Source: a phage. Taken from it: a stretch of 64,000 nucleotides of DNA. Below, one piece after another: positions 1-64,000 of this stretch. How positions within the stretch are numbered: the first letter of the stretch is position 1; each line of letters starts with the position of its first letter. The translations under genes were made by a program, and so were the position numbers. Location: the sequence record PZ000613.1. One strand, 5' to 3'. The notes beneath the pieces are model-generated. The model did no database searches and was not told the origin of the DNA. It saw only the letters and a list, made by a program, of their open reading frames with translations.

Positions 1-313
1 AGGCCGCCTTAGGATATACCAGATCTGCAACTTTTGATGCAGCCTTGAATCTAAGATCAGGTGGAATATTAGGATCTTCGTAAATTTGAATTAACACTTC
101 ATCAGGAGACAAATGACTTGCAGCAACACGGTCCAACATTAATTGTGTCAGTTTACCTCTACTACCTTTGGGTCGTCCGAATTTATTTCCCTTTTGAAAC
201 TTCCCATTGCTTGGGTTCATACCACGGCTTTCGAGTTCTTCCGTTACTCCGGGTAATCTTCCTGTAACCTCAGCTACCTGTGCAGGCGTGAGTTCTCCGT
301 TTTCTCCAAACAT
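1..313 (-). CDS. Partial CDS, start ATG at 313 and 3' end beyond window start; possible terminase small subunit-like or DNA-binding protein
   Basis: Open minus-strand frame from ATG(313) to window edge, missed by the ORF track; SD GGAGTA upstream; KGNKFGRPKGSRGK basic motif; last gene of a leftward operon. Confidence 0.5.
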   Translation of the reverse strand, partial: MFGENGELTPAQVAEVTGRLPGVTEELESRGMNPSNGKFQKGNKFGRPKGSRGKLTQLMLDRVAASHLSPDEVLIQIYEDPNIPPDLRFKAASKVADLVYPKAA

Positions 314-369
314 TTTATACTCCTTCTACATTATCAACAACACAAAAAGCCTCCCAAGGGAGGCAAACA

Positions 370-939
370 TTACTTACAATCACCAACGGACAGGTTGAAC
401 ATCTTACCTAGAGCAATCGTCTCACCTTCCCACGGAAGTTCTGCACCCTTCTCTTCCTCTAAAAGAATAGAGCCGTCGACCAAAAATTTTTCGTAGTCTC
501 GCAGTGCGTCGTCTACTAACTCACTCTTGTGAATCCACGTAATTGTTTCTGTACCATCCTCTTCGATTCGAACATCACGATGCCATTCATCTTTGGAGGT
601 AATGTAATCATGGAGCATTTCATATTCAGCTTCTTCAATCATCTCAATCATTGCACGAGCATAGTCAGGGAGGTGATCATGTTTAGTAGATTCGTATTCA
701 ACTACTTCCAGAGTAGATGGTGCTGATTTAGTTTTAGAATTAGGGCGAGTAGTATGAATCAAATCTAACATGTTTTTGTTCTCCGTAATATTTGGTTTAA
801 GAATACTTCCACTATATAGATCTTGTACAGCCAGTCCTGAAACATTTCCCATAGTCTCTAAATGCTGTAAGCTACAACCAGAGCGACACAGCTGTGAATT
901 GTATTCGTTAAGGTCCATCGCTTTGATTAAATTATTCAT
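370..939 (-). CDS. Hypothetical acidic protein (189 aa)
   Basis: ORF with SD GGGAGAG upstream of ATG; co-oriented with neighbouring minus-strand genes. Confidence 0.55.
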   Translation of the reverse strand: MNNLIKAMDLNEYNSQLCRSGCSLQHLETMGNVSGLAVQDLYSGSILKPNITENKNMLDLIHTTRPNSKTKSAPSTLEVVEYESTKHDHLPDYARAMIEMIEEAEYEMLHDYITSKDEWHRDVRIEEDGTETITWIHKSELVDDALRDYEKFLVDGSILLEEEKGAELPWEGETIALGKMFNLSVGDCK

Positions 940-1186
940 CTGTCTCTCCCTTGCTGTAGTCTTTGTATGTTTCTACTTTGTAAGTGCGGAATGCTCTGAA
1001 GAAGAGCCAACCTAAGCTACTCACATCAATTGTAATATCGAAATCTGTTTCATCATCTAAGTCAACAAGTCGACCTAGGCATGTAGCTTCCATCCCTTCT
1101 TCAGAGTCACTGTTGACCACGAAAGCGTATGTCTCCGTTCTGAACCGAGGCACAATCTCTGATAAAAAGTCTAATACTAAATTCAT
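932..1186 (-). CDS. Hypothetical protein (about 84 aa; start moved to internal ATG)
   Basis: Internal ATG (MNLVLDF...) preceded by strong SD GAGGAGAAG; the longer track start at 1237 has no SD. Confidence 0.45.
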   Translation of the reverse strand: MNLVLDFLSEIVPRFRTETYAFVVNSDSEEGMEATCLGRLVDLDDETDFDITIDVSSLGWLFFRAFRTYKVETYKDYSKGETDE

Positions 1187-1426
1187 AATTCTTCTCCTCT
1201 GAATAAGAGTATAAAGGGCTAGGCATATCGTCATCAAAGATGACTATCCAACCCGTAAAGGCCTCCTCATACCAACAACCCGTGATCGCTGAAGTAAAGG
1301 GGACTTCATGTTAAGGCACCCTCACGTTAAGGCCATGTCATTAGTCATACTTGATACATCTTGCTATAGAGAAGCAGATGAATAAACAGAAGACTATTAC
1401 TAACCAAAAGATTATTTCCATTAAGG

Positions 1427-1573
1427 CTACCCCATCTCCCGTAAAGCTTTAGTTAGCATTAATACTAAAGAGACTGCTTCTACCCGTTCATCGTCTGGAA
1501 GAGAGGGATTTGATACTTTCTTTAAATTGTTTTCTATTGCAATCTCAATGAACTTTTTAGTGTCCAGATTCAT
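1427..1573 (-). CDS. Small hypothetical protein (about 48 aa)
   Basis: Internal ATG with AAGGA SD; first gene of the leftward block after the divergent region. Confidence 0.3.
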   Translation of the reverse strand: MNLDTKKFIEIAIENNLKKVSNPSLPDDERVEAVSLVLMLTKALREMG

Positions 1574-1716
1574 ACTCATCCTTATATATAAGAGTTTAAA
1601 ATTCTGATTTGACCGAATGGGGCTAGCCGCTCCGCGACGAATTCCTAAAAAGGGGGAGTCCTCATTTAAAAAAGGGTTATTCAGGATGCCTTTAAGCCCA
1701 TTCCCACGTTCCAACC

Positions 1717-2176
1717 TTTCCCCGTGCCTACTCCCCGTAATTATTTCCCCGTGTATACCATCCTATTCATTAACTACCCGTTAAATTAGTTCCCCTTTAG
1801 AGAGTGAGAGAAAGGCCAGCACTGTACAGGCACTACCATAACAGGTCTAATAATACCCATAAGCAATAGCCCACATCCCCCATAGTTTGAATGTAAATAG
1901 TTTCAATAGTTGTTATTATGAGTGCAATAATGATATATGTATTAATTAAGTGGAAAGATTATGTTTGATGTTTATTATATTCTTTTTATTCTTTTCTTTT
2001 TCAGCGTTCTTTTATTCTTTTTCTTTTAACGTTTGATGCTTGAGTAATGCTATTAATAGTTAACTAATTATTTAAGTGGTATATTATTACCGCACTATCT
2101 GGCTATGTTTCCCCGTGGTCTGTTCTGCGGTTGTGTGTTCCCCGTTTGTCCTGGTATGTTGGTCTGCTACCCGTAG
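1717..2176. repeat. Iteron-like array: five T(T/C)CCCCGT copies plus two CTACCCGT, flanking an AT-rich pyrimidine-tract core
   Basis: Octamer copies near 1717, 1731, 1744, 2107 and 2138, and CTACCCGT at 1775 and 2166, all on one strand; AT-rich core 1860-2060 with ttcttttt repeats; no ORFs. Confidence 0.5.
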
Positions 2177-2291
2177 GATTAGTGTTATAAAGTAACAATA
2201 TCCAGTAAGCTGATGCTCTGAGTATGGGAAGTTTAGTAAATTAAATTTCTTTAGTTTTCAGTAAGATGCAAGAAAGTTAGAAAATAAATGG

Positions 2292-2319
2292 TTGACAGTC
2301 TTTTCCTTTATTATATAGT
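2292..2319 (+). promoter_or_regulatory. Sigma70-like early promoter (TTGACA-16-TATAGT)
   Basis: Consensus -35 with near-consensus -10, A/T-rich upstream, about 40 nt before first rightward gene. Confidence 0.55.
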
Positions 2320-2357
2320 CGGTGACAGTTGATTGAATTTATATAAGGGATAAAGAA

Positions 2358-2849
2358 ATGACTAAAACGATGCAGATAGTTAATCTGGCAAGTTATGCAA
2401 TCGTTGCAGCGATCGGTGTTAGTGCACTGGTAACATCTTTTTCTGATAAGGCTATCGCTGGCCCTACTCCTACAACTGATGCGGCTAGTGTCTTTATTAG
2501 TTCCATCAATAAGGGTTGGCTGATTTGTAACGGTGCAGATAGTGACACCAATAAGATCGTTTTAAAGGTTAAATTCAGCAACGTTTCCCGTGATGGTCTG
2601 GTCGTTAGTACCAAAACACTAGATAATCAGTCTAACAGTGATCTAGTTCTCAAGCGCACCGATAATGATGCGGATATGGTTACATTTGGCACTGTACAAC
2701 GTTACAACCATGCGAAAGCTGTTACAAATCTGGTTAGTTATGGTCCGGTTAATGAGTCGATGATCGCCACCACGGTTTACAATAACGCTGATAACGCTGT
2801 TTATACTGTTCACGTTAATTTAGCCAACTGTATTAAGGCTAGTAAATAA
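2358..2849 (+). CDS. Early secreted/membrane-anchored protein with N-terminal signal peptide
   Basis: ATG ORF 163 aa; hydrophobic N-terminus (LASYAIVAAIGVSALV); SD GGGATAAAG. Confidence 0.7.
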   Translation: MTKTMQIVNLASYAIVAAIGVSALVTSFSDKAIAGPTPTTDAASVFISSINKGWLICNGADSDTNKIVLKVKFSNVSRDGLVVSTKTLDNQSNSDLVLKRTDNDADMVTFGTVQRYNHAKAVTNLVSYGPVNESMIATTVYNNADNAVYTVHVNLANCIKASK

Positions 2850-2876
2850 ATAACCTATTTTCAGGAGTGTAAAAAC

Positions 2877-3143
2877 ATGACTATCAAAGAAGTTAAATTG
2901 TCTAGCGGCTTTTCTGTTTTTGTTGGCGATACCGCTATCACGTTCAATCTGCGTCATGGTCAGCTAATGTTGCCCGTTGTTACTTTCTGCGTCATGGATT
3001 TTAAAAAGGCTAAAAATTGGTTATCTGCTGTAGGGATTGATATTAACCGCGATGACTTCCGTTCAATTTATTTTGACGGTGGGTTGTCACTGGCAAATCT
3101 GCTAAATCATGGGCTTAATGGGGATGATACTAATGGGAAATGA
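2877..3143 (+). CDS. Hypothetical early protein
   Basis: ORF 88 aa, co-oriented, SD AGGAG upstream. Confidence 0.55.
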   Translation: MTIKEVKLSSGFSVFVGDTAITFNLRHGQLMLPVVTFCVMDFKKAKNWLSAVGIDINRDDFRSIYFDGGLSLANLLNHGLNGDDTNGK

Positions 3144-3396
3144 AACTATTGCGATAATTGATACGCATAATTACGGTGGCGTTACGTTGTCTTTCGATGA
3201 ACCTATCGACGCTGGTTATTTGTCTTTTCTTTCTAAGGGTGAGATACAAACTATCCGTTTTCCTATTGTCTGCTTAGTGCAAGATTATCTAACTATAGGT
3301 AAGTATCTTGCCCAACGTGGGATTTTGTTGTCGCTGGAAGAAGTGGAACATATCAGCGTAGCATTTTTTAGCGAGGGTAACAATGATGATTCATGA
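3133..3396 (+). CDS. Hypothetical early protein (start at internal ATG overlapping upstream stop)
   Basis: ATGA-type overlap with preceding gene suggests translational coupling. Confidence 0.5.
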   Translation: MGNETIAIIDTHNYGGVTLSFDEPIDAGYLSFLSKGEIQTIRFPIVCLVQDYLTIGKYLAQRGILLSLEEVEHISVAFFSEGNNDDS

Positions 3397-3490
3397 TTAT
3401 TTCTGGCGTTGCTTGTTCGTCGTTACAGTGGCGTTATTCGTCGCTGATATGCTTTATTCTTACATCCTTTAATTAAAGAGGTTTATATCT

Positions 3491-3856
3491 ATGCGGTTCA
3501 TTAGATTCGTCGTTAAAATGGTTGTGGGCTTTTTCCTTGTCGTTCTCTTATTGGGTGTTCTCCTATCGTCTATGGGTAGCGTTAAAGCTGCAACCTTTTC
3601 CCCTGATACGGTGGAAGGTTTACAGTGCACCTATTTGATAGAAAACTATTCGACCGGTAAAAAGTCACCTAAGGTTATTATTTTGCATTTAAATGATTTT
3701 GATCAAGTGCATTCATATGATAAAACCATTCAACTGGTAAATGAAACTACCGGTAAACAAATCACGGTCAATCACTTGATGCGCTCATCGTTGACGCTCT
3801 TTGATGAGTCCATGAATGAAATGGCATCCGGTAACGGTCAATGTGTAAATCCATAG
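3491..3856 (+). CDS. Early protein with signal peptide/TM anchor
   Basis: ORF 121 aa, SD AAAGAGG, strongly hydrophobic N-terminus. Confidence 0.65.
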   Translation: MRFIRFVVKMVVGFFLVVLLLGVLLSSMGSVKAATFSPDTVEGLQCTYLIENYSTGKKSPKVIILHLNDFDQVHSYDKTIQLVNETTGKQITVNHLMRSSLTLFDESMNEMASGNGQCVNP

Positions 3857-3931
3857 GCTTAATCTTTATCCTGTATTGTGCCGTAGTCATGCCTATGGTC
3901 ATAATCTATCTGATTCTCTAATCCTTCCTGT

Positions 3932-3959
3932 AAGCCTCCCAGTGAGGCTTTTCTCTTTT
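3932..3959 (+). terminator. Rho-independent terminator
   Basis: Hairpin AAGCCTC-ccagt-GAGGCTT followed by TTTCTCTTTT. Confidence 0.6.
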
Positions 3960-4117
3960 ATAAGGTGATTGTATTCCTTACTCCCCTTTAGCTCGTTGTG
4001 ATGCGTTATAGGCCGCTTATTATTGCTTTACAGGCTGTTTCCTATGATGTATCGCGTGCGCCCGTTCCTCTATCTCTCCCTACAGTGAAAAAGTTTAAAA
4101 TATTTTGCTTTACCCTA

Positions 4118-4145
4118 TTGCATAGCCATAAAACTGGCGTATACT
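4118..4145 (+). promoter_or_regulatory. Sigma70-like promoter (TTGCAT-16-TATACT)
   Basis: Near-consensus hexamers with A/T-rich UP-like sequence upstream. Confidence 0.55.
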
Positions 4146-4244
4146 GATTTCTATCGGGTACGATGTAAAACATACAAGGCAAGGAAACTTGCCCCGCTCT
4201 TTAAGAGTCAGGCTAGAAAGTGAAAAATATTCTTAAAAAGAGTA

Positions 4245-4273
4245 TTGACACCAGAAAAAGCCTGATATATAGT
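4245..4273 (+). promoter_or_regulatory. Sigma70-like promoter (TTGACA-17-TATAGT)
   Basis: Consensus -35, 17-nt spacer, same -10 variant as promoter at 2292; A-tract upstream. Confidence 0.55.
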
Positions 4274-4389
4274 GAGCATAGTCAGCGATGACGTGAAATA
4301 TCCCGCTCTTTAATAATTTATCATCTTGCCCTTTCGCAAAGATTCACGCGAGATAAGGGAAAAGAATAAAAGAAGATGATAAAAAAGGG

Positions 4390-4418
4390 TTGCAAACGTG
4401 GTTAAGGTAGTTCATACT
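4390..4418 (+). promoter_or_regulatory. Sigma70-like promoter (TTGCAA-17-CATACT)
   Basis: Hexamers with 17-nt spacer and A-tract upstream; weaker match. Confidence 0.45.
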
Positions 4419-4691
4419 AACCACAAGTTAGCAAAACATCGCTAACTAGTTCCCAAATCAACGTATCACGGGAAAGGTAGCACATAGTGCAGTGAGTAGT
4501 TCAGGTGTAGGCGGCCTGTTAATGAATAAGTAAGCCTTTAATGTGACAGTGATTAGCAGACACTCTAAAAGGCTAACGCTCTTTAACAATATGAATCATA
4601 AGTTAAGCCTCACCGCTTAATCTTCAATCAAATAAAGCTGATTGATATATCCTCCCAATAGCGGGAACGACGAAAAAGATTAAAAAAGCGG

Positions 4692-4720
4692 TTGACAGCT
4701 AAAACAACATGATTCATAAT
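4692..4720 (+). promoter_or_regulatory. Sigma70-like promoter (TTGACA-17-CATAAT)
   Basis: Consensus -35, 17-nt spacer, A-tract upstream. Confidence 0.55.
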
Positions 4721-5640
4721 GAGCACACTTAAGCAAATCACCGCTTAAGGAAAGCGTAACAACGGCTAACGGTTGCATAGTGTGAGAAAGCACACTGATA
4801 GATTTACCGCTCTTTAATAATTTAAACATTCTCCTATATCGGTTGAATATGTTAGATGATAATAACCATCGGATAACATACCAGATAAAACGGTGTAAGA
4901 CTCTCTAAACTATCAGAGAAAAACAGCCTTACAATCCCTTACTGGAAACGTCACCACTGATAAACGGATTCATTGAGTGCACGCAAAGACTTAAGCTAAT
5001 CGCCCACGGTTAAGGGTAGCGGCGGTCATCGCTAACAAGGCGCTACAGTGAAAGAAGTTAATCAGGGTAGGCAAGCCCGAAGAAATAACGCTCAATTGAG
5101 AGCGGCGGGGAGTGGTTAAAAAGTGGCAAATTGCTATTTAACAATGAGGTTTAGTGTGAACGTTTATGATGTGAACGGCTTGAGATTCATCTTATGATGA
5201 AAGTACATAGTCGGTTTATGTAGTAAACTTGCCGAAAGATATAAAACGTCGGAACATTAGACGGTCAATGACTCTTTCGCAATAGTATCCCGTAGTGGGC
5301 GATGACTGGCGATTGAGAGTTGATATAAAAGGATAGGCGAGAGCGAAAGCAAAGTAAACGATATTGCCGACGGTTACAATAACGTAACTAATTAGAGTCG
5401 GACGCACTGCCTTATTGTGATGATTGATCATCGCTATCAGGTCGGCTTCGTTTATAGCGGCTAATTAAAGATACCAGATGAAACATCACGGATAAGGGGG
5501 CGGCAAGGTTAACTCCTGATAAGACCGCCCCGCTTACCTATAACTACTTACAATGAGTGGTTATAGTTAAGTTAATAGTGACTTAAACAAGCTCATAGAG
5601 AGCGGGGCAATAGCGCCCTTACAATTGAAAGGTGAATATT

Positions 5641-6540
5641 ATGGCTAAAATCTTTAATCTGGTAAAAGAATCTGGCTTTAACGCACTGGCTAACAACATC
5701 CGTAGCAATAACGCGGCTATCAAACAAGATGTTTCTAATTTTCTGTTAGGGCACTTACAGCACTTTCGTAGCAACGGCAAGAAGTTAGATGTATTGCAAT
5801 CGGCGGTAGATTTTCTGTTAACCGAACGTTTCCGCGATATGGACGTGATCGCCACTGCAATCACTTTCTTAACACCTATCAAATATAACACCGAGGCGGC
5901 GAACGGTCGTAAAAAGTGGATTAATCTGGAAGGTGAGGCGAAAGCGAAAGAAGATGCGAAAGAAGCGCAGATCAAGGCGAAAATGGAACAAAACCGCGCT
6001 CGCTGGTCGAATGCTTTCGAGAATTTTGCTTTAGGTCGTGAAATTGAAGTGGATAACCCTAACTTCTTTAAAGGCTGCAATGACAACGTGGCGGCCCACC
6101 TTCAAATACCGGCGAAAAACAAGGAAGATTTTAATCAGGATATTTACGCTTTAGTTGAACGCTTGAATGCAATCCGTATCGAAGCCAAATTGCTGGCTGA
6201 TGAGCGCAACGGCGCTACCAGTGATAACACTATTGCCTTAAGTGAAGAAGTGGGCAAGGTTAAAAAATCTTTCGACACACTGATCAAGAAAGTCACGGCC
6301 TCAACGGTAGCGATCTCCGATGACTATCTGATGAACGCATCAAGCAAAGAACTGGAGTCACTTGATTCATACGCCGATGAAATGGAAAAGGCTGTTACAG
6401 CTATGCAAGAGAAGTTAGAAAGTCTGCGCGGTCGTATCTCCTCAACGGTTGCTACCCGTACCGAACAAGCGGCGAAAGCAGAAGAGGAAGAAGTATTGCG
6501 TAAAGCGGCTGAAATTATGGCGGCACGTCAGGCGGCATAA
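5641..6540 (+). CDS. Hypothetical coiled-coil protein (299 aa)
   Basis: ATG preceded by AAAGGTGA SD; Ala/Glu/Lys-rich predicted coiled coil; followed by terminator. Confidence 0.7.
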   Translation: MAKIFNLVKESGFNALANNIRSNNAAIKQDVSNFLLGHLQHFRSNGKKLDVLQSAVDFLLTERFRDMDVIATAITFLTPIKYNTEAANGRKKWINLEGEAKAKEDAKEAQIKAKMEQNRARWSNAFENFALGREIEVDNPNFFKGCNDNVAAHLQIPAKNKEDFNQDIYALVERLNAIRIEAKLLADERNGATSDNTIALSEEVGKVKKSFDTLIKKVTASTVAISDDYLMNASSKELESLDSYADEMEKAVTAMQEKLESLRGRISSTVATRTEQAAKAEEEEVLRKAAEIMAARQAA

Positions 6541-6564
6541 GTAAGACAATTCGAATAAACATAA

Positions 6565-6597
6565 GGCGCTATCTTAACGGGTAGCGCCTTTTCTTTT
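6565..6597 (+). terminator. Rho-independent terminator
   Basis: GGCGCTA...TAGCGCC stem followed by TTTTCTTTT. Confidence 0.7.
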
Positions 6598-6642
6598 ATC
6601 AGTGCATTGATTTAGTGCATTAATCAAAGAATCTAATCAAAG

Positions 6643-6870
6643 GTGACGATCATGTTAATTACACATACCACGATCTATAGGAATCTTGTCAACGGTCAAC
6701 ATTACCGCCTATCTAAAAAGTATGGCGTTGAATGTAAATGTGTTATTACCGGTGAATGGTATCCGTCGCCAATGAAAATTGAAACGTTGGAACGTGAAGC
6801 GATCAGTTATATTATCACGCAAGAAACAACGCTAGGCCGTATCTTAAGAAAGTTGGGATTAAGAAAATGA
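6643..6870 (+). CDS. Hypothetical early protein
   Basis: ORF 75 aa with SD AAAGGTGA. Confidence 0.55.
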   Translation: MTIMLITHTTIYRNLVNGQHYRLSKKYGVECKCVITGEWYPSPMKIETLEREAISYIITQETTLGRILRKLGLRK

Positions 6871-7091
6871 TATTCAGTAGTAATTTTGGCAAGTGTCCTA
6901 TTTGTGAGAAACATCGCAGCACGGGGAATCATCGCAAATGTAGTAAGATACTACAGCGCCAACGCGATAACAGTCATTGGGATACTGTACACACTAACCA
7001 GCGTAAAGAAGAAGTTAGAAAAATGGCTGTTAAAGCGTCGTTTGCTCAATCCACACGTATTGAACACATTCAAAGGTATCAAGCATTATGA
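6867..7091 (+). CDS. Hypothetical basic protein with CxxC
   Basis: ATGA overlap with upstream gene; CPICEK motif; alternative frame 6886-7098 judged less likely. Confidence 0.5.
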   Translation: MIFSSNFGKCPICEKHRSTGNHRKCSKILQRQRDNSHWDTVHTNQRKEEVRKMAVKASFAQSTRIEHIQRYQAL

Positions 7092-7297
7092 TCACTAATA
7101 TTTCAGAGTTTAAGAAAGCACCTTCCCGCTTGTTAGGCCGTCGTGTTGTATACCTTTACAGCAACAAAGGTAAATGTACAACCGGACGAATTACAACGGT
7201 AAGCAGTGCCAATAAGAAACTACTAAAATTATGCGTAGCTATGGATGACGGTACAATCCTTCTACGTAGTTGGAAATCATTTAGTTTACTTGATTAA
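7088..7297 (+). CDS. Hypothetical early protein
   Basis: ATGA overlap with upstream gene, 69 aa. Confidence 0.5.
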   Translation: MITNISEFKKAPSRLLGRRVVYLYSNKGKCTTGRITTVSSANKKLLKLCVAMDDGTILLRSWKSFSLLD

Positions 7298-7366
7298 GTT
7301 ATTTGTTCAAGCCTATCTCCTTGATGGGCTTGCCCGATATAACTTATCACTGAAAGGAATAAGATT

Positions 7367-7810
7367 GTGGCTAAATCTAAAATCAGCATGAAGGGCGGGC
7401 GTTGTTTTTCTATCTCTGAACTGGAGAAAGAGAAACCAAAGGCAACCAATCACGTTAGCAAGCGTAGTTTAAAACGTCGTGCTGTAAAGGCTGTGGCTGA
7501 ATCTCATATTCCTTCCAGTGTGGCAAAACGTGTAGGCCATCGTGTCCATCGTGCTGATGCGTTGTTGTTAGCTGATCATAAACGTTCTCTGTTAAAGAGC
7601 GGGGGAGCTAAAACAGAAGAAGAGAAGAAGTTAGAAATCTTCTGTAATGGTCGCACTCGAGGTAAACAGAAGTTTAAGGGGAGCACGAAAGACCCTCAGG
7701 CATTCCCTAAGACAAGCCAGTGTGCACCTGATGTTTTCTACGCAGATAGTAAACACAAGTGGGGCGTTGAGAAATACATTGACCCCATCAAAGAGGCAAG
7801 GGTTAAGTAG
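7367..7810 (+). CDS. Hypothetical highly basic protein (147 aa, GTG start)
   Basis: Lys/Arg-rich ORF with SD AAGGAA, followed by tandem terminators. Confidence 0.55.
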   Translation: MAKSKISMKGGRCFSISELEKEKPKATNHVSKRSLKRRAVKAVAESHIPSSVAKRVGHRVHRADALLLADHKRSLLKSGGAKTEEEKKLEIFCNGRTRGKQKFKGSTKDPQAFPKTSQCAPDVFYADSKHKWGVEKYIDPIKEARVK

Positions 7811-7892
7811 TAGGAATATAGCCCCCCCTCTTTTAGTACTATGACGCTCTTTCTGTAGCGTCGTGCCCTCTCCCCATTTGAAGCTTCCGCAT

Positions 7893-7915
7893 AGCCGCCT
7901 TTGAGCGGCTTTTTG
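7893..7915 (+). terminator. Rho-independent terminator
   Basis: AGCCGC-ctttga-GCGGCT hairpin plus TTTTT. Confidence 0.6.
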
Positions 7916-7977
7916 CGTTGCTGTAAGTGCATTTGCGAGTGTATTTATAGCAACGGTCATGTGTTGCTTTCAGGTTT

Positions 7978-8003
7978 GCCCCGGCTACGGCTGGGGCTTT
8001 TTT
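7978..8003 (+). terminator. Rho-independent terminator
   Basis: GCCCCGGC-tacg-GCTGGGGC hairpin plus TTTTTT. Confidence 0.65.
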
Positions 8004-8052
8004 ATGCCCGTAAAACAGGAGGTATCAAGTTCTGATAACAACGGCCCAGCTA

Positions 8053-8442
8053 ATGTTGACATTGACTATTTATTATGAGGCAGGGAATCAGCCAACCGCA
8101 TGTAAGGCTTTAGTTGCGGATACCGTAATAAATAGAATGGCACAACGAAAACTGACCGCTGAACAGGTGATAAGACAAAAGAACCAGTTTGAGTGGATTC
8201 CGGTACTATTAAAACAGGAGAAACCTTATAAACGTTATGTAAAGCTGATTCGTGATAAAAATCCGATGACTGAGCAAGCCATTGGAGAAAGCGAGCGACT
8301 TGCTAAACGTGCCCTTAAGAAGAATTATGTTCCTCTGTATAGTGGGACTTACTTTCAGAGTAAGAGCGAAGGGGTGCCAAAATGGTATGCCAATCCTATG
8401 TATTGTGGTGATTTAGTGTTCGATAATAGCTCTAGGGAATAA
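8053..8442 (+). CDS. SleB/CwlJ-like cell-wall hydrolase (Hydrolase_2-like)
   Basis: Motifs TIYYEAGNQ...ALVADTVINR...QFEW and C-terminal YFQSK...WYANP resemble the SleB/CwlJ family; ATG start. Confidence 0.6.
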   Translation: MLTLTIYYEAGNQPTACKALVADTVINRMAQRKLTAEQVIRQKNQFEWIPVLLKQEKPYKRYVKLIRDKNPMTEQAIGESERLAKRALKKNYVPLYSGTYFQSKSEGVPKWYANPMYCGDLVFDNSSRE

Positions 8443-8640
8443 TCACTAGTGCCAGATTTGACAAACTAAATTCCTTTATAAACCAACCACTTAGTAAATT
8501 TATTGAAAAAGATGGTAGTATTCTGGGACTATGGGTAATGCTCTGTATATAGACCCTTTGAAAATTTCTTAGAAAATAAGTTTACTAAATATAACTTACT
8601 TAAATAATATTACTTTTAATCTCTGATAAAGGTGAATAAT

Positions 8641-8937
8641 ATGACTTTAGAAGTATATAAATTCCTTTTTGTAAGCTGTTTAACTATCAGCGTTATAGGG
8701 TTTATTGTTCTCAGAAACAAAGCAGCAAGCTGGGAGAGAATGTATAAATCTCTAGTCCGAGTGGATGAGATGTATAATGAGAAAGTTAAAGTAACACTCA
8801 ACGATCTTATTATGCAAGTTGAAGACAGAAACAAACGTCTTCAGAACCTCAACCACGAGGTGTTACGCCTTGCTCGTGCTAATGAAGACTTGCGAGTGGC
8901 TATTGCTAAGCAGCAGGAGATTAACAGTGAAAGTTAA
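8641..8937 (+). CDS. Membrane-anchored coiled-coil protein
   Basis: N-terminal TM segment then heptad-rich region; SD AAAGGTGA 8 nt before ATG. Confidence 0.55.
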   Translation: MTLEVYKFLFVSCLTISVIGFIVLRNKAASWERMYKSLVRVDEMYNEKVKVTLNDLIMQVEDRNKRLQNLNHEVLRLARANEDLRVAIAKQQEINSES

Positions 8938-9163
8938 TATTAAATCCGATCGTACAATGCTTCGCTTAAACAACATGAAGCCGGGCGTTCTATTTGAGCG
9001 TAAAGATTCCCTTTACATTAGAACCGACACCCTGTACGCAGATAATTATGTCAACTGTGTTGATGTGGTAACTGGAAAGCTCATGCCTTTTAAACGGGAT
9101 GAAGTCTGCCAAGTACGTAACGATCTCCACATAACCAACATAGAGGCTAAAGATGAAGATTGA
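8927..9163 (+). CDS. Early small-protein paralog family A member (GTG start)
   Basis: SD AGGAGA 6 nt before GTG; shares LxLxxMKPGxxF...Y(I/M)R motif with the other family members. Confidence 0.55.
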   Translation: MKVNIKSDRTMLRLNNMKPGVLFERKDSLYIRTDTLYADNYVNCVDVVTGKLMPFKRDEVCQVRNDLHITNIEAKDED

Positions 9164-9404
9164 TCTTGAGTTGAAGAGTCCGGAGCTAAAAGTGGGTGAT
9201 TTGAAACTTGGAGATGTATTCCAAGTGAAGGCAACATGTATTGACCATTACATGATTGTTCAGCTATACACACCACATGTATCAGAGACTGATCTTCGGG
9301 ATGGTTGTGTGGTTCTTAGTTTACGTACTAATCAAGTGATGAAGCTAGACCCAAACTTACCTGTTTCAGTTATCCATGATGTAGTAATTACTAATCGGAA
9401 GTGA
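9153..9404 (+). CDS. Early small-protein paralog family A member
   Basis: KVGDLKLGDVFQV...YMIVQ motif; coupled to upstream gene. Confidence 0.6.
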   Translation: MKIDLELKSPELKVGDLKLGDVFQVKATCIDHYMIVQLYTPHVSETDLRDGCVVLSLRTNQVMKLDPNLPVSVIHDVVITNRK

Positions 9405-9712
9405 GTATGTCTGTTTCTTCTTTTGTAATATGCAAACCAACCGTAATAATTCGTGCTCAAATGAAACACTGTTCTGGTGTCACATATCTAGAGTTCGATC
9501 ATAGTGATAGCCGATATAATCCCGGATTTACAGTGGCGATTAAATCTCCGTGGTTTAATATGACATTGTTGCCGGAAGAAGTAGAGTCAGCGTGTCGTGG
9601 CATCAAGACGGGGAGTTTGAGTCTTCTGTCCTCTAACTTAGGGGACGAGTTTATGCCTTTGATTCAGAAAGGTGTGGCTAACGTTCGTAAGATGAAGGAA
9701 GCGGTTAAGTAA
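9401..9712 (+). CDS. Hypothetical protein (103 aa)
   Basis: ORF overlapping upstream stop; co-oriented. Confidence 0.55.
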   Translation: MSMSVSSFVICKPTVIIRAQMKHCSGVTYLEFDHSDSRYNPGFTVAIKSPWFNMTLLPEEVESACRGIKTGSLSLLSSNLGDEFMPLIQKGVANVRKMKEAVK

Positions 9713-9721
9713 CACCGACTT

Positions 9722-9749
9722 ATAGCCCTTGTGTCTATCAGAGGGCTAT
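9722..9749 (+). promoter_or_regulatory. Conserved intergenic hairpin (ATAGCCCT...AGGGCTAT), copy 1 of 2
   Basis: 8-bp inverted repeat with 12-nt loop then GTGAG; near-identical copy at 15754-15781; no T-tract. Confidence 0.5.
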
Positions 9750-10070
9750 GTGAGGGTGTTCCTCATTAACTTATTAATTCAGGCATATGCCACACCGCTA
9801 GGGAGAGCTTGCTCGAACATCCGGTGTTAGACTAAAACCTGTTAATTTTCGAAAGACTTTCTGATATGTAGGGGTACATATTGGTTTGGGATTCAGGAGA
9901 CTTCCTAGGGGTAGGGAGTCTTCACCAGTTGGAATAAGAGATAGCTCTAGAACCTGAACTCTTAGGCAGAGAAGGTCGGCAATGAGTACGCGGTCAGGAT
10001 TAGTCTACTGACTAGGGCTATCCCTTATATCAACTGGCAATAATGCCTCCACTAACAAAGAGAGATAGGT

Positions 10071-10211
10071 ATGAAAGTATCAACCAAACGTATGAACCGC
10101 CCTGAACGTATGGATGCAGTAGCTAACGGTGCTCTGAAACTGGAAGGCTTCTGGATTCATGCAATGTCAGCTGTTCGTAACAAGCAAGGCAATTGGACCT
10201 ATGCCGGTTAA
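10071..10211 (+). CDS. Small hypothetical protein (46 aa)
   Basis: ATG after GA-rich SD-like sequence; stop overlaps next gene start. Confidence 0.3.
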   Translation: MKVSTKRMNRPERMDAVANGALKLEGFWIHAMSAVRNKQGNWTYAG

Positions 10212-10410
10212 AACAGTTCATGTAATAGGTATGCGAGAAATCATTCGCATTGCCTTGATGGAACACACTGAACGTAACATGCAACTAACTCAAATCTCTA
10301 AGTGTCTTAATTGCTCAAGAGATGTGGCTAAGGAGTTGATGTTCGCATTCCTGTATAATGCAGAAGACGGGACGCTACAGAATCATCTGATTCGTGGTGT
10401 GAGTCAATAA
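10201..10410 (+). CDS. Hypothetical protein (69 aa)
   Basis: Internal ATG of track ORF 10159-10410; overlaps stop of upstream small ORF. Confidence 0.5.
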   Translation: MPVKTVHVIGMREIIRIALMEHTERNMQLTQISKCLNCSRDVAKELMFAFLYNAEDGTLQNHLIRGVSQ

Positions 10411-10414
10411 AGAG

Positions 10415-10444
10415 AGGCTGCCTTCGGGCGGCCTTTGTTGTTTT
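10415..10444 (+). terminator. Rho-independent terminator
   Basis: AGGCTGCC-ttcg-GGCGGCCT hairpin plus TTTGTTGTTTT. Confidence 0.7.
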
Positions 10445-10488
10445 AACTAAGGGACAACTCTTACTTAAACTAACAAGAGGAAGCTAAA

Positions 10489-10665
10489 ATGTCTAAGCAA
10501 ACAATCAAACATACGCAAGCTGGTTACTCTTATGTCAACTCTCCTTGCTGTGGTGCTCGTGTTAATCTGGTTAAGGAAGAGGTTCGTATCGTTCAGCGTG
10601 GAGCTACTGTTGTTCGTTCATGCTGTGTCTGTGGTAATGATATTTTCATTAAAGGTAAAGTATGA
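10489..10665 (+). CDS. Small Cys-rich zinc-ribbon-like protein (58 aa)
   Basis: SD GAGGAAG; paired cysteines PCCG...CCVCG; stop overlaps next ATG. Confidence 0.5.
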   Translation: MSKQTIKHTQAGYSYVNSPCCGARVNLVKEEVRIVQRGATVVRSCCVCGNDIFIKGKV

Positions 10666-10889
10666 ATATTGTTTTAGATTCAACTAAACCAAATCAAAAG
10701 ACTTTCCGAGATTTGAGTGTGGGTTCTGTTTTCTCACTTGATGATTGCCCTTGTGATAGAAAGAAATTCTACATGAAGATTGGGGGAGGTTTTTCTGTAA
10801 ATCTATCACACCCTGCTCATAAACTCTCATTCGCTGGTCAAGTACCAGTTACAGAATATAAAGCAACTCTTAAGTTAGAGGAAATGTAA
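10662..10889 (+). CDS. Early small-protein paralog family A member
   Basis: RDLSVGSVFSL...FYMKIG motif. Confidence 0.6.
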   Translation: MNIVLDSTKPNQKTFRDLSVGSVFSLDDCPCDRKKFYMKIGGGFSVNLSHPAHKLSFAGQVPVTEYKATLKLEEM

Positions 10890-11140
10890 TGAAAAACTTC
10901 CAAGCTGCACCAATAACTAAAGTGATTGAAGTTGACGGTGTAATGATGACTGTTCCTCTGAACACTCGTTACATTGCAATTGACAAGATGGGTTATGTAT
11001 GGGCTTGGAAGATTAAGCCTAGCTATAACGCATTATTTGATGAGTTTGTTTGTACTGGTACGTACAGTCCTACATTCTTAGGTTTGTTTGGAGAGTTTGA
11101 CGGTCAGTATAAAATCATCACTCTCCCTGCTTGTGCTTGA
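10889..11140 (+). CDS. Hypothetical protein (83 aa)
   Basis: ATG overlapping upstream stop. Confidence 0.55.
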   Translation: MKNFQAAPITKVIEVDGVMMTVPLNTRYIAIDKMGYVWAWKIKPSYNALFDEFVCTGTYSPTFLGLFGEFDGQYKIITLPACA

Positions 11141-11147
11141 GGTTAAT

Positions 11148-11324
11148 GTGAGAGTAAAGCAAATCCATAAAGACTACTGGAGAGTCGCTGATAGTGAAAA
11201 CCAAAGGCTTGCAGGAATCTCTCTTATAGGTCAATGGTTTGTTGTAACTTCTGCCGCAGGTCAGTATGTTGGACGGTTTCGTTCCCTAAATGAAGCTATA
11301 TCCTTTTCTATCAAAGGTTCTTGA
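11148..11324 (+). CDS. Hypothetical protein (GTG start, 58 aa)
   Basis: GAGG SD 7 nt before in-frame GTG; track start 11088 would overlap upstream gene. Confidence 0.4.
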   Translation: MRVKQIHKDYWRVADSENQRLAGISLIGQWFVVTSAAGQYVGRFRSLNEAISFSIKGS

Positions 11325-11325
11325 T

Positions 11326-11490
11326 ATGATCAAGTGGTTTAAACGTTTCTTCCATCTCCATGATTGGGAGACAATAAAAGAAATTCGTTTACACATATAC
11401 AATGAGATCGGTCAAATAGAAGACACAGGTACTCGTTATATACTTCGATGTAAAACATGTGGTCATATCACCAAGCGAGATATGATCTAA
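11326..11490 (+). CDS. Small hypothetical protein (54 aa)
   Basis: Internal ATG immediately after upstream stop; C-terminal CKTCGH. Confidence 0.45.
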   Translation: MIKWFKRFFHLHDWETIKEIRLHIYNEIGQIEDTGTRYILRCKTCGHITKRDMI

Positions 11491-11498
11491 ATAATTCT

Positions 11499-11574
11499 GC
11501 GCTCTTAGCTCAATGGATAGAGCAGTAGCCTTCTAAGCTATTGGTTACAGGTTCGAGTCCTGTAGGGCGCACCA
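11499..11574 (+). tRNA. tRNA-Arg (anticodon TCT), CCA encoded
   Basis: Cloverleaf: acceptor GCGCTCT/AGGGCGC, D-arm AGCTCAATGGATAGAGC, anticodon loop CTTCTAA, T-arm GGTTCGAGTCC, discriminator A plus CCA. Confidence 0.85.
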
Positions 11575-11580
11575 CATTTA

Positions 11581-11695
11581 GGGCTAGTATGGGTGCGGCA
11601 CCAGAGTTAGTGTATCCCTGTTGAGGCAAGTGCTTTTATAACAGTGGGAATTACTTTCTTAGTGAGCTTCTGGTTCGATTCCAGATAGTCCACCA
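11581..11695 (+). other. tRNA-like element of atypical length (115 nt)
   Basis: Canonical T-arm TCTGG-TTCGATT-CCAGA, 6-bp acceptor-like pairing 11581-86 with 11686-91, discriminator plus CCA; interior 82 nt has no clean D/anticodon arms. Confidence 0.3.
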
Positions 11696-11714
11696 AATCA
11701 AATAGGAGGTAGTT

Positions 11715-11996
11715 ATGAGTTGGGGTGGTGTAATATCCTTAATCTGTATCTTCCTTGTCTGCATAGCCCTTACAGGCTGCGTACAGAGCCGTCCTGATGG
11801 ATGGTGTGCAGTAGCAGTGGAAGGTATTTGTGTTTCTCGCTGGCACCAAGGCGAGAAGGTTCCTTCTGGTGAAATTGATATGCGTTACAGTGGTATCTCA
11901 TGTCTTAACGGTGCAGCAGTAGATGAGGAGACTAAAACCTTATCCAATGCTCAATGGTGTGGCGGTTCTGTAACAACAACCGGTAAGGAGTGGTAA
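11715..11996 (+). CDS. Predicted lipoprotein, Cys-rich (93 aa)
   Basis: Signal peptide ending in lipobox LTGC; SD AGGAGG 7 nt upstream. Confidence 0.65.
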   Translation: MSWGGVISLICIFLVCIALTGCVQSRPDGWCAVAVEGICVSRWHQGEKVPSGEIDMRYSGISCLNGAAVDEETKTLSNAQWCGGSVTTTGKEW

Positions 11997-11997
11997 T

Positions 11998-12246
11998 ATG
12001 ACAGCTCATTATTGGAATACAAAGAAGCTTCTTGAAGAGATGGCTGGAGGTAGTAGGGTACAGTTAATCTCTATGCTTCGAATGGATGCTCGCTCCTTAC
12101 GCTTCCAAGTAAAGATTGGTAACTTCAGTGACGGCCTTTATTACACGCTGAAGGAAAGGATTAAGAAGACTCACTTCATCATGTACGGAATCAAACCGAG
12201 AACGTACGTTAACTACATGTATTGGAATACATGCTACGATAATTGA
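11998..12246 (+). CDS. Hypothetical protein (82 aa)
   Basis: ATG overlapping upstream stop. Confidence 0.55.
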   Translation: MTAHYWNTKKLLEEMAGGSRVQLISMLRMDARSLRFQVKIGNFSDGLYYTLKERIKKTHFIMYGIKPRTYVNYMYWNTCYDN

Positions 12247-12253
12247 GGTTATT

Positions 12254-12475
12254 ATGAAACTAGACTCTAAGCAGTCACTTAAAACCGTTGAGCTGTCCAC
12301 TCTGCCAAACGGAAGTATTTTTGGTCATGATAAACACTTCTGGATTAAAACAGACATCATAAACGATGGATATATCACCTGTGTCAATCTTTGGAACGGC
12401 TCAGTGGATGGCTATCGCCCTAGCGCAAAGGTGGTGCCTCAGCCTGATGCAAAGGCTACAGGTTTGGTTTACTAA
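12254..12475 (+). CDS. Early small-protein paralog family A member
   Basis: VELSTLPNGSIFG...FWIKTD motif. Confidence 0.6.
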   Translation: MKLDSKQSLKTVELSTLPNGSIFGHDKHFWIKTDIINDGYITCVNLWNGSVDGYRPSAKVVPQPDAKATGLVY

Positions 12476-12489
12476 GGAGTTCAGTATAA

Positions 12490-12624
12490 ATGAAACTCAA
12501 ACGAATGCTTTTTCGAAATGGAATGTACACTCTCCGAGAATCCCCTAAAGGGGACACTACAAAGTGGAGTGTAGGGGATTGGATTTCATTCATAGATGAG
12601 AAGGGCAGCTGGATTCTCGAGTAA
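12490..12624 (+). CDS. Small hypothetical protein (44 aa)
   Basis: ATG ORF with AAGGAG 12 nt upstream; below track size cut-off. Confidence 0.3.
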   Translation: MKLKRMLFRNGMYTLRESPKGDTTKWSVGDWISFIDEKGSWILE

Positions 12625-12635
12625 CAGGAGCCTGT

Positions 12636-12809
12636 ATGAGTTGTTTTGGTGGCGGTGAAGTGGATGACGATGATGATATGGAATCTAACGGTACATGTCC
12701 TGATTGTGGATGTGAGACGTGGGATGGCGTGTCAGTGTATCCTGCCTGTAGTTACTCACCAGTGATCTGTAAAACATGTGGAGATCAACCTTGTGACCAG
12801 TCTTGTTAG
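12636..12809 (+). CDS. Small Cys-rich acidic protein (57 aa)
   Basis: SD CAGGAG 5 nt before ATG; 10 cysteines in CPDCGC...CKTCG...PCDQSC. Confidence 0.5.
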   Translation: MSCFGGGEVDDDDDMESNGTCPDCGCETWDGVSVYPACSYSPVICKTCGDQPCDQSC

Positions 12810-12810
12810 T

Positions 12811-13035
12811 GTGTTAATAGCCTATTTAATAGGGTCAGTAGTATCAGGTGTTCTAATTAAGATCATAGATGTTAAAGGTAATCAGTGTTTCAGAGGTTGG
12901 GATGGTGAACCAGATCTCGGAAAGATAGCAGCTATGGTTTTCTTATGGCCTATTATTGCTGTACTGTTTATAGCACTTGTAGCATGGGCTGCCCTTTGGG
13001 ATTTCATCCTTCCTAACAAAAAGTATGAGGACTAA
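12811..13035 (+). CDS. Small membrane protein, LWPI-motif paralog 1 (GTG start)
   Basis: Two hydrophobic segments; shares EPD...M...LWPI motif with 13178-13435. Confidence 0.5.
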   Translation: MLIAYLIGSVVSGVLIKIIDVKGNQCFRGWDGEPDLGKIAAMVFLWPIIAVLFIALVAWAALWDFILPNKKYED

Positions 13036-13166
13036 TGACTGAAGAATTTTTAAAGTGGTTTGGTGATACCTTCAAAGAGTATCTATTCTCTCCAGAAGAC
13101 TTTGAAGAACTGAAAACCTACACTTGGTTGGCTTGGAGAGATAGCCGACGAAAGTTGAACAAGTAA
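13035..13166 (+). CDS. Small hypothetical protein (43 aa)
   Basis: taATG overlap, SD GAGGA. Confidence 0.4.
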   Translation: MTEEFLKWFGDTFKEYLFSPEDFEELKTYTWLAWRDSRRKLNK

Positions 13167-13177
13167 GAGACGATTAA

Positions 13178-13435
13178 ATGGGTTTACTTGATATTTTTAT
13201 CTCAGTTTACTTTATTGGAGTATTCCTTTCTGTTTTAGTGCTGAAACTACTATACAAGAAAGGTCTACTAAAAGGGGTCATTACAACAGGGTCTACCAGC
13301 TCTGAACCTGATGAGATGATGGTTGTGATCTTAATTGTGTTATGGCCCATCTCAATACTGGCAGGAGTCTGTTATCCGATAGGTTGGCTTCTGTCTAAAG
13401 CATATGATGCAGTTATACGTTTTATATTTAAGTAA
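13178..13435 (+). CDS. Small membrane protein, LWPI-motif paralog 2
   Basis: ATG ORF 85 aa with two TM segments, paralogous to 12811-13035. Confidence 0.6.
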   Translation: MGLLDIFISVYFIGVFLSVLVLKLLYKKGLLKGVITTGSTSSEPDEMMVVILIVLWPISILAGVCYPIGWLLSKAYDAVIRFIFK

Positions 13436-13646
13436 TATCGTGAAGGATTCTTACGAGAGTCCTTTGAGATAGGACTTCAGATCTCCTATCAAACTAACAT
13501 TCATGTAACTAGCCCATAAGGGCGTTACCCTTTAATAACCCAGCCCACTAAGGGGGCGGGAGTTTAGTGCTGGATTGGCTTTACGCTTATTCCTACAAAG
13601 GCAACCGATTGTTAGATCTTACATGCAATATTAACTAATAGGGTAA

Positions 13647-13677
13647 GGGAGGATTCGTCCCCTCCCCCTATTTTATT
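13647..13677 (+). terminator. Probable Rho-independent terminator
   Basis: GGGAGG...CCTCCC stem followed by CTATTTTATT. Confidence 0.5.
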
Positions 13678-13725
13678 GAATCTTTATCTAAGCAAGTCTT
13701 ATATAAATGTTTAATTGGAGGATGT

Positions 13726-14037
13726 ATGAAAGCACGAAGAACTATATGGACTCCTATGCAGATTGAAAACCTTCGGAGACTAATCAAAGAGTACTCGGTT
13801 CAAGAAGTTGCTCAGATTATGAATGTAACGGAGAATGCTGTTAACACAGCTTGCACTAAATTCGGAATATCAAGAGCTTCAATCCGAGTTAAATGGTCTG
13901 AAGAAGAAGACCAGTTCCTTATCCGTAATGCTGGGTTCATGTCTATTCAGAGAATGGCTGACATGCTCGGTAGAAGTTATGCTGCTGTACAGAACAGGGC
14001 ATGTATGCACCTTAACATTAGCCTCAAACTTAAATAG
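13726..14037 (+). CDS. Putative DNA-binding protein with two Myb/SANT-like HTH repeats
   Basis: Two W-x(17-20)-helix repeats (WTPMQIENLRRL...; WSEEEDQFLIRN...); SD GGAGG. Confidence 0.55.
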   Translation: MKARRTIWTPMQIENLRRLIKEYSVQEVAQIMNVTENAVNTACTKFGISRASIRVKWSEEEDQFLIRNAGFMSIQRMADMLGRSYAAVQNRACMHLNISLKLK

Positions 14038-14045
14038 GAATCGAT

Positions 14046-14300
14046 ATGAAAGTTAACGAGTTGAACAAAACCATCAAGACTGTGAAACTCCACACTCTAA
14101 AGAATGGTGACACATTCCGTAAAGAGGAGAACGGCCCAATCCACATGGTGTGTACTGCGTCGTCTACCAATTGGGTGGAAGTTGCACGAGATCGAATTGT
14201 GTGCGTAAGACTGGAAGATGGCAGTCTGAGTGGTCCGGTTGACGGCATCTCTGTCATACCGGTCAAAGTTGAAGCTAACGTTATTAAGGGTTCTAAATGA
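14046..14300 (+). CDS. Early small-protein paralog family A member
   Basis: VKLHTLKNGDTFR...HMV...VIPV motif. Confidence 0.65.
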   Translation: MKVNELNKTIKTVKLHTLKNGDTFRKEENGPIHMVCTASSTNWVEVARDRIVCVRLEDGSLSGPVDGISVIPVKVEANVIKGSK

Positions 14301-14536
14301 AGATTACAAAGAGAGTGGATCGTGTCCCACTTGAGTCCTTAGAAAACGGGGCCGTGTTTAAGCATCCAGACAGTGACACACTCTATGTTAAAGGTTTTGT
14401 TCACGGCACACCTAATGTGTCCGTAAATAATGGACGTACTCTATCTCTTCGTCTACATGACGGGCTTGTAACAGCACCTGATTCTACGTGCCAAGTTATC
14501 CCTGTGTCAGCTGAACTTTTAGTGAGTGATTGCTAA
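14297..14536 (+). CDS. Early small-protein paralog family A member
   Basis: VPLESLENGAVFK...LYVKG...VIPV motif; ATGA coupling. Confidence 0.65.
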   Translation: MKITKRVDRVPLESLENGAVFKHPDSDTLYVKGFVHGTPNVSVNNGRTLSLRLHDGLVTAPDSTCQVIPVSAELLVSDC

Positions 14537-14781
14537 TGAAAATCATCCCAAAGAAAAAGGATAATACGGTTCGATTGGAAACAATCATTCCCGGAAACCC
14601 TTTCGTGGTTCAGAACGGAAGTGCTTCTCCTCAGTATTATATGAGGGTTGAAAATGCTTCTGGTAATATCCGTATAGCTAGTGGTTGGATTCCTGTAGTG
14701 AATCTATTCACAGGTGTGCTGTGTGTTAAAGGTGCTGACGAACAGGTTGAAATGATTCGTATGTCAGTTGTTCAGGAGTAA
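14536..14781 (+). CDS. Early small-protein paralog family A member
   Basis: VRLETIIPGNPFV...YYMRV...IPV motif; taATG overlap. Confidence 0.6.
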   Translation: MKIIPKKKDNTVRLETIIPGNPFVVQNGSASPQYYMRVENASGNIRIASGWIPVVNLFTGVLCVKGADEQVEMIRMSVVQE

Positions 14782-14783
14782 TC

Positions 14784-15044
14784 ATGAGCACTATTCATAT
14801 TAAAGTTAAGAGCAAAGAGGAAACAGTCCTCCGTGTTAAAGATCTAAATATGTCAGATGTGTTCACTCTCCAAGAGTGCCATCTTCAAAAGACTTACATG
14901 CTGACAGCCAAGAGTAGGGGCAGTCAACCTGCTGGAGCTGTTAACCTAGGCACTGGAGAACTACGTGTCATCTCTGGTGATATGGTTGTTGGTGAGAAGT
15001 TTAGTAAAGCTGAAATTATCTTAACTCCACAGGAAAACAAATGA
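14784..15044 (+). CDS. Early small-protein paralog family A member
   Basis: LRVKDLNMSDVFT...YMLT motif. Confidence 0.65.
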   Translation: MSTIHIKVKSKEETVLRVKDLNMSDVFTLQECHLQKTYMLTAKSRGSQPAGAVNLGTGELRVISGDMVVGEKFSKAEIILTPQENK

Positions 15045-15157
15045 GACGTAAAGCATATTCTTATGACGATATGATTAACCAGAAAGGTTTTGGTCAACGA
15101 CAGCCTGATGGTTCAATTATCTGGTTTGTAAACGGACAGAAAAAGGTAACTAAATAA
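15041..15157 (+). CDS. Small hypothetical protein (38 aa)
   Basis: ATG overlapping upstream TGA; below track size cut-off. Confidence 0.3.
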   Translation: MRRKAYSYDDMINQKGFGQRQPDGSIIWFVNGQKKVTK

Positions 15158-15263
15158 GCCCTCTTCTCTCCTCCTTTTAGTACTATGACGCCTCTTTTTA
15201 GACGGCCCAATTTGCGTAGGGAATTCCCTCTACGCAGCCATGACTTTTTAAGGAATTTCCCCT

Positions 15264-15497
15264 ATGTCTAAAGTAAGCGCAATCGATGCAATCCGTCAAC
15301 CGTTCCAGTTCCAATCCAAATCAACCCAAACCTTCAGTGAACCTAAGCAAATTCGCTTGGGCGGCACGGAGAAAACTGTGTTCGATCTGGCTAAAAACAA
15401 GAGCGTTACCGTAGTTGATGGTGGCACTCTGGTTAACGTTTCCCATCGCATCCGCACTGGCAAAACTGCCAAAGATCGTGCTAAGAAAGGTCTGTAA
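15264..15497 (+). CDS. Hypothetical protein (77 aa)
   Basis: ATG ORF with GGAA SD-like sequence. Confidence 0.55.
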   Translation: MSKVSAIDAIRQPFQFQSKSTQTFSEPKQIRLGGTEKTVFDLAKNKSVTVVDGGTLVNVSHRIRTGKTAKDRAKKGL

Positions 15498-15748
15498 TGC
15501 AAATTTCCAATAAAACACCTCCTGAGCCTACTGTTCAAGTAAAAGATATGACACCGGGAGATGTGTTTCGTTCGGTTGAATATCCGGGGGAATTCTTTAT
15601 CCGAATCCCTTCTGCCTCTGTTGATGGTGTCACTAAGCCGGTAACAGCAGTTCAGTTGAGCACAGGTCATCTCTTCCGTTTAGAGCTTGACATGGCAGCT
15701 ATTCCTGTTCCGACAGCAATCCTCCGCTTCGACGGAGACACAGAGTAA
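15497..15748 (+). CDS. Early small-protein paralog family A member
   Basis: VQVKDMTPGDVFR...FFIRIP...IPV motif; taATG coupling. Confidence 0.6.
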   Translation: MQISNKTPPEPTVQVKDMTPGDVFRSVEYPGEFFIRIPSASVDGVTKPVTAVQLSTGHLFRLELDMAAIPVPTAILRFDGDTE

Positions 15749-15753
15749 CATCT

Positions 15754-15781
15754 ATAGCCCTCGTAAGTATCAGAGGGCTAT
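15754..15781 (+). promoter_or_regulatory. Conserved intergenic hairpin (ATAGCCCT...AGGGCTAT), copy 2 of 2
   Basis: Near-identical to 9722-9749; downstream GTGTTCCTCA and ACATCCG blocks also shared. Confidence 0.5.
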
Positions 15782-15982
15782 GTGAGCTATTCTGGCTCAA
15801 CTAACCTAATCTTAATATATTTCCCGTATGGGGCCGATGCTAGGGCGAGGAGTGTTCCTCAAACATCCGTCGGATAGATATTTTAAGAGCAGGTTATCCA
15901 CAGATATTGGGTAATATCTTTTTTTGGATTTAAAGCTTGGCTCTTTTCGGAGAGTCCTTTTTTAAATTCAACGAGAGGAAAT

Positions 15983-16135
15983 ATGTCTAAATTAGATTTA
16001 AAACTGCTAGCAGCAGCGGTAGTGATTTGTGCACTAGCACTGGTAACGCAGAGAACATCTGGATTTATTCAGTGTTTCTTTTCTGGGCAATCCACTTATC
16101 AGTGGGTTATTGACGAGTGTAAACAACAGGAGTAA
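15983..16135 (+). CDS. Small membrane/secreted protein (50 aa)
   Basis: SD GAGAGGA then ATG; hydrophobic N-terminus; stop 2 nt before next ATG. Confidence 0.45.
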   Translation: MSKLDLKLLAAAVVICALALVTQRTSGFIQCFFSGQSTYQWVIDECKQQE

Positions 16136-16137
16136 GT

Positions 16138-16500
16138 ATGAATACACGTCCCATCAAGGGCAACGTTAATATTGAAACTCTGAACAAGGTTGCATCAAAC
16201 CTCGGTGGTATGTCCAACGAAGAACTTGAGCAAGAACTTGCTTGGATTGCAAATGGTATCACAATTGCTAAAGGTAAGATGGCTCGTGAGCAAAGTAATA
16301 TGAAAGCTCACAAGTATATCATCCGTCGTGCAAACATGTTACCGGATCGGGTTGTACATCTTGCCCGTAAGAACTACGAAAGTGCTAAAGAAGCCCTGCT
16401 TGAAGCAGAGTTTCAGAAGCATCAATTTATGAACAACTATCGAAACTTCCGAGATATTCTTTATATCCGTAAATCGATTGAGTTGATTAAAAACCAATAG
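16138..16500 (+). CDS. Hypothetical protein (120 aa)
   Basis: ATG ORF, first gene of the amidoligase-cluster operon. Confidence 0.6.
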   Translation: MNTRPIKGNVNIETLNKVASNLGGMSNEELEQELAWIANGITIAKGKMAREQSNMKAHKYIIRRANMLPDRVVHLARKNYESAKEALLEAEFQKHQFMNNYRNFRDILYIRKSIELIKNQ

Positions 16501-16511
16501 AGGTTGGTATA

Positions 16512-17708
16512 ATGTTTCCAGTAACATTAGAAGATACTGAAGGTAATGTTTTAACGGTCAACCCCCCTTGTTATGGGTTCCTTCAACTTCGAAACTATAA
16601 TGGCGGCGTTGATGAAAATGATGACGAAGATGATGACTACTTCGACCCTAACATGTATGAGGCAACTCATGGATGGAATATGCACGTTCGAGTGTGGCAT
16701 GAAGAAGCTAACGTTCGTAGTGCTGATGGGGAAGAGTTCCTGTTAAGCCGAGAGATGGATATGTGTAAAATCAAACATATCTGGAACTCCGGAACTCACA
16801 TGAAGATGTTAGGTTTTAGACGTTGGAGTGATGAAAAACCTGTATCCGCAGCTTTAGGTTGGGGTGCAATCGATCATGAAGGCGAGCTTAAAAATAACAT
16901 CGAACGTTGGAACGACAAAAACCCTGAACACCGAACCACACCTCGTGCTGTACTGGAAGCTATGGAAGCATTTGTGGACAAAGATCGTCCCTCCTGTTTA
17001 CGCTGGCACGATAAAGGTTTTATGGGGGTAGCAACTGAGAACATCCCTGCTGATCGTTGTCTGTTCTATTTGATGTTAGACCGAACCTTCTATTGTGAAG
17101 ATGAAGAAAGTCAAGTTGAAACCTTCCTCCATAAATGGTTGGTTGAAGGCTGGACAATCCTTCAGGCTTATGTTTACTCACGAATGGTTAGCACTTACAC
17201 TAACCTCTTGGGTGAAACGAAAGCAACTCTGGTTGGTAATGATTGGGATGCTTGTATCTTCCCAGCGTCGCTATTTACAGTTGGTATGGCTGATAAATAC
17301 GCTGAAGCATTTCAAGTGCCTTGGCGTCAACAGTCATACAGAGATGGATGCGGTCACTTCCGTGATGAAGACTTTAAGTGGATCCATTATGAGAATGATG
17401 AAACAGCAGAATTACGAGTTAACAACTCAATGTTCTTGCCAGTGATGCACCCCGATCTAGTAAAAGATGGTTCAGAGATACTTAAAGGTGATAATCTTTT
17501 GGTTAACTTTACCCGTCGCGTGTCTAAAAATGAGAGAACAGCTAACAAGCTAATCTACGGTATTCGTGCCGAGGCTAAAGACCTGTTCAACATCTACAAC
17601 ATCATTCAGCGATTTAGTAGTGGAACTCTGGACCAAAGTTCGGAGTATTCAGTGATTCCATCCTCTGAGTGGGATGGTATTATGAGCGGATTATTTTTAG
17701 GAAAATAA
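16512..17708 (+). CDS. Hypothetical protein (398 aa), amidoligase-cluster component
   Basis: Long ORF with acidic N-terminal tract and conserved Cys/His/Trp; no family recognised by eye. Confidence 0.7.
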   Translation: MFPVTLEDTEGNVLTVNPPCYGFLQLRNYNGGVDENDDEDDDYFDPNMYEATHGWNMHVRVWHEEANVRSADGEEFLLSREMDMCKIKHIWNSGTHMKMLGFRRWSDEKPVSAALGWGAIDHEGELKNNIERWNDKNPEHRTTPRAVLEAMEAFVDKDRPSCLRWHDKGFMGVATENIPADRCLFYLMLDRTFYCEDEESQVETFLHKWLVEGWTILQAYVYSRMVSTYTNLLGETKATLVGNDWDACIFPASLFTVGMADKYAEAFQVPWRQQSYRDGCGHFRDEDFKWIHYENDETAELRVNNSMFLPVMHPDLVKDGSEILKGDNLLVNFTRRVSKNERTANKLIYGIRAEAKDLFNIYNIIQRFSSGTLDQSSEYSVIPSSEWDGIMSGLFLGK

Positions 17709-17718
17709 AAGGTTAGTT

Positions 17719-26306: not shown

Positions 26307-28097
26307 ATGTCAAAGATCATTTTGGGAGACACAGGTTGTAAGGAATGTATCTCTCATGGTCGTGATAAAACCCACAACCACATGATTCTCTTCCGTAACG
26401 AAGAGACAGGTGAGGAGTGGGGAAGTTGTAACCGTTGTGGGAATTACGAAGTGTTCGAAAAGGGCACTACACCTACTCCAAACGAGAGAAAAGAGTTATC
26501 CCCTGAAGAGTTAAGAGAAGTCTTAGATGATTGCTTAGAGCTTCCTCAGGGAGAGCTTACTCGACGTTTAATCCCCAAAGCTGTATCAGAGCGTTTTGAG
26601 TGTCGCATCGGTCTAAGCCAGACTGATGGGCAGACTCCAGACAGCTACTTCTTTCCTCGTGAACGTGATGGAAACATTGTTGGTTACGAGGTTAAGCTGC
26701 TAGATAGTAAGAAGTTTTATTATGTCGGCAGTGTGAAAGAAGCAGATTTATTTGGTATGGCACAAGCTCAACGTGGAGACGTGTACAACAAGAAGCTATT
26801 CATTTTTGAAGACCCGCTATCTTGTATGTCTGGTTTCCATGTCCTTACAGCTTTTACAAATGCAACAAACATTAAACCAGCATGTGTTTCTTTACCGTTC
26901 GGTGCAGGTTCAATCTCTTCTGTGTTGTCTCGTAACCGAGACTTCGTAAATGGTTTTGAGGAGGTTGTGCTCTGCATGGACAACGATGATGCAGGTGAGA
27001 TAGCTTTAACAAAAGGTCGTTCTTTATTCCCTCATGTCAAGTTTGCTCGTATCCCTAAAGGAACCTTCCCATACAACGGTGTGGAGAAAGAGATTAAGGA
27101 TGCGAATGATATGCTTCTGTCTGGTCGTGGTCAAGAGTTATTCAACATTCTCAAGTACTCAGCAAAGCGGGAATCTCCTGCTGGGGCTGTAACAATCTTT
27201 GATTGCCTTGATGATGCTCTGAAGAAAGCGGAGTGGGGTATCCCATATCCGTGGAAGACTCTGAATGAGATGACCTTCGGTATTCGATGGGGGGAAGTGG
27301 TAGCAATTGGTGGTGGTGTTGGTAGTGGTAAAACACTTATCGCTCACGAGCTGGTTGCTCATCTGTGCTTAGAGCATGGTTTTAATGGAGGTGGCTTCTT
27401 CTTGGAAGAGAAGGTAGGCATGTCTGTTAAGAACATTGCCGGTAAGTCAGCATCAATTCCTTTCCACCGACCTGATGTTGAATATGATGAAGAGGATTTG
27501 CGTAATGAAGCACTTCGTTATGCAGACAAATTCTTCTTGTATGACAACTTCGGACAGAACGAGTGGGAAGATATTAAACAGTGTATCCGTTTCTGGGTAG
27601 TTGAAAACCAGTGTAAGTTCATCATCCTTGATAACATTACCGCTCTGGTATCTCATTTAACACCTTCAGAGATTAACACTGAAATCAGTAAGATTGCTTC
27701 CGAGCTTGCTGGTATGTGTAAAGAATTAGACTTTACCGCTTTCGTGCTATCTCACCTTAATGCTCCGGCAGGTGGTGCTCCTCATGAAGAAGGTGGACAG
27801 GTACGTGAAGTACAGTTCACTGGCTCTCGTTCTCTTATGCGTTGGTGTCAGTGTATCATTGGCTTTGAGCGTGACAAGCAAGCTGACGGCTTAGCTAAGA
27901 ACCTCTCAGTCATTCGATTGCTGAAAGAGCGTAACTATGGTCAGACTGGTGTCTGTTATACTAAGTATATCAGCGAAACCGGTAGGCTTGTAGAAAGGGA
28001 AGACTTTGAAGTTGATGAAGATAATCCATTCGTTTTAACTAACGGAGAGGACGCAGCTTCTCTTCTCAACCAAGCAGATGGAGCTTCACCGTGGTAA
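26307..28097 (+). CDS. DNA primase/helicase (T7 gp4-like)
   Basis: N-terminal Zn-binding CKEC...CNRC; [14 protein letters not shown]; Walker [10 protein letters not shown]; Walker [10 protein letters not shown]; SD AAGGAGG. Confidence 0.9.
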
Positions 28098-28645
28098 AGA
28101 AAAAGAAAGTATTTGCATTCGATATCGAGAGTAATGCACTATACGATGACATAACTAAAGTATGGTGTATTTATATTTTCGATGTTGAAACTGGTGAAAG
28201 GTGGGGCTATCGGCCTCACCAAATTGAAGACGGGATTCGTAAACTGACAGAAGCGGATGTGCTCGTTGGTCATAACATTATTGACTTCGACTTACCTGCT
28301 CTGAAGAAAATGTATCCCTCTTTGATTAAATACAATTTTAACGTCTTTGACACTTTATGTCTTAGTCGATATCTTAAACCTGACCGTATTGGTGACAGTC
28401 CTGAGTATCCGAAAGGCGACCCTAGACGTGGCCCAAGAGGTCATGGCTTAAAGCAATGGGGTGAGTTCTTAGAGGAACTTAAAGGTGACTACGGTGAGCA
28501 AGAGGAAGCATGGGATGCTTTCACTGAAGATATGTTCACTTATTGTGAACAGGACGTTAACTTAACTGTTAAGGTTTATCTTTTCTTGTGTGAACTCACG
28601 GGATTTGACCCTTACGACCCACCTTCATTATATTGGAAAATGTAA
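28091..28645 (+). CDS. DnaQ-like 3'-5' exonuclease, stand-alone (split from polymerase)
   Basis: Exo I FAFDIESN, Exo [12 protein letters not shown], Exo III YCEQDVN. Confidence 0.8.
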
Positions 28646-28646
28646 A

Positions 28647-29987
28647 ATGATTGTTATCCCGATTAACCAAATTGAAGATAAGGTTGCTCAACAACCTGAT
28701 ATCACTGTTGGTCGTCACTTCATTGAACAGTTGATTAACAACAACTTGATTCCAGACGGTATCTGTCCCATCATTACTGGTGGGGCTATTCGTGATGCTG
28801 TCCTTAACAACACAGCTCCACATGACATTGATATCTTTATTGTCAGAGGACAAACACCAAGAACTCAAAATACTTTCGTACCAACTGAGCAGTGGCAAAT
28901 GCTTGGGAGAGAGATTGAAAGTAATGTGAAGGAATGGCTAGAGTCACAAGATATCGAATATGCATCCCTTCTTGCTGAAGCTACAAACGAATCCTATGCT
29001 GGGAGTTCTCAATTAACATTCACTGATATTATTGAGTTTCAGTGGGATGGGGCTCGTATCCAATTCATGTTTAATTATCCTACTTCTATTGAAGAGGTAT
29101 TGGATAATTTTCCTATGATGTGTCGTGGTGCGATGACTCTTGACAACTTATTCATGACTTCTCACGGATATTTGGCTATGACCGCCCCTTGTCCAGTGGT
29201 TGTTTCTAGTCGTGAAATCAGATATGTTCACAAGAAGTGGCCTAACTCTCAAGTGTTGAGATTTTCCTCTCCAGCAGCTGCACATCAATACATGGCCCAA
29301 ACTCGATATCTTCCCACACCTCAACCAGTTAATCATCTGGTCAACGAACGAGGTCAGGTTGCTCTTATTGAGGATACAACAAGTGCTCAGTATTGTGTTA
29401 ATCGTGACATGAGTCGATTCTTTGGAATCCCTTATGAAGAGATTCAGTTAATGTCAAGCACACATGGCTCTAGCCAGATTCATGCGTATTGGTCTGAAGG
29501 GTTGACAAATTTAACGACTAACACGGGTGGTGATCTGCTTGGTCGAGAAGACGAACCTAACCGACACAATGCAATTGAAGGGGTGTTTGTAGCCCCTACA
29601 ATGCGTCGAGCACAAGAGTCACGAAGAGAAAGCCCTACTCGTAGAACATCTTTTGAAGAAGCTCTTGGTATCACAAGTGATTCTATGGAGAGATGGATGT
29701 CTAGTCCTTCTCGTGGTCGTCCAAATGGCTTCAACGTTAGTCGTCACCAGTTCTCTGGTCAGGGTTTTGCTGTTGGTGATATCAACACCCCTTCTCGTGT
29801 TATCTGGACTGATGAAGCTTCTGCTCAAGATGCGGTAGGTAGTCTTGATGTTCTTTCTCATGAGGAACTTGCTGAGACCGTCAGTCGCAATCTTGCTGAT
29901 CGATTTGTTGCCAATAGCCCTGAAGTGTTAGAGCCTCAGGTTGGTGGGGAATTAGACCAGTTGTTAAATTCACAAAACATTCGTTAA
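28647..29987 (+). CDS. Pol-beta-superfamily nucleotidyltransferase with CCA-adding/poly(A) polymerase-like head domain
   Basis: ITGGAIRDAVL...HDIDIF matches class-II tRNA nucleotidyltransferase head motif GGAVRD...D.D; C-terminal about 250 aa unrecognised. Confidence 0.6.
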   Translation: MIVIPINQIEDKVAQQPDITVGRHFIEQLINNNLIPDGICPIITGGAIRDAVLNNTAPHDIDIFIVRGQTPRTQNTFVPTEQWQMLGREIESNVKEWLESQDIEYASLLAEATNESYAGSSQLTFTDIIEFQWDGARIQFMFNYPTSIEEVLDNFPMMCRGAMTLDNLFMTSHGYLAMTAPCPVVVSSREIRYVHKKWPNSQVLRFSSPAAAHQYMAQTRYLPTPQPVNHLVNERGQVALIEDTTSAQYCVNRDMSRFFGIPYEEIQLMSSTHGSSQIHAYWSEGLTNLTTNTGGDLLGREDEPNRHNAIEGVFVAPTMRRAQESRRESPTRRTSFEEALGITSDSMERWMSSPSRGRPNGFNVSRHQFSGQGFAVGDINTPSRVIWTDEASAQDAVGSLDVLSHEELAETVSRNLADRFVANSPEVLEPQVGGELDQLLNSQNIR

Positions 29988-29999
29988 TAAGGAAAAAGA

Positions 30000-30533
30000 A
30001 TGGGTTTACTAGGAAGTATTGAACTGCACGATGTAATTGATAATGGCTATCTGGATGCGGAGCATAAGTATGTTAACGCTGCTAGTGTGGATATCCGTAT
30101 TGGTGATACTATCCTTGTTGAAGAACAGGCTGATGGTATCGTTGATATTGATGCGAAAGAGAATCTTCAGTGGAAGGAAGTAAAGATCCCTGAAGAGGGT
30201 TTGGTTATCACTCCGGGTCAGTTCTTCTTGGCTCACTCTATGGAGGAGTTTAACCTTCCAGATAACATCTCAAGTCTGTTTGTTCTGCGTTCGTCTATGG
30301 CTCGTTGTGGTTTGAACCACCTTCACGCCGGTTGGGCAGATGCAGGATTTAATAGCAGTAAGCTGACATTTGAATTCCATAACGTAACCAAGCACCACAG
30401 CTTACGAGTTCGTGCTGGTATGCGTGTTGGTCAGATGGTCATGTTTGAGCACTCTCATGCAGGGGAACACTCCTATGCAGTGAAAGGTCGTTATAATAAC
30501 TCTGAAGGTGTAGTTGCATCTAAGGGTGTGTAA
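30000..30533 (+). CDS. dcd: dCTP deaminase (dUTPase superfamily)
   Basis: Collinear motifs VDIRIG, ITPGQFFLAHSME, LRSSMARCGL, HAGWADAGF versus E. coli Dcd. Confidence 0.8.
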   Translation: MGLLGSIELHDVIDNGYLDAEHKYVNAASVDIRIGDTILVEEQADGIVDIDAKENLQWKEVKIPEEGLVITPGQFFLAHSMEEFNLPDNISSLFVLRSSMARCGLNHLHAGWADAGFNSSKLTFEFHNVTKHHSLRVRAGMRVGQMVMFEHSHAGEHSYAVKGRYNNSEGVVASKGV

Positions 30534-30740
30534 ATGAATAAAGAAGAGTTTCAAGAACTTAGATATTTAACTACCGATGCTCAGTTAAAAGCAATGGTAT
30601 TTGGTCGGGCGTGTCATCGATTTGATACTTGTGATGAAGGTGATAAAGAAGTCTGTAAGCGTTATATGGATAAGAAGCACCTTGAATGGGGTAAAGCTTC
30701 TAATGATCTTTATGACTACATGAAGGGTTTAGTAAAATGA
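30534..30740 (+). CDS. Hypothetical protein (68 aa)
   Basis: ATG 1 nt after upstream stop. Confidence 0.5.
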   Translation: MNKEEFQELRYLTTDAQLKAMVFGRACHRFDTCDEGDKEVCKRYMDKKHLEWGKASNDLYDYMKGLVK

Positions 30741-30934
30741 AAAAGTGGATTGTTCGTGTACATGACAACAAGACAGGTGACATAAACTCTGTAGATTTTG
30801 TTAATACTCGAGAGCACGCTCGTCGAATTAAGAAAACTTTTAAGGGGATAGGTCTGTCAGGTAAGATTACAATAGGAAAAGCTATTGTGAATAGCGAAGG
30901 TGCTTTTATGGCAAATAGTAAGGTTTATTACTAA
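30737..30934 (+). CDS. Tandem paralog family B member 1
   Basis: Shares W.VRV...TR..AR..KK...KV.YY pattern with the next two genes; ATGA coupling. Confidence 0.55.
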   Translation: MKKWIVRVHDNKTGDINSVDFVNTREHARRIKKTFKGIGLSGKITIGKAIVNSEGAFMANSKVYY

Positions 30935-31143
30935 TGAGACCAATCACCATGAGACAGTTCTGGTTAGCAAAGATTAAGTGGGCATCAGGTGGTATGACTA
31001 TGACTGCACTACCCACCCGTCAACAAGCTCGAGAGTTTAAAAAGTCTATGTTCAATGTGGACTTAACTAAGAGTATTAGCATACATAAGGCCAGAGAGTA
31101 TTCCTCTGGTCGTGTTTATATCAGCGGAAAGGTACATTACTAA
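30934..31143 (+). CDS. Tandem paralog family B member 2
   Basis: Same motif pattern, taATG coupling. Confidence 0.55.
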   Translation: MRPITMRQFWLAKIKWASGGMTMTALPTRQQAREFKKSMFNVDLTKSISIHKAREYSSGRVYISGKVHY

Positions 31144-31352
31144 TGAAAAAGATGTGGGCTGTTCGTGTTGTTTGGGAAGATGGACACCATCTAGGTAAAG
31201 ATAATATCAAATTATTTGACACCCGTAAAGATGCTCGTATTGCTAAGAAGAAGATGAAAACTTTAATTGGAACAGTTAAAAGTGCTGACATTCATCGCTG
31301 GTACGAAGACCCTAGCTCGGGTTCTTTTATGTCTAAAGTAATTTACTACTGA
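31143..31352 (+). CDS. Tandem paralog family B member 3
   Basis: Same motif pattern, taATG coupling. Confidence 0.55.
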   Translation: MKKMWAVRVVWEDGHHLGKDNIKLFDTRKDARIAKKKMKTLIGTVKSADIHRWYEDPSSGSFMSKVIYY

Positions 31353-31376
31353 TTGGTAGTAGATATGGTAACTCTC

Positions 31377-31385
31377 AAATGTATA
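31377..31385 (+). promoter_or_regulatory. AAATGTATA, one-mismatch copy of the TAATGTATA candidate phage-sigma promoter element
   Basis: About 40 nt upstream of ATG 31425. Confidence 0.35.
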
Positions 31386-31424
31386 TAGAGTACAATAAGA
31401 ATTTGTATTTTACAGGAGAGAGTT

Positions 31425-31754
31425 ATGTTAGATTTGAGTAAAGTGGCCCCGCCCACTGAAGAGATTACAAAATCCAAGGTGATGCAACAGTTTTATCATC
31501 GTGATATGCTTGGTCGCTTTATCAAGAATCGTGATGTTGTTGCTTGGTCTATCGGTAATCAGGGATATCTGTTGAAGGTTCTTCAGGTTACAGGTTCAAC
31601 TGCTAAGCGTGTTAAGGTGTATGACCCTGAAATGGGGCGTTCTAAGTCAGTAGACCCACAGAACTGCATCGTAATTACCCAGCAGGTAATGGATAATATT
31701 GCACGTAACGTTGCTAACTCAGTTGAACTTGATGGAGAAAACCCAAATGCATAA
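31425..31754 (+). CDS. Hypothetical protein (109 aa)
   Basis: SD GGAGAGAG upstream of ATG. Confidence 0.55.
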   Translation: MLDLSKVAPPTEEITKSKVMQQFYHRDMLGRFIKNRDVVAWSIGNQGYLLKVLQVTGSTAKRVKVYDPEMGRSKSVDPQNCIVITQQVMDNIARNVANSVELDGENPNA

Positions 31755-32310
31755 GAATGTTTTTGATTTACCTGAGATTGGTCGTGACAGCTATAGCATG
31801 TTAGACCGGTCCGACCTATCAATCTCTCGCCTTGAAACAATGCAAGGCATGATTAGTGGAAACAGCCTAGAACACATCCTGAGCTGCTTACAAGCTAACA
31901 TGGAACTCTTGCATATCAAAGCTAAAAACTACCACTGGAACGTCTCTGGTGCAGGATTTCAGGGTGTTCATGGTATGTTTGATGAGCTGGAAGATTACGC
32001 ACGACAAGTAGGAGATCGTATTGCTGAACGTATGCGTTACCACTGTGTTAAAGTGGATGCTACAGCAGCTAACTATCTTTCTCATGCTTGGTTCTCAGAG
32101 GGTAATGCTGATCTAGACATGGACGGTATGCTCTCTGATATGTGCATGACCTTGATGTGTATTATTGAGAAGATGGATGAGTTTGATGGCGATTTAGCCA
32201 CTTACCCTGTCGATCAGAGCATGCTTCAAGAAATTAATGAAGGTCTTGGCAAGTATTGCTACTTCGTCAAGAGCAACATGTCCCATTCAAGTGGTGATGT
32301 GTCTTACTAA
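31747..32310 (+). CDS. Dps-like ferritin-fold protein
   Basis: KNYHWNVSGAGFQGVHGMFDELEDY...DRIAERM matches Dps di-iron site helix pattern. Confidence 0.7.
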   Translation: MHKNVFDLPEIGRDSYSMLDRSDLSISRLETMQGMISGNSLEHILSCLQANMELLHIKAKNYHWNVSGAGFQGVHGMFDELEDYARQVGDRIAERMRYHCVKVDATAANYLSHAWFSEGNADLDMDGMLSDMCMTLMCIIEKMDEFDGDLATYPVDQSMLQEINEGLGKYCYFVKSNMSHSSGDVSY

Positions 32311-32370
32311 AACCTCCGCCCTGTCTCCTAACCCGAGGTGGGGCGAACTTATTTATAAGGATATAGATAT

Positions 32371-32550
32371 ATGTTATCAGCAATCGTATGGGGTATTTGG
32401 GCTATCTTTATCGGTGGTGGTATTTATTGGGCTTCTGGTAAGCTTATTGAAGAAACCCCTGATAAGAAAGGTGAGATTCAAACAGCATCAACTATCATGG
32501 TTATCGTAGCTGTTGTTATCCCATTCCTGCTTCACATCCTGATTGCATAA
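32371..32550 (+). CDS. Small two-TM membrane protein (59 aa)
   Basis: ATG with AAGGA SD; track ORF 32237-32509 in another frame judged less likely. Confidence 0.4.
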   Translation: MLSAIVWGIWAIFIGGGIYWASGKLIEETPDKKGEIQTASTIMVIVAVVIPFLLHILIA

Positions 32551-32559
32551 GGTTCTTAA

Positions 32560-32730
32560 ATGAAGGACGAATACAAAGCTCACACGGTGATTGTTTGTCA
32601 ATGTGTGATGGCATTGGGGGCTACTAAAAAGATAGCTGAGGATTTAGCCAAAGCTCAAGGGTATAAAGATTACATCGTAATCCCTACCACAGAACGCCAC
32701 CTTAAAGAATTTGTTAACGAGGATTGTTAA
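32560..32730 (+). CDS. Small hypothetical protein (56 aa)
   Basis: ATG ORF; stop overlaps thioredoxin start. Confidence 0.4.
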   Translation: MKDEYKAHTVIVCQCVMALGATKKIAEDLAKAQGYKDYIVIPTTERHLKEFVNEDC

Positions 32731-33002
32731 TGTCTAAAGTAATTAAGTTTTATAGTGATCAGTGTGCTCCATGTAAAGCAATGGCTCCTACCTTTGAGAA
32801 GGTTGTTAAGGAGTTTGATGTAGAAGTGGAAGAGATTAATATCCTTGAAGGTGATGGTCGTGAACAAGCTGTTAAGTATGGTGTACGAAGCATCCCTGCT
32901 TTCGTTGTGCCTGACCGTAACAGTGGCGCACACTACAGCCTCTCTGGTATGCAGACTGAAGCAAATCTGAAAGCATTTTTAGATACAGCACTCAGGGGGT
33001 AA
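32730..33002 (+). CDS. Thioredoxin-like protein
   Basis: Active-site CAPCK in FYSDQCAPCKAMAP; about 90 aa. Confidence 0.7.
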   Translation: MSKVIKFYSDQCAPCKAMAPTFEKVVKEFDVEVEEINILEGDGREQAVKYGVRSIPAFVVPDRNSGAHYSLSGMQTEANLKAFLDTALRG

Positions 33003-33008
33003 GTAAAC

Positions 33009-33236
33009 ATGAAGATTCTTAAGTCAGGCTCCACTTTGTTATGGGCAATTACTATATCAAACAAAAATCCTGAGTTAGATCAAAAACCGATTGTTTCTTT
33101 TTTCGAAACTAGACAGCGTGCACGAGATCGAGTAAAAGATCTGAGATCTGTAAGAGTCCATATGAACGTATCTATGCACAAATGCATCATCTCTAAAGTA
33201 GGGATTATCACTATTTTACATAAGAAAGAATATTAA
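33009..33236 (+). CDS. Hypothetical protein (75 aa)
   Basis: ATG ORF, co-oriented. Confidence 0.5.
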   Translation: MKILKSGSTLLWAITISNKNPELDQKPIVSFFETRQRARDRVKDLRSVRVHMNVSMHKCIISKVGIITILHKKEY

Positions 33237-33251
33237 TAAGGATATTCACGG

Positions 33252-33908
33252 ATGAATGAACAACTACAAGCAACATTAATCGAAGCTATGGGAAGTGATC
33301 GTAGCGTAGTCAACGCAGCTCGAGTTTCCTTTGGCGTAACCCGTGAAGGTGATTTAAATGAACGTGATGAACGTCTCATCAACTTCCTCGCAAGAGAGAA
33401 GCATGTTACCCCATTCCGACACCCGCAAGTCAGTTTCCGATGCAAAGCACCTATCGCAATTGCGAGACAGCTGGGCAAGCATCAGGTTGGATTCTCGTGG
33501 AACGAAATGTCCCGGCGGTATAAAGATGGAGCAGTTGAAGTCTTCATCCCTAAAGAGATTTTTGCGAGACCTTCGGACCTCCATGCAGGTTCAGGGGTTC
33601 AGCTCATCGACGGAGAGCGAGCTGAAGCATTAATGTTAATTAACGATGCATATGAAGCTTCTCTAGCAGCATATGACAAGTTGATTGAGTTTATTGCACC
33701 AGAGCAAGCCCGATTTGTACTCCCTCAGGGGATGATCACTGAGTGGGTGTGGACTGGTTCTTTGTATGGATGGTTTGAGTTGTGTCGTCAGCGACTCTCC
33801 TCTCACGCTCAATATGAAGTTCGAGTGTTTGCTCAATCTCTGGATGAAGAGATGGCTAAACTCTACCCAATCTCATGGGCAGCTCTGAAGAAAACTTTGG
33901 AGAGCTAA
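33252..33908 (+). CDS. thyX: FAD-dependent thymidylate synthase ThyX
   Basis: ThyX signature RHPQVSF...SRRY (RHRxxS...SxRY); SD AAGGA. Confidence 0.9.
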   Translation: MNEQLQATLIEAMGSDRSVVNAARVSFGVTREGDLNERDERLINFLAREKHVTPFRHPQVSFRCKAPIAIARQLGKHQVGFSWNEMSRRYKDGAVEVFIPKEIFARPSDLHAGSGVQLIDGERAEALMLINDAYEASLAAYDKLIEFIAPEQARFVLPQGMITEWVWTGSLYGWFELCRQRLSSHAQYEVRVFAQSLDEEMAKLYPISWAALKKTLES

Positions 33909-33909
33909 G

Positions 33910-34155
33910 ATGGTTAGGAAGGATATTTGGATTCTGAGGCGCGTTGAAGTCACGGACAGAGGTGAAGACATAGAAGTACTTTGCTCTTTCACTGACTACC
34001 CTACAAAACAACAGATTGAGGATGTTGGAGTAGAAGAGAGTGTTTCTCAATCTCTTTTTGATAAAAAAGTTTCCAAGTCAACAGCCCCATTCTTTGGTTA
34101 TTATTATACACTTGACAGCGTGGAATTACTGTCCAATGGTTCTTGTTTGGAGTGA
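33910..34155 (+). CDS. Hypothetical protein (81 aa)
   Basis: ATG 2 nt after thyX stop. Confidence 0.5.
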   Translation: MVRKDIWILRRVEVTDRGEDIEVLCSFTDYPTKQQIEDVGVEESVSQSLFDKKVSKSTAPFFGYYYTLDSVELLSNGSCLE

Positions 34156-34298
34156 TAATATTGGAAGAGGAAAATGATGATGATGTGTTCTGCACCAAGT
34201 GTGGGATGACAGTTGATGATGCATATGACCCAAGTGTAGAAATTTGCCCTTGTTGTGGAGTATGTGAATATTGCTGTTCCCACAACTCAGAGGATTAG
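34152..34298 (+). CDS. Small Cys-rich zinc-finger-like protein (48 aa, GTG start)
   Basis: CTKCG...CPCCGVCEYCCSH cysteine cluster; overlaps upstream stop. Confidence 0.3.
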   Translation: MIILEEENDDDVFCTKCGMTVDDAYDPSVEICPCCGVCEYCCSHNSED

Positions 34299-34310
34299 CA
34301 GGAATTTCTG

Positions 34311-34544
34311 ATGAAAATCAAACATATTACAGATATTCAGGAGGCATTTAGAATGCTTCCTCGAAGAGAGAAGGATAAGATTAAAAAGCTTATTCAAGTT
34401 TATGGTCATACATCTAAAAATGATGTAGACTATATGCCTTCTACTTTCGTAGAGTGTGGGATTGCTCGCGGTTTCACATTCGACCATAAAGTGTTTCAGC
34501 AATTTGTTGACCACTGGAGAAAAGATGGAAAAGAAAGTCTGTAG
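34311..34544 (+). CDS. Hypothetical protein (77 aa)
   Basis: SD AGCAGGAA upstream of ATG. Confidence 0.5.
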   Translation: MKIKHITDIQEAFRMLPRREKDKIKKLIQVYGHTSKNDVDYMPSTFVECGIARGFTFDHKVFQQFVDHWRKDGKESL

Positions 34545-34710
34545 CTTCTGTAAGAAAGAGAAGCCTGTCGCCAACTTTAAACCTAATCTTGTAACCGGTC
34601 TGACTCATGTCATGTGTCACTCTTGCAGGATATATCTTGAAACAAAGCACACTATCAATAGGTTGCATTATTATCACCCAACAACATTCAAATTTAAGGT
34701 TGTGAAATGA
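34525..34710 (+). CDS. Small Cys4 zinc-finger protein (61 aa)
   Basis: CSFCKK...CHSCR motif; internal ATG. Confidence 0.45.
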   Translation: MEKKVCSFCKKEKPVANFKPNLVTGLTHVMCHSCRIYLETKHTINRLHYYHPTTFKFKVVK

Positions 34711-34910
34711 AAACTTTGTGGACTCTTGACTGCCAAGATGATGACGGAGAGCGTTGGACTTGGAAATATTTCCTAGGGAAACCAACACCCGATAACCCTG
34801 CTTTGGATTGTGCTTCGTATGAAGATGCTAAGAAATTAGTAAATGGAGAAAAGGTTTGGTCTCCAGATAATGAAGTTCAATACTTTTTAACAGAACGGAA
34901 ATTTTCATAA
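34707..34910 (+). CDS. Hypothetical protein (67 aa)
   Basis: ATGA coupling. Confidence 0.5.
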   Translation: MKTLWTLDCQDDDGERWTWKYFLGKPTPDNPALDCASYEDAKKLVNGEKVWSPDNEVQYFLTERKFS

Positions 34911-35233
34911 TGATCGACGGTAATACATTTAGGACTTCAAATGGAAGTGAGATAAGTCCCGCTGAAGTAATCAATCGGCATAGAAGGCAATTGATCATCC
35001 ATTCCTATTTGTATTACTGGTTGGATGACCCTATCTGGTCTGATGATAAATGGCAACAAGTTGCTAACGATCTAGTGGAGCTGCAAGCTCTGTATCCAGA
35101 ACCTACCGGAGTCTTTGACAATGAATTCAGAGATTGGGATGGTTCTACAGGTATGCATCTCCCACATAACGAAGCTGTTGCTTGTATGGCGACAGCTGTT
35201 TACAGACTTCATAAAGAGGTTAACGTCGCATGA
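34910..35233 (+). CDS. Hypothetical protein (107 aa)
   Basis: taATG coupling. Confidence 0.55.
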   Translation: MIDGNTFRTSNGSEISPAEVINRHRRQLIIHSYLYYWLDDPIWSDDKWQQVANDLVELQALYPEPTGVFDNEFRDWDGSTGMHLPHNEAVACMATAVYRLHKEVNVA

Positions 35234-35430
35234 GCGTAGTTTATGTTCTAGAAAGATACGCTGAAGATCACAACAGTATTGTTGCCATATTTAAATATGC
35301 CCCGGATGTTGAGGACATTTTGAATGTGACTCACTTAACTGATGTTGATAAAATCAAAGACCTCATCAGGAATGACAATGCCCACATAGGTGACTCTCTG
35401 TGGTCTCTTACTGAATGGACATTGTGGTGA
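35230..35430 (+). CDS. Hypothetical protein (66 aa)
   Basis: ATGA coupling. Confidence 0.5.
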   Translation: MSVVYVLERYAEDHNSIVAIFKYAPDVEDILNVTHLTDVDKIKDLIRNDNAHIGDSLWSLTEWTLW

Positions 35431-35612
35431 AGTGCTCTAAATGTGAAGGAACCAACCTTCATTTAAGTAACAAGGTTATCAGAGAGCTTGCCAAAGGCTC
35501 TCCAACCAAAGGGAAGAACAAACGATTTACTAACGTCAGGGTTTATACAGCAATCTGTAAAGACTGCTTAACTACTGAGTGTCATTACGAAGAAATTGGA
35601 GAGCGTAAATGA
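35415..35612 (+). CDS. Small zinc-ribbon protein (GTG start)
   Basis: CSKCEG...CKDCLTTEC. Confidence 0.45.
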   Translation: MDIVVKCSKCEGTNLHLSNKVIRELAKGSPTKGKNKRFTNVRVYTAICKDCLTTECHYEEIGERK

Positions 35613-36346
35613 GTCGTCGTCAATCACGGAAAGAATCACGGAAAGACCTTCGTCGGGAAGCACTTGTTACTCGTAAAGGTAAGCGAGAGTATGAAGAGGT
35701 GGTTTTAGCAAAGCCTGTAGTCCCTCAGAACCAGTTTCAGTCTGAGCTACTCAATGCTATTAAGACTAAACAAGTTGTGTTCACAGACGCTCCTGCGGGC
35801 TGTGGTAAGACCTTTGTAATCACTTCCACAGTTATTGATGCACTGAAGAGCGGTAAGATTCAGAAGATCATCCTGAGTCGACCTTCAGTTGGCATGGGCA
35901 ATTCTCTTGGGTTACTTCCGGGAGGAATGCGTGAAAAGTTTGAACCGTACCTGATGCCTATTATTGATGTTATTACTCAGCGATACGGTAAGGGGTTCTA
36001 TGAATGCCAAATCGGAAATGGTAACATTGAATTCGTACCTCTGGAATACCTCCGTGGTCGTTCTTTCAATGATGCCATTGTTATCGTGGATGAGTTCCAG
36101 AACACCACTAAAGATGAAGCCTTCTCAATCATGACTCGATTGGGAGAAACCTCTCAGTTGTTCTGTATGGGTGATACAAACCAGCATGATATGCGTGGTC
36201 GTGAGAGTGGTCTTACTTGGGCTACGAACTTTATTGATGAACATGATTTGTATGAGTTCGCTGAGATTGTGGATGGTGAATCAGATGACATTGTTCGTTC
36301 TGGTTTCTGTAAAGCGATTGTTAAAGCGATGGAAAAGAAAGCTTAA
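35609..36346 (+). CDS. phoH: PhoH-like ATPase
   Basis: Walker A DAPAGCGKTF; Walker B IVIVDEFQN; PhoH-like GDTNQ block. Confidence 0.85.
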   Translation: MSRRQSRKESRKDLRREALVTRKGKREYEEVVLAKPVVPQNQFQSELLNAIKTKQVVFTDAPAGCGKTFVITSTVIDALKSGKIQKIILSRPSVGMGNSLGLLPGGMREKFEPYLMPIIDVITQRYGKGFYECQIGNGNIEFVPLEYLRGRSFNDAIVIVDEFQNTTKDEAFSIMTRLGETSQLFCMGDTNQHDMRGRESGLTWATNFIDEHDLYEFAEIVDGESDDIVRSGFCKAIVKAMEKKA

Positions 36347-36357
36347 ATAGTAACTTA

Positions 36358-36366
36358 TAATGTATA
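36358..36366 (+). promoter_or_regulatory. TAATGTATA, candidate phage-sigma-dependent promoter element
   Basis: Exact 9-mer 36 nt upstream of ATG 36403; recurs upstream of other genes on both strands. Confidence 0.4.
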
Positions 36367-36402
36367 CTCCTTAGTGTACACTGATATATTAAGGAGTTCT
36401 AA

Positions 36403-36720
36403 ATGGCAGACCATGTAGGAAAGAGAGATTATGCACAAGAAAGACGTACCGCAATTGCCCGTGGTGAAACAGGCGTTGGGAGCAAGAGCGGAGATGCTCA
36501 GCGCCACCGTGCACGTCGCATCGTTGAAAAGCGCGATGGAAAAGCTGCTATCAGAGGTAAGGACGTTGGACACAAACGAGCTGTCAAGTCTGGAGGCTCT
36601 AATGCGTCAAGCAACTTACGTGTTGAATCAGTCAGCTCAAACCGTTCAAACGGCGGCAAAAGTGGTGATCGAGCTGGAAAAGCAAACGGAGCTAGGAAGG
36701 GGGCGTTGAGTGGTTCTTGA
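36403..36720 (+). CDS. Hypothetical basic Gly/Ser/Arg-rich protein (105 aa)
   Basis: Strong SD TAAGGAG 6 nt before ATG; alternative frame 36431-36709 lacks SD. Confidence 0.45.
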   Translation: MADHVGKRDYAQERRTAIARGETGVGSKSGDAQRHRARRIVEKRDGKAAIRGKDVGHKRAVKSGGSNASSNLRVESVSSNRSNGGKSGDRAGKANGARKGALSGS

Positions 36721-37201
36721 TGACACCCTATCTTACGATGCGGTCACAGGTAACCTATACTACACAAGATCTCCAAGCAAAGGAGCGATGTGGAACAAAA
36801 GCCATCCCGGAAAGATAGCTGGGTGTAGGATATCGAAAGGTTATATAGGTGTGTATTTCCAAGGAAGACAATGGAGAGCGCACCGACTTATAGCTACACA
36901 CTTTATACCAAACCCTAACAATTATCCAGAAGTCAACCACATTAATGGGGTAAAAGACGATAATCGACTGGAGAATCTTGAATGGGTATCCGCTTCTGAA
37001 AACATACAACATTCCTTTGATATAGGATTGAATAAAGGACATATTCGTGACAATAACGGAATGACCAAGCTATCCTCTGGAGATGTTGTAAAGATCAAAC
37101 AGATGTATGTGAAGGGTTCTAGGGATTTTGGCTCTAGAGGTCTTGGTAAGCTGTTTGGCGTGAGCCATACAGCTATACTCCATGCTTTAAAGGAGCTTTA
37201 A
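36710..37201 (+). CDS. HNH homing endonuclease
   Basis: AHRLIATHF...VNHINGVKDDNRLENLEW HNH motif. Confidence 0.7.
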   Translation: MVLDDTLSYDAVTGNLYYTRSPSKGAMWNKSHPGKIAGCRISKGYIGVYFQGRQWRAHRLIATHFIPNPNNYPEVNHINGVKDDNRLENLEWVSASENIQHSFDIGLNKGHIRDNNGMTKLSSGDVVKIKQMYVKGSRDFGSRGLGKLFGVSHTAILHALKEL

Positions 37202-37219
37202 GCTCATAAAGAGGTTATA

Positions 37220-37513
37220 GTGTCAGCAGAAACAAAAAGATGTACAATTCACACTTACTGTAAATTCTGTAAAGCAGAGGGTGTAAAAAGAGTTGCAACT
37301 TTAATGACCAAGTATTCTCCAATTAGGGGGTACAGGGACAACTATAAGCACTACTCTTGCAGTGATCACTCCCATCTGTTAGAAGATACAGATCCGAATA
37401 GAACAAGGAGAGAGCATAACATCAACCTGAGAGCTACTCTCAAGGAGATGAAAAACAGCTCTCGGAACAACCATTACACTGAAGCTGACTATCAAACTTG
37501 GCTTCGTCTCTAG
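37220..37513 (+). CDS. Hypothetical Cys/His-rich protein (GTG start)
   Basis: ORF 97 aa with CTIHTYCKFC...CSDHSH. Confidence 0.45.
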   Translation: MSAETKRCTIHTYCKFCKAEGVKRVATLMTKYSPIRGYRDNYKHYSCSDHSHLLEDTDPNRTRREHNINLRATLKEMKNSSRNNHYTEADYQTWLRL

Positions 37514-37516
37514 AAC

Positions 37517-37549
37517 AAAGGCTGCCTAATCGGGTGGCCTTTTCTTTTA
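37517..37549 (+). terminator. Rho-independent terminator
   Basis: AAAGGCTGCC...GGTGGCCTTT hairpin plus TTTCTTTT. Confidence 0.6.
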
Positions 37550-37582
37550 TATAAACTAAATTAAACTTCTTAGGTAATAACT

Positions 37583-37831
37583 ATGTCTATTGTAAAAACT
37601 GTAACTATTATTGATGTAATGCCTATCCGTCTTGTTAAGTGGAAATTCACTAATAATCACGGCATTGCTGATATCATTGCAAACCAGATTAGCCACAACC
37701 CAAAAACAGCTCGTACTAACGTAATCCTCCGTGGTGCTGACGGGAAGTTCATTTCTTATAAGAATAAAGATGTAGAGAAAGATTTTCGTGTTGCAGTAGA
37801 AAACCTCATCCCATTCCCTAAAGGAGTTTAA
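37583..37831 (+). CDS. Tandem paralog family C member 1
   Basis: Shares KTARTNV.LRGADGKFISY...PFPKG with next gene. Confidence 0.6.
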   Translation: MSIVKTVTIIDVMPIRLVKWKFTNNHGIADIIANQISHNPKTARTNVILRGADGKFISYKNKDVEKDFRVAVENLIPFPKGV

Positions 37832-37832
37832 T

Positions 37833-38117
37833 ATGAATAAGTTAGCTATGGTTCAAATTCGGGACACATACCCTAACCGCCCGGAGCAGAAACCGCGTAC
37901 TTGGTCTTATCTGTTGGCTGAAAGTAAGACTATTGACAAATACGCTGTAGGAATTGATGCTATCCCAACTAGTATCACATTGCTCCCTCACAAAACAGCC
38001 AGAACCCATGTGATGTTACGTGATAGTAAAGGTAAGTTTATCTCTTATCGTGATTCACGAATCAATAATGAAATTAAATCTGCTATGGAATTTTTGATGC
38101 CATTCCCGAAAGGTTGA
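37833..38117 (+). CDS. Tandem paralog family C member 2
   Basis: KTARTHVMLRDSKGKFISY...PFPKG. Confidence 0.6.
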   Translation: MNKLAMVQIRDTYPNRPEQKPRTWSYLLAESKTIDKYAVGIDAIPTSITLLPHKTARTHVMLRDSKGKFISYRDSRINNEIKSAMEFLMPFPKG

Positions 38118-38120
38118 GTG

Positions 38121-38279
38121 ATGAAAGAATACATTTACGTAGGACAGCGCTGGTTCGGTGATGAATGGGAAGGTGGATACAGCGTTGTGAAAGCTTTTAA
38201 GTCTGAAGAAGATGCCAAGTCATGGGTCTTAAAAGACGACGTTGGCGAGAGAACTTACATTGAAGTAGAGGTGGAGTAG
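38121..38279 (+). CDS. Small hypothetical protein (52 aa)
   Basis: ATG with AGGTTGAG upstream; stop 2 nt before next ATG. Confidence 0.4.
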   Translation: MKEYIYVGQRWFGDEWEGGYSVVKAFKSEEDAKSWVLKDDVGERTYIEVEVE

Positions 38280-38280
38280 G

Positions 38281-38703
38281 ATGCCATTACCAGCTAGACA
38301 CCAAAACCGTTTCTTAGTTCTAAAGTGGGATGATATCGAAATGAATCTCACTGAACATGAACTAGATTTGTTCCATGAACTATTATCAGAGATTCGCTCT
38401 GGTATTCCTGAACGTCAGTATGTGGTTATCAGCGATAAACACCCTCAAGAGTTTGAAGAAGCTTGGGGTATGAAGCTAGCTTACATTCAAAGAGCTATTC
38501 GAGAAAGGGAAGAGGTTGCTAATCAGAGAGTTGTGGCTCATCTGGTACGAGAACAACCTCGTGAAGCCAGAGCTACACATACACCTCCTCCGCCCCCTCC
38601 TTGGACAGTTGTCAACGGGACGGTTAGGGCTTATAGTGATGAAGCAACTATGCTGAATGTAGTAGAAGATAACCAAGCATTTACAGATTTACTTTACCAA
38701 TAA
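38281..38703 (+). CDS. Hypothetical protein with poly-Pro tract (140 aa)
   Basis: ATG ORF; THTPPPPPPW. Confidence 0.55.
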   Translation: MPLPARHQNRFLVLKWDDIEMNLTEHELDLFHELLSEIRSGIPERQYVVISDKHPQEFEEAWGMKLAYIQRAIREREEVANQRVVAHLVREQPREARATHTPPPPPPWTVVNGTVRAYSDEATMLNVVEDNQAFTDLLYQ

Positions 38704-38719
38704 TTTAAAGGAGTATAAA

Positions 38720-40564
38720 GTGAGCAACCCGGACGCTCTTCCATTTTTGACAGAGATGACTGTCGCTGATATAATCTCTAAGCAAGCAAAGCACGGAGTG
38801 AGTTTCAACCGAAGAAATGCTCGGTGGTATGTTCACCTCCTTAAAGAGATTATTGTTAATATTGACAGAGAGTTGATTCCTCTCTTACCTAAGATGAGAT
38901 TAGACGGCTCTACTTATATGAAGCCGTTTAAGAAGTCTGGAGCTTTACAGAAGTGGCCTCAAGCCTATTGTGATAGGGTTGGGCTGAAGAGAGAAGATAT
39001 TGGTGGAGCTTTCACCTGTGTCGAATACGTAGACTTTGACCCATCGAAAGATGCACGAGTTAAAGAAGCTCTTATGGATGAGGGCTTTCTTCCTCCAGAG
39101 TTTAACGTATCTAAGAAGCCTTGGAATACTTTCGAAATTAAGAAAGATATGAGAAAGTATGGAACATATCAAGCATGGTATACTGCTTGGATGCGAGGCA
39201 ATGCTAAGCAGAAGCAGACAGCCGAGATGGTTGACGCTGATATTAAGAAGTTCTTAGAAAAGCATTTCAGGTTTAAGACTAAGAACTATATGAAGGCTTA
39301 CGTATTTGGTTTAGGATTAAACCCTAATCGCCGTAACCCTGTAACGTTTGATGAGATTAAGAAAGCACTAGCCACATCAAACAAGTGGCCTACAGCTCCT
39401 ACAAACCTCGAGGAGACTCTTGAAGAAGGGTTAGGGGGTGAGCTAGGGAGTGTTGGAAGTTTGCTTAAGAGACGCGTTGTAGCGGCTCACAGGCTAGGTC
39501 TTATCAGTGGACTCATAGCAAAGGAACGCGAAGATGGTAAACTTTCGGCAGAAGCTAACAGCTGCGCTACGCCAACTTTTCGATTCAAACATCGTATCGT
39601 GGTTAATATTCCCTCCCGTGGTTTGTTTGGTCACGAGTGTCGCAGTTTGTTTGAGTCTGACTATAACTCAGACAGTGATCACTCTCGTCCTTTCGTTATT
39701 ACTAACGTTGTTCCTGATGGTTGTTATATACGAAAAGGTACTAACGTAATTTATGAGAAAGGTAAGCCGGGGAAGAAAGATAAACCTATAGGTGCTTACA
39801 AATATTACATACCCGCTGGTAAAGAAGTATTCTTAGGGTATGATGGTTCTGGACTTGAACTTCGTATGCTCGCTCACTACCTCATTAAAGAGTGTAGAGA
39901 TATGCTTGCTGAGGCAATTGAAGAGAACAATCCAGCTAAGAAAGCTCTGGCAGAACGTGGTTTAGCTTCTGCTATTATGTATCGTGATATCCTTCTTGAA
40001 GGTGATATCCACTCCCACAACCAGAAACTTGCTGGCCTTCCTACTCGTGACAACGCTAAAACGTTTATCTATGCATTCAACTATGGTGCTGGCGACGCTA
40101 AGCTTGGCTCAATTGTAGGTGGTGGGGCTGACGAAGGTTCAGTGATGCGAGCACGTTTCTTAGCAGAGAACCCATGTATTGCAATCCTCATTGATCGTAT
40201 GACAGAGAAAGCTGCTCAGGGATACTTGATTGGTGTTGATGGTCGTAAGATTACAATGAGAAGAGATGCCACTGGTAAAGTTATGGTTCATAAAGCCCTT
40301 AACACACTTCTGCAATGTGCTGGTGCTGTTGTTATGAAATACGCTATGATGTTCCTTAACAAGTGGATTGAGAAGGATGGGGTTCGTTGTGCTAAGGTAA
40401 TTGATATGCACGATGAGGGCCAATTCTCAGTGAACCGTAATGATGTACAGAAACTCAAAGAACACACTGAGCTTTGTGTTAAGAAAGCTGGTGAGTACTT
40501 GAACATGGAATGTCCTCTGGCTTCTGATTGTCAGATTGGATTAAATTGGATGCATACGCACTAA
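38720..40564 (+). CDS. Family-A DNA polymerase, polymerase domain only (GTG start)
   Basis: Motif A DGSGLELRMLAHY, motif B RDNAKTFIYAFNYGAG, motif C VIDMHDEGQF; SD AAGGAG 6 nt upstream; no exonuclease domain in this ORF. Confidence 0.85.
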   Translation: MSNPDALPFLTEMTVADIISKQAKHGVSFNRRNARWYVHLLKEIIVNIDRELIPLLPKMRLDGSTYMKPFKKSGALQKWPQAYCDRVGLKREDIGGAFTCVEYVDFDPSKDARVKEALMDEGFLPPEFNVSKKPWNTFEIKKDMRKYGTYQAWYTAWMRGNAKQKQTAEMVDADIKKFLEKHFRFKTKNYMKAYVFGLGLNPNRRNPVTFDEIKKALATSNKWPTAPTNLEETLEEGLGGELGSVGSLLKRRVVAAHRLGLISGLIAKEREDGKLSAEANSCATPTFRFKHRIVVNIPSRGLFGHECRSLFESDYNSDSDHSRPFVITNVVPDGCYIRKGTNVIYEKGKPGKKDKPIGAYKYYIPAGKEVFLGYDGSGLELRMLAHYLIKECRDMLAEAIEENNPAKKALAERGLASAIMYRDILLEGDIHSHNQKLAGLPTRDNAKTFIYAFNYGAGDAKLGSIVGGGADEGSVMRARFLAENPCIAILIDRMTEKAAQGYLIGVDGRKITMRRDATGKVMVHKALNTLLQCAGAVVMKYAMMFLNKWIEKDGVRCAKVIDMHDEGQFSVNRNDVQKLKEHTELCVKKAGEYLNMECPLASDCQIGLNWMHTH

Positions 40565-40761
40565 AGCCAGAACTGAAAGACAGGAACACAAATGAACTAG
40601 TATTATTGATTAGTTCATCATAAGGAGATTGAAGTGGAAGAGATGCCATCGGATTGGTGTTATCGTCAAAGCGCCATCTGTAATGAACAAGGACGTCCTG
40701 ATGAGGCTGAGTTCTATCTAGAGCTGGCTGAGTTGTGGAAAGAACGAGAGGAGAAAGAGTG

Positions 40762-40926
40762 ATGGAAGGTATTTACCGTAAACCACCTCCTAAGTACAAC
40801 ATCCTATATACTACATCGGGTGGTGTATTTGAGAGTGTGCTAGTGTATACAGATTTAGAACGAGATGAGAAGATTGCCGAAATTGAACTAGCCGGTGGTA
40901 CAATCATGCGAATTTATACAATGTAA
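40762..40926 (+). CDS. Small hypothetical protein (54 aa)
   Basis: Internal ATG overlapping stop of a possible 42-aa upstream ORF (40634-40762). Confidence 0.45.
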   Translation: MEGIYRKPPPKYNILYTTSGGVFESVLVYTDLERDEKIAEIELAGGTIMRIYTM

Positions 40927-40940
40927 AATAAGGAATATCA

Positions 40941-41117
40941 ATGACTGCTTCTGAATTAAAAGAAACCCTATCCACGGAAGAAGGTAAAGCTTTCTTCTTA
41001 TCTCAAGTACACTCTATGGGTAAAGATGCCCTTCGCCAAGCAGTCGTTGAGCTTACTGGTGTAGTGATTGACTTGAGTATTGAAAATGAAACACTTGAAG
41101 CTAAAGTGAACGGTTAA
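40941..41117 (+). CDS. Small hypothetical protein (58 aa)
   Basis: SD AAGGAA upstream of ATG; terminator downstream. Confidence 0.45.
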   Translation: MTASELKETLSTEEGKAFFLSQVHSMGKDALRQAVVELTGVVIDLSIENETLEAKVNG

Positions 41118-41123
41118 ATAAGA

Positions 41124-41147
41124 AGCTGCCTTAGGGCGGCTTTTCTT
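41124..41147 (+). terminator. Rho-independent terminator
   Basis: AGCTGCC-ttag-GGCGGCT hairpin plus TTTTCTT. Confidence 0.65.
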
Positions 41148-41163
41148 GTCTAAAGGATTTGAC

Positions 41164-41556
41164 ATGAATATTGGTTTAGATTACGATGATACTTACACCT
41201 CAGATAAGAAGCTGTGGCGCTCTGTGGTGGCATTAATGCAAGCCAAAGGTTATGATGTACGATTTGTAACTTATCGCTTTGCAGAGCCTAATGGATATGA
41301 TAATCACGACATTAAGATTGATGCAGAATGTTTGCAGATTCCTATCATCTTTTGTAATGGTGTGCAGAAGGATGAGGTCTGTCGACAGTTAGGCTTCTTC
41401 GTTGATATCTGGATTGACGACTTCCCTGTTGGAATCCCCAAAAAGGACCACCTAGACGGTATGCTGAAGGGCGTAAGACTTAATGACCTTAGGGCAGCAC
41501 CTCCTGTAGAAATAGCCGCTCCTGTGTACTCTGAAGAGCCTTTGGTGATTCGATGA
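41164..41556 (+). CDS. Possible HAD-like phosphatase/nucleotidase
   Basis: N-terminal IGLDYDDTYT fits HAD motif I DxDxT; rest unassigned. Confidence 0.4.
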   Translation: MNIGLDYDDTYTSDKKLWRSVVALMQAKGYDVRFVTYRFAEPNGYDNHDIKIDAECLQIPIIFCNGVQKDEVCRQLGFFVDIWIDDFPVGIPKKDHLDGMLKGVRLNDLRAAPPVEIAAPVYSEEPLVIR

Positions 41557-41729
41557 AGAAGATAATTCTTTGGGCTTTAGGTATAGCTCTATTCCTGTAT
41601 CTTATCGATATCGGAGGGGATGCCAGTAGAGAAGACTGTGAAGTGAGATTGTCTCAGGAATTTAAGTCAGAGACAAAGTGGGTTAACGGTCGATGCTATG
41701 TAAAAGATTGGGGAAGAACTTCTCGATGA
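41553..41729 (+). CDS. Small membrane/secreted protein (58 aa)
   Basis: ATGA coupling; hydrophobic N-terminus. Confidence 0.4.
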   Translation: MKKIILWALGIALFLYLIDIGGDASREDCEVRLSQEFKSETKWVNGRCYVKDWGRTSR

Positions 41730-41893
41730 AAAAGTATAGTGTATGGTTTAACGAAGTAGAAGAAGGTTTTGATGAAGTTGGAGGATGGGTAAATATCCTA
41801 AACACTGACGACATAGAAGAGGCCGAGAAGTGCGCCCTAAACTATAACTCTGGATATTATGAAAGAAATTGGGAATATAAGGAAGAAGTATGA
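41726..41893 (+). CDS. Small hypothetical protein (55 aa)
   Basis: ATGA coupling. Confidence 0.4.
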   Translation: MKKYSVWFNEVEEGFDEVGGWVNILNTDDIEEAEKCALNYNSGYYERNWEYKEEV

Positions 41894-42033
41894 TTTGGAT
41901 TCACACTTACAGAATTGGAAAGAAAGAGATCACCGTTGTACATCACTCTGAGGAAAGTGCAATTGCTTCTCAGGAAGTCTTGAAAGGTGAAGTTAAAACA
42001 TACGTCGAAGTAAAAGCTAAATCTTGGTCATAA
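41890..42033 (+). CDS. Small hypothetical protein (47 aa)
   Basis: ATGA coupling. Confidence 0.35.
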   Translation: MIWIHTYRIGKKEITVVHHSEESAIASQEVLKGEVKTYVEVKAKSWS

Positions 42034-42048
42034 TTAATAGGAGTAAAA

Positions 42049-42264
42049 ATGGAATACATTGATAAATACTCAAGTGAAGATTCAACAAACGCTGAAGTTT
42101 TATTTATACTAAAAACAGACTGTCTTGAACATGGTCAACTTATCAATTTCATTGAGTTGGCAAAACTTAAAGAAGAGATAGATCAACTGTATAGCGATGA
42201 GCAGTCTCGTTTGTTGTCACTGTCCCTTCTCGGAGATCTTACCTGTGATGGATGTACTATCTAA
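42049..42264 (+). CDS. Hypothetical acidic protein (71 aa)
   Basis: Strong SD AGGAG upstream of ATG. Confidence 0.5.
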   Translation: MEYIDKYSSEDSTNAEVLFILKTDCLEHGQLINFIELAKLKEEIDQLYSDEQSRLLSLSLLGDLTCDGCTI

Positions 42265-42424
42265 CTCTGAGAAAAAGAAGATCTCAGTATTTAAAGAACC
42301 TGTAGTTTATAAAGACTCTATCAGAGATCAATATAATGAGATGTTAAAGAAACAAGCTGATTCTAATCTTCGTTATCAGAGGATATTAGAACAAACTAAC
42401 TTTAAAGGTTTACTTGAATGGTAA
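42248..42424 (+). CDS. Small hypothetical protein (58 aa)
   Basis: Internal ATG overlapping upstream gene end. Confidence 0.4.
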   Translation: MDVLSNSEKKKISVFKEPVVYKDSIRDQYNEMLKKQADSNLRYQRILEQTNFKGLLEW

Positions 42425-42772
42425 CTTATATCCTTTACTTTTTAGCTTTCTTAGGAATAATCTTTTTATCTATTATTCTTGAATTTGGTTTAAGTAAGTT
42501 AGTTAATTATTTAGGTAATAAGTAATTAATATTCTTTTAAATAGAGAATCAAAGTCCCTAGGAGTCCCTACAACCTAAATCAAGGATTCCTTAATTCTCT
42601 ATTTTTATCTCGCAGGTGGCTCCTGCCCTTCGGTACTTGCAAGGGATTCTGTGAATTGCCCAATATACAAGCCTGCAATAACTTTATCAGCTATACAATA
42701 TATACATTACTAGTGTGTTATATCTACTACCAAAGATACTTATATTATATAGTACTCTTATCGGTATAAGCG

Positions 42773-42781
42773 TAATGTATA
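42773..42781 (+). promoter_or_regulatory. TAATGTATA candidate phage-sigma promoter element upstream of ssb
   Basis: Exact 9-mer 60 nt before ATG 42841; inverted copy (TATACATTA) at 42701-42709. Confidence 0.4.
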
Positions 42782-42840
42782 CTATACATAACCGCTCAAA
42801 GAGAGCAACAATCTTTCAAATTAAATAAGGAAATTAAAAT

Positions 42841-43587
42841 ATGTCTATGATTCCAACTATCGCAACTGCTTCCCGTAAATCCAACTACGATGTAATCCCT
42901 GATGGTGAATACGAAGCACGTATCGTTCGTGTGGTAGGTTTAGGTGTTCACAATCGTGACCCTTGGATTGACCCGAAGACCAAAGCAGTAACTCCTAAGA
43001 ATCCGGCTTTCCGTATGGATTTGGCTTTCGAGCTGATTGGTGTTGATGCTACTGGTAAAGATTCCGATGGTAAGGCATTAGAACCACGTCCTGCTTGCCA
43101 GTTCAAGAGCTATGATGTAAACCCACGAGCTAAGAACTCTGGTATTCTTGATCTTTGCAAGATGATTGACCCAAGTATTCAAGCACTGAAAGGTGATCTG
43201 TCTTGGTTCAAGGATGTTCTGTTAGGCCAGCCTGTTAACATTCTGGTTAACTCTTACACTAACAAAGCTGGTGAAGTTAAAAACTCCATCAAAACCATTT
43301 CTCCAATCCCAACCAAATATCGTGCAGCAGTTGGTGAAGCTCGTAGTCCTCTGGTATTCTTCGAACCGTATGCTGAAACCGATGAGAACGTAGCATCCTA
43401 TCAACTGATGTTCCCGTTCCAGCGCAACCTGCTTACTCAAGCTAATGACGCTAAGAACATGCCTCTGGCTGGTCGTGAAATTACTCGTGCTTCTGAAACA
43501 GAGCAGAAAGAAGCTACTCCTTCAATCCCTACGATTGATAAAGAGCCTGCTTCTACTTACGAAGACGACAACGATAGCCCATTCTAA
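42841..43587 (+). CDS. ssb: Single-stranded DNA-binding protein
   Basis: Acidic C-terminal tail ending DDNDSPF (compare E. coli SSB DDDIPF); long AT-rich leader; strong terminator downstream. Confidence 0.65.
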   Translation: MSMIPTIATASRKSNYDVIPDGEYEARIVRVVGLGVHNRDPWIDPKTKAVTPKNPAFRMDLAFELIGVDATGKDSDGKALEPRPACQFKSYDVNPRAKNSGILDLCKMIDPSIQALKGDLSWFKDVLLGQPVNILVNSYTNKAGEVKNSIKTISPIPTKYRAAVGEARSPLVFFEPYAETDENVASYQLMFPFQRNLLTQANDAKNMPLAGREITRASETEQKEATPSIPTIDKEPASTYEDDNDSPF

Positions 43588-43608
43588 TAACTCTCCTTGT
43601 TATAGCTT

Positions 43609-43632
43609 AGCCACCTCCGGGTGGCTTTTTTC
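43609..43632 (+). terminator. Rho-independent terminator
   Basis: AGCCACC-tccg-GGTGGCT hairpin plus TTTTTT. Confidence 0.7.
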
Positions 43633-43879
43633 GTTGGAGACAACATGCAAAACACATTAAGTGATAACTTAGGGTTTATCGTTTTCTCAGCTCTTGTATT
43701 CTTTGGTGGTATGAAGTTTAACGAGTACCAAACAGACAGCAGTAATCTGGACAAAGAGAAGCACCAGCAAGAGTTAGAGATTGAAAGAAGTAGGGCAGCT
43801 GATGAAGTTGCTCAGAGGGTTCTTACCGGTTTATCTAACTGGAAGAAGAACACGGAAACCGTTTATAAAGAGATGCATT

Positions 43880-45163
<1,284 letters not shown>

Positions 45164-45173
<10 letters not shown>

Positions 45174-45700
45174 CCGAGTTTGAATCCAAAAAAGCAGAAG
45201 TTATTGTACTAACAGAGAAGTTAAAAGCGAAGACTAAGACAATCTCTATGTTACGTGCAATTATTGACAGTTATCGTAAATCCATTGAAGAGGTTTCATC
45301 CGGTTCTGCTGATACAGAGATACGGTATGCAATGAGAAAATTGACAGTAAAACCACCAGTAGGTGAAGAATACCCAATCTATTCTTCTGTTCCTGTGGTT
45401 AGTTTTAAGAATATAGCTGAACAAACCAGCAAAAGAAGTCCAGCTTTAGACACTATGGTTGGGGGTGCACACTATAACCCTGAATCTAAAGTTATTCAGC
45501 CTATTGAATTTTACCATGCAAACCCACAGTTGAACTTCCAACAAACCAACATGATCAAATATGCTTATCGACACAAAGATAAGAACAAGACTCAAGATTT
45601 GTTGAAGGTTGTTCACTATGCACTACTTGAGTGTGGGTTTGAGTATCCTGAAGAGTACGATAATTTCCGCAATGAAATACGTAAGCTGTTAGGAGAATAA
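45164..45700 (+). CDS. Hypothetical protein (178 aa)
   Basis: Overlaps upstream stop. Confidence 0.55.
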
Positions 45701-45701
45701 T

Positions 45702-46520
45702 ATGGAAGACGTTAAGCTCCCTGAAGTAGCTATAGTGGATGCTGACGTTCTTCGATATGAAGTGGGTGCTCTTACTCAGGAGCATCCCTTCCTTGACACA
45801 GGACGTGTTCCAGTTGATTACAATTTCATGATTGAACGACTTCAGTATAAGATTGATACGATCATAGCTAGATCGGGTTGCAGTAAAGTTGTGTTCTACT
45901 TCAGCGAAGGTGGTAATTTCCGTTTCGATGTTGCCAAGCAACAAGGTTACAAAGCAAATAGACCTCCTGGAGAAAGACCTTTCCACTGGCAAAACGTTGG
46001 TGATTACATCAAAGACAAGTACGAATACATTGATGTATTTGGAAGAGAGGCTGATGATGCGCTAGCTGAGAGACAGCGTAGGGATAAGAACACTATCATC
46101 TGTACCAGAGACAAAGATTTATTAATAACCCCCGGATGGCACTATCGTTGGGCCTGTGGAGAGAAACAAAGAGAAGTACCTCCTCATTATGTATCTGACT
46201 TGGTATCATGGCAAAATTTCTTCTATCAAATGTTGATTGGGGATGGTACAGATAACATTCCCGGATGTGGTGAACGTAAAGAAGTTATGTGGGGCGGTAA
46301 GCTCCAGCTACGACGTCAAGGTGTCGGGAAGAAAGCAGCAGCTAGTCTGTTGGCTGGTGTTACAGATAAGTGGACCATGTATCATATAGTACGAATGGAA
46401 TATTATAAGAAGTTCGATACTGAAGATGAAGAGAAGATGCTTGAGAATGCTCGGCTGCTCTTTGTTGGTCAGACTCCGGAAGACCTGTTCGACTGGACAT
46501 GGTTAGATAAATCTTGGTAA
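45702..46520 (+). CDS. 5'-3' exonuclease / flap endonuclease (FEN; T4 RNase H/T7 gp6-like)
   Basis: IVDADVLRY, YKANR, GREADDALA, TRDKDLL and H3TH IGDGTDNIPG motifs. Confidence 0.8.
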   Translation: MEDVKLPEVAIVDADVLRYEVGALTQEHPFLDTGRVPVDYNFMIERLQYKIDTIIARSGCSKVVFYFSEGGNFRFDVAKQQGYKANRPPGERPFHWQNVGDYIKDKYEYIDVFGREADDALAERQRRDKNTIICTRDKDLLITPGWHYRWACGEKQREVPPHYVSDLVSWQNFFYQMLIGDGTDNIPGCGERKEVMWGGKLQLRRQGVGKKAAASLLAGVTDKWTMYHIVRMEYYKKFDTEDEEKMLENARLLFVGQTPEDLFDWTWLDKSW

Positions 46521-46533
46521 TAAGGATATTGTA

Positions 46534-46713
46534 ATGGGTAAATTTGATTATCGTTCATATGATGAAAACTCCTCCAATCGTGAATCTCGTAAAGACCAAA
46601 AGATTAAACATCAACTGTTTGATCAGCGGACTGGTCGTATTCCTCGTGAGGGCAAAGTGAGCCATCGTGTAAACAAACGAGTTTGGGAAGAAGCTGATTA
46701 TGGCGAAGTCTGA
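46534..46713 (+). CDS. Small hypothetical protein (59 aa)
   Basis: SD AAGGA upstream of ATG. Confidence 0.4.
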   Translation: MGKFDYRSYDENSSNRESRKDQKIKHQLFDQRTGRIPREGKVSHRVNKRVWEEADYGEV

Positions 46714-47101
46714 GAAGACTCGCTGTAGTGGAATGTGGACTGAAGCTCGTTACAACTCTTTCATCAAGTCAGGGATTCGTTCTCTGACTAGAAAGTGGAA
46801 GCCCATGTTCGATGCACTAGCAGACGCCAAGACAGAGCAGAAGATTAATCCGAAGACAGGAAGACTGGCAATGCACTTTAAGTGTGCCATGTGCGGTTCT
46901 GACCACCCTGTAAAGGATATGGCTATTGACCATATAGAACCTATAGTCCCTCTTGACCACGAAGCAACTTGGGATGAGATCATCTCTCGTGCTCTGTGTG
47001 AGAAAGAGGGTTTTCAGGTTCTATGTAAAGACCCTTGTCATAAGATTAAAACAAAAGAAGAGAATGATGCAAGAAAACAATTCAAAAAAGGAAATGAGTG
47101 A
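46700..47101 (+). CDS. HNH endonuclease (McrA-like)
   Basis: CAMCG...DHIEPI...H...LCKDPCHKIK HNH/Zn motif; at end of the rightward block. Confidence 0.65.
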   Translation: MAKSEKTRCSGMWTEARYNSFIKSGIRSLTRKWKPMFDALADAKTEQKINPKTGRLAMHFKCAMCGSDHPVKDMAIDHIEPIVPLDHEATWDEIISRALCEKEGFQVLCKDPCHKIKTKEENDARKQFKKGNE

Positions 47102-47321
47102 TGATCAAAAATCTACGCAACAAGTGCTTCGCTTTCGCTATCGCAATTGGAGAGGCGAGGTTGCTGACCGGTCCGTTATTCCACTCCGAACCTCCGTTGC
47201 TAGCTCCCGTTTTCATAACGATGGCAAACCTTGTTGGATTATGACAGCGATAGATGTAGAGAAAGATGAGATTCGAGAGTTCAAACTCTCTGACATTATT
47301 CAGTATTACAATTTAATCTAG
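47094..47321 (+). CDS. Small hypothetical protein (about 75 aa; start uncertain)
   Basis: Frame overlapping HNH gene end; candidate starts at 47064 or 47094. Confidence 0.35.
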   Translation: MSDDQKSTQQVLRFRYRNWRGEVADRSVIPLRTSVASSRFHNDGKPCWIMTAIDVEKDEIREFKLSDIIQYYNLI

Positions 47322-47329
47322 GAACTGAC

Positions 47330-47491
47330 ATGATCACACAAGCAGATAAAAATAAACTCTTCGACTTAATCCACGATCTATTAGAAGCTCAGAGTTTTAT
47401 TGACAATGCCGATACTTGGGAGATGGAAGCAGCTGGAAAAGCTTTTGATGAAAGTGAAGAGAAACTTACTAATTTTATAAACACAATCTAG
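47330..47491 (+). CDS. Small hypothetical acidic protein (53 aa)
   Basis: SD AGGAAC upstream of ATG. Confidence 0.4.
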   Translation: MITQADKNKLFDLIHDLLEAQSFIDNADTWEMEAAGKAFDESEEKLTNFINTI

Positions 47492-47647
47492 GGGGAGTTA
47501 TATGAATGAAGAAGTTGTTATTCTTGGAAGTAAATCAGATTGGTTCTACGGAGGCATCTCAGGATGCTTTGAAGATGAACATCCAGACTTCTGAAGAGAA
47601 TTGGAATGTATGACGAATTTGATGGTTTTTAAAACTTAGAAACAAAT

Positions 47648-47681
47648 AAAGCCCCTTCCTTTCGGTTGGGGCTTTTCTTTT
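47648..47681. terminator. Bidirectional Rho-independent terminator at convergence of the two blocks
   Basis: AAAGCCCC...GGGGCTTT hairpin flanked by A-tract upstream and TTCTTTT downstream. Confidence 0.65.
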
Positions 47682-47682
47682 A

Positions 47683-50600
47683 TCACTCCTTAGGTCGAAC
47701 TCTTACACGGAGTCTCGATTGACGCTTACTGCGTTCAAGCTTCTCTGACAATGAGCCACGTTTAATCTTCGGCTTCCCTTCGTCATTAAACTTCTCCAAG
47801 AACTGCAAGTACTCAGTACGATTGGTTGTCTTGTAAGAAGGAATCTTAATATCAGGGTTCTCTTCAATTACACGTCTCATCTTCGCTACATCATCCCTAC
47901 CAAGCAATTTACTCTTAGCCTGTTCAGCTGTAGAACCAAAGATCTTCTCCAGTGCTCTGGATTTGTTACCACCTGCGGAAGAAGCACCAAGTTTAGCAAT
48001 GGCAGAGTAATCATCAGCACTAAACCAAGCTACTGGATTATCACCATACTTCTTCTTGTTTTCAGCAGCGGTCTGCAATGCACGTACAAAGCGACGGTTG
48101 TTACCAGCCTTATCTGCACCATGAACCCTGTCTAAAACTTCAGCCACACTGGCTAACTCATCCAAACTCTTCCCATTCAAGAAAGCTTTCTCTGCTTTAT
48201 CAGCAAAGGCTTCTTCCTGCTGTTTAATACTTTCCAAGATATCAGAACTTGCTTGAGATCTTTCATCATCAGGCAGAGCAGAACGAATCTTCTCCATCTC
48301 CATCTCTTCCTCTTGCAGTTTCTTAATATCAGAGTCAACCTTCTGAGCCTCCTCAATAGCCTTCCTAGTATCCGCATCCAAGTTATCAAGCTTACCTTCA
48401 GTATCTCCAGTAACCTTAGCAATCTCCTTCTCGATAGGAGTCATTGATTCATACTTCTTAGCGAACTTCTCAACATCAGCTTCGATACGAGAACGAGCAT
48501 TCTGATGTTCAGTAGGAGTCATAGGCTTCTCAAGAAGTGCATAACGGTTATCCATATAGGAACCAGCAAACGCTTCAGCATCCTCTCTAGATATGCCCTT
48601 ATCTTCCATAGTACGCATCAGGCGGCGATGAATGTCATCACGTTGACGTTGTACTGCCATAAGGTCATTCTCACGTTCTTGGGCCGCTTTAAGCTCTTCG
48701 CTGCGCTTAACTCTCTTGTCCACATCAAACTTACGGTTCATTTCTTCCGCTTGCTCATACATCTTATTCCACTTAGCCTGACGAGCATCTTCCTCTGCAT
48801 CAGTTAAACGACGCTGACGATCAAGGTAGTCTGACTCGGCGTTATGGATACGTTCAATGTAACTACGGAACTTCTCTGGAGGAACTGGAGAGTTCTTATC
48901 GTGGTGAGCAGCCAACTGTTTCAATGTACGAGATTCCTGAGCCTCACGAACAGGTTTAGGTAAACCTTCCATCATCTTCTCAATCTCACTCTTCTGAGCT
49001 GCAATAGCCTCTAGAGTTTTACGTTCATTCTCAACAGCAGCCTTAGCATCTGAACGAGCCTGAGCCTTTTTCCTGAGGGTAGCAAGACGTTCTTCACGAG
49101 CCTGTAAGTGCTTAGCAGCAGCTTCGTACTGAGAGTTCTTGTTAGCTTTGTTGAAGGCATTCACTTCTCTGTTGTAGGTGTTAATAAACCCATCCCAAAT
49201 ATCCTTCATCTGACCAACTTCCAAAGCCTCTTCCCTACCAGCCTTCTCTGAAGATTTAAACTTCCCATCTACAAAGTCATTCATCAGCTTACGCATAGCA
49301 TCTTTCTGAGCAGGACGTAAAGGTTCTGAATCAATCAAAGTATCAATCTCAGACTGAAGCTCTTTCTTCTGGTCAACCAGTTTAGGAGCATTCTTGTTGT
49401 CGAAAGCTTTGTTCTCTTCTAGAGCTTGTTGATACAATCTATCAAACTCATCCTCACGCTGCTTCTGATATAACCTTTCAGCACGACGTTTTAAACTATC
49501 CAAGTTAGTTACGTTCCCACCTAAACCCTTCTCTTCAGCACGTAATGCCTTAGTAGCAATGTCTTCTGGCAGACCACGTTCCTTAACCCATTCAGCAAAA
49601 TTAGTTCGTACAGTGTTGTTCTTAGCAGTAGCAATACCTTGCTGAGAAGCTAGCTGGTTACGAGCCATCTCTTCATGACGTTCAGTGTTGATAGCATTAT
49701 CTTCCTGACGAATACGACGCATCAATTCCTTAGGATCACCCTTATAAGCCAAGAAGTTTTCAGCAGTAGCTTTAGCCTTAGCAGCCTTAGAGTACAGAGA
49801 ACGAGCAAAACGTTCTGCACGATCTTTAGTAGCCTGACGAGCAGCACTAGACATAGCAGCTAAACGTTCTACACCACTTGCCGGTTTAACGTCCTGTACA
49901 GCTTCCTTAGGAGCTTTAGGGGCACGGGCAGGTAATGGCTCAGCTTTGACTGTTGGTTCCTCTACGGTTGGTTCTGGAGCCTGTGCGGCCTCTTCTTGAG
50001 CACGTTGCTGCTCCATTGCACGACGCTCCTCTAAAGGATTGCGAGCAGGGAGAGGTTCAGCCTGTGGAGCTTGTTCGACCGGAGCTTCTTGAGCAGCCAA
50101 TGCCTCTTCTTCAGCGCGACGCTGTTCAGCCTGACGGATAGCACGTCTTTGCGCAACTAAATCACGAGCTGTAAGAGGGGTTTCTTGAGGAGCAGAAGAA
50201 GGAGGATTTTCTTCCGTCACAGTACTAGAAGAAGGCTCCCGAACCGGTTCGGTTTCCACGTCATTTTGCGTCTTAAATTTAATGTCATCAACAACTGGTT
50301 CTTCTTCCATCTTAGCACGAGCTTCAGCAGCAGTAGACTTAGCACGAGCAACTTCCAAATCACCACGAGCAAGAGAGCGGATAGCTTCGCTGTTAGCTTC
50401 TTGTTGCTTAACACGTTGAGAACGAGCACGCTGAGAAGAGAAGCGATTCAGGGCATACTTAGCAGCACCGAGGGTGTTCATTACTAGACTAGGTGAAGAA
50501 GCCTCACGGAAGCCATCATCAGTCAGGGAAGTCCAACCACGATCTTGGTTACTCATGAACTTAGCTGTATTGTTCAGAGTGTAAGCATCTTGAATAGGAT

Positions 50601-52104
50601 TAAAACCTTCAGGCATACCTTTCAGTTTCTTCAACCCACCGATAGCTTTCTTCATCTCTGGAGAAACATTATCAGCCATCTTCTGTAGTTCAGCAGCTTT
50701 CTCTACAAAGTTATTAAAGTCTTCACCATCACGAGCTTTGAATCGATTTGCTTCATTGTAGAAAGTCTTGTAAGCATCAATGAAATCACGGTCAGCTTGT
50801 GTACGATTCTTAATATCAATCGGACTACCAGTAAAATCACCAGAAGCTCGGAGAGAAGTTAATTCACGATCTAGGTTATCTAGAACATCTGTAAGAGCTT
50901 TCGTGTTATCTTTGGTGTAGTCAGCCATTGCATCCTTCATAGCAACAGCCTGCTTCTGGTTGTGCTCGTTGTCAGCGAATGCTTTACCGCGAGTCTTAGC
51001 AGGAGAAGCTAAAGGATTGAGGCCCGGAATGTTGGAATGTTCTTTCTGAACGGAAGCAGCTTTCTCAGCACGAGCTTGGTCAGTATTAAGAATACGCTGA
51101 GCAGCAGGAGAATCTACAGCAACAGCATCTGTAATACGGAATCCATTCTCATCCAGAAGGTTCAGAGCAGAAGCAGCGTTAGCAGTTTCAGCTTTAGAAT
51201 AAGCCTCTTTCAGTTCATCAATATTCTTAGCACTACGAATCAGTTCGTCATCAGCAGCAATATCAGTCTTCGCATACTCTGGAGTGTTCTTGAAGACGGC
51301 AGAATCTGGACGGCTAATCAAACCATGAACCCCACCAACTGCGCCACCAAATGCAGCACCCATAGCCCCTTCTTCGATAACACCTTCCAATGTTTTAGCT
51401 AGATCGTTGTCATCACCATACTTGTTCTGAACTTCAGCAGCACCAACAAGAGCACCACCTTTAGCACCAGCCACTGCGTTACTAGCAACGTTCTGACCGA
51501 TACGTCCAAGTGTGGATTCAGCTGTACCAACAGCACCCGGAAGGATTCTCTGAGCCGCATAGTTAGCACCACCAACTAAGGCTGCATCTAGAATAGACTT
51601 ATCTTCTCCCTCTTCAGGGGTTTGGTCTGCATATGCACGACCTGTCTCACGACCTGCGATGATAGCAGCAGCAGCCAATGGATTAGCAACAGTCATACCA
51701 ATATCACCAGCAACTCCAGCATACTGACCAACAGTTTTACCAATCCCATCCTCAATCTTATCCATACGTTCTTTCAGGAGGTTCTGAGAGTTCTCTTGGA
51801 TACGCTTACCATAACTAGTTTGTGTTCCAGCTAGATTCTCACCAATCTCAACTAAACCACCAATACCTTTAGCAGCACTAGCTGCAATATTTGCACCACC
51901 AGATTGAAGAGCATTTGACACACCTTGAGCAAACTCGCCTATAGCACCACGTTCTTCTTGTTGTGATTGTGCTACTGGTTGTTCCTCAGGAATAGAGCCA
52001 CCTGCTGCCTTATATTGTTCTCTCATTTGAGCTTGTTGCTCCGGAGAGGCATTCAGATACGCAGGAGCTTTGGAAGCTTCTTCCCACGGTTTAATGTTAG
52101 CCAT
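47683..52104 (-). CDS. Large internal virion/ejection or tape-measure-like protein (1473 aa), coiled-coil rich
   Basis: Start moved to internal ATG with SD GGAGA (MANIKPW...); Gly/Ala-rich N-terminal region then long Ala/Glu/Lys/Gln-rich region; structural block. Confidence 0.75.
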   Translation of the reverse strand: MANIKPWEEASKAPAYLNASPEQQAQMREQYKAAGGSIPEEQPVAQSQQEERGAIGEFAQGVSNALQSGGANIAASAAKGIGGLVEIGENLAGTQTSYGKRIQENSQNLLKERMDKIEDGIGKTVGQYAGVAGDIGMTVANPLAAAAIIAGRETGRAYADQTPEEGEDKSILDAALVGGANYAAQRILPGAVGTAESTLGRIGQNVASNAVAGAKGGALVGAAEVQNKYGDDNDLAKTLEGVIEEGAMGAAFGGAVGGVHGLISRPDSAVFKNTPEYAKTDIAADDELIRSAKNIDELKEAYSKAETANAASALNLLDENGFRITDAVAVDSPAAQRILNTDQARAEKAASVQKEHSNIPGLNPLASPAKTRGKAFADNEHNQKQAVAMKDAMADYTKDNTKALTDVLDNLDRELTSLRASGDFTGSPIDIKNRTQADRDFIDAYKTFYNEANRFKARDGEDFNNFVEKAAELQKMADNVSPEMKKAIGGLKKLKGMPEGFNPIQDAYTLNNTAKFMSNQDRGWTSLTDDGFREASSPSLVMNTLGAAKYALNRFSSQRARSQRVKQQEANSEAIRSLARGDLEVARAKSTAAEARAKMEEEPVVDDIKFKTQNDVETEPVREPSSSTVTEENPPSSAPQETPLTARDLVAQRRAIRQAEQRRAEEEALAAQEAPVEQAPQAEPLPARNPLEERRAMEQQRAQEEAAQAPEPTVEEPTVKAEPLPARAPKAPKEAVQDVKPASGVERLAAMSSAARQATKDRAERFARSLYSKAAKAKATAENFLAYKGDPKELMRRIRQEDNAINTERHEEMARNQLASQQGIATAKNNTVRTNFAEWVKERGLPEDIATKALRAEEKGLGGNVTNLDSLKRRAERLYQKQREDEFDRLYQQALEENKAFDNKNAPKLVDQKKELQSEIDTLIDSEPLRPAQKDAMRKLMNDFVDGKFKSSEKAGREEALEVGQMKDIWDGFINTYNREVNAFNKANKNSQYEAAAKHLQAREERLATLRKKAQARSDAKAAVENERKTLEAIAAQKSEIEKMMEGLPKPVREAQESRTLKQLAAHHDKNSPVPPEKFRSYIERIHNAESDYLDRQRRLTDAEEDARQAKWNKMYEQAEEMNRKFDVDKRVKRSEELKAAQERENDLMAVQRQRDDIHRRLMRTMEDKGISREDAEAFAGSYMDNRYALLEKPMTPTEHQNARSRIEADVEKFAKKYESMTPIEKEIAKVTGDTEGKLDNLDADTRKAIEEAQKVDSDIKKLQEEEMEMEKIRSALPDDERSQASSDILESIKQQEEAFADKAEKAFLNGKSLDELASVAEVLDRVHGADKAGNNRRFVRALQTAAENKKKYGDNPVAWFSADDYSAIAKLGASSAGGNKSRALEKIFGSTAEQAKSKLLGRDDVAKMRRVIEENPDIKIPSYKTTNRTEYLQFLEKFNDEGKPKIKRGSLSEKLERSKRQSRLRVRVRPKE

Positions 52105-52142
52105 AACGTCTCCTTTTATAAATAAAAATGTCCTACCCCCTA

Positions 52143-52151
52143 TATACATTA
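52143..52151 (-). promoter_or_regulatory. TAATGTATA (minus strand) candidate phage-sigma promoter upstream of large virion protein gene
   Basis: Reverse complement of TATACATTA, 39 nt upstream of ATG at 52104. Confidence 0.4.
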
Positions 52152-52171
52152 TAGAAGGCAGGACTTAGGTC

Positions 52172-53827
52172 TTATTGAGTGAACCAGCTAGTGTCTTCGA
52201 CAGCTGATAAAGCACCGTTAAGCTTAGGATTGGTTGCTGCACCACCAACTGCTTCTTCCGCTTGTTCAGAGAAAACACCTAGAGGGTCGTAGAAACCGCC
52301 AGAAGGGATTGCACGGTTAACCAATGCAGTAGCTCTCTTCTTATCCATACCAGAACCGATGTAAGCTTCAATCGTAGCTCTCTTAGCATCAGCAACACCT
52401 TTCATTGCAGAGGTGTGACCAACGTTAGCCTGCTTACGAGCATAAGCAAGAGCAGAATCAGTAGGACGCCATCCAGATTTAAGTGCAAACTTGTTGCCAA
52501 CACGAATGAAGATTGATGGGTCTTCTGCAAAGTGCCCCAAATCTTCTTCGGTAAGAGAACGAGTAGCACCGATTTCAGCCCTTGCGGAGTTCATAATAGC
52601 CTGCATGTAAGCAGAACGAGCTGTCTGATAGTCTTTATCTTTAACTGCTTTGTCAGCCAAATCCAAGTCTTTGTTGGACTGGTTAAATAGACCACCTTTC
52701 TCTGCCCATTGCTTAGCAACTGTACCTTCAGCTGTGTTCTGAGCAAGACGAACTTCTTTCGGGTTGAAGTTAAAACTCTGAGCAGCTTGTTCAGCACGTT
52801 CAGCCTTGACTTGATCACGATACCCAATCAACTCTTTCTGACGTTCAAAGTTCATATTAGCCCTTTCTTCAGCAGCACGACGAGTTTCCTCAGCACGCTC
52901 ACGCATAGTCTGCTCTTGAATCTGTTGACGTCTATCCCATTCAGCATTCTGTCGTTCTTCACGAGCAGCATACAATGCTTCTTTCTGAGCAGGATCTACA
53001 GCCTTCATCTTCAGCAGAGAAGGGTCTCCGTTAGCAATAGCAGCTGCAATTGAGTCTTGAGAGAAGCCTTGTTCAATCAGAGCATCACGGTTAGCTTCCA
53101 GTTGCTTCTTAGTCTCATCTTGATTAGCCATTCCCTGACCAATCTGGAAAGCTTCAATAGGAGACTTACCTGACATAATGGAAAGACCTACACCCATCAA
53201 ACCTGTATAGAAACTAGAGTTCTGATAGAATGGTTCTTTCTGTAGTTTGTTCCAAGCTTCTGAAGGGTCTTTAGCTTTCGCAACTTGCAAGATATCATTG
53301 TTAACACGTTCCTGATCTTTAGCACGAGTAGCAGCAGTCATCCCATCACCTGTGTCTTGTCCTTGAGCAAGAGTGTTAATCACACCTTGTGCCTGTTCCA
53401 CCTGAGAAGGAGTAAACTCCATAGGACCAGCTTCTAGTGGTTTAGGAGGAGGTGTTACCGGAAGAGGGTCACTAGGCATAAGCCCAGCATCCTGTAAACC
53501 TTGATCAGTGGATAGGTTAGGATTAGCCGCTACAGGAGCTGGTGCTCCAACATCAATACCCTGAAGACTGGTAGGGGTTCCTTGATTCTGATGTTCCATG
53601 AGACGTTGCTGGAATCCCGGATTAATCATAGCATTCTGATCTTCTTCTGCCTGAGAGACAAGACCTGCAAGAGATGAAGGTATAGCAGGACGTTGATACA
53701 TAGAAATATCTGCTGTCTGAGTTGGTCTAGCCATATAAGGAGAGGCCGAAGCCGCTCCCGGATTAACACCATAGAAAGTATTTCTCGGGTCACGACTTCT
53801 GACCTGAGCGTAAGTTGTCTGTTGCAT
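52172..53827 (-). CDS. Virion structural protein (551 aa), function unknown
   Basis: ORF with SD AGGAGA; Gln/Ala-rich. Confidence 0.7.
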   Translation of the reverse strand: MQQTTYAQVRSRDPRNTFYGVNPGAASASPYMARPTQTADISMYQRPAIPSSLAGLVSQAEEDQNAMINPGFQQRLMEHQNQGTPTSLQGIDVGAPAPVAANPNLSTDQGLQDAGLMPSDPLPVTPPPKPLEAGPMEFTPSQVEQAQGVINTLAQGQDTGDGMTAATRAKDQERVNNDILQVAKAKDPSEAWNKLQKEPFYQNSSFYTGLMGVGLSIMSGKSPIEAFQIGQGMANQDETKKQLEANRDALIEQGFSQDSIAAAIANGDPSLLKMKAVDPAQKEALYAAREERQNAEWDRRQQIQEQTMRERAEETRRAAEERANMNFERQKELIGYRDQVKAERAEQAAQSFNFNPKEVRLAQNTAEGTVAKQWAEKGGLFNQSNKDLDLADKAVKDKDYQTARSAYMQAIMNSARAEIGATRSLTEEDLGHFAEDPSIFIRVGNKFALKSGWRPTDSALAYARKQANVGHTSAMKGVADAKRATIEAYIGSGMDKKRATALVNRAIPSGGFYDPLGVFSEQAEEAVGGAATNPKLNGALSAVEDTSWFTQ

Positions 53828-53840
53828 ATTTGTCTCCTAA

Positions 53841-54809
53841 TTAAGTACTAGCCAACCCACCGATTACACCCCCAGCTAATGCACCCCAAGGCCCAAACGC
53901 AGAGCCTGCTGCTGCACCGCTCATGGCCCCACCTAAGAAGCCACCACTACCACCAGATTGTTTTGTAGTTGTAGTTTGTCCGAGAGCACCGTTAAGTACA
54001 CCTGCTGCACCGAGTTGGTTATTGATGTCTTGCCATCCCCAATTAGCTGCGTTCTGAGCGTTCTGGTAGGCATTATCATATTCATTCTGTTGTTGCTGTT
54101 GTTGCTGCAAACCTGCATTCCACTGATTCATGATTTGCTGTTGAGACAAATTAGCACTCTGCTGACCTAGGTTAGAAAGGTTAGAACCAATATTAGAAAG
54201 ACCTGAGAGAGCAGCTGCCTGATTCTGTCTATTACCAGAGAGGATACTTTCAGCTTGGCTAATAGCCGAGTTATAGGCACTATTGGTAATATCTGTTGCT
54301 TGATTTTGCATCTGATTTAGAGCGTCACCTTGAGCGAAAGACTTAGCCATACGAGCACCCGAACCCTGTTGACCAGCAAATTGTTGAGCTAACTGAGGAA
54401 GAGCATTACGTGCTAAGTTCTGTTGAACCTGTTCGTTATTAGCTGTAATGGCTGCTTGCACAGCGTCATCATCATACAATTGACCAGCGAGAGCACCAAT
54501 TTGTTCTCCAGTAATCCCACCTTGTCCAGAGAGGCTTTGATAGCCTTTATAGGCATTATCTAGATAACCCAAGCCTTGACTTGCTGCATCCATGTATTGC
54601 TGTGAGAGAGTGCCTAGAGCGCCAGATTGTGCTAGGTTATTAAGTGCCTCTGTCTGATTATTATTAAACACTACATTATCTCGATAAACATAATCCCCTG
54701 AACTAGTATTACCAATCTGCTTATTAAGCTGGTCAATATACTGTTGAATGTATTCAGGGCGAATCATTTGGGAAGTAGTTTTACTACCTCCGCCTCCGAA
54801 TAAAGCCAT
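53841..54809 (-). CDS. Q/N/Gly-rich low-complexity virion protein, paralog 1
   Basis: MALFGGGGSKTTSQ N-terminus, poly-Q tract, Gly-rich hydrophobic C-terminus; SD AGGAGA. Confidence 0.7.
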   Translation of the reverse strand: MALFGGGGSKTTSQMIRPEYIQQYIDQLNKQIGNTSSGDYVYRDNVVFNNNQTEALNNLAQSGALGTLSQQYMDAASQGLGYLDNAYKGYQSLSGQGGITGEQIGALAGQLYDDDAVQAAITANNEQVQQNLARNALPQLAQQFAGQQGSGARMAKSFAQGDALNQMQNQATDITNSAYNSAISQAESILSGNRQNQAAALSGLSNIGSNLSNLGQQSANLSQQQIMNQWNAGLQQQQQQQNEYDNAYQNAQNAANWGWQDINNQLGAAGVLNGALGQTTTTKQSGGSGGFLGGAMSGAAAGSAFGPWGALAGGVIGGLAST

Positions 54810-54821
54810 ATTAAATCTCCT

Positions 54822-55874
54822 TTAGTTTGCTCCGAATGCCCCTAAGACCCCACCTAAGATATTACTACCTGCTGTGGATAACCAGTTAGACTGACCTCTC
54901 TGTTGAGAAAGATTAGAACCTCCAATCATAGGACCAGCCATGCCAGATTGCCCACCTGAATTATTATAGGAACTCCAAGCATTCTGAGTCTGTTGGTTAG
55001 GAGAGAAAGCGCCCATACGACCTGCAATACCTAATCCAGTAATACCAGCACCGAGAATCTGCTGTCCTGTGTTAACACCCGGAGCGGCATTCTTAATTGT
55101 ATATCCAGCCATTGGACTTACACTGTTTAATACATTAAGTTGGTTGTTAAGCTGATTCCATCCATACTGCTGAGAGCCAATAGCGTTCTGCCAATTAATA
55201 TCAGCTTGAGCCTGAGCTTGCTGCTGTTGTAGATTACCAGCCATGAGTTGATTCTGGATGGCTTGTTGAGTTGCTTGAACACCCTGAGCACCAAGATTGA
55301 GATTCTGTCCAGCCAACCCTGACTGAGCACCAAGTAAGCCTCTCTGGAAGTTTTGGTCTTGTTGAAGAGCACTGATTCCCATGTTCTTACCACTGATAGT
55401 ACGAGCTAAGTTTGTATTAGCACCGTTCAGGGCAGCACCTTGAGCAGCAGCTCTACGAAGAGAGCCAGAGTCGGAGCCATTTCCGAGAGATACATTGGAA
55501 GCTGCCTTACTAGTAGCTTGAGCAAGAGCTGAGTTATTCAACCCTTTACTAAAGTTATTAACACCATCAGCAGTTAGACCACCACCATTGACAATATTCT
55601 GATACTGTTGAGCAAGAGCGTTTAGTTGGTCCAGTCCTTGCTGTGTACGAGGTGTGTACATATCAGCCAATTGCTTCTGAGTTGTAGAAGCTGCTAAGTT
55701 ATTCAGAGCACCCTGTTGGTTGCCATTAAACCCAGCCAGCTGTTGGGAGATGAATCCCGGATCGTTGTTCTGCATATTCTGAGCATTAGCAACAATCTGC
55801 TTCAGCAGGGCATCAACCTGAGAGGAAGGGGCCACTGTGGTTTTGCTAGAAGCTGATTTTCCAAATAAAGACAT
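54822..55874 (-). CDS. Q/N/Gly-rich low-complexity virion protein, paralog 2
   Basis: MSLFGKSASSKTT N-terminus, Q/N/G-rich, Gly-rich C-terminus; SD AAGGAGG. Confidence 0.7.
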   Translation of the reverse strand: MSLFGKSASSKTTVAPSSQVDALLKQIVANAQNMQNNDPGFISQQLAGFNGNQQGALNNLAASTTQKQLADMYTPRTQQGLDQLNALAQQYQNIVNGGGLTADGVNNFSKGLNNSALAQATSKAASNVSLGNGSDSGSLRRAAAQGAALNGANTNLARTISGKNMGISALQQDQNFQRGLLGAQSGLAGQNLNLGAQGVQATQQAIQNQLMAGNLQQQQAQAQADINWQNAIGSQQYGWNQLNNQLNVLNSVSPMAGYTIKNAAPGVNTGQQILGAGITGLGIAGRMGAFSPNQQTQNAWSSYNNSGGQSGMAGPMIGGSNLSQQRGQSNWLSTAGSNILGGVLGAFGAN

Positions 55875-55893
55875 AAGTCCTCCTTAAAGATTA

Positions 55894-56676
55894 TTACTTT
55901 ACACCAATGCTAGCCAAACGCCTGAGCACTGCTTGTGTTTGTGGACTGTACTGAGAACCTGCTGCATGTGGTGCACTTGCCCTCTGAACTGTTTGAGAAG
56001 TAGGTGGTTTACCAGCAAGCATAGCAGCTACCCCTAATACTGCATTACCAAAGTTCTGTTGAGGCTTCTGGTCTTCTCCTTCCTGCACTTCATCAGAGTA
56101 AAACTCTACCGGGTTACCTCCTAAAGCCCCTGTCTTAGAAGCAGCAATCTCTGCCTGAGTTGGAGCTTGTGCAGTCTTATCTCTGTCTAGCAAGTCAGGA
56201 CTAAACTGATTGACTGGTTGAACAGCTTGTAAAGCCCCTATAGGATTAGCAATCTGAGAAGCTGCATCACCATAGAAAGGAAGGAAGTGTTTATTGTTCA
56301 TAGAGTCAAGAGCCTGAGGAGTAAATCCTCTTTTACCAGCGAACATCTGCTTAGCTCCACCAATACCTTCTGAATAGCCAACCATTGCTTTCTTAACATC
56401 ACCATTAAAGGCTTTAAGGTTATCTCTGATATAGCGAGCACCCATGTCGATATTCTTGGCTGGGTCAAGCCTGTCTTCTAGTTTATAACCATAATCTTTA
56501 GCTAACCCTTTACTGATCTGCATCAAACCAACAGGCCCAGTTCCGGAAGCCACCTTAGGACGACCACTAGACTCCCTTTGGATTACAGCATGAATCAAAG
56601 CAGCTGGTATACCATACTTCTTTGAAGCCTGTTGAACCATCGGGTCTAGTTCTTCTATACCCATTCTAATTGCCAT
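55894..56676 (-). CDS. Lytic transglycosylase (SLT domain) virion protein
   Basis: SLT catalytic region ...VIQRESSGRP...GLMQIS...; SD AAGGAGAG. Confidence 0.8.
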   Translation of the reverse strand: MAIRMGIEELDPMVQQASKKYGIPAALIHAVIQRESSGRPKVASGTGPVGLMQISKGLAKDYGYKLEDRLDPAKNIDMGARYIRDNLKAFNGDVKKAMVGYSEGIGGAKQMFAGKRGFTPQALDSMNNKHFLPFYGDAASQIANPIGALQAVQPVNQFSPDLLDRDKTAQAPTQAEIAASKTGALGGNPVEFYSDEVQEGEDQKPQQNFGNAVLGVAAMLAGKPPTSQTVQRASAPHAAGSQYSPQTQAVLRRLASIGVK

Positions 56677-56685
56677 AAGCTCTCC

Positions 56686-57720
56686 TTATTGTATGCTTCT
56701 AAAAATCTTTCTAGCGTCAAGTACGGGGATGTTTATACCAATAGCTCCTCCACCGCCTAAGTCATATTGGTTGGACCAAGAATAAATCATCCTACCATAG
56801 CCCGTGCCAAAGGAAGAACCACTCATTGTATGAGATCTTGCGTGTTGGAAGTACCACCCACTTGCACTACCTCTTATAGCTCCAGCTCCATAAGAAAGAG
56901 GGATCATGGGATACGACAGTGTAGTGTTACCTCCACTCATAGGCATAAACCTGTCAACCATGAATGGTGTTCTATATGTAGAAAATACACATTGAGATCC
57001 ATTAGGGGAGTATATATTCAGTCCGCCATTGTGGGTGGGAACTCCTGCCCCATCACAGAATACTGCAATCCTAACCCCGTTAATAGAGCCTGTTTGGTTT
57101 GTGTTCCCGTTGTCGTGAGACCTATTCTGATAGACATACACCGTTCTATTAGAAGGGTTGTATAGTAGTCCAGCACTTCCGCTATTCCAGTTAGCAAAAA
57201 CAGATGCCCTGTTCATGTCGAAACCGCTGATAGCTGGGATTTGCATTGAACTGTTTATATTACCTTCCCAAGCCCAAATACATTGACCAACAACACCTGA
57301 ATCAGAGATAGAGAAATAGTCTGCTGAATTGGAAAAAGTTATGCCGTAGTTTCTATTAGCTCTAGGCCAGATTTGATACACGTTAAAAGCCATATCAAAT
57401 ATCCAACCGTTAACGTTGTAGTCCATTGTGACCCTGAAGGTGGAGTTATTAACAACAGATATGTTGGTTAGCCAGTAAACATCTGATGTTACGTTGGGAG
57501 GTATGTACCGTTCCCAAACCACAGAACCTGTAGGTACTATAACTATTTGACCACTTCCATCCCACCCACTGATAGGTAGATCACACGTATTACCATTAAA
57601 TGTGAAGTTACCACTAACCCTATTCCTTAATTGAGGAAAGGTGGTACCACTATCAATAAAAAGCTCAGCCGGAGAAGCTGGTCCCGGTCCGACTGGCGTT
57701 GTCCATATTCCATATGCCAT
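56686..57720 (-). CDS. Virion structural protein (344 aa), beta-rich, possible distal tail/receptor-binding protein
   Basis: Asn/Ser/Gly/Trp-rich ORF in tail-fibre neighbourhood. Confidence 0.6.
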   Translation of the reverse strand: MAYGIWTTPVGPGPASPAELFIDSGTTFPQLRNRVSGNFTFNGNTCDLPISGWDGSGQIVIVPTGSVVWERYIPPNVTSDVYWLTNISVVNNSTFRVTMDYNVNGWIFDMAFNVYQIWPRANRNYGITFSNSADYFSISDSGVVGQCIWAWEGNINSSMQIPAISGFDMNRASVFANWNSGSAGLLYNPSNRTVYVYQNRSHDNGNTNQTGSINGVRIAVFCDGAGVPTHNGGLNIYSPNGSQCVFSTYRTPFMVDRFMPMSGGNTTLSYPMIPLSYGAGAIRGSASGWYFQHARSHTMSGSSFGTGYGRMIYSWSNQYDLGGGGAIGINIPVLDARKIFRSIQ

Positions 57721-57721
57721 A

Positions 57722-58735
57722 TTACCAAGTCCCTATTCTAATACGAAGCGTACCATTTGCATCATAGAAGTCGATACGGCTACCATTCATCCACAACCGG
57801 TTACTACCAGAGCCAGCACCTAATTGGAAATCCCCACCAACAGTAAGTCTCCAGTTCGTACCACTCATAGCCCCAGCTGTAATTTTATTGGCTGCCAAGT
57901 TTTGAATCTGAGCATTACTTACTGAAACGTTATCAATCTGTGCCCATTGAATCCTAGCATTAGCTATCATAGCAGTTGTGATGTTGACGTTCTTTATATC
58001 AGCGAACTCCATCCTAGCTCTTCCGTTCTCAAACACAAAAGGTGTATTCCCTGTCGTGCCATTACCAACGATAAACTTGTTAGCTGTTACTTGGAATTGG
58101 CTGTTTGTTCCATTGTTAGTTAGCTTAACTCCAGCATACTGACCGTTAACAGAAGAGTTAACACCCCAAGTTGCTTCATATGAAGAAAGCTTCATATACT
58201 GAGAAAGGGAGTTCTGTACGTTAGTGACCTTCCCATCAACGTCAGTAATTTGCTGCCCTTGAGAGGTAAGTTCTGTCTGGACTAAAGCAATCTCTTCTCC
58301 TTGCTGGTTAACAATACCTTGAACAGTCTGTATCTTAAGATCATTACCTTCAATACTCGTTTTAATACCAGAGATAGAACTTTCTAGTTTAACCGGAGGT
58401 TGTACTGAGTTATCCCAAATATCATCAGTGGACAAGTTGCCCATCTGTGTTATGATGTCTGCAATAGCTGTTTCAATCTCTGTAGTAATCCTATTCTCAA
58501 GCTCATCGAATTGTAAGTTCATCGCATTAAGAGCTTTGATACGAACATCAATCTCATCGTGAATCTCGTCAATAGCTTGGAACATTTGGTTAGTGGCTGT
58601 GCTGACTTTCTGTAATTCATCATACACGGCTACGTTATAAGTTTCTGTGTCCTGTACATTATTGAGAAACCCAACGTTGTACGGGAGTGTGGTGTTATTG
58701 CGACCAGTGTTCTTACGAAAACCACCTGCACCCAT
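57722..58735 (-). CDS. Tail fibre protein (337 aa)
   Basis: Start moved to internal ATG with SD GGAGGA; N-terminal coiled-coil then Gly/Asn-rich beta region. Confidence 0.6.
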   Translation of the reverse strand: MGAGGFRKNTGRNNTTLPYNVGFLNNVQDTETYNVAVYDELQKVSTATNQMFQAIDEIHDEIDVRIKALNAMNLQFDELENRITTEIETAIADIITQMGNLSTDDIWDNSVQPPVKLESSISGIKTSIEGNDLKIQTVQGIVNQQGEEIALVQTELTSQGQQITDVDGKVTNVQNSLSQYMKLSSYEATWGVNSSVNGQYAGVKLTNNGTNSQFQVTANKFIVGNGTTGNTPFVFENGRARMEFADIKNVNITTAMIANARIQWAQIDNVSVSNAQIQNLAANKITAGAMSGTNWRLTVGGDFQLGAGSGSNRLWMNGSRIDFYDANGTLRIRIGTW

Positions 58736-58747
58736 AAGTTCCTCCAA

Positions 58748-58774
58748 AACAATAAAAGGGGCACGAAGCCCCTT
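58748..58774 (-). terminator. Probable intrinsic terminator/attenuator between tail-fibre genes
   Basis: Minus-strand hairpin AAGGGGC-ttcgt-GCCCCTT followed by TTTATTGTTTT. Confidence 0.5.
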
Positions 58775-58778
58775 GTTG

Positions 58779-61778
58779 TTATCTCCGCCCGCCAACAGCA
58801 AACTCTATCGTTAAACCATTGATAGCAGCATTACTGTTAACATCATTATCTATAACATTATAGAAAAGGTATGGATGGTTCAGTCTCACTGAGACGTGCC
58901 TATCAACACCAATCGTATACGTCTTGGATGTATGTGGATGACCATATTCGTTTGAGAATTGACTACCACCCGCCTCGAAAGTATACGTACCAGAGCCTGT
59001 TGTTTGAGGTCTGAACCTATTGATATGCTTCTGATTCCATTCATTAGTGACGTTATCAAAATCAATACCAGTTCTTTCTAACCTCATCTCCAGCGGTTTT
59101 TCTATAACCTTATCATTAAGCCTATCATAGAAGTAATCTAAAGCACCAACATCCACTTGATAGAAGCCTCGTAGGAACGAACCTACTATCGTAACCCTCT
59201 GACGGAAGTTAGTTGCATCCTTTCTCCAAACAAGCTCTTTGATCGATGGGTCATCCCAAGTGATCTCTTGGAAGTCAGCCCAAATCGGACCCCTTTCAAG
59301 GACAGGAGGATCAACCAAACCAATACACTGAGCGTATGGGATAGTGCGGAAAGACCAAGTATCAAACTCGTAGTTCCATACAGCAGCTTTAGTGCAAGCG
59401 AAGCTTTCTTTTGGTTCTCCCGGACCTACATAAAGAACCCAAACTTCTTTCTTGTCCTGATGCAAATGTACTCTAGTTGCTAAAGGGTTAACTAAACATA
59501 TCTCGTTAATCAGCATGTTCTTAACACGGTTAGAAGCGATTGACTTCTTGGTTGCACCATTGTGTAAGATCACGTCGTTCTGAGTAACTACAAAGTGACT
59601 ACCTTCAACTTCGACCACGCACTCAGGGGCAAGGATGCCTGAATCGTTAAAGAGTTTCTTGAACATCAGAGGTTGGTATGTGTTATTAGTTGGAGAACCA
59701 ATATACGTTTCAAACTCTGTATAAACGAACAAGTAGTCTTTAAGAGGTAGGATATCAATCAAGCTTCCGTTGGAGTCTGCTAAATCAATGTAACCAGCAT
59801 ACCCATTTTCTAACGCTTGAGTCTGACCTACGATGTTAGAAGCCAAATCTGAAGACACAGCTCGATCGTAAGCGAAGTCATCCCATAACGTAGGAGCTTT
59901 GTTCTCATTAGCAAAGTTAGACCAACGAAGACGAAGCGGGTAGTTAGTGGTAACACCAGATGCATTAGACTCCCTCATATTCAGAGCAAACAACCTGTTG
60001 TTGAAAGATCTTACTCTTTCACACTTCCAGTTAAATTTCTTAACCGAAGGGTTTCCATCACTATCTACTACTGTTTGTTCACCCCATCCCGGAAGATCTA
60101 CGAAGTATTCAGATTCAAACTCCTTAACCTGAGGGGTTTCGTAGTGAGTGGTTGCTACTGCACAGTTAGAGATTACTGCATGATACCAAGGATAGTCATC
60201 AAATGCATCGTAGTCTCTCTGAGTCATCTGACTTACTGTACAGGTCACGTTAATCTCCCCCTTACGAAGAGCGGTAAGTTTAAGTGTTTTCCCTGTTACC
60301 GATGTAGTAGAAACATATCCAGTTTTATCAACAGACCAAAGATATGAATACTCTCCTTCAGGGGAAGCGGTAGCTGTTATAACTATCTCTTCTCCAACAT
60401 CAAGAGAAGCACTAACAACATCCAACGTTACAGAATCAAGAGGGGTAGCAAAGAGAGAAGCTCTTGCAAAACCTTCCATATCGTTTACGTTAGAATAGTC
60501 GTAGAAATTGTTACCTTCAGCCATCCCTGTCGTATCAATTCCAGATGTAGGTGCTGCAAAGTAAACAACATCCTCTGATTCAGGGACTACAACTTCTTCA
60601 GAAACTGGCTCTGGTTCTGGTGCTGCCATAAAGGAAGATCTTAACATTCTACCAGCAAGCTCAACACGAACGGTACAAACAGCAGTTCTACTACCTTCTT
60701 GAGTTGTAGCAGTAATCTCTGTAAACCCAGCTGTGATTGCAGTGATGGTAGCTTCTGTTCCTGTACCAGATACCGTAGCAATGTTCGGATTAGAAGAAGT
60801 CCAAGTGATGTTCTTATTAGGAGCATTAGCTGGAGATACAGTAGCTGTGAGAATATACTGAGTACCTCTGTTAACAGTTACATCAGTCTGACTTAAAGAA
60901 ACGCTATCAATCTGAGGTATTGCATTAACAGTACAAGTAGCAGTCTTCGTTCCGTTATCTGCTGTGATAGTTGCAGTGCCTACTCCATTAGCAGTGATAA
61001 CAGCAGTTAAGGTGTTTGTGTTAGGAACAACTGATACAATGGCTCCGTTGTTAGTAGACCACGTTACAGGTGTTTTTCCAGTAACAGCTGTGATCGTAGT
61101 GTTACTCTCTTTACGAACAGTCACTGTGTCTTGGCTTAAGAAGATACCTGAATCACCATCAATGATATTAACAGCAATCTGAGCAGATACAGTTTCATCT
61201 TTAGTTTTTACGGTAACAACTAAATTACCTTCCTTACTCAGAGATGTTAGAGAAGCTTTCTTAGAATCAGTTGGGTCTACTGTTATCTGACCGTATGAAG
61301 AGTTACTTAAACTCCAAACTAACTCGGCATTGTTAGCATCCTCTGGAAGAACCGAAACCTCAAGAGCTTTGGTCTGGTTGAAGTTCATAGAGATGGTCGT
61401 TTCTTTAGGAACAATTCTAGAAACAACTGGATAAATCTTAATAGAGGCAGAAGCCCTCTTAGTGACTGTAGCAACCTTACGGCTTATATCAGTCAAGCTT
61501 TCATCTGTCAGCTTATATAACTTCTTATTAGTTCCCACAACAAGAAAGCTATTGCCTGCGCTATAGTAATCAAAAGGCATAGATACAAAAGACAGAGGTG
61601 TTAAATCTTTATCTTCATCTACGTAAGAAAGAGGGGCATTGCCCCCCGTCTTAAAAACCCTCTGCTCAACAAAGCGAGCGTTTATAGCATTAGTGAAAGC
61701 ATTAGGAGCTAAGTCTGTTGGAGCCTGATCAGCGATTACGCCTACAGCACCTAAAGACTTGATTGGATACAGCGCCAT
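58779..61778 (-). CDS. Large tail fibre / host-specificity protein with Ig-like (Big_2-type) repeats (999 aa)
   Basis: Central repeated Thr/Val/Ser-rich beta-sandwich-like segments; SD AAGGAGG. Confidence 0.7.
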   Translation of the reverse strand: MALYPIKSLGAVGVIADQAPTDLAPNAFTNAINARFVEQRVFKTGGNAPLSYVDEDKDLTPLSFVSMPFDYYSAGNSFLVVGTNKKLYKLTDESLTDISRKVATVTKRASASIKIYPVVSRIVPKETTISMNFNQTKALEVSVLPEDANNAELVWSLSNSSYGQITVDPTDSKKASLTSLSKEGNLVVTVKTKDETVSAQIAVNIIDGDSGIFLSQDTVTVRKESNTTITAVTGKTPVTWSTNNGAIVSVVPNTNTLTAVITANGVGTATITADNGTKTATCTVNAIPQIDSVSLSQTDVTVNRGTQYILTATVSPANAPNKNITWTSSNPNIATVSGTGTEATITAITAGFTEITATTQEGSRTAVCTVRVELAGRMLRSSFMAAPEPEPVSEEVVVPESEDVVYFAAPTSGIDTTGMAEGNNFYDYSNVNDMEGFARASLFATPLDSVTLDVVSASLDVGEEIVITATASPEGEYSYLWSVDKTGYVSTTSVTGKTLKLTALRKGEINVTCTVSQMTQRDYDAFDDYPWYHAVISNCAVATTHYETPQVKEFESEYFVDLPGWGEQTVVDSDGNPSVKKFNWKCERVRSFNNRLFALNMRESNASGVTTNYPLRLRWSNFANENKAPTLWDDFAYDRAVSSDLASNIVGQTQALENGYAGYIDLADSNGSLIDILPLKDYLFVYTEFETYIGSPTNNTYQPLMFKKLFNDSGILAPECVVEVEGSHFVVTQNDVILHNGATKKSIASNRVKNMLINEICLVNPLATRVHLHQDKKEVWVLYVGPGEPKESFACTKAAVWNYEFDTWSFRTIPYAQCIGLVDPPVLERGPIWADFQEITWDDPSIKELVWRKDATNFRQRVTIVGSFLRGFYQVDVGALDYFYDRLNDKVIEKPLEMRLERTGIDFDNVTNEWNQKHINRFRPQTTGSGTYTFEAGGSQFSNEYGHPHTSKTYTIGVDRHVSVRLNHPYLFYNVIDNDVNSNAAINGLTIEFAVGGRR

Positions 61779-61787
61779 AATTCCTCC

Positions 61788-62591
61788 TTAGCTAATACGT
61801 CTCCAAATGTGAGCCGCTCTGAATGGTGGCAAAGTGTTAATAGGTTGACGTGAAATGTCATCACGACCAAAGCTAACAGAACCAGAGATGGTGTGAGTGT
61901 GGGTTTCTGCCTCAGTTCTCTTACTGTATCCAGTTCCTGGGTTGTACCAGTTTGGAGAGCTGTTGTGTCCGCTTGCATCACCACGACCAAAGATCATGTT
62001 ATGTGAGTGAGTATTGCTTGACACCTTAAAACTAGAACCGTTGATTGTCATCAGTGGTACGTTCTCAGTACGGATAGTGTTAAACACACGACCACCTGTA
62101 CCGCCTGCTTGGAACTCAACACGCTGAGCGTTAGGAACAGAGCCGTCAGGGTTAACTACACCAGTACCCATGATAACACCAGTGACTTTAGCCCAAGAGC
62201 CAAACCCCAAGGAAATAGAATCGCCCGGATTAATATCTTCTTCAGTGATATAGTAAGCACCAATACGGAATACCTTGTTTTCCATCCAGTTCTTCATGAA
62301 TGCTTCCATCTGACCTTTAGTGACAACATCCTTATCACCAGTCCCCGGAGCAGCATTCTTAATCATAAGGCCACCAACATCCATTGTATCACCAGTGAAC
62401 TTAAGTTTTTCTGACATAACCTTAAAAGTGTCAGAATCTATATCAACTGGTTCTGTAATGTTGGGGAATGTGTTTTGTAGTGTTTGTTTGATGAGGCGGA
62501 TTTGAGCCGCCCCTTCATAAATGTAATCCCTATCGCGAGGATAGAGTGGATTCAAGTCGGTAACTACTACCGCATTAGTTTCGATAGCCAA
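61788..62591 (-). CDS. Tail fibre-like protein (267 aa)
   Basis: Gly-rich beta-strand-type sequence; SD GGAGGTG. Confidence 0.6.
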   Translation of the reverse strand: MAIETNAVVVTDLNPLYPRDRDYIYEGAAQIRLIKQTLQNTFPNITEPVDIDSDTFKVMSEKLKFTGDTMDVGGLMIKNAAPGTGDKDVVTKGQMEAFMKNWMENKVFRIGAYYITEEDINPGDSISLGFGSWAKVTGVIMGTGVVNPDGSVPNAQRVEFQAGGTGGRVFNTIRTENVPLMTINGSSFKVSSNTHSHNMIFGRGDASGHNSSPNWYNPGTGYSKRTEAETHTHTISGSVSFGRDDISRQPINTLPPFRAAHIWRRIS

Positions 62592-62603
62592 AAGGCACCT
62601 CCA

Positions 62604-63095
62604 TTAATATTTACCTTCGGTATAAAGATCAGCTTCTGCAACCCTTCTGTTATGAAGACCCTGACTTCTCTGCTTCTTTCCTTTCACCGTAATCTTATCC
62701 CAACGAAGAAACTCTGAGTATACATCACCTTTGACTTCTCCATTGATAACCTTCCTCAGCTTAGATGTGCTCAGTGCACCACTGCCAACATTGAAGTTGA
62801 AAGAGGTGAGTGCATCGAACTCATGAATAAGCAAAGGAACCTTTATGTTTTTCTGAGTAGCACGAACAGAGTCTTGTGTGTCTCTATCTAGCAGAGCTAG
62901 ACAATCCTCTATAGAATATGTTAATCCTTGCCTAACCGGATAACCATTCATATCGCGCGTAGCCCCTACACATATCGTCCAGATACCTGCGGAATCTTTA
63001 TAAGCCTTAGTTCTCATACCCTCATGCTTCATGATGAATTCCATTCCAGCTGGGCTTAAGTTTAAATGTACAGGTGGCAATGCGACGTTATCCAT
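62604..63095 (-). CDS. GH24 lysozyme (endolysin, T4 e/lambda R type)
   Basis: Catalytic-region motifs HEGMRTKAYKDSAGIWTICVG and FNFNVGSGAL; SD AAGGAGG. Confidence 0.85.
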   Translation of the reverse strand: MDNVALPPVHLNLSPAGMEFIMKHEGMRTKAYKDSAGIWTICVGATRDMNGYPVRQGLTYSIEDCLALLDRDTQDSVRATQKNIKVPLLIHEFDALTSFNFNVGSGALSTSKLRKVINGEVKGDVYSEFLRWDKITVKGKKQRSQGLHNRRVAEADLYTEGKY

Positions 63096-63124
63096 TTCTA
63101 ACCTCCTTTTATGTTCCCTTTAAA

Positions 63125-63343
63125 TTAAGGTAGTATCTTTCTCAGAGCGTTAGATTCAGCATCAGGACAAATAACAACCAAGTTATTTTGAATAGTTCGC
63201 TGTTTGCATTGAGAACTAAGTTTCTCAACAGGAGCTGGTGCTGTGACTAATGGATGGACTGCGTTAACAGGAACTGCTGTAGAGACTACAACTCCTGCAC
63301 CTAAACAGACTAAACCGTAAACAGCTTGTTTCATCATTTTCAT
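63125..63343 (-). CDS. Small membrane/secreted protein upstream of endolysin (possible holin or lysis accessory)
   Basis: Single N-terminal hydrophobic segment, 72 aa, SD AGGAGA; function inferred from position only. Confidence 0.45.
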   Translation of the reverse strand: MKMMKQAVYGLVCLGAGVVVSTAVPVNAVHPLVTAPAPVEKLSSQCKQRTIQNNLVVICPDAESNALRKILP

Positions 63344-63403
63344 TTACGTATCTCCTATGTATTAACCTCTTGGGATATATTAGTTTCATTACCTACTAGC
63401 TCT

Positions 63404-63430
63404 AGTTACTACTAAAGCCCCCGAAGGGGC
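63404..63430 (-). terminator. Rho-independent terminator (minus strand)
   Basis: Minus-strand hairpin GCCCC-ttcg-GGGGC followed by TTTAGTAGT. Confidence 0.55.
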
Positions 63431-63436
63431 AATAGT

Positions 63437-64000
63437 TTATTTACTAGATTTTAACTCAGCCAGTTCTGCTTTTAGCTGCTCAACTTCATCACGGAGATAG
63501 TGAACAGCGCCAATTAAATCCATGACAATAGGATTAACATCAACTCTCGGATGATCACGAGTGATCACCTCACCGTCGACTTCTACCGTCTCCTCACCGT
63601 GCTTGATGTACTGCGGCGCAATCTTCTCTGCATCCTCCGCGATAATACCGAAACGAACGCGCTCCTGTTCATCATCCTTGTAGATAAACGTGACAAGATC
63701 TTGTGAAGCAATCCGGTCAAATGCTTCTTTCGGATCTGCTGGGGTTATGTCGCGCTTAAAGTCACGTCCAGAAGTTCCCTGCGCCTGCATTACGGACCAT
63801 GCGGACCAAGTTGTAGTGGTGGCACCACGAACTCTCAACAAACCTGTGGGACTAATCTGAAGCTGGGCGCGCTGCGAGGAGTCTTTATAGCGAGACATGT
63901 GCAGCAATGCCGCATACGCGTCCCCCCAGTTAACCCCATTAGCCCCAGCACCTGCATAAATGCCGTTAGTAGTAAAGTCGTTTGCATTTAGGCTGACACC
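63437..64000 (-). CDS. Partial CDS: C-terminal part of tail fibre/tailspike with S74-type intramolecular chaperone domain; N-terminus beyond window end
   Basis: Minus-strand frame open to the window edge; ...SGRDFKRDI...FGIIAEDAEKIAPQYI... resembles S74 chaperone motifs; C-terminal coiled coil. Confidence 0.7.
   Translation of the reverse strand, partial: GVSLNANDFTTNGIYAGAGANGVNWGDAYAALLHMSRYKDSSQRAQLQISPTGLLRVRGATTTTWSAWSVMQAQGTSGRDFKRDITPADPKEAFDRIASQDLVTFIYKDDEQERVRFGIIAEDAEKIAPQYIKHGEETVEVDGEVITRDHPRVDVNPIVMDLIGAVHYLRDEVEQLKAELAELKSSK

Follow-up and report, generated by a model that had tools for sequence, protein, structure and literature searches.

Judged by homology, the region between the leftward and the rightward gene blocks of the phage DNA analysed here (a stretch of 64 kb, hereafter the window) is where the left and right physical ends of a Kuravirus genome adjoin, as in a concatemer or a circularised assembly. 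This genome terminus and concatemer junction probably carries, in its short C-rich boxes, putative recognition elements for cutting and packaging the DNA. A packaging-site role would follow reasonably from the anatomy of the junction. The first-pass annotation had described a divergent control region and had suggested a replication origin, a packaging site or a genome terminus; its terminus or packaging option appears right in substance and the control-region and origin framings partly apt, and as a whole it is partly supported.

In BLAST searches, the window grouped with the 76-78 kb E. coli podophages of the genus Kuravirus (phiEco32 group). The best database matches of the region itself were only 85-91% identical, and by its sequence the source phage is different from phiEco32 and its database relatives. 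The phiEco32 genome has a 193-bp direct terminal repeat (DTR), which reportedly goes back to Savalia et al. 2008. The matches to phiEco32 lay at the extreme right end of its record, on the opposite strand, with a second match at the record start. The first 193 nucleotides of that record (EU330206) are identical to the last 193, and the reverse complement of this repeat could be aligned globally with window positions 1625-1817, with identity in 172 of 197 columns and with matches at both ends (AGCCGCT... and ...GAAAGGC(C/T)). Window position 1817 thereby corresponds to phiEco32 nucleotide 1 and position 1625 to nucleotide 193. A second copy of the repeat was searched for across the window and none was found. 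Because of the homology to the DTR, the matching boundaries and this single copy, the window is best read as a Kuravirus sequence assembled across its genome ends, in which both copies of the repeat have been merged into one.

The termini of the window phage were placed by homology to its relatives, and their coordinates are listed in Table 1 together with those of the other elements of the junction. From the mapped phiEco32 termini, the L boundary would be the right physical genome end, cut between positions 1624 and 1625, and the R boundary the left physical genome end, cut between 1817 and 1818. The ends of the phiEco32 DTR were mapped experimentally, and nanopore reads of YF01 and a PhageTerm analysis of Paul bear out the length of 193 bp (PMC9965538). 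The records of Paul and LAMP terminate exactly at the equivalent of 1817|1818, in the case of Paul with PhageTerm support, and the PhageTerm-derived '53-bp DTR' of SU7 stops at the same base. The end-to-end match to the phiEco32 DTR and the ends of relatives at the same boundary thus support a genome terminus, the option named last in the first-pass annotation. The mature 5' ends of phiEco32 both begin with AGCC, which fits nicks 5' of AGCC on opposite strands. Both repeat boundaries sit in GGCT^AGC-type sequence, of which only the first is a full palindrome. In PAS59, an annotated repeat_region of 275 bp (1-275) straddles the phiEco32-type boundary rather than ending there; the explanation is either a difference in termini or an overlap in the assembly that was carried into the annotation.

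Table 1. Elements of the genome-end junction, in window coordinates
Element	Position	Strand	Sequence or content	Basis or remark
DTR, homologue of the phiEco32 193-bp direct terminal repeat	1625..1817	-		Alignment; single copy ascribed to assembly collapse
L boundary	1621..1628		Palindrome GGCT^AGCC (= GGCTAGCC)	phiEco32 record ends, 13-relative alignment
R boundary	1814..1821		GGCC^AGCA (phiEco32: GGCT^AGCA)	phiEco32 record ends, 13-relative alignment
DTR box cluster	1718..1781	+	TTCCCCGT 1718, CTCCCCGT 1731, TTCCCCGT 1745, CTACCCGT 1774	
Right-flank box cluster	2109..2174	+	TTCCCCGT 2109, TTCCCCGT 2138, CTACCCGT 2167	
Left-flank boxes	1252..1487	+	CAACCCGT 1249 and 1276, TCTCCCGT 1435, CTACCCGT 1480	
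Near-invariant DTR block	1644..1673		CCTAAAAAGGGGGAGTCCTCATTTAAAAAA	Adjoins the L boundary
Right-end non-coding DNA	1818-2357		~540 bp	
AT-rich core	1891..2090		T-tract repeats 1971-2027	GC scan, conservation profile
Sigma70-type promoter	2292..2319	+	TTGACA-16-TATAGT	Ahead of the rightward block starting at 2358
Block outside the DTR, left-end side	1581..1616		Palindrome CTTATATATAAG, then GTTTAAAATTCTGATTTGACCGA	

The surrounding genes are arranged in the same way. According to the phiEco32 annotation and a 13-genome alignment, left-end genes are found on one side of the junction; on the other come the non-coding DNA of the right end, the early promoter and the homologue of gene 128. The leftward genes (- strand) are homologues of phiEco32 genes 1-6, from the left end of the virion DNA, and the rightward genes correspond to the gene 128 side, at its right end. 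By homology, boundaries and synteny, the region is thus a member of the Kuravirus DTR family. The label 'divergent control region' is apt for the circularised map only; in the virion the two gene blocks lie at opposite ends of a linear molecule. The region does contain one strong sigma70-type promoter. The non-coding gap between the blocks exists, but at ~780 bp (from about 1574/1580 to 2357) it is longer than the 640 bp first given, because the 95-aa ORF reaching 1714 is a TTG-extended reading, the likely start being an ATG with a Shine-Dalgarno sequence at 1573-1579. The promoter at the far end of the gap matches the consensus at 11 of 12 positions and is kept in relatives. The SU7 record annotates the same promoter, and one sigma70 promoter upstream of the homologous gene is described for SU10, as in phiEco32 (SU10 paper).

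Other parts of the junction are conserved as well. The CCTAAAAAGGGGGAGTCCTCATTTAAAAAA block has conservation values of 0.95-1.00 in 13 relatives, is present also in Nieuwekanaalvirus and Suseptimavirus, and corresponds to the stretch of the DTR at nt ~130-170 that has been reported as highly conserved (PMC9965538). On the other side of the L boundary, CTTATATATAAG is a perfect 12-bp palindrome and GTTTAAAATTCTGATTTGACCGA is invariant, both being conserved in three genera; this block may serve as promoter or operator for the left end, or belong to the context of the cut site. The sequence GAATGTAAA at 1889-1897 resembles the gp36 sigma promoter element tAATGTAtA; two alleles occur there among the relatives, and phiEco32 has the other one, ACGTTGATA. 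A terminator scan reported a hairpin-like sequence (CCGTGG-TCTGTT-CTGCGG, 2113-2130) that overlaps the first right-flank box and is conserved within Kuravirus.

The boxes noted in the first pass were all found again, five of one type and two of CTACCCGT, all on the + strand, although the former is correctly written (T/C)TCCCCGT rather than T(T/C)CCCCGT. A third copy of CTACCCGT lies in the left flank. Their excess over chance was also borne out, as (T/C)TCCCCGT occurs seven times in the whole window, both strands counted, against 1.46 copies expected from shuffles; for CTACCCGT the figures are 5 and 0.71. The two box types have the core CCCGT in common, which between 1200 and 2200 is present in 11 copies on the + strand and in none on the - strand. 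With a window-wide mean of 0.41 copies per kb per strand, 11 copies in this interval correspond to a Poisson P of ~1e-12.

Four of the seven noted boxes are located within the DTR and three in the right-end non-coding DNA beyond it, a cos/pac-like layout in which boxes flank the R boundary at distances of 40-96 nt to one side and 295-353 nt to the other. The CCCGT cores of the DTR cluster begin 96, 83, 69 and 40 nt before the R boundary, and the right-flank boxes, whose cores lie at the latter distances inside the unique right end, are spaced by exactly 29 bp. The left-flank boxes are looser and partly inside coding sequence; relatives carry same-strand boxes in the equivalent region.

Several other readings were set aside. 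With Rfam, no match was obtained within 1200-2500 at a permissive threshold, and a known RNA was therefore discarded. A G-quadruplex on the G-rich strand would have loops of 9-25 nt, which are too long, and the 29-bp spacing is unsuited to it. A Rho-utilisation site was rejected as no upstream gene is transcribed on the + strand. Chi-like protection of the ends was also rejected, since direct repeats would place the boxes in opposite orientations relative to the two physical ends.

For the comparison of the boxes, 22 related loci were used, which represent the genera Kuravirus, Nieuwekanaalvirus (Bas89, EP335) and Suseptimavirus (Bas87, Bas88); an IMG/VR scan with a neighbouring protein returned 3 loci. 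CCCGT is absent from the - strand throughout 20 of the 22 loci. In IMGVR_3300045988 two - strand copies are present, both far from the clusters, and the distant GAP52 junction also has - strand copies. Boxes at -40, -69/-70 and -96 to -98 from the R boundary are kept in all three genera, and these distances are fixed despite the change in length of the DTR homologue, which is 193 bp in Kuravirus, 205 bp in Nieuwekanaalvirus and 249 bp in Suseptimavirus. Homologous right-flank clusters of 3-6 boxes are likewise found in the three genera, at a distance from the boundary that varies between phages from +280 to +354. Some genomes have additional boxes (-54, -83 to -86, -112, -129), which share the same lattice of 14.5 bp. 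For this period, the mean cosine was 0.82 for the DTR cluster and 0.86 for the right-flank cluster, values reached by none of 2000 random placements, a statistic that is descriptive rather than a strict test because the genomes are related. A period of 10.5 bp did not fit (mean cosines of -0.17 and -0.15 for the two clusters). In Suseptimavirus, the boxes are of the TACCCAT type (CCCAT) in both flanks as well as in the DTR, as against TCCCCGT in Kuravirus. Such a change in concert across the clusters points to one reader for all of them. No comparable CCCGT array and no repeat between the record ends was found in Cronobacter GAP52 and Salmonella SeKF_80, a result of little weight because the termini of both are unmapped.

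It could be argued that the boxes have no function and are remnants of slippage or of duplication in place, or a compositional accident on a C-rich strand, as the GC skew reaches -0.6 over 1701-1800 and Tandem Repeats Finder reports a weak 15-bp period at 2109-2146. However, their position, strand and lattice are kept across three genera between which BLAST barely aligns the box-bearing region, and the box variant changes together in separate clusters. Box columns are also more conserved than their neighbours, with a value in Kuravirus of 0.92 against 0.78 for the other non-coding columns (permutation p = 0.011; most of the genomes are close relatives, and conservation statistics are therefore not independent). 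We regard an absence of function as very improbable. In the accessible literature, that is, in sources other than Savalia 2008, there was no mention of the one-strand CCCGT lattice or of the second right-end cluster. The lattice is a modest new detail, the terminal repeat itself being already known for this phage group.

The boxes might instead form an operator array, bound by a phage or host transcription regulator of the early promoters at both ends. In favour are the position of the right-flank cluster, 120-180 bp ahead of the strong sigma70 promoter, and that of the DTR, which precedes left-end genes described as having hypothetical sigma70 promoters before them (SU10 paper). However, the boxes overlap neither -35 nor -10 elements, they are oriented oppositely with respect to the direction of transcription at the two ends, and they do not match the known gp36 promoter element, tAATGTAtA (SU10 paper). 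It is the DTR boundary, not the promoter, to which their spacing is tied, and indels located between the right-flank cluster and the DTR shift the distance of this cluster from the boundary. An operator array is therefore an improbable explanation, though a better one than an absence of function.

More can be said for a replication origin, with the AT-rich core as unwinding element and the boxes as iterons for an initiator, or with an origin activated by transcription as in T7. The core was described in the first pass as about 200 bp long with repeated T-tracts, and both features were recovered: GC content is 19-27% over 1900-2100, and the core listed in Table 1 comprises the lowest-GC 200 nucleotides of the entire window (21.5% GC). 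Same-strand repeats lie on both sides of it. Over the whole window, the cumulative GC skew is lowest at 1881, where the genome ends join, and highest near 47.6 kb (47625). In T7, secondary origins are found at the phiOL and phiOR promoters, which adjoin the terminal repeats; phiOL is annotated at nt 405. An origin could moreover coexist with a packaging role. However, the skew minimum coincides with the switch in gene direction at the junction and is therefore non-discriminating. The boxes, of 7-9 bp on a 14.5-bp lattice and without 10.5-bp phasing, differ from classical iterons of 17-22 bp, and an origin does not explain why four of the seven are inside the DTR at fixed distances from the cut site. 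No DnaA box was found between 340 and 6047, even when one mismatch was allowed, and the region lacks an IHF consensus site. Within the core, conserved blocks (1915-1955, 1995-2004 and 2065-2100) surround an indel-rich middle, and this T-tract stretch (1960-2045) is the most indel-variable of the junction; in relatives, units such as TTATTCTTTTCTTTTTCAGCG are duplicated there or swapped for GC-containing segments.

The genes flanking the junction also fail to point to an initiator. None has a match in Pfam, and in PHROG they are of unknown function or bear the unsupported labels ABC transporter, polymerase (one small ORF) or terminase, none of which names an initiator. The terminase label is attached to the ORF at 3491-3856 (+), which has a hydrophobic N-terminal segment, and the ABC transporter label to the ORF at 370-939 (-), both without Pfam support. 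The BASEL records carry the same two labels, which look like propagated mis-annotations.

An origin with iterons, as first suggested, is therefore upheld in its adjacent AT-rich region and not in iteron length, helical phasing, DnaA boxes or initiator gene, and we consider it unlikely as an explanation of the boxes. The AT-rich core and the skew minimum may nevertheless leave room for a transcription-linked origin nearby. In GAP52, a non-coding junction of 2.4 kb has DnaA boxes on both strands, four perfect ones (TTATCCACA) on one and a single one on the other, an arrangement that suggests an origin linked to the host DnaA; nothing similar to this array is present in the window.

We therefore return to the genome terminus and concatemer junction with boxes for cutting and packaging. 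In this proposal, the (T/C)T(C/A)CCCGT boxes would be bound by the phage DNA-maturation machinery, most likely by the candidate small terminase, whose gene immediately precedes that of the large terminase, or by an accessory protein. The large terminase gene of phiEco32 starts at nt 2240, ~2 kb from the DTR (nt 1-193), and the gene upstream of it is annotated in YF01 as putative small terminase. Its product, which in phiEco32 is gp6, gave no sequence match in Pfam, NCBIfam or PDB, and its putative small terminase role is assigned from gene position and the annotation of one record. Between the three genera, the identity of the candidate over residues 1-140 is 91-99%, in agreement with the conserved core of the boxes; at this level of identity, co-variation of the protein with the box variant gives no resolution.

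In the classical scheme for T7, staggered nicks are followed by fill-in from the recessed 3' ends, which duplicates the repeat. By analogy, the machinery bound in one orientation would nick two GGCT^AGC-type sites, 193 bp apart and on opposite strands, leaving 5' overhangs and recessed 3' ends from which a polymerase would fill in and duplicate the repeat. With all boxes facing one way, packaging would acquire a direction; by analogy with other phages, it would begin at the end with the terminase genes. The right end with the early promoter would then be packaged last and be ejected, and so enter the cell, first. This fits the assignment of the right-end genes of SU10 and phiEco32 to the early class (SU10 paper). 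The right-flank cluster is less clearly tied to cutting, as it lies ~300 bp from the nearest cut site and at a distance that varies (+280 to +354).

More speculatively, the CCC(G/A)T lattice of 14.5 bp, anchored 40 nt from the cut, could be a device by which terminases that produce exact DTRs find and measure their two nick sites. An oriented filament or ring on the boxes would place the nuclease at GGCT^AGCC, and the matching cluster ~300 bp upstream would be a signal for the termination of packaging. We put this forward tentatively, as a possibility that the present data make less likely than not to be correct. If it were true, the generation of short terminal repeats could be studied in Kuravirus as a tractable model.

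For annotation, these results mean that the window was assembled through the genome ends, and that what had appeared as a divergent control region consists of two termini and a collapsed repeat. Coordinates, genome length and gene order should follow those of phiEco32. Kuraviruses are in use in phage therapy collections, and a strand-specific, conserved lattice of boxes at one cut site provides concrete sequences for mutation and binding tests. As this phage group was already known to have the terminal repeat, the advance is incremental.

Among known systems, the DTR of phiEco32 shares with the region its homologous sequence, the length of 193 bp, the boundaries, the neighbouring genes and the invariant block at nt ~130-170. 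The R sites of lambda cosB and the hexamers of P1 pac (four and three around the cut) are terminase sites built of repeated boxes. As in the region analysed here, several short boxes lie to both sides of the position that is cut, near the terminase genes. However, lambda and P1 yield cohesive ends or package by headfuls, whereas an exact DTR is found here, and the IHF consensus site is absent from the junction. The boxes also lack GATC, unlike those of P1 pac, and a Dam control of the P1 type is therefore not expected.

In the way it would work, the box array comes closest to the concatemer junction of T7. This junction reportedly consists of the terminal repetition and flanking arrays of short repeats, a description ascribed to Dunn & Studier 1983. 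T7 has 11 copies of CCTAAAG, on one strand only, three in the terminal repeat and eight in the flank, on a lattice of ~13 bp; to our knowledge, the role of these boxes is not firmly established. Both junctions have a short exact DTR (160 bp in T7 and 193 bp here) and a 7-bp box confined to one strand, which recurs inside the repeat (in T7 with three copies, close to the left genome end) and again in the flank. In both, the strand bias is 11 to 0, a pattern that is common to the three genera compared here. The lattices are similar (~13 bp in T7, 14.5 bp here), and promoters and AT-rich DNA lie beside the arrays. In T7, a pause of the phage polymerase at the concatemer junction triggers maturation. 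The phiEco32-like phages use the host RNA polymerase with a phage sigma factor (SU10 paper), and this pause thus has no obvious counterpart in them. The boxes themselves, CCTAAAG in T7 and TCCCCGT here, are unrelated, as are the two phage families, and from this comparison the resemblance is one of design and not of descent.

Follow-up and report, generated by a model that had tools for sequence, protein, structure and literature searches.

By its sequence, the 64,000-nucleotide stretch of phage DNA analysed here (sequence record PZ000613.1; hereafter the window) is from a phiEco32-like (Kuravirus) E. coli podophage; it matches 97 phage records at 75–95% identity, all of them Escherichia or Shigella phages of the phiEco32 group. 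Positions 3857–5640 are an unannotated gap between the homologues of genes 125 and 124, and the counterpart gap in phiEco32 measures 1.9 kb. The gene-125 homologue, part of an upstream + strand operon, ends at 3856 and is followed by a + strand intrinsic terminator at 3932–3950 (a 7-bp stem with 4 GC pairs, then TTCTCTTTT), which closes that operon and opens the non-coding region; a terminator is annotated likewise at this position in SU10, 4E8 and SU7. At the other end, a Shine–Dalgarno sequence, AAGGTG (5629–5634), precedes the homologue of phiEco32 gene 124, which runs on the + strand from an ATG at 5641 to a stop codon ending at 6540 and encodes 299 amino acids. The gp124 homologue belongs to phrog_13018, a PHROG labelled as of unknown function; no Pfam, PDB or fold match was obtained for it, and its AlphaFold model is of low confidence (pLDDT 67). 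The unit probably ends at 6563–6590, a strong + strand intrinsic terminator with a 12-bp stem, 6 GC pairs and a T-run. With an intrinsic terminator defined as a GC-rich hairpin directly followed by at least five U in eight, a terminator scan returned no terminator-like site on the + strand between 3951 and 6562.

An earlier sequence-only reading described this region as poor in open reading frames and probably non-coding, and our results agree. There are 156 stop codons across the three + frames of 3857–5640, and no frame stays open for longer than 156 nt; relatives share no ORF at a corresponding position, and the variation among them lacks 3-nt periodicity (113/107/116). Small ORFs conserved in related phages were looked for specifically and none was found. 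The 'hypothetical proteins' auto-annotated in the gap, for example seven in phage EK5, are thus almost certainly wrong. The same reading called the distal 800 bp GC-richer, ORF-free and rich in GATAA and CTTAAG. The composition stands, the distal part being slightly richer in GC (0.42 versus 0.39) and ORF-free, as does a mild enrichment of GATAA on the + strand (six copies versus 1.75 expected, p ~0.01), but that of CTTAAG is not significant; its two copies, at 4728 and 4744, would pair with each other in a stem-loop predicted at the 5' end of the fourth transcript.

Predicted tandem promoters and upstream hairpins

Four putative sigma70-type promoters lie in tandem on the + strand. P1 (4085–4145) has an A/T-rich UP-like tract, a −35 element TTGCAT (4118–4123), a 16-nt spacer and a −10 element TATACT (4140–4145), with a predicted start at ~4153. 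The other three each have an A-tract and a 17-nt spacer: P2 (4220–4273; TTGACA 4245–4250, TATAGT 4268–4273, predicted start ~4280), which is kept in relatives, P3 (4365–4418; TTGCAA 4390–4395, CATACT 4413–4418, predicted start ~4425) and P4 (4668–4720; TTGACA 4692–4697, CATAAT 4715–4720, predicted start ~4727). The proposal of promoters with A-tracts at 4118, 4245, 4390 and 4692 is supported, although P2 and P4 score 11/12 in a consensus scan and P1 and P3 match less well (7–8/12); P1 falls below the reach of the scan and was read directly from the sequence. Both weaker promoters are nevertheless conserved in relatives, A-rich upstream tracts included. The P1 cassette recurs in Bas90, 4E8 and Bas93, the P3 slot is occupied by TTGACA promoters in some relatives, and the P4 cassette is the best conserved, being found in all relatives. 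Early transcription of the region by host RNA polymerase is very probable.

Each predicted transcript carries a hairpin followed by the 10-mer CGCTCTTTAA, which for reasons given below we call boxA. In the first, the hairpin GGCAAG-GAAA-CTTGCC (4178–4193) precedes boxA no. 1 (GCTCTTTAAGA, 4196–4206), a cassette that is kept in relatives. The second begins with the 5' hairpin GTCA-GCGA-TGAC (4281–4292), followed by boxA no. 2 with its extension (GCTCTTTAATAATTTATCATC, 4305–4325), and in the third the hairpin AGCCTTT...AAAGGCT (4533–4574) precedes boxA no. 3 (GCTCTTTAACA, 4578–4588). The P4 leader (4728–4819) contains the stem-loop CTTAAGC...GCTTAAG (4728–4749), the hairpin AGTGTG-AGAAAG-CACACT (4779–4796) and boxA no. 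4 (GCTCTTTAATA, 4809–4819); compensatory variants of the 4779–4796 stem occur in relatives (GTGTG/CACAC, ACGTG/CACGT and AGGTG/CACCT). The distances from the end of the −10 element to boxA are 51, 32, 160 and 89 nt for P1 to P4.

This arrangement recurs across the group. In 24 related phage loci, whose downstream protein (the gp124 homologue) is 46–98% identical, we counted 89 promoter–hairpin–boxA modules, all of them on the + strand. The loci have two to five tandem promoters that are strong by sequence; nearly every boxA is preceded by a −35 TTGACA, a near-consensus −10 element and an A-tract, and in 20 relatives the predicted promoter lies 16–200 nt upstream of boxA. By contrast, a strong promoter at 2292 elsewhere in the window, with an ORF 40 nt downstream, is without a boxA. 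The claim that a hairpin precedes each 10-mer is borne out in the relatives, where 62% of 63 distinct 35-nt segments upstream of boxA fold at −6 kcal/mol or below compared with 26% of controls (Mann–Whitney p = 7e-8). The stems often stop 1–13 nt short of boxA and covary, and the hairpin sequences differ from cassette to cassette.

Identity and conservation of the boxA motif

The sequence-only reading noted CGCTCTTTAA at 4195, 4304, 4577 and 4808 and judged it to exceed chance. We find these four + strand copies, which lie within 620 nt, against an expectation of 0.15 copies per window. A fifth copy in the window is on the − strand at 7592, and five copies were reached in none of 100 shuffles. 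The − strand copy (7590–7601) is inside an ORF and missing from Bas90 and phiEco32, and is therefore treated as chance. The gamma-proteobacterial boxA consensus, GYTCTTTAANA (PMC5725501), matches the + strand at 4196, 4305, 4578 and 4809, with 0.64 matches expected. Judged by sequence, the phage 10-mer is a boxA of the E. coli rrn type (rrn: GCTCTTTAACAATTT), the type that serves as the NusB/S10 loading site in processive antitermination, and so reads as an antitermination-type signal, not as a terminator tail. The first 19 nt of boxA no. 2 are identical to the E. coli rrnH leader GCTCTTTAACAATTTATCA at 18 of 19 positions, GCTCTTTAACAAT in boxA no. 3 equals the rrn sequence, and the phage core is identical to the boxA of rrnG. 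The affinity of NusB:NusE for rrn-type boxA (rrnG) is 5–8 nM versus 80–90 nM for lambda nut.

At positions not forced by the search, the 89 instances also follow rrn, with A at position 12 in 100% and T at position 13 in 80%. The motif is invariant among relatives whose flanking cassettes differ completely, having been swapped freely, and comparison of these loci indicates that it is under selection for its own sake, independently of its flanks. It is retained even in relatives without detectable nucleotide similarity. Metagenomic relatives with gp124 homologues 46–70% identical have two to three copies each (one in a contig that is incomplete at its 5' end), the last of them 870–936 nt before the gp124 gene, and none has a copy on the − strand. 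BoxA is predicted to be only slightly more accessible than the sequence on either side (0.58 versus 0.45–0.55).

A further boxA-like sequence, GCTATTTAACA (5133–5143), lies in a conserved + strand hairpin (5115–5142) and is base-paired in our model. We considered this as a fifth boxA of the transcript and judge that it is not a functional one: it is a natural C4A variant, and the sequence is lost in three metagenomic relatives (m24, m29 and m30). Baniulyte et al. used C4A to inactivate boxA (PMC5725501), and the equivalent change in lambda boxA, C38A, lowers NusB:NusE affinity ~40-fold. No match to boxC (UGUGUGGG) with at most one mismatch was found 3' of boxA, in 4100–5700.

A conserved structured RNA upstream of gene 124

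Downstream of the last boxA, comparative analysis identifies positions 4827–5618 as a conserved three-domain structured RNA of ~790 nt on the + strand. A MAFFT alignment of 13 phages gives 241 predicted pairs, with 98.4% of cells paired and compensatory double changes at 60 pairs versus 3–11 in slid and 26.6 in shuffled alignments; none of 500 shuffles reached 60. With nine distant metagenomic relatives included (21 sequences), 131 of 196 pairs show compensatory changes versus 52–64 when slid, and the distant sequences retain 70–89% of the pairs. The covariation also assigns the strand: 98.6% of cells are paired when read on the + strand and 87.4% would be when read on the − strand, and there are 364 G·U cells versus 15 A·C cells. 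The minimum free energy has a z-score of −6.2. In composition, G exceeds C in this heavily paired RNA, so that it might escape Rho even without boxA.

Domain I (4827–5114) is closed by an 8-bp helix, 4827–4834/5107–5114, in which all eight pairs covary; its inner helices include 4969–4980/5040–5052 (12 bp, nine covarying) and 5089–5093/5100–5104. Domain II (5143–5416) is closed by 5143–5150/5409–5416 and 5153–5157/5404–5408 and contains the helices 5161–5167/5354–5360, 5176–5182/5206–5213, 5228–5233/5336–5341, 5270–5280/5309–5321, 5283–5291/5298–5308 and 5367–5377/5384–5401, with compensatory changes at most of its pairs. Domain III (5417–5489) has the core that is most conserved in sequence (GUGAUGAUUGAUCAUCGCU...UUUAUAGCG...ACCAGAUGAAACAUCAC), and its outer helix, GUGAUG/CAUCAC, has covarying forms such as GUGGUG/CACCAC and GGGAAG/CUUCCC. 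Four 3' hairpins follow between 5497 and 5618: 5497–5531, 5532–5572 (17 bp, 12 covarying), 5590–5602 (GCUC-AUAGA-GAGC) and 5605–5618, which directly precedes the ribosome-binding site and ends 10 nt before the Shine–Dalgarno sequence. The hairpin at 5532–5572 is a possible RNase III target. In every relative the RNA abuts the gene-124 homologue on its 5' side; both are on the same strand, and no terminator separates them.

Two longer-range pairings were rejected. A 16S-like leader–trailer helix that would pair boxA no. 4 with an 'anti-boxA' (5599–5604), suggested by a repeat finder and RNAalifold, shows no compensatory change; GAGAGC instead belongs to the local hairpin GCUC-AUAGA-GAGC, which covaries in PAS59 and three metagenomic relatives (m21, m26 and m28). 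An RNAalifold helix between GATAGATTTACC in the 5' flank and the gp124 Shine–Dalgarno sequence is not conserved in distant relatives.

The covariance-model search that had been proposed for the region assigned no family to it: at the gathering score, the sole Rfam 15 match in the window is a tRNA at 11499, and at E ≤10 the region returned only noise (best E = 0.32). No match to the RNA was found among 5,426 E. coli genomes, and on this basis we rejected a host origin. An ORF-free early leader of similar kind occurs in Salmonella phage 7-11, yet it has no boxA consensus. A possible homology between the two has one local match of 38 nt in its favour (E = 0.003); a profile search and a domain III covariance model found nothing. 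Neither the boxA copies nor the ~790-nt RNA of these phages is mentioned in the searchable literature, although some of these features may already be mapped in primary phiEco32 transcription work.

Interpretation and comparison with known systems

In our view, the region is likely to be an rRNA-operon-like early unit that makes a long RNA together with the gene-124 mRNA under Nus-factor antitermination. The four tandem host-sigma70 promoters with their A-rich tracts would fire upon infection, and each transcript would show a hairpin and an rrn-type boxA (GCUCUUUAA[A/C/U]AAU) within 30–160 nt. Host NusB/S10 would load on boxA and, with NusA, NusG and SuhB, would turn RNA polymerase into a fast, Rho-resistant form; the modified polymerase could then pass through 0.9–1.5 kb of untranslated RNA without premature termination. 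The output would be the three-domain structured RNA (4827–5618), and transcription would run on into the gene-124 homologue and stop at the 6563–6590 terminator. We infer that the RNA is a functional product made in large amounts, more than a passive leader; processing at 5532–5572, the 17-bp hairpin, may free it from the mRNA, and it may work together with gp124.

The sequence-only reading had instead proposed several short non-coding transcripts, each promoter–hairpin–CGCTCTTTAA unit being a self-contained small-RNA gene, or promoter/terminator decoys soaking up host RNA polymerase. The promoters are strong by sequence, tandem and closely spaced, a hairpin adjoins a short U-run and there are no ORFs, all of which would suit either form. 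However, the U-run amounts to three residues, none of the units has a terminator-like site on the + strand, the motif is an antitermination boxA that is rrn-like past the hairpin, and the conserved structured RNA downstream needs read-through. Both forms are thus very unlikely. A boxA at each promoter with a structured RNA downstream points to one long protected transcript and not to a small-RNA array, and because the distal 800 bp is a large covarying RNA, the product is better described as a long nested transcript set. Factor titration by the units is a minority reading, and the titrated factor would be the Nus proteins, not RNA polymerase. In this form, the boxA copies would chiefly act as a sponge that draws NusB/S10/SuhB from host rrn operons and so contributes to host shut-off, or as a regulator that represses as at suhB. 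A P1 transcript would have up to four or five high-affinity rrn-type sites (Kd 5–8 nM for rrn boxA) behind very strong predicted promoters, phiEco32 does shut off host transcription, and boxA-dependent repression is documented (PMC5725501). Against this, each boxA is behind its own promoter, in the position for loading onto RNA polymerase during transcription, gp79 is the known phiEco32 shut-off factor, and more than 800 nt separate the gp124 ribosome-binding site from the last boxA, compared with the ~100 nt up to which repression at suhB was tested (PMC5725501). We regard a chiefly sponge-like or regulatory role as improbable, although titration would be compatible with antitermination.

A somewhat better case can be made for the structured region being merely a cis-acting 5' leader of gene 124 that serves its translation, stability or processing, since it adjoins the gp124 homologue in all cases, 5' of it and on the same strand, and its last hairpin ends so close to the Shine–Dalgarno sequence. 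We nonetheless think this rather unlikely: with its ~790 nt, more than 30 helices, three closed domains and unpaired motifs that do not vary, the RNA goes far beyond what known leaders require, the presence of two to five strong promoters in tandem suggests that RNA is needed in bulk, and the one helix that would have joined the 5' flank to the Shine–Dalgarno sequence is not kept in distant relatives. The units could also be lambda-style nut sites, at which an early phage antiterminator binds the hairpins and uses boxA as lambda N does. A hairpin with a boxA is the vocabulary of a nut site, and an antitermination strategy, as yet undefined, is anticipated for this phage group in the 7-11 study (PMC8948821). 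The order here, though, is hairpin then boxA, as in rrn; the hairpin sequences vary between cassettes, so that there is no common protein site; a full rrn-type boxA binds NusB/S10 unaided; and the very first transcripts already bear the signals, at a time when no phage protein has yet been made. Lambda nut sites have boxA ahead of boxB. A nut-type mechanism is accordingly a poor candidate, with little probability in our estimate. Finally, the AT-rich, promoter-dense, ORF-free character of the region and its GATAA repeats and palindromes might suggest a function at the DNA level, for example as an origin of replication, as a packaging site or in binding proteins at an array of sites. The strand-specific covariation described above speaks against this, CTTAAG is not enriched, and the GC skew shifts near 2000, at a switch in gene orientation, and not at 3857–5640. 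We have discarded the replication-origin reading on the evidence of the skew and the covariation, and consider a DNA-level element of any kind extremely unlikely.

The favoured rRNA-operon-like reading has its nearest precedents in the rrn and T7 leaders. It draws on resemblance to the E. coli rrn leaders, which likewise have tandem promoters (P1/P2), A/T-rich upstream tracts and a hairpin followed by a GCUCUUUAACAAUUU-type boxA (up to 18/19 identity), and in which a long, untranslated and highly structured RNA follows; the host factors expected to act are the same (NusB, S10, NusA, NusG and SuhB). The phage unit differs from rrn in having no boxC, a boxA at every promoter and an RNA unrelated to rRNA; moreover, the gp124 mRNA follows and a 16S-type leader–trailer helix is unsupported. 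The early leader of T7 (A1, A2, A3, boxA, the R0.3 RNase III site and gene 0.3) is similar in that a lytic E. coli podophage has tandem host-type promoters followed by an identical CGCTCTTTAACAAT, located at 813–823 and 63 nt after A3. This T7 boxA was reportedly noted by Dunn and Studier. T7, however, has one shared boxA and a leader of ~100 nt before its first gene, whereas in the present unit each of the four promoters has its own boxA and the gene is preceded by ~830 nt of structured RNA. The same boxA 14-mer was also frequent towards the ends of viral contigs of T7 size.

Antitermination of lambda at nutL and nutR requires the N protein. The lambda sites resemble the proposed phage unit in that a phage boxA with a hairpin makes host polymerase resistant to termination, but lambda boxA is of the weaker CGCUCUUA type (80–90 nM versus 5–8 nM), and the unit departs from the nut pattern in having the hairpin 5' of boxA and no common hairpin sequence. 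The boxA elements of CRISPR arrays (Stringer 2020, PMC7665894) and suhB (Baniulyte 2017, PMC5725501) share the same consensus and, as proposed for the phage element, a lone boxA with no boxB or boxC and no phage protein recruits Nus factors there to shield a long untranslated RNA from Rho; they are chromosomal and single-copy, in contrast to the multi-copy phage element, which is tied to strong promoters. Upstream of CRISPR arrays, boxA shields long untranslated transcripts from Rho (PMC7665894). boxA/Nus complexes can also repress, as at suhB (PMC5725501). The structured RNA may be compared with GOLLD and ROOL, which are also phage-borne, hundreds of nucleotides long, rich in covarying helices and without known biochemical function. 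It differs from these in matching no Rfam model in sequence or structure, and in its host, phage group and genomic setting, an early leader behind boxA.

A bolder extension, which we offer tentatively and consider unlikely as a whole, is that the unit is a viral mimic of an rRNA operon. The rrn antitermination complex would both outrun Rho and chaperone folding of the RNA, so that many copies of the RNA would be assembled minutes into infection, possibly in a particle with gp124; the boxA sites would drain Nus factors from host rRNA synthesis, and the RNA would belong to a new class of large RNAs with a function in E. coli phages. Distant relatives may have a second RNA of this kind upstream. 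Independently of this extension, a previously undescribed ~790-nt RNA in which more than 130 pairs covary, present in E. coli phages that are easy to grow and include BASEL members, provides rare material for the study of large structured phage RNAs, for which genetics, probing and cryo-EM are all feasible. The modular use of host-factor-only, rrn-type antitermination by a lytic phage, with one boxA per promoter, would extend the precedents of T7 and the CRISPR arrays. For phage 7-11, its authors stated that the antitermination strategy 'remains to be defined' (PMC8948821). Our proposal offers a testable answer to the question of how phages of the phiEco32 group may sustain host polymerase through long untranslated early DNA; since 7-11 is without the boxA consensus, this answer would cover the phiEco32 subgroup.

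Genomic setting and coding potential

The 1.8-kb stretch at 3857-5640 matches 97 phage records at ~75-95% identity, all of them Escherichia or Shigella podophages of the phiEco32 group (Gordonclarkvirinae: Kuravirus, Suseptimavirus and Nieuwekanaalvirus). Its counterpart in phiEco32 is an unannotated gap that separates genes 125 and 124 of the leftward early gene cluster by ~1.9 kb. In the window, a terminator (3932-3950) forms the upstream boundary of the region and the gene-124 homologue (Shine-Dalgarno sequence 5629-5634, ATG 5641, end 6540) its downstream boundary; a strong terminator (6563-6590) lies 3' of this gene. Pfam, PDB and fold comparisons gave no functional clue for the gene-124 product, gp124.

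In line with the scarcity of ORFs noted by the sequence-only reading, the region is non-coding, with 156 stop codons over the three + frames. Across 13 relatives, no ORF keeps its position and the variation shows no 3-nt periodicity. We note that some GenBank records, such as that of phage EK5 (L002:2520-4071), place 7-10 tiny 'hypothetical proteins' of 30-41 aa on both strands of the gap. As ORFs these lack conservation; they overlap the structured RNA as well as boxA elements and promoters, and are likely to be annotation artefacts.

boxA and the promoter modules

The 10-mer CGCTCTTTAA is present on the + strand at 4195, 4304, 4577 and 4808, as had been reported, against 0.15 copies expected per window, and it is boxA. 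All four copies match the gamma-proteobacterial consensus GYTCTTTAANA (Baniulyte et al., PMC5725501; 0.64 expected). The second and third copies read CGCTCTTTAATAATTTATCA and CGCTCTTTAACAAT, respectively; the sequence of the rrnH leader of E. coli is TGCTCTTTAACAATTTATCA. In a collection of 89 instances from 24 related loci, the positions left free by the boxA search agree with rrn among distinct copies (position 12, A in 100%; 13, T in 80%; 15, T in 70%). By sequence, the phage boxA appears to be of the high-affinity rrn type, for which the NusB:NusE affinity is 5-8 nM compared with 80-90 nM for the lambda nut boxA.

Two further sites were set aside. A boxA-like element at 5133 sits in a hairpin and carries the C4A change, which corresponds to known null mutations. 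A fifth exact CGCTCTTTAA, also a strict boxA match, lies on the - strand at 7590-7601, antisense within the ORF 7367-7810; it is found in EK5 and NJ01 but is missing from Bas90 and phiEco32, and is therefore probably due to chance.

The four promoters had all been described as strong. This holds for those at 4245 and 4692 (both 11/12), whereas those at 4118 and 4390, which have A-rich upstream tracts, are weaker but conserved. Nearly all boxA copies have a TTGACA -35 element, a near-consensus -10 element and an A-tract 16-200 nt upstream, and hairpins ahead of the 10-mer are indeed commoner than by chance. The order of hairpin and then boxA is common to these modules and the E. coli rrn leaders; no boxC-like sequence was found at the phage locus. 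The cassettes vary in number from three to five, and the 40-150 nt preceding a given boxA are frequently a wholly different cassette between relatives, while [C/T/A]GCTCTTTAA[A/C/T]AA never varies and is confined to the + strand. This pattern indicates selection on the module and not on the flanking sequence. Nine metagenomic relatives, in which the gene-124 protein is 46-70% identical and the DNA barely or not alignable, retain two or three strict copies of boxA, or a single one where the contig is incomplete at its 5' end, and none on the - strand; the last boxA precedes the gene by 870-936 nt, a distance that is 832 nt in the window. A useful internal contrast is provided by the strong sigma70-like promoter at 2292-2319 (TTGACA-16-TATAGT, 11/12) ahead of the + strand genes from 2358, which is followed by no boxA and by an ORF beginning 40 nt downstream.

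Immediately 3' of the second boxA, a perfect 11-nt inverted repeat, TTTATCATCTT/AAGATGATAAA (4317-4383), flanks a hairpin and overlaps the A-tract of the promoter at 4390. Its only Rfam match, SAM-VI (E = 0.32), was regarded as noise.

The structured RNA

The distal '800 bp', directly 5' of gene 124, is a large structured RNA (4827-5618, ~790 nt). For 13 phages aligned simply with MAFFT (mean column identity, 89%), RNAalifold gives a model of 241 pairs in 35 helices, with standard pairs in 98.4% of cells. Both sides change at 60 pairs, compared with 3-11 in slid and 26.6 ± 3.2 in shuffled controls (0/500 shuffles equalled the observed value), and the covariation score is 0.229 compared with 0.03-0.06. 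When nine distant relatives were added (21 sequences, 58% mean column identity), 131 of 196 pairs were compensatory (slid, 52-64; shuffled, 77.5, maximum 89), and 70-89% of pairs were kept in the distant sequences. The MFE z-score is -6.2. The RNA strand is the + strand, on which pairing is 98.6% compared with 87.4% on the opposite strand, because G·U cells number 364 and A·C cells 15.

The model comprises three closed + strand domains (I, 4827-5114; II, 5143-5416; III, 5417-5489) and four 3' hairpins extending to 5618. Several single-stranded motifs are invariant in 21/21 sequences. The RNA has no Rfam match, even at E up to 10, and no homologue in 5,426 E. coli genomes; the sole Rfam or ARAGORN match in the 64-kb window is a tRNA-Arg (anticodon TCT) at 11499-11574. 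A 16S-like helix was predicted between the fourth boxA and the complementary GAGAGC at 5599-5604, but a local hairpin that covaries contradicts it. Of the two motifs said to be abundant here, CTTAAG is not enriched and GATAA is mildly so on the + strand (six copies in 4858-5522, 1.75 expected, p ~0.01). The copies often take the form C-N-GAUAA(A/G), and even the distant relatives retain AUAAGAC at ~5519. The element may represent a loop that recurs within the RNA or a motif to which a protein binds.

In distant metagenomic relatives, the promoter-boxA cassettes are preceded by another conserved stretch, 1.5-1.7 kb long and free of ORFs (L019:985-2700, L021:565-2420, L023:957-2500, L024:937-2570 and L029:899-2510), in the place of genes 125-128 of kuraviruses. 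L023 lacks any ORF of at least 40 aa over 1,640 nt. The RNAalifold model built from five sequences gives 73 compensatory pairs compared with 21-27 in slid controls, so this stretch may hold a further structured RNA. Salmonella phage 7-11 (Grimontviridae) also has ~1.05 kb without ORFs (L152:6865-7917, - strand) before its first early gene, 151, the product of which begins MAKLN (gp124 begins MAKIF). This leader has no boxA consensus. A link to it was not accepted, as there is only one 38-nt local match, to 5240-5275 (E = 0.003), and the domain III covariance model has no match in 7-11.

Proposed role of the region

Long untranslated RNA is the natural prey of Rho. Nus complexes recruited by boxA are known to protect rRNA and CRISPR-array transcripts in the host (PMC7665894). 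For these two reasons the region reads, by analogy, as an rRNA-operon-like early unit. The tandem promoters would load RNA polymerase, boxA would be exposed on each nascent transcript within 30-160 nt, and a Nus-modified, putatively Rho-resistant polymerase would transcribe the structured RNA and then gene 124 as far as the terminator at 6563-6590. The sequence analysis shows what the motif is and that it is conserved, as well as the fold and the strand of the RNA; we infer promoter activity, Nus loading and Rho resistance, together with any processing and the function of the RNA. The short transcripts or terminator decoys suggested by the sequence-only reading are not supported, because there is no + strand terminator-like site between 3951 and 6562 and the 10-mer has only three U's.

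In T7, CGCTCTTTAACAAT lies 63 nt after the third early promoter, A3, ahead of gene 0.3, and viral contigs of T7 size frequently carry this 14-mer near their ends; boxA in the early leader of a lytic phage is thus of a known kind. The searchable literature on these phages has nothing on boxA or the large RNA, and the primary phiEco32 papers may have some of the promoters mapped. The new elements are the provision of each promoter with its own boxA, the swapping of cassettes as modules and, most importantly, the large RNA that these serve. Its position directly 5' of gene 124 might suggest a purely cis-acting leader, which we consider less likely. We favour the interpretation that the structured RNA is itself a product, given how large and deep its fold is, the tandem promoters and the constant association with gene 124.

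Follow-up and report, generated by a model that had tools for sequence, protein, structure and literature searches.

Structured RNA modules between the early genes of a phiEco32-like phage

Paralogous intercistronic hairpins in the early RNAs of phages transcribed by the host polymerase are classically RNase III sites, such as R0.3-R1.3 of T7 and that of the lambda N leader, and an RNase III site takes coaxial double-stranded RNA of about two helical turns (at least 20 bp), in many cases interrupted by an internal loop, and is recognised by a staggered cleavage that depends on rnc. The nut sites consist of boxA (CGCUCUUUA) and boxB with a GNRA-like pentaloop and work with the protein N, the PeSL elements of T4 are conserved intergenic modules with a sigma70 early promoter, found at recombination junctions and at the borders of small early gene cassettes, and the small RNAs of the CpxQ or SroC type are derived from 3'-UTRs. 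The put RNAs of phage HK022 suppress terminators without further factors, through the zinc-binding domain of the RNA polymerase beta' subunit. They measure ~70 nt, fold into two stem-loops and are located 0-270 nt from the promoter (PMC9378689).

Genomic setting of the repeated elements

The window, that is, the whole stretch of 64 kb that was analysed, comes from a Kuravirus (phiEco32-like coliphage) and shares 92-95% identity with Kuraviruses. The + strand carries all genes from 7.8 to 15.8 kb and those of the early region beyond, and both hairpin modules, designated here A and B (Table 1), sit in the early operon of this strand. The gene upstream of module A ends by TAA (9710-9712) within a conserved AAGTAAC, and the genes downstream of modules A and B, the homologues of phi32_112 and phi32_90, begin with the ATG at 10071 and 15983, respectively. 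Neither a sigma70 nor a gp36 promoter was found inside the modules by the sigma70-like scan of 9713-10070 and 15750-15982 and the gp36 promoter positions of PMC8948821 and PMC4331800; the nearest candidate promoter is at least 1 kb from either module, with no promoter-like site on the + strand for ~1 kb upstream. Six terminator-like hairpins were listed on the + strand between 6.5 and 16 kb, the last of them being the terminator of module B, and none with a comparable uninterrupted T-run is among the hairpins listed for the next 20 kb. Three terminators precede module A and one follows it at 10413. The early promoter cluster contains four copies of the boxA consensus (CGCTCTTTAA), some of them followed by hairpins, and GCTCTTTAA is present on the + strand only at 4196, 4305, 4578 and 4809, with none within the hairpin modules. 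The Salmonella phage 7-11 is devoid of these boxA copies.

In the Rfam 15 scan of the whole window only a tRNA-Arg reached the gathering threshold, and permissive scans, run over modules A and B and over the two 17-mer regions, gave only matches of the chance level (E at least 0.01, far below the gathering scores). No literature on these structured elements was found, and no described RNA family matched them.

Table 1. Coordinates of the structured modules and of the 17-mer elements in the window
Feature	Position	Strand	Description
17-mer element, copy 1	7822-7862	+	pyrimidine tract CCCCCCCUC, 17-mer TTTTAGTACTATGACGC (7831-7847), short hairpin GACGC/GCGUC
Module A	9709-10070	+	structured non-coding RNA domain, ~360 nt, from the upstream stop codon to the start of the phi32_112 homologue
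H1 of module A	9712-9759	+	stem AUAGCCCU(U)/(G)AGGGCUAU (H1 proper, 9722-9749); outer helix ACACC (9712-9716)/GGUGU (9755-9759)
H2 and H3 of module A	9782-9827	+	H2 GGC-AUAU-GCC (9782-9791); H3 (9792-9827): outer stem ACACCG/CGGUGU, internal loop CUAGGGA/GAACAUC, inner stem GAG-CUUG-CUC
H4 and H5 of module A	9861-9923	+	H4 (9861-9884) and H5 (9896-9923), both with a UA-GGGG-UA cap
H6 of module A	9925-10037	+	irregular long helix, ~24 bp, small internal loops; CCAGUUGG.AUAAG.GAUAGCUCUAG/CUAGGGCUAUC.CUUAU.UCAACUGG
17-mer element, copy 2	15159-15206	+	pyrimidine tract CCCUCUUCUCUCCUCC, 17-mer (15175-15191), weak hairpin
Module B	15745-15968	+	structured RNA domain, ~220 nt, from the upstream gene's stop codon to the intrinsic terminator
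H1 of module B and small hairpin	15754-15796	+	H1 proper (15754-15781); hairpin GCUAUUCUGGC (15786-15796)
Closed multi-helix core of module B	15802-15896	+	long-range helix UAACCU (15802-15807)/AGGUUA (15891-15896) plus CUUAA/UUAAG; H2 CCC-GUAU-GGG (15823-15832); H3 (15834-15873): outer stem CCGAUG/CGUCGG, internal loop CUAGGGC/AAACAUC, inner stem GAGGA-GUGU-UCCUC
Intrinsic terminator of module B	15929-15966	+	A-tract, hairpin GGCUCU-UUUCGG-AGAGUC(C) (15939-15956), U6

Two paralogous structured RNA domains

The repeated hairpin (H1) is helix 1 of two paralogous conserved structured RNA domains, which are both part of the phiEco32-like early polycistronic mRNA and each begin at the stop codon that closes the cistron before them. 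The first-pass annotation had described an almost identical hairpin followed by GTGAG in both intergenic regions, and it is indeed found there, as ATAGCCCT-N12-AGGGCTAT with GTGAG, at 9722-9754 and 15754-15786, with the two 34-mers being 88% identical. With up to three mismatches, the pattern has these two matches only in 64 kb versus 0.23 expected (0.00 with a variable spacer). The 8-bp stem that was regarded as the module is real, but it forms only the tip of a multi-helix domain of 220-360 nt with H2-H3 as its core, and of its helices H1 is conserved least deeply. This helix comprises 8-10 bp with an extension of 3-6 bp and a variable loop of 4 or 12 nt, its arm spacing among phages being 10, 12 or 16 nt, and it starts 5-10 nt past the stop codon, which lies within a conserved AGTRAC. 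As H1 has no U-tract, is followed by GUGAG and is missing from the terminator scan, it is not an intrinsic terminator, in agreement with the earlier reading, though canonical terminators do occur in the intergenic regions concerned, namely at 7893-7910 and 7978-7997 in the first 17-mer region, and at 15939-15956 with U6 at the end of region B.

The architecture common to A and B is H1, a spacer, the small hairpin H2, and H3, in which an outer stem of 6 bp and an inner stem flank an invariant 7x7 internal loop (CUAGGGN/N'AACAUC). The two stem-proximal bases of the loop covary as A:G, C:A or A:A and are never Watson-Crick, and the loop as a whole is probably fully non-Watson-Crick. For H3 alone, 99.4% of pairs were retained in 16 sequences, and four of the six outer-stem pairs were compensated. 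The downstream blocks shared by the two regions were of different kinds. The ACATCCG copies (9817-9823 and 15863-15869) are truly homologous and form part of the motif with the highest conservation in the entire element, but the two copies of GTGTTCCTCA (9756-9765 and 15852-15861), correctly located earlier, are not homologous, with the first being the 3' strand of the outer helix of H1 plus CCUC and the second the apical loop and 3' strand of the inner hairpin of H3, whose loop differs in most related phages.

For module A, the RNAalifold consensus of 15 distinct sequences comprised 80 pairs in 12 helices with 98.9% of cells paired and 13 compensatory pairs (1-2 in slid controls, 0/500 shuffles), and the single-sequence fold had z = -3.78. 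Its H1 had z = -3.87, with an outer-helix pair varying as CG:10, UG:3, UA:2; H2-H3 matched the covariance model R1 (H2+H3) with 58.9 bits (E 3e-13) and showed covariation; H4 changed via G.U intermediates (UG:10, UA:3, CG:2); and H5 and H6 had four and six compensatory pairs, respectively. The core arms of H6 (9940-9950/10012-10022) repeat the AUAGCYCU/AGGGCUAU stem. The tip of H6 (9951-10011) is an insertion that overlaps a ~67-nt segment (9948-10014) with 80% identity to the nutL-to-N leader, a long hairpin, of P22-like Salmonella phages, and it is missing from the SU7, NJ01, L035 and L050 variants; as judged by this identity, module A carries an insert apparently taken from a P22-like N gene leader. 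The terminator scan found no terminator in module A. At least six unrelated upstream genes join this module at exactly the same point.

For module B, the alignment of 17 distinct sequences gave 54 pairs in 10 helices with 98.9% of cells paired, 10 compensatory pairs (0-2 in slid controls, 0/500 shuffles) and a fold z of -4.84. The GUG of GUGAG pairs with an upstream CAY, H1 had z = -4.21, and in the relatives the top of H1 is swapped for UUCG, CUCC, CCCG or UACG tetraloop forms with the pairing retained. H2-H3 matched R1 with 71.4 bits (E 2e-16). In comparison with the 7-11 lineage, compensatory changes were seen in H2, in both stems of H3 and in the CUUAA/UUAAG helix. The hairpin with U6 at the 3' end has the form of an intrinsic terminator and is conserved, its top pair being UG:10, CG:4, GC:3; the annotations of 7-11 and SU7 list it as a terminator, and a start codon follows it by ~20 nt.

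Conservation in related phages, the absence of which would have spoken against the earlier claim, was observed even across virus families, since module B is syntenic in 7-11, which belongs to a different family, and the H2-H3 core was found again in an unrelated environmental phage contig. The modules sit exactly at cassette boundaries where the flanking genes vary between phages, and the alleles of H1 and of the H3 loop reassort between phages. The downstream genes differ among A, B, 7-11 and the L060 element, the latter having no terminator, and the retention of the modules while these genes differ points to an action at the operon level and not as a gene-specific leader. The compensatory changes, the G.U pairs and the variable spacing of H1, all read from the alignments, support the view that the modules act as base-paired RNA of the transcribed (sense) strand. 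The observation of the repeated elements was thus confirmed, and their interpretation as processing or binding sites is partly supported.

Possible functions of the modules

As a tentative best guess, the modules may act in cis as intercistronic punctuation, that is, RNA end protection and processing, of a long host-RNA-polymerase transcript. H1 would clamp and protect the 3' end of the upstream cistron, a conserved host factor would dock on the rigid H2-H3 unit, helix H6 of module A, with its tip borrowed from a P22-type N-gene leader, would be an RNase III-type target, and the terminator of module B would do the equivalent job by setting a 3' end. If so, discrete stable RNA segments would arise, with decay and translation of the neighbouring gene blocks decoupled, and, as a side effect, the near-identical modules would be homology linkers where gene cassettes exchange. 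This punctuation is favoured because of the strand layout of the genes, the covariation, the position at stop codons, the helix H6, the lack of a promoter, the independence from the neighbour genes, the reassortment of H1 and H3-loop alleles, and the background on RNase III.

The modules are like the T7 and lambda RNase III sites as paralogous related hairpins between cistrons of a long early transcript of the host polymerase, their hairpins have no U-tracts and processing would leave protective 3' stems, and the tip of H6 has its homologue in the leader hairpin that precedes N in P22-like phages. With its ~24 bp, H6 reaches the length of an RNase III site, but H1 alone is short for one, which speaks against the punctuation, and the modules are multi-helix domains with an invariant non-canonical internal loop in H3 such as the T7 and lambda sites do not have. 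Simple end protection leaves unexplained this loop and its survival in the distant environmental phage. In addition, the AU-rich spacer of module B, the obvious RNase E target, is predicted to be base-paired (UAACCU/AGGUUA). As module A and the L060 element are without a terminator, the members of the family do not all form their 3' ends in one way.

Somewhat less likely is the control of elongation in cis, in which the nascent H2-H3 RNA would bind the host RNA polymerase, alone as in HK022 put or with a factor as in nut, for the read-through, possibly regulated, of the terminators at 10413 and 15939. Like putL and putR, the modules are two paralogous structured early-operon RNAs sharing sequence and structure, with the host polymerase, no nearby phage gene needed and terminators downstream (PMC9378689); they differ in their greater size, in their distance of at least 1 kb to candidate promoters and in having no relation to put by sequence or structure, and module A lies downstream of three terminators. 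Module B is directly upstream of a conserved terminator with no promoter before the next genes, and this terminator is the last of the six listed; in 7-11, where 50 kb of the cluster of leftward genes were examined (40-89.9 kb), no terminator other than its equivalent is annotated, although in SU7 no terminator follows the genes of module A. According to the authors of PMC8948821, 7-11 must antiterminate by an undefined mechanism, and the lack of boxA copies in 7-11 counts in the same direction. The phages in which the non-canonical motif is so deeply conserved differ in GC and probably in their hosts, and this suggests that its target is universal, as RNA polymerase would be; still, R1 gave nothing in the early regions of HK022 and BTP1, and its scores in the immunity region of HK022 did not exceed 5.6 bits. 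As neither a match to R1 nor the two-stem-loop architecture of ~70 nt was found, the modules are not recognisable as put RNAs.

Module B, a closed multi-helix domain and then a terminator, also invites comparison with riboswitches and attenuators, in which an aptamer domain and a terminator go with a conserved, mutually exclusive antiterminator pairing, but module B showed no such conserved alternative between antiterminator and terminator, the candidate antiterminator AAGAGC/GCUCUU being not conserved in 7-11 or pSal-SNUABM-01 (by eye). The boxA copies in the early promoter cluster and the P22-type N leader segment of module A recall nut/rrn boxA antitermination. The boxA copies, however, are outside the hairpin modules and the 17-mer, and a boxB-like GNRA pentaloop is missing from the hairpins; the search for N detected no homologue and, for the neighbouring proteins, no N-like family, and the modules are not nut sites. 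The four boxA copies near the early promoters indicate that the phage invests in elongation control and so keep antitermination under consideration, while they also mean that the Kuraviruses already have such signals.

Unlikely, though in part consistent with the data, is that the modules are stable non-coding RNAs acting in trans, B (~215 nt, from H1 to the terminator) being derived from a 3'-UTR and A being processed, with H2-H3 binding and sequestering or redirecting a host protein or with the RNA base-pairing to host targets. Module B runs from a stop codon through a stable 5' hairpin and a U-rich stretch to the terminator hairpin and U6 tail, as the sRNAs of CpxQ or SroC type do, and the retention of a terminator within an operon that has no promoter further on would be understandable if it served to create an RNA 3' end; the independence of the element from the identity of the neighbour genes fits as well. 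But B is much larger than these sRNAs and highly structured, with no evident seed or long conserved single-stranded stretch, and the sequence features of Hfq-type 3'-UTR sRNAs are found in B and not in A or the L060 element, both without a terminator.

The modules are similar to the T4 PeSL in bordering small early gene cassettes at recombination junctions, but they have no sigma70-like site in 9713-10070 or 15750-15982 and are under RNA-structure selection, and so are not PeSL elements. A purely DNA-level role without RNA function, as the operator of a dimeric phage regulator or as homology linkers only, would fit the position exactly at cassette boundaries and the reassorting alleles, but it is very improbable and largely refuted by the covariation, since the 10-13 compensated pairs per module mean selection for pairing and not for sequence, the G.U pairs become A.C mismatches on the opposite strand, the arm spacing of 10, 12 and 16 nt excludes a fixed dimer site, and the promoter required of a PeSL is absent.

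The 17-mer element

The 17-mer noticed earlier in two other intergenic regions is exactly repeated there, with 0.16 matches expected at up to three mismatches and the observed count reached in 0/100 shuffles. It had been described together with the hairpin; the two are unrelated kinds of elements, one structured and the other not, the 17-mer being a sequence signal of its own, single-stranded and rich in pyrimidines. Neither a consensus structure nor covariation was found for it, and it bears no sigma70 -35 element and no gp36 consensus and is therefore not an obvious promoter.

It may be a single-stranded RNA signal, Rho-utilisation-like, Nus-type (boxA-like CCUCUUUUA) or a site for an RNase or another protein, that marks together with the following terminators the end of a transcription block, but this assignment is rather doubtful. 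The conservation of the sequence and the lack of structure agree with it, as does the C>G skew, in about the top 1% of the window. The 17 nt conserved exactly exceed the needs of a rut site, no copy was found in 7-11, and, although copy 1 agrees, by eye, with the rrn boxA in 9 of 13 positions, the G of boxA is C here, and the phage has genuine boxA copies at other places. Copy 1 begins 11 nt past a stop codon and is followed by the two intrinsic terminators, and copy 2 directly follows the stop codon that ends the phi32_94 homologue (38 aa); the sequence is kept at both sites in Kuravirus and at one site in the SU7 group.

Genomic setting and repeated elements

The window belongs to a phiEco32-like podophage of the genus Kuravirus; its region 7600-16200 matches 144 phage records, phiEco32, SU10 and WFI101126 among them, with identities of 92-95% for the best. 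The repeated elements (Table) lie in the early gene region, corresponding to phiEco32 genes 121 to 88, with dense small plus-strand ORFs. Strong early sigma70 promoters are likewise described in phiEco32 and SU10 (PMC4281155). The only known gp36 promoters (tAATGTAtA) precede genes 6, 13, 26, 40, 58 and 68 (PMC8948821, PMC4331800). No sigma70 or gp36 promoter was found by scanning within modules A and B, the two paralogous RNA domains considered below; in module B, TAATATATT, compared by eye, shares 7 of 9 positions with the gp36 consensus but is not kept in SU7. Between 16 and 36 kb, the plus-strand terminator scan gave weak candidates, with no uninterrupted T-run listed that was comparable to those in the Table.

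Positions in the window of the elements discussed
Element	Position (nt)	Strand	Remark
Strong sigma70 promoters	2292, 4245, 4692		promoter scan
boxA consensus copies	4196, 4305, 4578, 4809	+	within early sigma70 promoter cluster (4190-4820)
boxA copy CGCTCTTTAACAA	4577-4589		12/13 positions as in rrn boxA
TTAAGC-N6/8-GCTTAA hairpins	4605-4622; 4729-4748		3' of boxA-3; 3' of the 4692 promoter
Terminator-like sites, 6.5-16 kb	6563, 7893, 7978, 10413, 13647, 15939	+	six by terminator scan; uninterrupted T-run tails at 7893, 7978, 15939, the others interrupted or offset
17-mer copies	7831-7847; 15175-15191		exact repeat
AT-rich gap	8443-8631		5' of phi32_116 homologue
CTCTGTATATA	about 8551-8561		9/11 match to 3' core of gp36 promoter motif tAATGTATAtA
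Weak sigma70-like site	8581-8608		in the AT-rich gap
Module A	9709-10070	+	about 360 nt
Region A	9713-10070		gap between phi32_113 and phi32_112 positions
H1	9722-9749; 15754-15781	+	modules A; B
H4, H5 apices	9871-9874; 9908-9911	+	module A
H6	9925-10037	+	module A
P22-like insert	9948-10014		about 67 nt, tip of H6
Initiation leader ACTAACAAAGAGAGAT	10050-10073		5' of phi32_112 homologue
tRNA-Arg(UCU)	11499-11574
tRNA-like stretch	11581-11695		about 115 nt, directly 3' of tRNA-Arg(UCU)
Non-coding gap with several hairpins	13436-13725		290 nt, early operon
GGGAGG-N8-CCTCCC, then CCTATTTTAT	13647-13666		terminator-like
Module B	15745-15968	+	about 220 nt
Region B	15750-15982		phi32_91/phi32_90 gap

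The hairpin and the 17-mer singled out by the first-pass annotation, all of whose quoted strings were found where it had placed them, are repeats beyond chance, since ATAGCCCT-N12-AGGGCTAT occurs in the window at up to three mismatches only at the two H1 positions (0.23 expected), the H1 pattern with a variable spacer has an expectation of 0.00, and the exact 17-mer pair one of 0.16 (up to three mismatches). The 34-nt hairpin copies are 88% identical to each other. The conservation that the annotation proposed to look for was borne out in related genomes, including modules A and B of the relatives, and the alignment of both gaps with these genomes revealed far larger conserved non-coding domains, of which H1 forms just the first helix.

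Folds of modules A and B

Modules A and B are selected RNA structures of the early transcript, situated at cistron or cassette borders whatever the neighbouring genes. The fold of module B, aligned from 17 distinct sequences of Kuravirus, Suseptimavirus, the 7-11 lineage and metagenomes, comprises from 5' to 3' H1, a small hairpin GYUAUUCUGRC, a closed domain whose helices UAACCU/AGGUUA and CUUAA/UUAAG enclose H2 (CCC-GUAU-GGG) and H3, a Kuravirus-only hairpin and an intrinsic terminator. Its 54 pairs are formed in 98.9% of the cells, with 10 compensatory pairs versus 0-2 when the partners were slid by 1-3 alignment columns, and the observed score was reached in 0 of 500 shuffles. Module A (15 distinct sequences) folds into 80 pairs in 12 helices, namely H1 with an outer ACACC/GGUGU, H2, H3, H4, H5, H6 (about 24 bp) and H7, and here also 98.9% of the cells are paired, with 13 compensatory pairs versus 1-2 in the slid controls. 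The single-sequence folds are far more stable than their shuffles (z = -3.78 for A and -4.84 for B). A U.G pair occurs in H1 of B in 12 of the 17 sequences, H4 runs through the series U-A, U.G and C-G, and the arms ATAGCC and GGCTAT lie 10, 12 or 16 nt apart in different phages; such frequent G.U pairs and variable arm distance indicate that the pairing is selected on the plus-strand RNA and not as a DNA operator of fixed geometry.

Several features described earlier find their place in these folds. The near identity of the two hairpins is due to the A-like H1 allele that module B carries in the window, and the GTGAG following them reflects the pairing of GUG with CAY 3' of the stop codon in module B. 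The block GTGTTCCTCA, reported as shared, is indeed present in both modules but represents two structurally different things: in A, the 3' strand of the H1 outer helix plus CCUC, and in B, the apical loop and 3' strand of the H3 inner hairpin, for which about a dozen loop variants exist in other phages. The CCUC of A was paired by RNAalifold with the invariant ribosome-binding site of the following gene, a predicted pairing with no covariation in the 15-sequence alignment. The apices of H4 and H5 are identical (UA-GGGG-UA), and the self-complementary CUAG is repeated in the H3 loop, the H5 apex and the H6 arms, which could reflect loop-loop contacts or a repeated protein site.

The H2-H3 core motif

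H3 is built from an outer stem of 6 bp, the invariant internal loop 5'-CUAGGGN / N'AACAUC-3' and the inner stem GAG(GA)/(UC)CUC. Four versions of the outer stem were seen, all of them fully complementary: CCGAUG/CGUCGG, UCGGUG/CGCCGA, (A)CACCG/CGGUG(U) and AUAGCG/CGCUAU. In the alignment of 16 distinct sequences, pairing holds in 99.4% of the cells, and 4 of the 6 outer pairs are compensated. The loop bases beside the inner stem covary as A:G, C:A or A:A, never as a Watson-Crick pair, which would fit a sheared purine pair heading a continuous non-canonical helix (A.G, G.A, G.A, G-C, A.A, U.U, C.C). The pairing of H2 UAUGG with H3 CUAGG as an 11-nt tetraloop-receptor-like contact was considered and dropped, the covariation backing separate hairpins. 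A covariance model of H2 and H3 found exactly two sites in the window (71.4 and 58.9 bits, the next match at 10.9) and one in 50 kb of Salmonella phage 7-11, with no additional copies in either. At about 50 nt, the H2-H3 motif is small and testable enough for structural and binding work.

No Rfam family matches the modules at gathering or permissive thresholds, and these strongly conserved, covarying non-coding stretches, about 0.6 kb of the early operon in all, are undescribed in the searchable literature, a scope that leaves two primary phiEco32 papers outside. The prophage sRNA svsR, a literature lead naming Kuraviruses, is unrelated to the modules. Structured cis elements between early phage cistrons are of a familiar kind; the module family and the H3 motif are new.

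Distribution and cassette borders

Module A is present in Kuravirus and Suseptimavirus, and module B in both of these and in the Salmonella phages 7-11, SE131 and pSal-SNUABM-01 (Grimontviridae), where it is syntenic (3' of the phi32_92 homologue) at a nucleotide identity of only about 70%. The searches of IMG/VR and metagenome collections were pattern scans; the exact patterns returned only further copies of Kuravirus, SU7 and 7-11 type and chance matches, and the looser patterns, in IMG/VR, only chance matches in coding DNA. A genome scan yielded one distant true homologue, on a 48.7-kb contig binned as a Flavobacterium MAG (L060). An 8-kb stretch of this contig, rich in small ORFs and including a 'decoy of host sigma70' family, has the look of an early region of a phage. 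In its 245-nt intergenic gap, a stop codon is followed by an unrelated hairpin, then by H2, and then by an H3 whose outer stem is new and compensated (57 bits, E 7e-13); an H4-like AAAGACU..AUAUGUAGGUGUA is present as well. The deep core is therefore H2-H3(-H4), and H1 is lineage-specific. In an uncultivated viral contig (IMGVR_UViG_3300046786_000487, reverse, about 5055-5115), the H1-like hairpin ATAGCCCATC-ATTACT-GGTGGGCTAT, followed by GTGAG and then CTAATAACCTTATC, stands directly 3' of a stop codon and 5' of an apparent structural gene; the resemblance could be accidental, or could mark a distant relationship limited to H1.

Module A is abutted on its upstream side by at least six unrelated genes, and module B by several, the junction lying always at (A)AGTRAC with the stop codon inside. 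The region A gap measures 358 nt in the window, phiEco32 and WFI101126 despite the differing upstream gene, and the alleles of H1 (12-nt loop, UUCG or CUCC tetraloops) and of the H3 loop reassort among the phages. The modules mark the exact junctions of early gene-cassette exchange, which is useful in phage engineering.

The insert in H6 is 80% identical, with a run of 31/32, to a segment lying between nutL and N in P22-like Salmonella phages, BTP1, ST64T and ST104 among them. The BTP1 segment makes up the distal portion of a long hairpin in the leader, and its Kuravirus counterpart is the tip of H6; the basal arms of that helix, GAUAGCUCUAG/CUAGGGCUAUC, repeat the H1-type stem a third time. 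Most Kuraviruses carry the insert; it is missing from the SU7, NJ01 and two further variants (L035 and L050), where H6 is capped by a short loop, and was not found in complete E. coli genomes. Its mini-ORF MSTRSGLVY, which has a Shine-Dalgarno sequence and is shared with BTP1, was rejected as coding, two variants having ATA in place of the ATG; the insert is therefore constrained at the RNA level. It represents a horizontal transfer of an RNA leader element between a temperate and a virulent phage lineage.

Possible functions

The phage phiEco32 is a model of phage control over host transcription, which it exerts through a sigma factor of its own (gp36) and an inhibitor (gp79). The best explanation of the modules, held tentatively, is that they may serve as intercistronic punctuation, in which H1 would protect the 3' end of the upstream cistron, the downstream end would be set by H6 in A or by the terminator in B, and H2-H3 would be a docking site for a conserved host factor. 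Among known systems, the early RNase III sites of T7 and the N leader of lambda/P22 come closest. The retention of the core motif in two virus families and an unrelated environmental phage argues for a conserved host machine as the partner.

A put-like or otherwise regulated control of terminator read-through is rather unlikely: module B sits directly before a conserved terminator, and the antitermination of 7-11 was noted as undefined (PMC8948821), but the modules are distant from the promoters, SU7 is without a terminator after A, and boxA copies are present. The boxA consensus C-GCTCTTTAA has, apart from the four copies of the promoter cluster, only one in the 64 kb, on the opposite strand; the four keep their positions in SU7, and no copy turned up in 7-11. 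This suggests that the early transcription of Kuraviruses may be under Nus-dependent (rrn- or nut-like) antitermination; boxA in phiEco32 has no mention in the same searchable literature. A candidate N- or Q-like antiterminator beside module A was discarded, the phi32_112 and phi32_111 homologues having no informative Pfam or PHROG match and being unrelated to gp136 of 7-11, which carries the label 'Q-like' and resembles a zinc finger. If the modules control read-through or processing, this would explain how a small number of early promoters can drive over 40 kb of genes across six internal terminator-like hairpins, a point expressly unanswered for 7-11.

It is improbable that H2-H3 with its invariant non-Watson-Crick 7x7 loop represents a new, widespread class of phage early-operon RNA that docks on a host machine of universal conservation, the elongating RNA polymerase being the most plausible one, for factor-independent processive antitermination or anti-pausing. 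If true, this would be a second put-type system, structurally unrelated to the first, and would supply the missing antitermination strategy of the 7-11/phiEco32 phages, which remains to be defined (PMC8948821). That the modules are stable trans-acting RNAs is likewise improbable, and DNA-level explanations are countered by the covariation and largely excluded.

The 17-mer module and other intergenic stretches

The 17-mer is kept at both sites in Kuraviruses and partly, as ..CTACTATGACGCC, in the SU7 group, in a constant layout of stop codon, pyrimidine tract, 17-mer and short GC stem with a U/C-rich loop. The alignment of the copies gave no consensus structure and no covariation; the C>G skew of the module is within the top 1% or so of the window, and two intrinsic terminators lie 3' of the first copy. 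The 17-mer is a sequence signal, read single-stranded or at the DNA level and unrelated to the hairpin modules, most likely, at low confidence, a Rho- or Nus-type site or a nuclease or protein site. It is no obvious promoter, having neither a -35 element nor the gp36 consensus, and was rejected as the start of a conserved peptide, the products from its internal ATG (5, 21 and 26 aa) being unrelated.

The AT-rich gap upstream of the phi32_116 homologue may contain an unmapped internal promoter, which would start a unit with module A. The stretch following tRNA-Arg(UCU) has a tRNA-like acceptor/T-arm end, GGGCTAG...TCTGGTTCGATTCCAGATAGTCCACCA, drew no call from ARAGORN or Rfam, and may represent a tRNA that is degenerate, interrupted by an intron or aberrant in some other way. 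A 711-nt gap of 7-11 shows similar T-arm/CCA ends, likewise without a call (stretch L056, about 42180-42300, minus strand). The initiation leader of the phi32_112 homologue is identical to that of gp134 of 7-11 (L056, about 42135-42170, minus strand), a protein unrelated to phi32_112, the 7-11 homologue of which is gp135, across the 711-nt non-coding gap.

Follow-up and report, generated by a model that had tools for sequence, protein, structure and literature searches.

Phage tRNA-like stable RNAs have been known since the 1970s-80s in T4 and T5, and their function is still unknown (PMC3014915, PMC9697503). In T4, RNAC and RNAD were validated by northern blot, and their function has remained unknown for about 50 years (PMC9697503, PMC3014915). 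RNAD (species 2) is 119 nt and RNAC (species 1) 139 nt long, and the genes are arranged as tRNA-Arg(UCU)-rnaD-rnaC on the same strand with 1-6-nt spacers, with the homing endonuclease gene segB nearby. T5, which belongs to a different phage family (Demerecviridae), carries "tRNA-like stable RNAs with unknown functions", namely RNA1 (144 nt), RNA2 (125 nt) and RNA3 (73 nt), which lie inside the phage tRNA cluster and are interspersed with HNH endonuclease genes. Two further RNAs are relevant for comparison. tmRNA, about 360 nt with pseudoknots and a tag frame, has a tRNA-like domain with a tRNA-Ala acceptor, and its helix 2 replaces the anticodon arm. YrlA, a bacterial Y-RNA-like molecule, has its termini in a Ro-binding stem.

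In the present study, a window of 64,000 nt from the phiEco32-like coliphage record PZ000613.1, a Gordonclarkvirinae (phiEco32/SU10-like) podophage, was analysed, and an unannotated 115-nt tRNA-like element was found at 11581-11695 on the plus strand, right after a tRNA-Arg gene. As in T4, the element follows tRNA-Arg(UCU) on the same strand and is similar in size to RNAD and RNAC, and HNH homing endonuclease genes are found nearby in some kuraviruses. Like RNAC, it combines a canonical T-arm with a long hairpin instead of a normal cloverleaf, whereas RNAD has no T-arm. The T4 RNAs are classed as late, whereas the element is part of an early operon; it also differs from them in its encoded CCA and its acceptor end, which resembles that of tRNA-Ala. 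The T5 RNAs resemble it in being tRNA-sized or larger, with a recognisable T-arm and acceptor and an aberrant middle. With tmRNA and tRNA-Ala it has in common G1-C72, G2-C71, G3·U70, A73, CCA, the T-arm, a reduced D region and, for tmRNA, a long helix in place of the anticodon arm, but it lacks the pseudoknots and the tag frame, its 4-69 pair is C-G instead of G-C, and its acceptor has 6 bp. YrlA shares with it the concept of a non-coding RNA mimicking the tRNA elbow, although the termini of the element lie in an acceptor-CCA end. A MAFFT alignment (A3) with rnaC and rnaD showed nothing shared past the T-arm, and the covariance model of the element (R1) gave 13 bits for rnaC (E=0.49) and no match for rnaD. 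Over the T5 tRNA region, R1 picked up only tRNA-Asn (17.9 bits) and tRNA-Thr (12.9 bits). The element may thus be regarded as analogous to, and not detectably homologous with, T4 RNAC/RNAD and the T5 RNAs. We propose that the element, an accessory cassette of some Gordonclarkvirinae coliphages, is probably the gene for a small tRNA-like RNA of ~115 nt that does not decode. With it, a third phage group, unrelated to the other two and under development for therapy, would supply an independent example.

Position and tRNA-like features of the element

The element and its surroundings were as follows.

11326-11490, plus strand: small early ORF, phi32_107-like and CxxC-containing, ending 8 nt ahead of tRNA-Arg
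11499-11574, plus strand: tRNA-Arg(UCU), the constant upstream neighbour, window-type allele (ARAGORN; Rfam RF00005, 72.4 bits)
11575-11580, plus strand: 6-nt spacer CAUUUA, presumed to be a 5' leader that RNase P would cut off (alignment A2)
11581-11695, plus strand: tRNA-like element, the conserved unit of 115 nt, forming with the spacer a 121-nt presence/absence cassette
11581-11586, plus strand: acceptor 5' strand GGGCUA, read from the sequence, invariant in 8 copies
11590-11603, plus strand: D-arm, stem 11590-11592/11601-11603, G·A mismatch 11593/11600, loop UGCGGC
11669-11685, plus strand: T-arm UCUGG-UUCGAUU-CCAGA, canonical, 5-bp stem and UUCRANY loop
11686-11695, plus strand: acceptor 3' strand UAGUCC, discriminator A (11692) and encoded CCA (11693-11695), read from the sequence
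11696-11714, plus strand: trailer AAUCAAAUAGGAGGUAGUU with the ribosome-binding site (RBS) of the next gene (alignment A1)
11715-11996, plus strand: early gene downstream of the element, phi32_106-like putative lipoprotein; some carriers have other genes here

The initial annotation had placed a tRNA-like element with a canonical T-arm, a 6-bp acceptor-like helix, a discriminator and CCA immediately after tRNA-Arg, and each of these features was borne out: the T-arm is read at 11669-11685, the acceptor, discriminator and CCA at 11581-11586/11686-11695, and the element starts 6 nt past the CCA of tRNA-Arg(UCU) (11499-11574). GGGCUA at 11581-11586 pairs with UAGUCC at 11686-11691 through G1-C, G2-C, G3·U, C-G, U-A and A-U, which makes an acceptor helix of 6 bp, not 7, followed by the discriminator A and the encoded CCA. 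The acceptor and T stack is 11 bp instead of the 12 in tRNA, and this may have an effect on RNase P, EF-Tu or AlaRS. Behind the acceptor strand, an unpaired G7 (alternatively in a G·A mismatch) is followed by U8-A9 at 11587-11589, and the D-arm, with its stem at element 10-12/21-23, has a GCGG motif in the loop with GG at 11597-11598 (element 17-18). When ARAGORN was forced to a 50% threshold, it chose the same acceptor, D-arm and T-arm.

The T-loop motif GGTTCRANTCC occurred only twice in the 64 kb, where 0.19 occurrences would be expected. The T-arm, 3' acceptor strand and CCA were 27/28 identical to tRNA-Gln of Klebsiella phage phiA85 (p<0.0005 by shuffling), which was also the best foreign match of the element covariance model at 22 bits, and the predicted RNA ends coincided with the borders of both the conserved block and the indel. 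Given the rarity of the motif, the tRNA-Gln match and the coinciding borders, the resemblance of the element to tRNA exceeds chance. Judged from its sequence, the element is built on a tRNA-derived scaffold, because its T-arm and 3' acceptor strand are so nearly those of a phage tRNA-Gln.

The tRNA-Gln of Jiaodavirus (T4-like) has a D-arm of the same build, with 3 bp, a purine·A mismatch and a loop with GCGG, and is the probable evolutionary source of the scaffold. In the element, 65 nt of unrelated sequence stand where tRNA-Gln has its anticodon arm and variable loop (about 22 nt). Pair 1-72 and discriminator G73 of tRNA-Gln are missing, and the element is not recognised as a tRNA. The loss of pair 1-72 and G73 results in a register shift, which places the G·U at 3-70. 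Bacterial alanine identity consists of A73, G2-C71, G3·U70, G4-C69 and G20 (PMC9976931); of these five, the element has G3·U70, G2-C71 and A73 and lacks G4-C69 and G20. Charging by AlaRS was taken up as a testable sub-hypothesis because the acceptor end has the main alanine identity set, although a mere A-to-G change in an ancestor resembling tRNA-Gln could account for the G3·U. A more specific proposal, which we consider speculative and rather unlikely, is an alanine-accepting non-decoding mimic that would be charged by AlaRS via G3·U70/A73 and would engage or block a host factor reading the acceptor or elbow of (aminoacyl-)tRNA. Such a molecule would in effect be "tRNA-like-domain-only", and candidate factors would be a tRNA-targeting defence nuclease, the trans-translation/ribosome-rescue machinery or an aminoacyl-tRNA-dependent transferase. 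If true, it would give the first functional handle on phage tRNA-like stable RNAs, including T4 RNAC/RNAD, and the acceptor end points to a specific biochemistry, namely AlaRS charging.

Fold of the interior

Between the D-arm and the T-arm, three features were found.

11604-11660, plus strand: long irregular hairpin in the anticodon-arm position, element 24-80, ~57 nt (constrained fold, -31.4 kcal/mol)
11651-11665, plus strand: alternative small hairpin UUAC-UUUCUUA-GUGA, element 71-85, with an anticodon-arm-like loop containing UCU
11661-11668, plus strand: single-stranded linker AGUGAGCU, 8 nt, in the variable-region position (constrained fold)

The interior had been described as not foldable into D and anticodon arms. 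The anticodon half of this statement held, as no credible arm was found, while the D half did not, since a D-arm with a preceding U8-A9 is present at 11590-11603. An anticodon stem of 5 bp with a 7-nt loop, one nucleotide past the D-arm, was absent, and element 24-88 is occupied by the long hairpin, whose helices are 24-26/78-80, 29-32/72-75, 35-42/60-68 and 43-47/52-56 (element numbering). Its apical loop is AAGU, or GAGU in some phages. Pair probabilities for the inner hairpin at 11615-11648 were 0.6-0.99 even without constraints, and the pairing of the long hairpin is kept by all natural variants. The unconstrained minimum-energy fold of the element is a rod of -37.9 kcal/mol in which the D region pairs with the T region; the tRNA-like fold lies 6.5 kcal/mol above it. 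The folding z-score of the element is only -2. In the natural G24A variant, the tRNA-like fold is kept and the competing rod fold is broken. No compensatory changes were seen among the element copies, because these are too similar.

The only hairpin with a 7-nt loop (element 71-85) and the lower part of the long hairpin are mutually exclusive. It has 4 bp, lies 47 nt past the D-arm and is energetically inferior: folds containing it reached -26.7/-29.0 kcal/mol against -31.4 kcal/mol for the long-hairpin fold, and its pair probability was about 0.2-0.35. The natural variants do not discriminate between the two hairpins. This small hairpin is the basis for reading the element as an aberrant decoding tRNA, with an extra hairpin between the D-arm and a short anticodon arm (11651-11665, UUUCUUA, UCU) or with a small intron. 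Its loop resembles the tRNA-Arg(UCU) loop CUUCUAA, ARAGORN at a 30-50% threshold can be forced to tRNA-Arg(tct) or to tRNA-Asn plus intron, and an aberrant D-armless tRNA-Arg does exist at the same locus in TH42. However, that TH42 tRNA still scores 36 bits with RF00005, whereas the model is silent on the element at E<=10; the UCU arm is short, energetically inferior and of low probability, the acceptor has 6 bp, and the interior is unlike the 5' parts of tRNA-Arg and tRNA-Gln (p 0.46-0.87). To our knowledge, small tRNA introns cannot be spliced in E. coli, which lacks the machinery for them. We therefore regard a decoding tRNA as very improbable; the 6-bp acceptor, the missing 5-bp arm with 7-nt loop in place and the want of a splicing route in E. 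coli all speak against the tRNA with an insertion that had been offered as one option. A tRNA mimic is the most likely reading, since the element combines tRNA-like ends and elbow with a long hairpin in the place of the anticodon arm.

Searches with RNA family models

Standard and mildly relaxed tRNA/tmRNA finders made no call on the element, and neither did ARAGORN at its default or 80% threshold. RF00005 gave no match at its gathering score or at E<=10, even with a search space of 73-121 nt, and none of the 4227 Rfam models called it. The relaxed ARAGORN and covariance-model checks suggested beforehand thus returned no tRNA or structured-RNA model match. YrlA (RF02553) reached 14.1 bits against a gathering score of 69, in an alignment that consists mostly of tRNA-Arg and also takes in the 5' part of the element. 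The label "tRNA-like element" is nevertheless apt, and of the options given under it the tRNA mimic fits best: the scaffold is clearly tRNA-derived, yet tRNA models reject it even at E<=10. Annotation pipelines built on tRNAscan-SE, ARAGORN and Rfam miss this class of RNA completely.

For tmRNA, ARAGORN in tmRNA mode found nothing in the element, and tmRNA-family alignments were partial, scored about 7 bits (noise) and covered the T-arm/CCA 3' end only. The element, at 115 nt, has neither the tmRNA pseudoknots, nor the size of roughly 250-400 nt, nor a covariance match. When the sequence was read by hand, no tag frame with a sensible stop was seen; a GCA-initiated frame reads on across the T-arm and ends at a UAG of the acceptor strand. 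A mini-tmRNA was rejected for want of a sensible tag frame or tmRNA model match, and the alanine-type acceptor was kept as a sub-hypothesis. In a side finding, a tmRNA-like RNA was predicted in Salmonella phage 7-11. For an intron in the anticodon loop, no Rfam intron family matched, and the ARAGORN intron mode gave a forced sub-threshold model. Group I introns are far larger than the 65-nt interior.

Several other candidates were rejected. An embedded second tRNA, a degenerate tRNA-Arg(UCU) at element 50-115, was suspected by eye and can be forced by ARAGORN at 30%, but the interior is not significantly similar: against the 5' 48 nt of two tRNA-Arg alleles and tRNA-Gln, p was 0.87, 0.46 and 0.74, and the Rfam tRNA model found nothing on 11626-11698. 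The direct repeat UUAGUG (element 27-32 and 79-84) was considered as a target-site duplication, but by our estimate about 1.6 six-mer repeats are expected by chance per 115 nt. An 11-codon ORF (AUG at 11589, MGAAPELVYPC*) has both internal variable sites as non-synonymous first-position changes and no synonymous ones, and conservation reaches well past it. Minus-strand ORFs of 37-39 aa across the element are mechanical and unsupported. A sigma-70 promoter TTGAGG/TATAAC inside the hairpin is spaced by only 10 nt, and the promoter scan was negative.

A signal acting at the DNA level, such as a phage-sigma promoter, a homing-endonuclease target or immunity site, or an attP-like tRNA 3' fragment, was the least probable of the explanations weighed, and we give it very little credence. 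The interior TAGTGTATC resembles the gp36 promoter motif tAATGTATAtA (PMC4281155), and homing endonucleases are active at the tRNA-Arg locus. However, TAGTGTATC has two mismatches in the 9-mer core of the motif, and the motif at <=1 mismatch is not enriched in the window (20 found against 19.9 expected). No match to an attP-type host tRNA/tmRNA 3' half was obtained in 5,426 complete E. coli genomes at E<=1, which speaks against an attP-like fragment, as does the virulence of these phages. In addition, all 115 nt are conserved, and the conservation follows the RNA pairing.

Distribution and conservation among related phages

The element was present in about 30 of ~98 related phage records and absent from about 68. 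The 30 carrier records, SU10 among them, belong to the genera Kuravirus, Suseptimavirus and Nieuwekanaalvirus, and blastn with the interior alone against phages returned the same 30 records only. As shown in alignment A1, presence and absence differ by an exact 121-nt indel ending at the CCA, and this small and sharply bounded element offers a clean natural presence/absence polymorphism. Element copies were 97.4-100% identical, with only four variable sites (11595, 11604, 11628 and 11653), all of them G/A transitions in a loop, a junction or a pair-preserving position. The acceptor, G3·U109, G2-C110, A112 and CCA (element numbering) were invariant in 8 copies. With 0-3 differences per 115 nt, the element contrasted with flanks that diverged by 13.6-20.5% (Fisher p 1.7e-5 to 1.6e-7), and its variable sites showed four-gamete homoplasy. 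Beyond these phages, a pattern anchored on acceptor and T-loop with a free interior, validated on the window, had no match in metagenome, genome and IMG/VR collections. Interior 23-, 28- and 33-mers likewise had none in the collections searched, and blastn of the element against plasmids and E. coli genomes gave no match. A covariance-model search with filters off, on IMG/VR relatives fetched via flanking proteins, returned ordinary tRNA-Arg genes only. Since no homologue was found in other collections, the high identity could partly come from recent spread or homing-endonuclease co-conversion, and not from selection.

These data bear on whether the element is a decaying pseudo-tRNA or hitch-hiker, that is, a functionless tRNA-Gln-like gene wrecked by an insertion and conserved through recent spread or through recombination or co-conversion at the tRNA-Arg hotspot. 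Several observations agree with this: no tRNA model accepts the element, it is dispensable in about two thirds of the relatives, it was found only in about 30 closely related isolates, HNH homing endonuclease genes lie directly upstream in YF01, Bas91 and TH43 at a recombinogenic locus, and the four-gamete pattern fits recombination too. On the other hand, the recombination joints sit exactly at the element borders, and 113-115 of 115 positions are identical beside four tRNA-Arg alleles and three downstream genes, even in genomes whose primase gene is only 84% identical. In a neutral relic, one would not expect the 34 modelled pairs, T-loop, GG, U8 and CCA all to be intact while only four tolerated sites vary, and the carriers come from Europe, the USA, Japan, Thailand, China and Chile, sampled over more than 10 years. 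We consider such a relic unlikely, and the degenerate pseudo-tRNA named among the options of the initial annotation is disfavoured by the 0-3 changes per 115 nt beside far more diverged flanks. The best reading is that the element is accessory and selected, with a putative RNA matured by host tRNA enzymes.

Early operon and possible roles

The region of the element lies within an early transcription unit (PMC4281155), and no terminator or promoter was predicted between tRNA-Arg and the element. At least four alleles occupy the upstream tRNA-Arg slot, among them one with an HNH-endonuclease insertion and one without a D-arm, and the adjacent element is unchanged beside them. In phages with another tRNA-Arg allele, the spacer CAUUUA is replaced by UUUUAAACA-A (alignment A2). 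In phages without the element, AAUCAAAUAGGAGGUAGUU directly abuts tRNA-Arg. Downstream, the RBS of the next gene starts 8 nt past the element CCA, and the spacers between ORFs and tRNA are 6-8 nt. The element stays the same although the downstream gene varies between carriers; as this gene is swapped in some of them, it is not coupled to the element.

Such tight packing between operon ORFs, with 6-8-nt spacers and the next RBS 8 nt past the CCA, would also suit a module that acts in cis on processing or stability. As an additional entry site for RNase P/RNase E, it would punctuate the early transcript and define where the downstream mRNA begins, and the excised RNA would be no more than a by-product. 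Transcript punctuation by tRNA-like structures is established in other systems, which gives this explanation a precedent. However, where the element is missing, an identical CCA-AAUCAAAUAGGAGG junction is supplied by tRNA-Arg, so the element adds nothing as a cis-module, and the downstream gene differs between carriers. Furthermore, an acceptor/T minihelix would suffice for this role, yet the 65-nt interior is equally invariant. A cis-acting module thus seems to us improbable, and somewhat more so than a relic.

For the preferred non-decoding small RNA, the following course can be envisaged from the sequence. The element would be transcribed together with tRNA-Arg(UCU) in a sigma-70 early operon; RNase P would cut at G11581, and host 3'-processing nucleases would trim to the encoded CCA. 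The RNA would receive T-loop modifications and accumulate as a stable species, as with T4 RNAC/RNAD and the T5 tRNA-like RNAs. It may then bind a protein that reads the elbow and acceptor end of tRNA, as a ligand, decoy or sponge; this mimic role is proposed because the RNA cannot present an anticodon.

The public records of all 30 carriers leave the element unannotated, and for the carrier YF01 the tRNAscan-SE/ARAGORN annotation lists one tRNA only (PMC9965538). phiEco32, the phage whose transcription has been studied, belongs to the two thirds of related phages that lack the element. Among the carriers are the BASEL phages Bas90 and Bas91, for which E. coli K-12 with restored O-antigen serves as a plating host.

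Architecture of the element

The element lies within a series of small same-strand ORFs, which corresponds to the early genes driven by sigma-70 in SU10 and phiEco32 (PMC4281155). A 701-nt query around it matched phiEco32-like podophages of the subfamily Gordonclarkvirinae, with Escherichia phage PGN6866 (98%) and vB_EcoP_SU10 (94%) as top matches.

Features of the element and its neighbor, in window coordinates unless marked
11499-11574, tRNA-Arg(UCU), the sole tRNA detected in 64 kb by ARAGORN and Rfam
11581-11695 (+), the 115-nt element (element position 1 = 11581)
11581-11586 with 11686-11691, 6-bp acceptor helix, GGGCUA paired with UAGUCC
element 7-9, G7-U8-A9, preceding the D-arm
11590-11592 with 11601-11603, 3-bp D-stem with a G·A mismatch, loop UGCGGC containing a GG dinucleotide
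element 24-80, one long hairpin (irregular, about 20 bp) in the constrained fold, apical AAGU loop
11669-11685, T-arm, UCUGG-UUCGAUU-CCAGA
11692, discriminator A; 11693-11695, encoded CCA

The T-arm, the acceptor helix, the discriminator with CCA and the adjacency to tRNA-Arg had all been described in the initial annotation and were confirmed here, the element starting 6 nt past the tRNA-Arg CCA. The interior had been described as not foldable into D and anticodon arms; no anticodon arm was found, but a reasonable D-arm exists, and G7-U8-A9 in front of it had been overlooked. ARAGORN forced to a 50% threshold picked the identical acceptor, D-arm and T-arm. The window has only two copies of the T-loop motif GGTTCRANTCC, one each in tRNA-Arg and the element, versus 0.19 expected by chance.

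When the three tRNA helices were constrained, the long hairpin was joined to the T-arm by an 8-nt linker, and the energy of this tRNA-like fold was -31.4 kcal/mol. A small hairpin at element 71-85 (loop UUUCUUA), mutually exclusive with the long one, was worse (-26.7 to -29.0 kcal/mol). The unconstrained minimum-energy structure was a rod in which the D and T regions pair with each other, at -37.9 kcal/mol (z=-2).

Searches with tRNA and RNA family models

At its default threshold and at 80%, ARAGORN called the element neither a tRNA nor a tmRNA, whether or not introns were allowed, and the call at 50% came only when forced. In Rfam, the element had no family at gathering score or at E<=1 in searches of the entire window, and nothing meaningful at E<=10 on 311, 121 or 73 nt; tmRNA models gave the sole related alignments, which were partial, scored 7 bits and involved the T-arm/UCCACCA end. 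Annotation of carriers by their authors with tRNAscan-SE and ARAGORN gave one tRNA (PMC9965538), and the element is annotated in 0/30 public carrier records. With no call from ARAGORN, Rfam or the published annotation, the element does not qualify as a tRNA under any operational definition. An aberrant tRNA that still decodes is quite improbable.

Membership was also tested for tRNA, tmRNA, YrlA, intron-containing tRNA and attP fragment, and the element belonged to none of them.

Probable origin from a tRNA-Gln and the alanine-type acceptor end

Over its 3' 28 nt (T-arm, acceptor strand, CCA), the element matched the tRNA-Gln of T4-like Klebsiella phages, e.g. phiA85, at 27/28 positions with one gap (p<0.0005). 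A covariance model of the element also gave this tRNA-Gln as its top foreign match (22.4 bits, E=0.0013), and the tRNA-Gln D-arm has the same unusual build. Compared with tRNA-Gln, the element is without pair 1-72 and discriminator G73, reads G where tRNA-Gln has A4, and has had its anticodon arm and variable loop replaced by 65 unrelated nucleotides; phage-collection and tRNA comparisons detected no source for this interior. This homology is the strongest argument for the tRNA-like fold.

The register shift relative to tRNA-Gln results in an acceptor end of G1-C72, G2-C71, G3·U70, C4-G69 ... A73-CCA, which corresponds to the E. coli tRNA-Ala acceptor, GGGGCUA/UAGCUCC, less one pair. Three of the five bacterial alanine determinants (A73, G2-C71, G3·U70, G4-C69 and G20; PMC9976931) are present in the element, namely A73, G2-C71 and the dominant G3·U70. 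Minihelices with G3·U70 are charged by AlaRS, according to Francklyn & Schimmel 1989 as cited in that paper (PMC9976931). It is rather unlikely that the element RNA would accept alanine.

Distribution and conservation

The element was found in 30 phage records (RefSeq duplicates included) at 97.4-100% identity, belonging to Kuravirus, Suseptimavirus and Nieuwekanaalvirus, and in no other record of the phage collection. A primase/helicase query (>=80% identity) returned about 98 records for the phage group, so about one third carry the element. No copy was present in 5,426 E. coli genomes or in plasmids, and pattern searches, exact or anchored, of the IMG/VR, JGI metagenome and GTDB genome collections were likewise negative, the anchored pattern being confirmed to match the window's own element; all five IMG/VR relatives were non-carriers. 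In phiEco32, which is without the element, AAUCAAAUAGGAGG directly follows the tRNA-Arg CCA, whereas in the window this trailer stands after the element's CCA. The common trailer therefore defines the polymorphism as an exact 121-nt cassette (6-nt spacer plus 115-nt element). The element is sharply defined, and experimentally tractable via natural carriers and non-carriers.

Among eight copies representing all identity classes, only four sites varied, element 15, 24, 48 and 73 (window 11595, 11604, 11628 and 11653), all by G/A transitions. All four allele combinations were present in 3/6 pairs of these sites, which indicates recurrent hits at few tolerated sites or intragenic recombination.

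Differences in the element and its flanks
EP335: element 3/115, flanks 15.6%, p=1.7e-5
TH06: element 0/115, flanks 13.6%, p=2.7e-7
TH42: element 2/115, flanks 18.9%, p=1.5e-6
UKE3: element 2/115, flanks 20.5%, p=1.6e-7

Alleles of the tRNA-Arg gene
Allele one, tRNA-Arg(UCU): window, EP335, UKE3, SR02, TH06
Allele two: phiEco32
Allele three, arrived with an HNH homing endonuclease gene: YF01, Bas91, TH43
D-armless tRNA-Arg(UCU): TH42

The downstream gene also varies between carriers, and the element is the single constant piece in a mosaic locus, with recombination joints that coincide with the predicted RNA ends. The few changes versus the flanks, the mosaic surroundings, the constancy of the element and the position of the joints together argue for purifying selection on the entire 115 nt. 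Homing-endonuclease co-conversion may have contributed to this uniformity. A hitch-hiking pseudo-tRNA is rather unlikely beside such constraint, and a signal acting at the DNA level is extremely improbable.

The eight copies contained zero compensatory changes, and with so little variation covariation lends the fold no statistical support. Two of the variable sites fall in loops of the tRNA-like model (15 in the D-loop, 48 in the apical one) and two in pairs, where G24A converts G·U to A-U and A73G converts U-A to U·G; pairing was kept in every cell across variants. In the rod, G24A gives an A·C mismatch in 2/7 distinct sequences. The natural variants thus point weakly towards the tRNA-like fold over the rod.

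Proposed function

The element has a tRNA-derived architecture that has lost its decoding arm, an accessory distribution and strong constraint. Among the options of the initial annotation, the tRNA mimic is the one supported. We consider it probable that the element is a functional non-decoding tRNA-like RNA. It would be co-transcribed with tRNA-Arg in the early operon, and no promoter or terminator was predicted between the two. RNase P would make its 5' end, and 3' trimming would stop at the encoded CCA. A module that acts in cis on processing is distinctly unlikely. As a non-decoding tRNA-like RNA, the product would accumulate as a stable RNA and mimic tRNA toward a protein reading the acceptor or elbow.

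Comparison with known phage stable RNAs

T4 has the same arrangement: rnaD (119 nt) and then rnaC (139 nt) come after tRNA-Arg(UCU), and the homing endonuclease gene segB lies alongside. RNAC combines a canonical T-arm with long hairpins; rnaC and rnaD are both expressed as small RNAs, neither with a known function (PMC3014915; PMC9697503), and rnaD acquired a convergent SNP during adaptation to a semi-permissive host in a recent evolution experiment (PMC12685909). The T5 record annotates several RNAs inside its tRNA cluster as 'tRNA-like stable RNAs with unknown functions'. No homology of the element to the T4 and T5 RNAs was found by alignment or covariance model. The element is of a different family, and adds to the loosely defined kind of RNA, known but functionally unexplained, to which they belong.

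tRNA-Arg abuts non-tRNA stable-RNA genes in three unrelated coliphage groups, T4 (L009 1909-2248, tRNA-Arg, then rnaD and rnaC), T5 (L012 20774-21567, 719-nt RNAX, then tRNA-Arg) and the window phage; this may reflect a recurring association or chance.

In Salmonella phage 7-11 (NC_015938; L013 = record 45000-89916), a 700-nt unannotated gap (L013 37171-37800, minus strand) adjoins a phi32_112 homologue in the syntenic early region. It holds a textbook tmRNA tag frame, GCA AAU GAU AAU GCG UUC CGA GUA GCA GCU UAA (ANDNAFRVAA*), and matched the Rfam permuted tmRNA model below gathering (29.6 bits, E=8.5e-4) and beta_tmRNA partially; ARAGORN proposed a ~533-nt tmRNA at the 60% threshold only. Two ~81-nt units downstream of the tag frame (37336-37256 and 37251-37171), each with a canonical T-arm, were called neither by ARAGORN nor by the Rfam tRNA model. 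The gap probably contains a phage tmRNA-like gene that has escaped annotation, and one more tRNA-like RNA.

Other observations on the tRNA-Arg slot and early region

10413-10436 (+), strong hairpin resembling an intrinsic terminator, 10 bp with 6 G-C pairs, GCCTTCGGGC core and a T-run after it
~16500-23330 (+), group of large ORFs

The hairpin lies within the early gene series, ~1.1 kb upstream of tRNA-Arg, and tRNA and element may therefore depend on read-through or on a promoter, so far unrecognised, somewhere from 10440 to 11490. Bas90, a near-identical phage, has counterparts of the large ORFs with annotations as COOH-NH2 ligase, amidoligase and glutamine-fructose-6-phosphate aminotransferase-like enzymes; they would form a predicted module for ligating peptides or metabolites.

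In phage YF01 (L014, OQ025076.1 67300-68900; minus strand 1107-578), and also at loci L005, L007 and L015, an HNH homing endonuclease gene sits after nucleotide 30 of the original window-type tRNA-Arg. The 30-nt 5' stump GCGCTCTTAGCTCAATGGATAGAGCAGTAG is kept; next come an RBS and the HNH ORF, and then a complete, ~60%-divergent tRNA-Arg(UCU) that overlaps the end of the HNH gene. The insertion looks like a homing cassette bringing its own replacement tRNA.

At 260-338, TH42 (L004, MT446413.1) carries a tRNA-Arg(UCU) of aberrant form, its D-arm cut to 4 nt and its variable region enlarged by a 20-nt insert; ARAGORN missed it, but it scored 36.4 bits in the Rfam tRNA model, above gathering. A 3' fragment of the YF01-type (third-allele) tRNA-Arg follows at 352-390, then the intact element; since the record is flagged UNVERIFIED, an assembly error is possible. 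Over its full length, the window's own tRNA-Arg(UCU) shares 94.7% identity with that of the unrelated jumbo Pseudomonas phage OBP and is much closer to it than to that of phiEco32, which suggests horizontal tRNA-gene exchange between distant phages.
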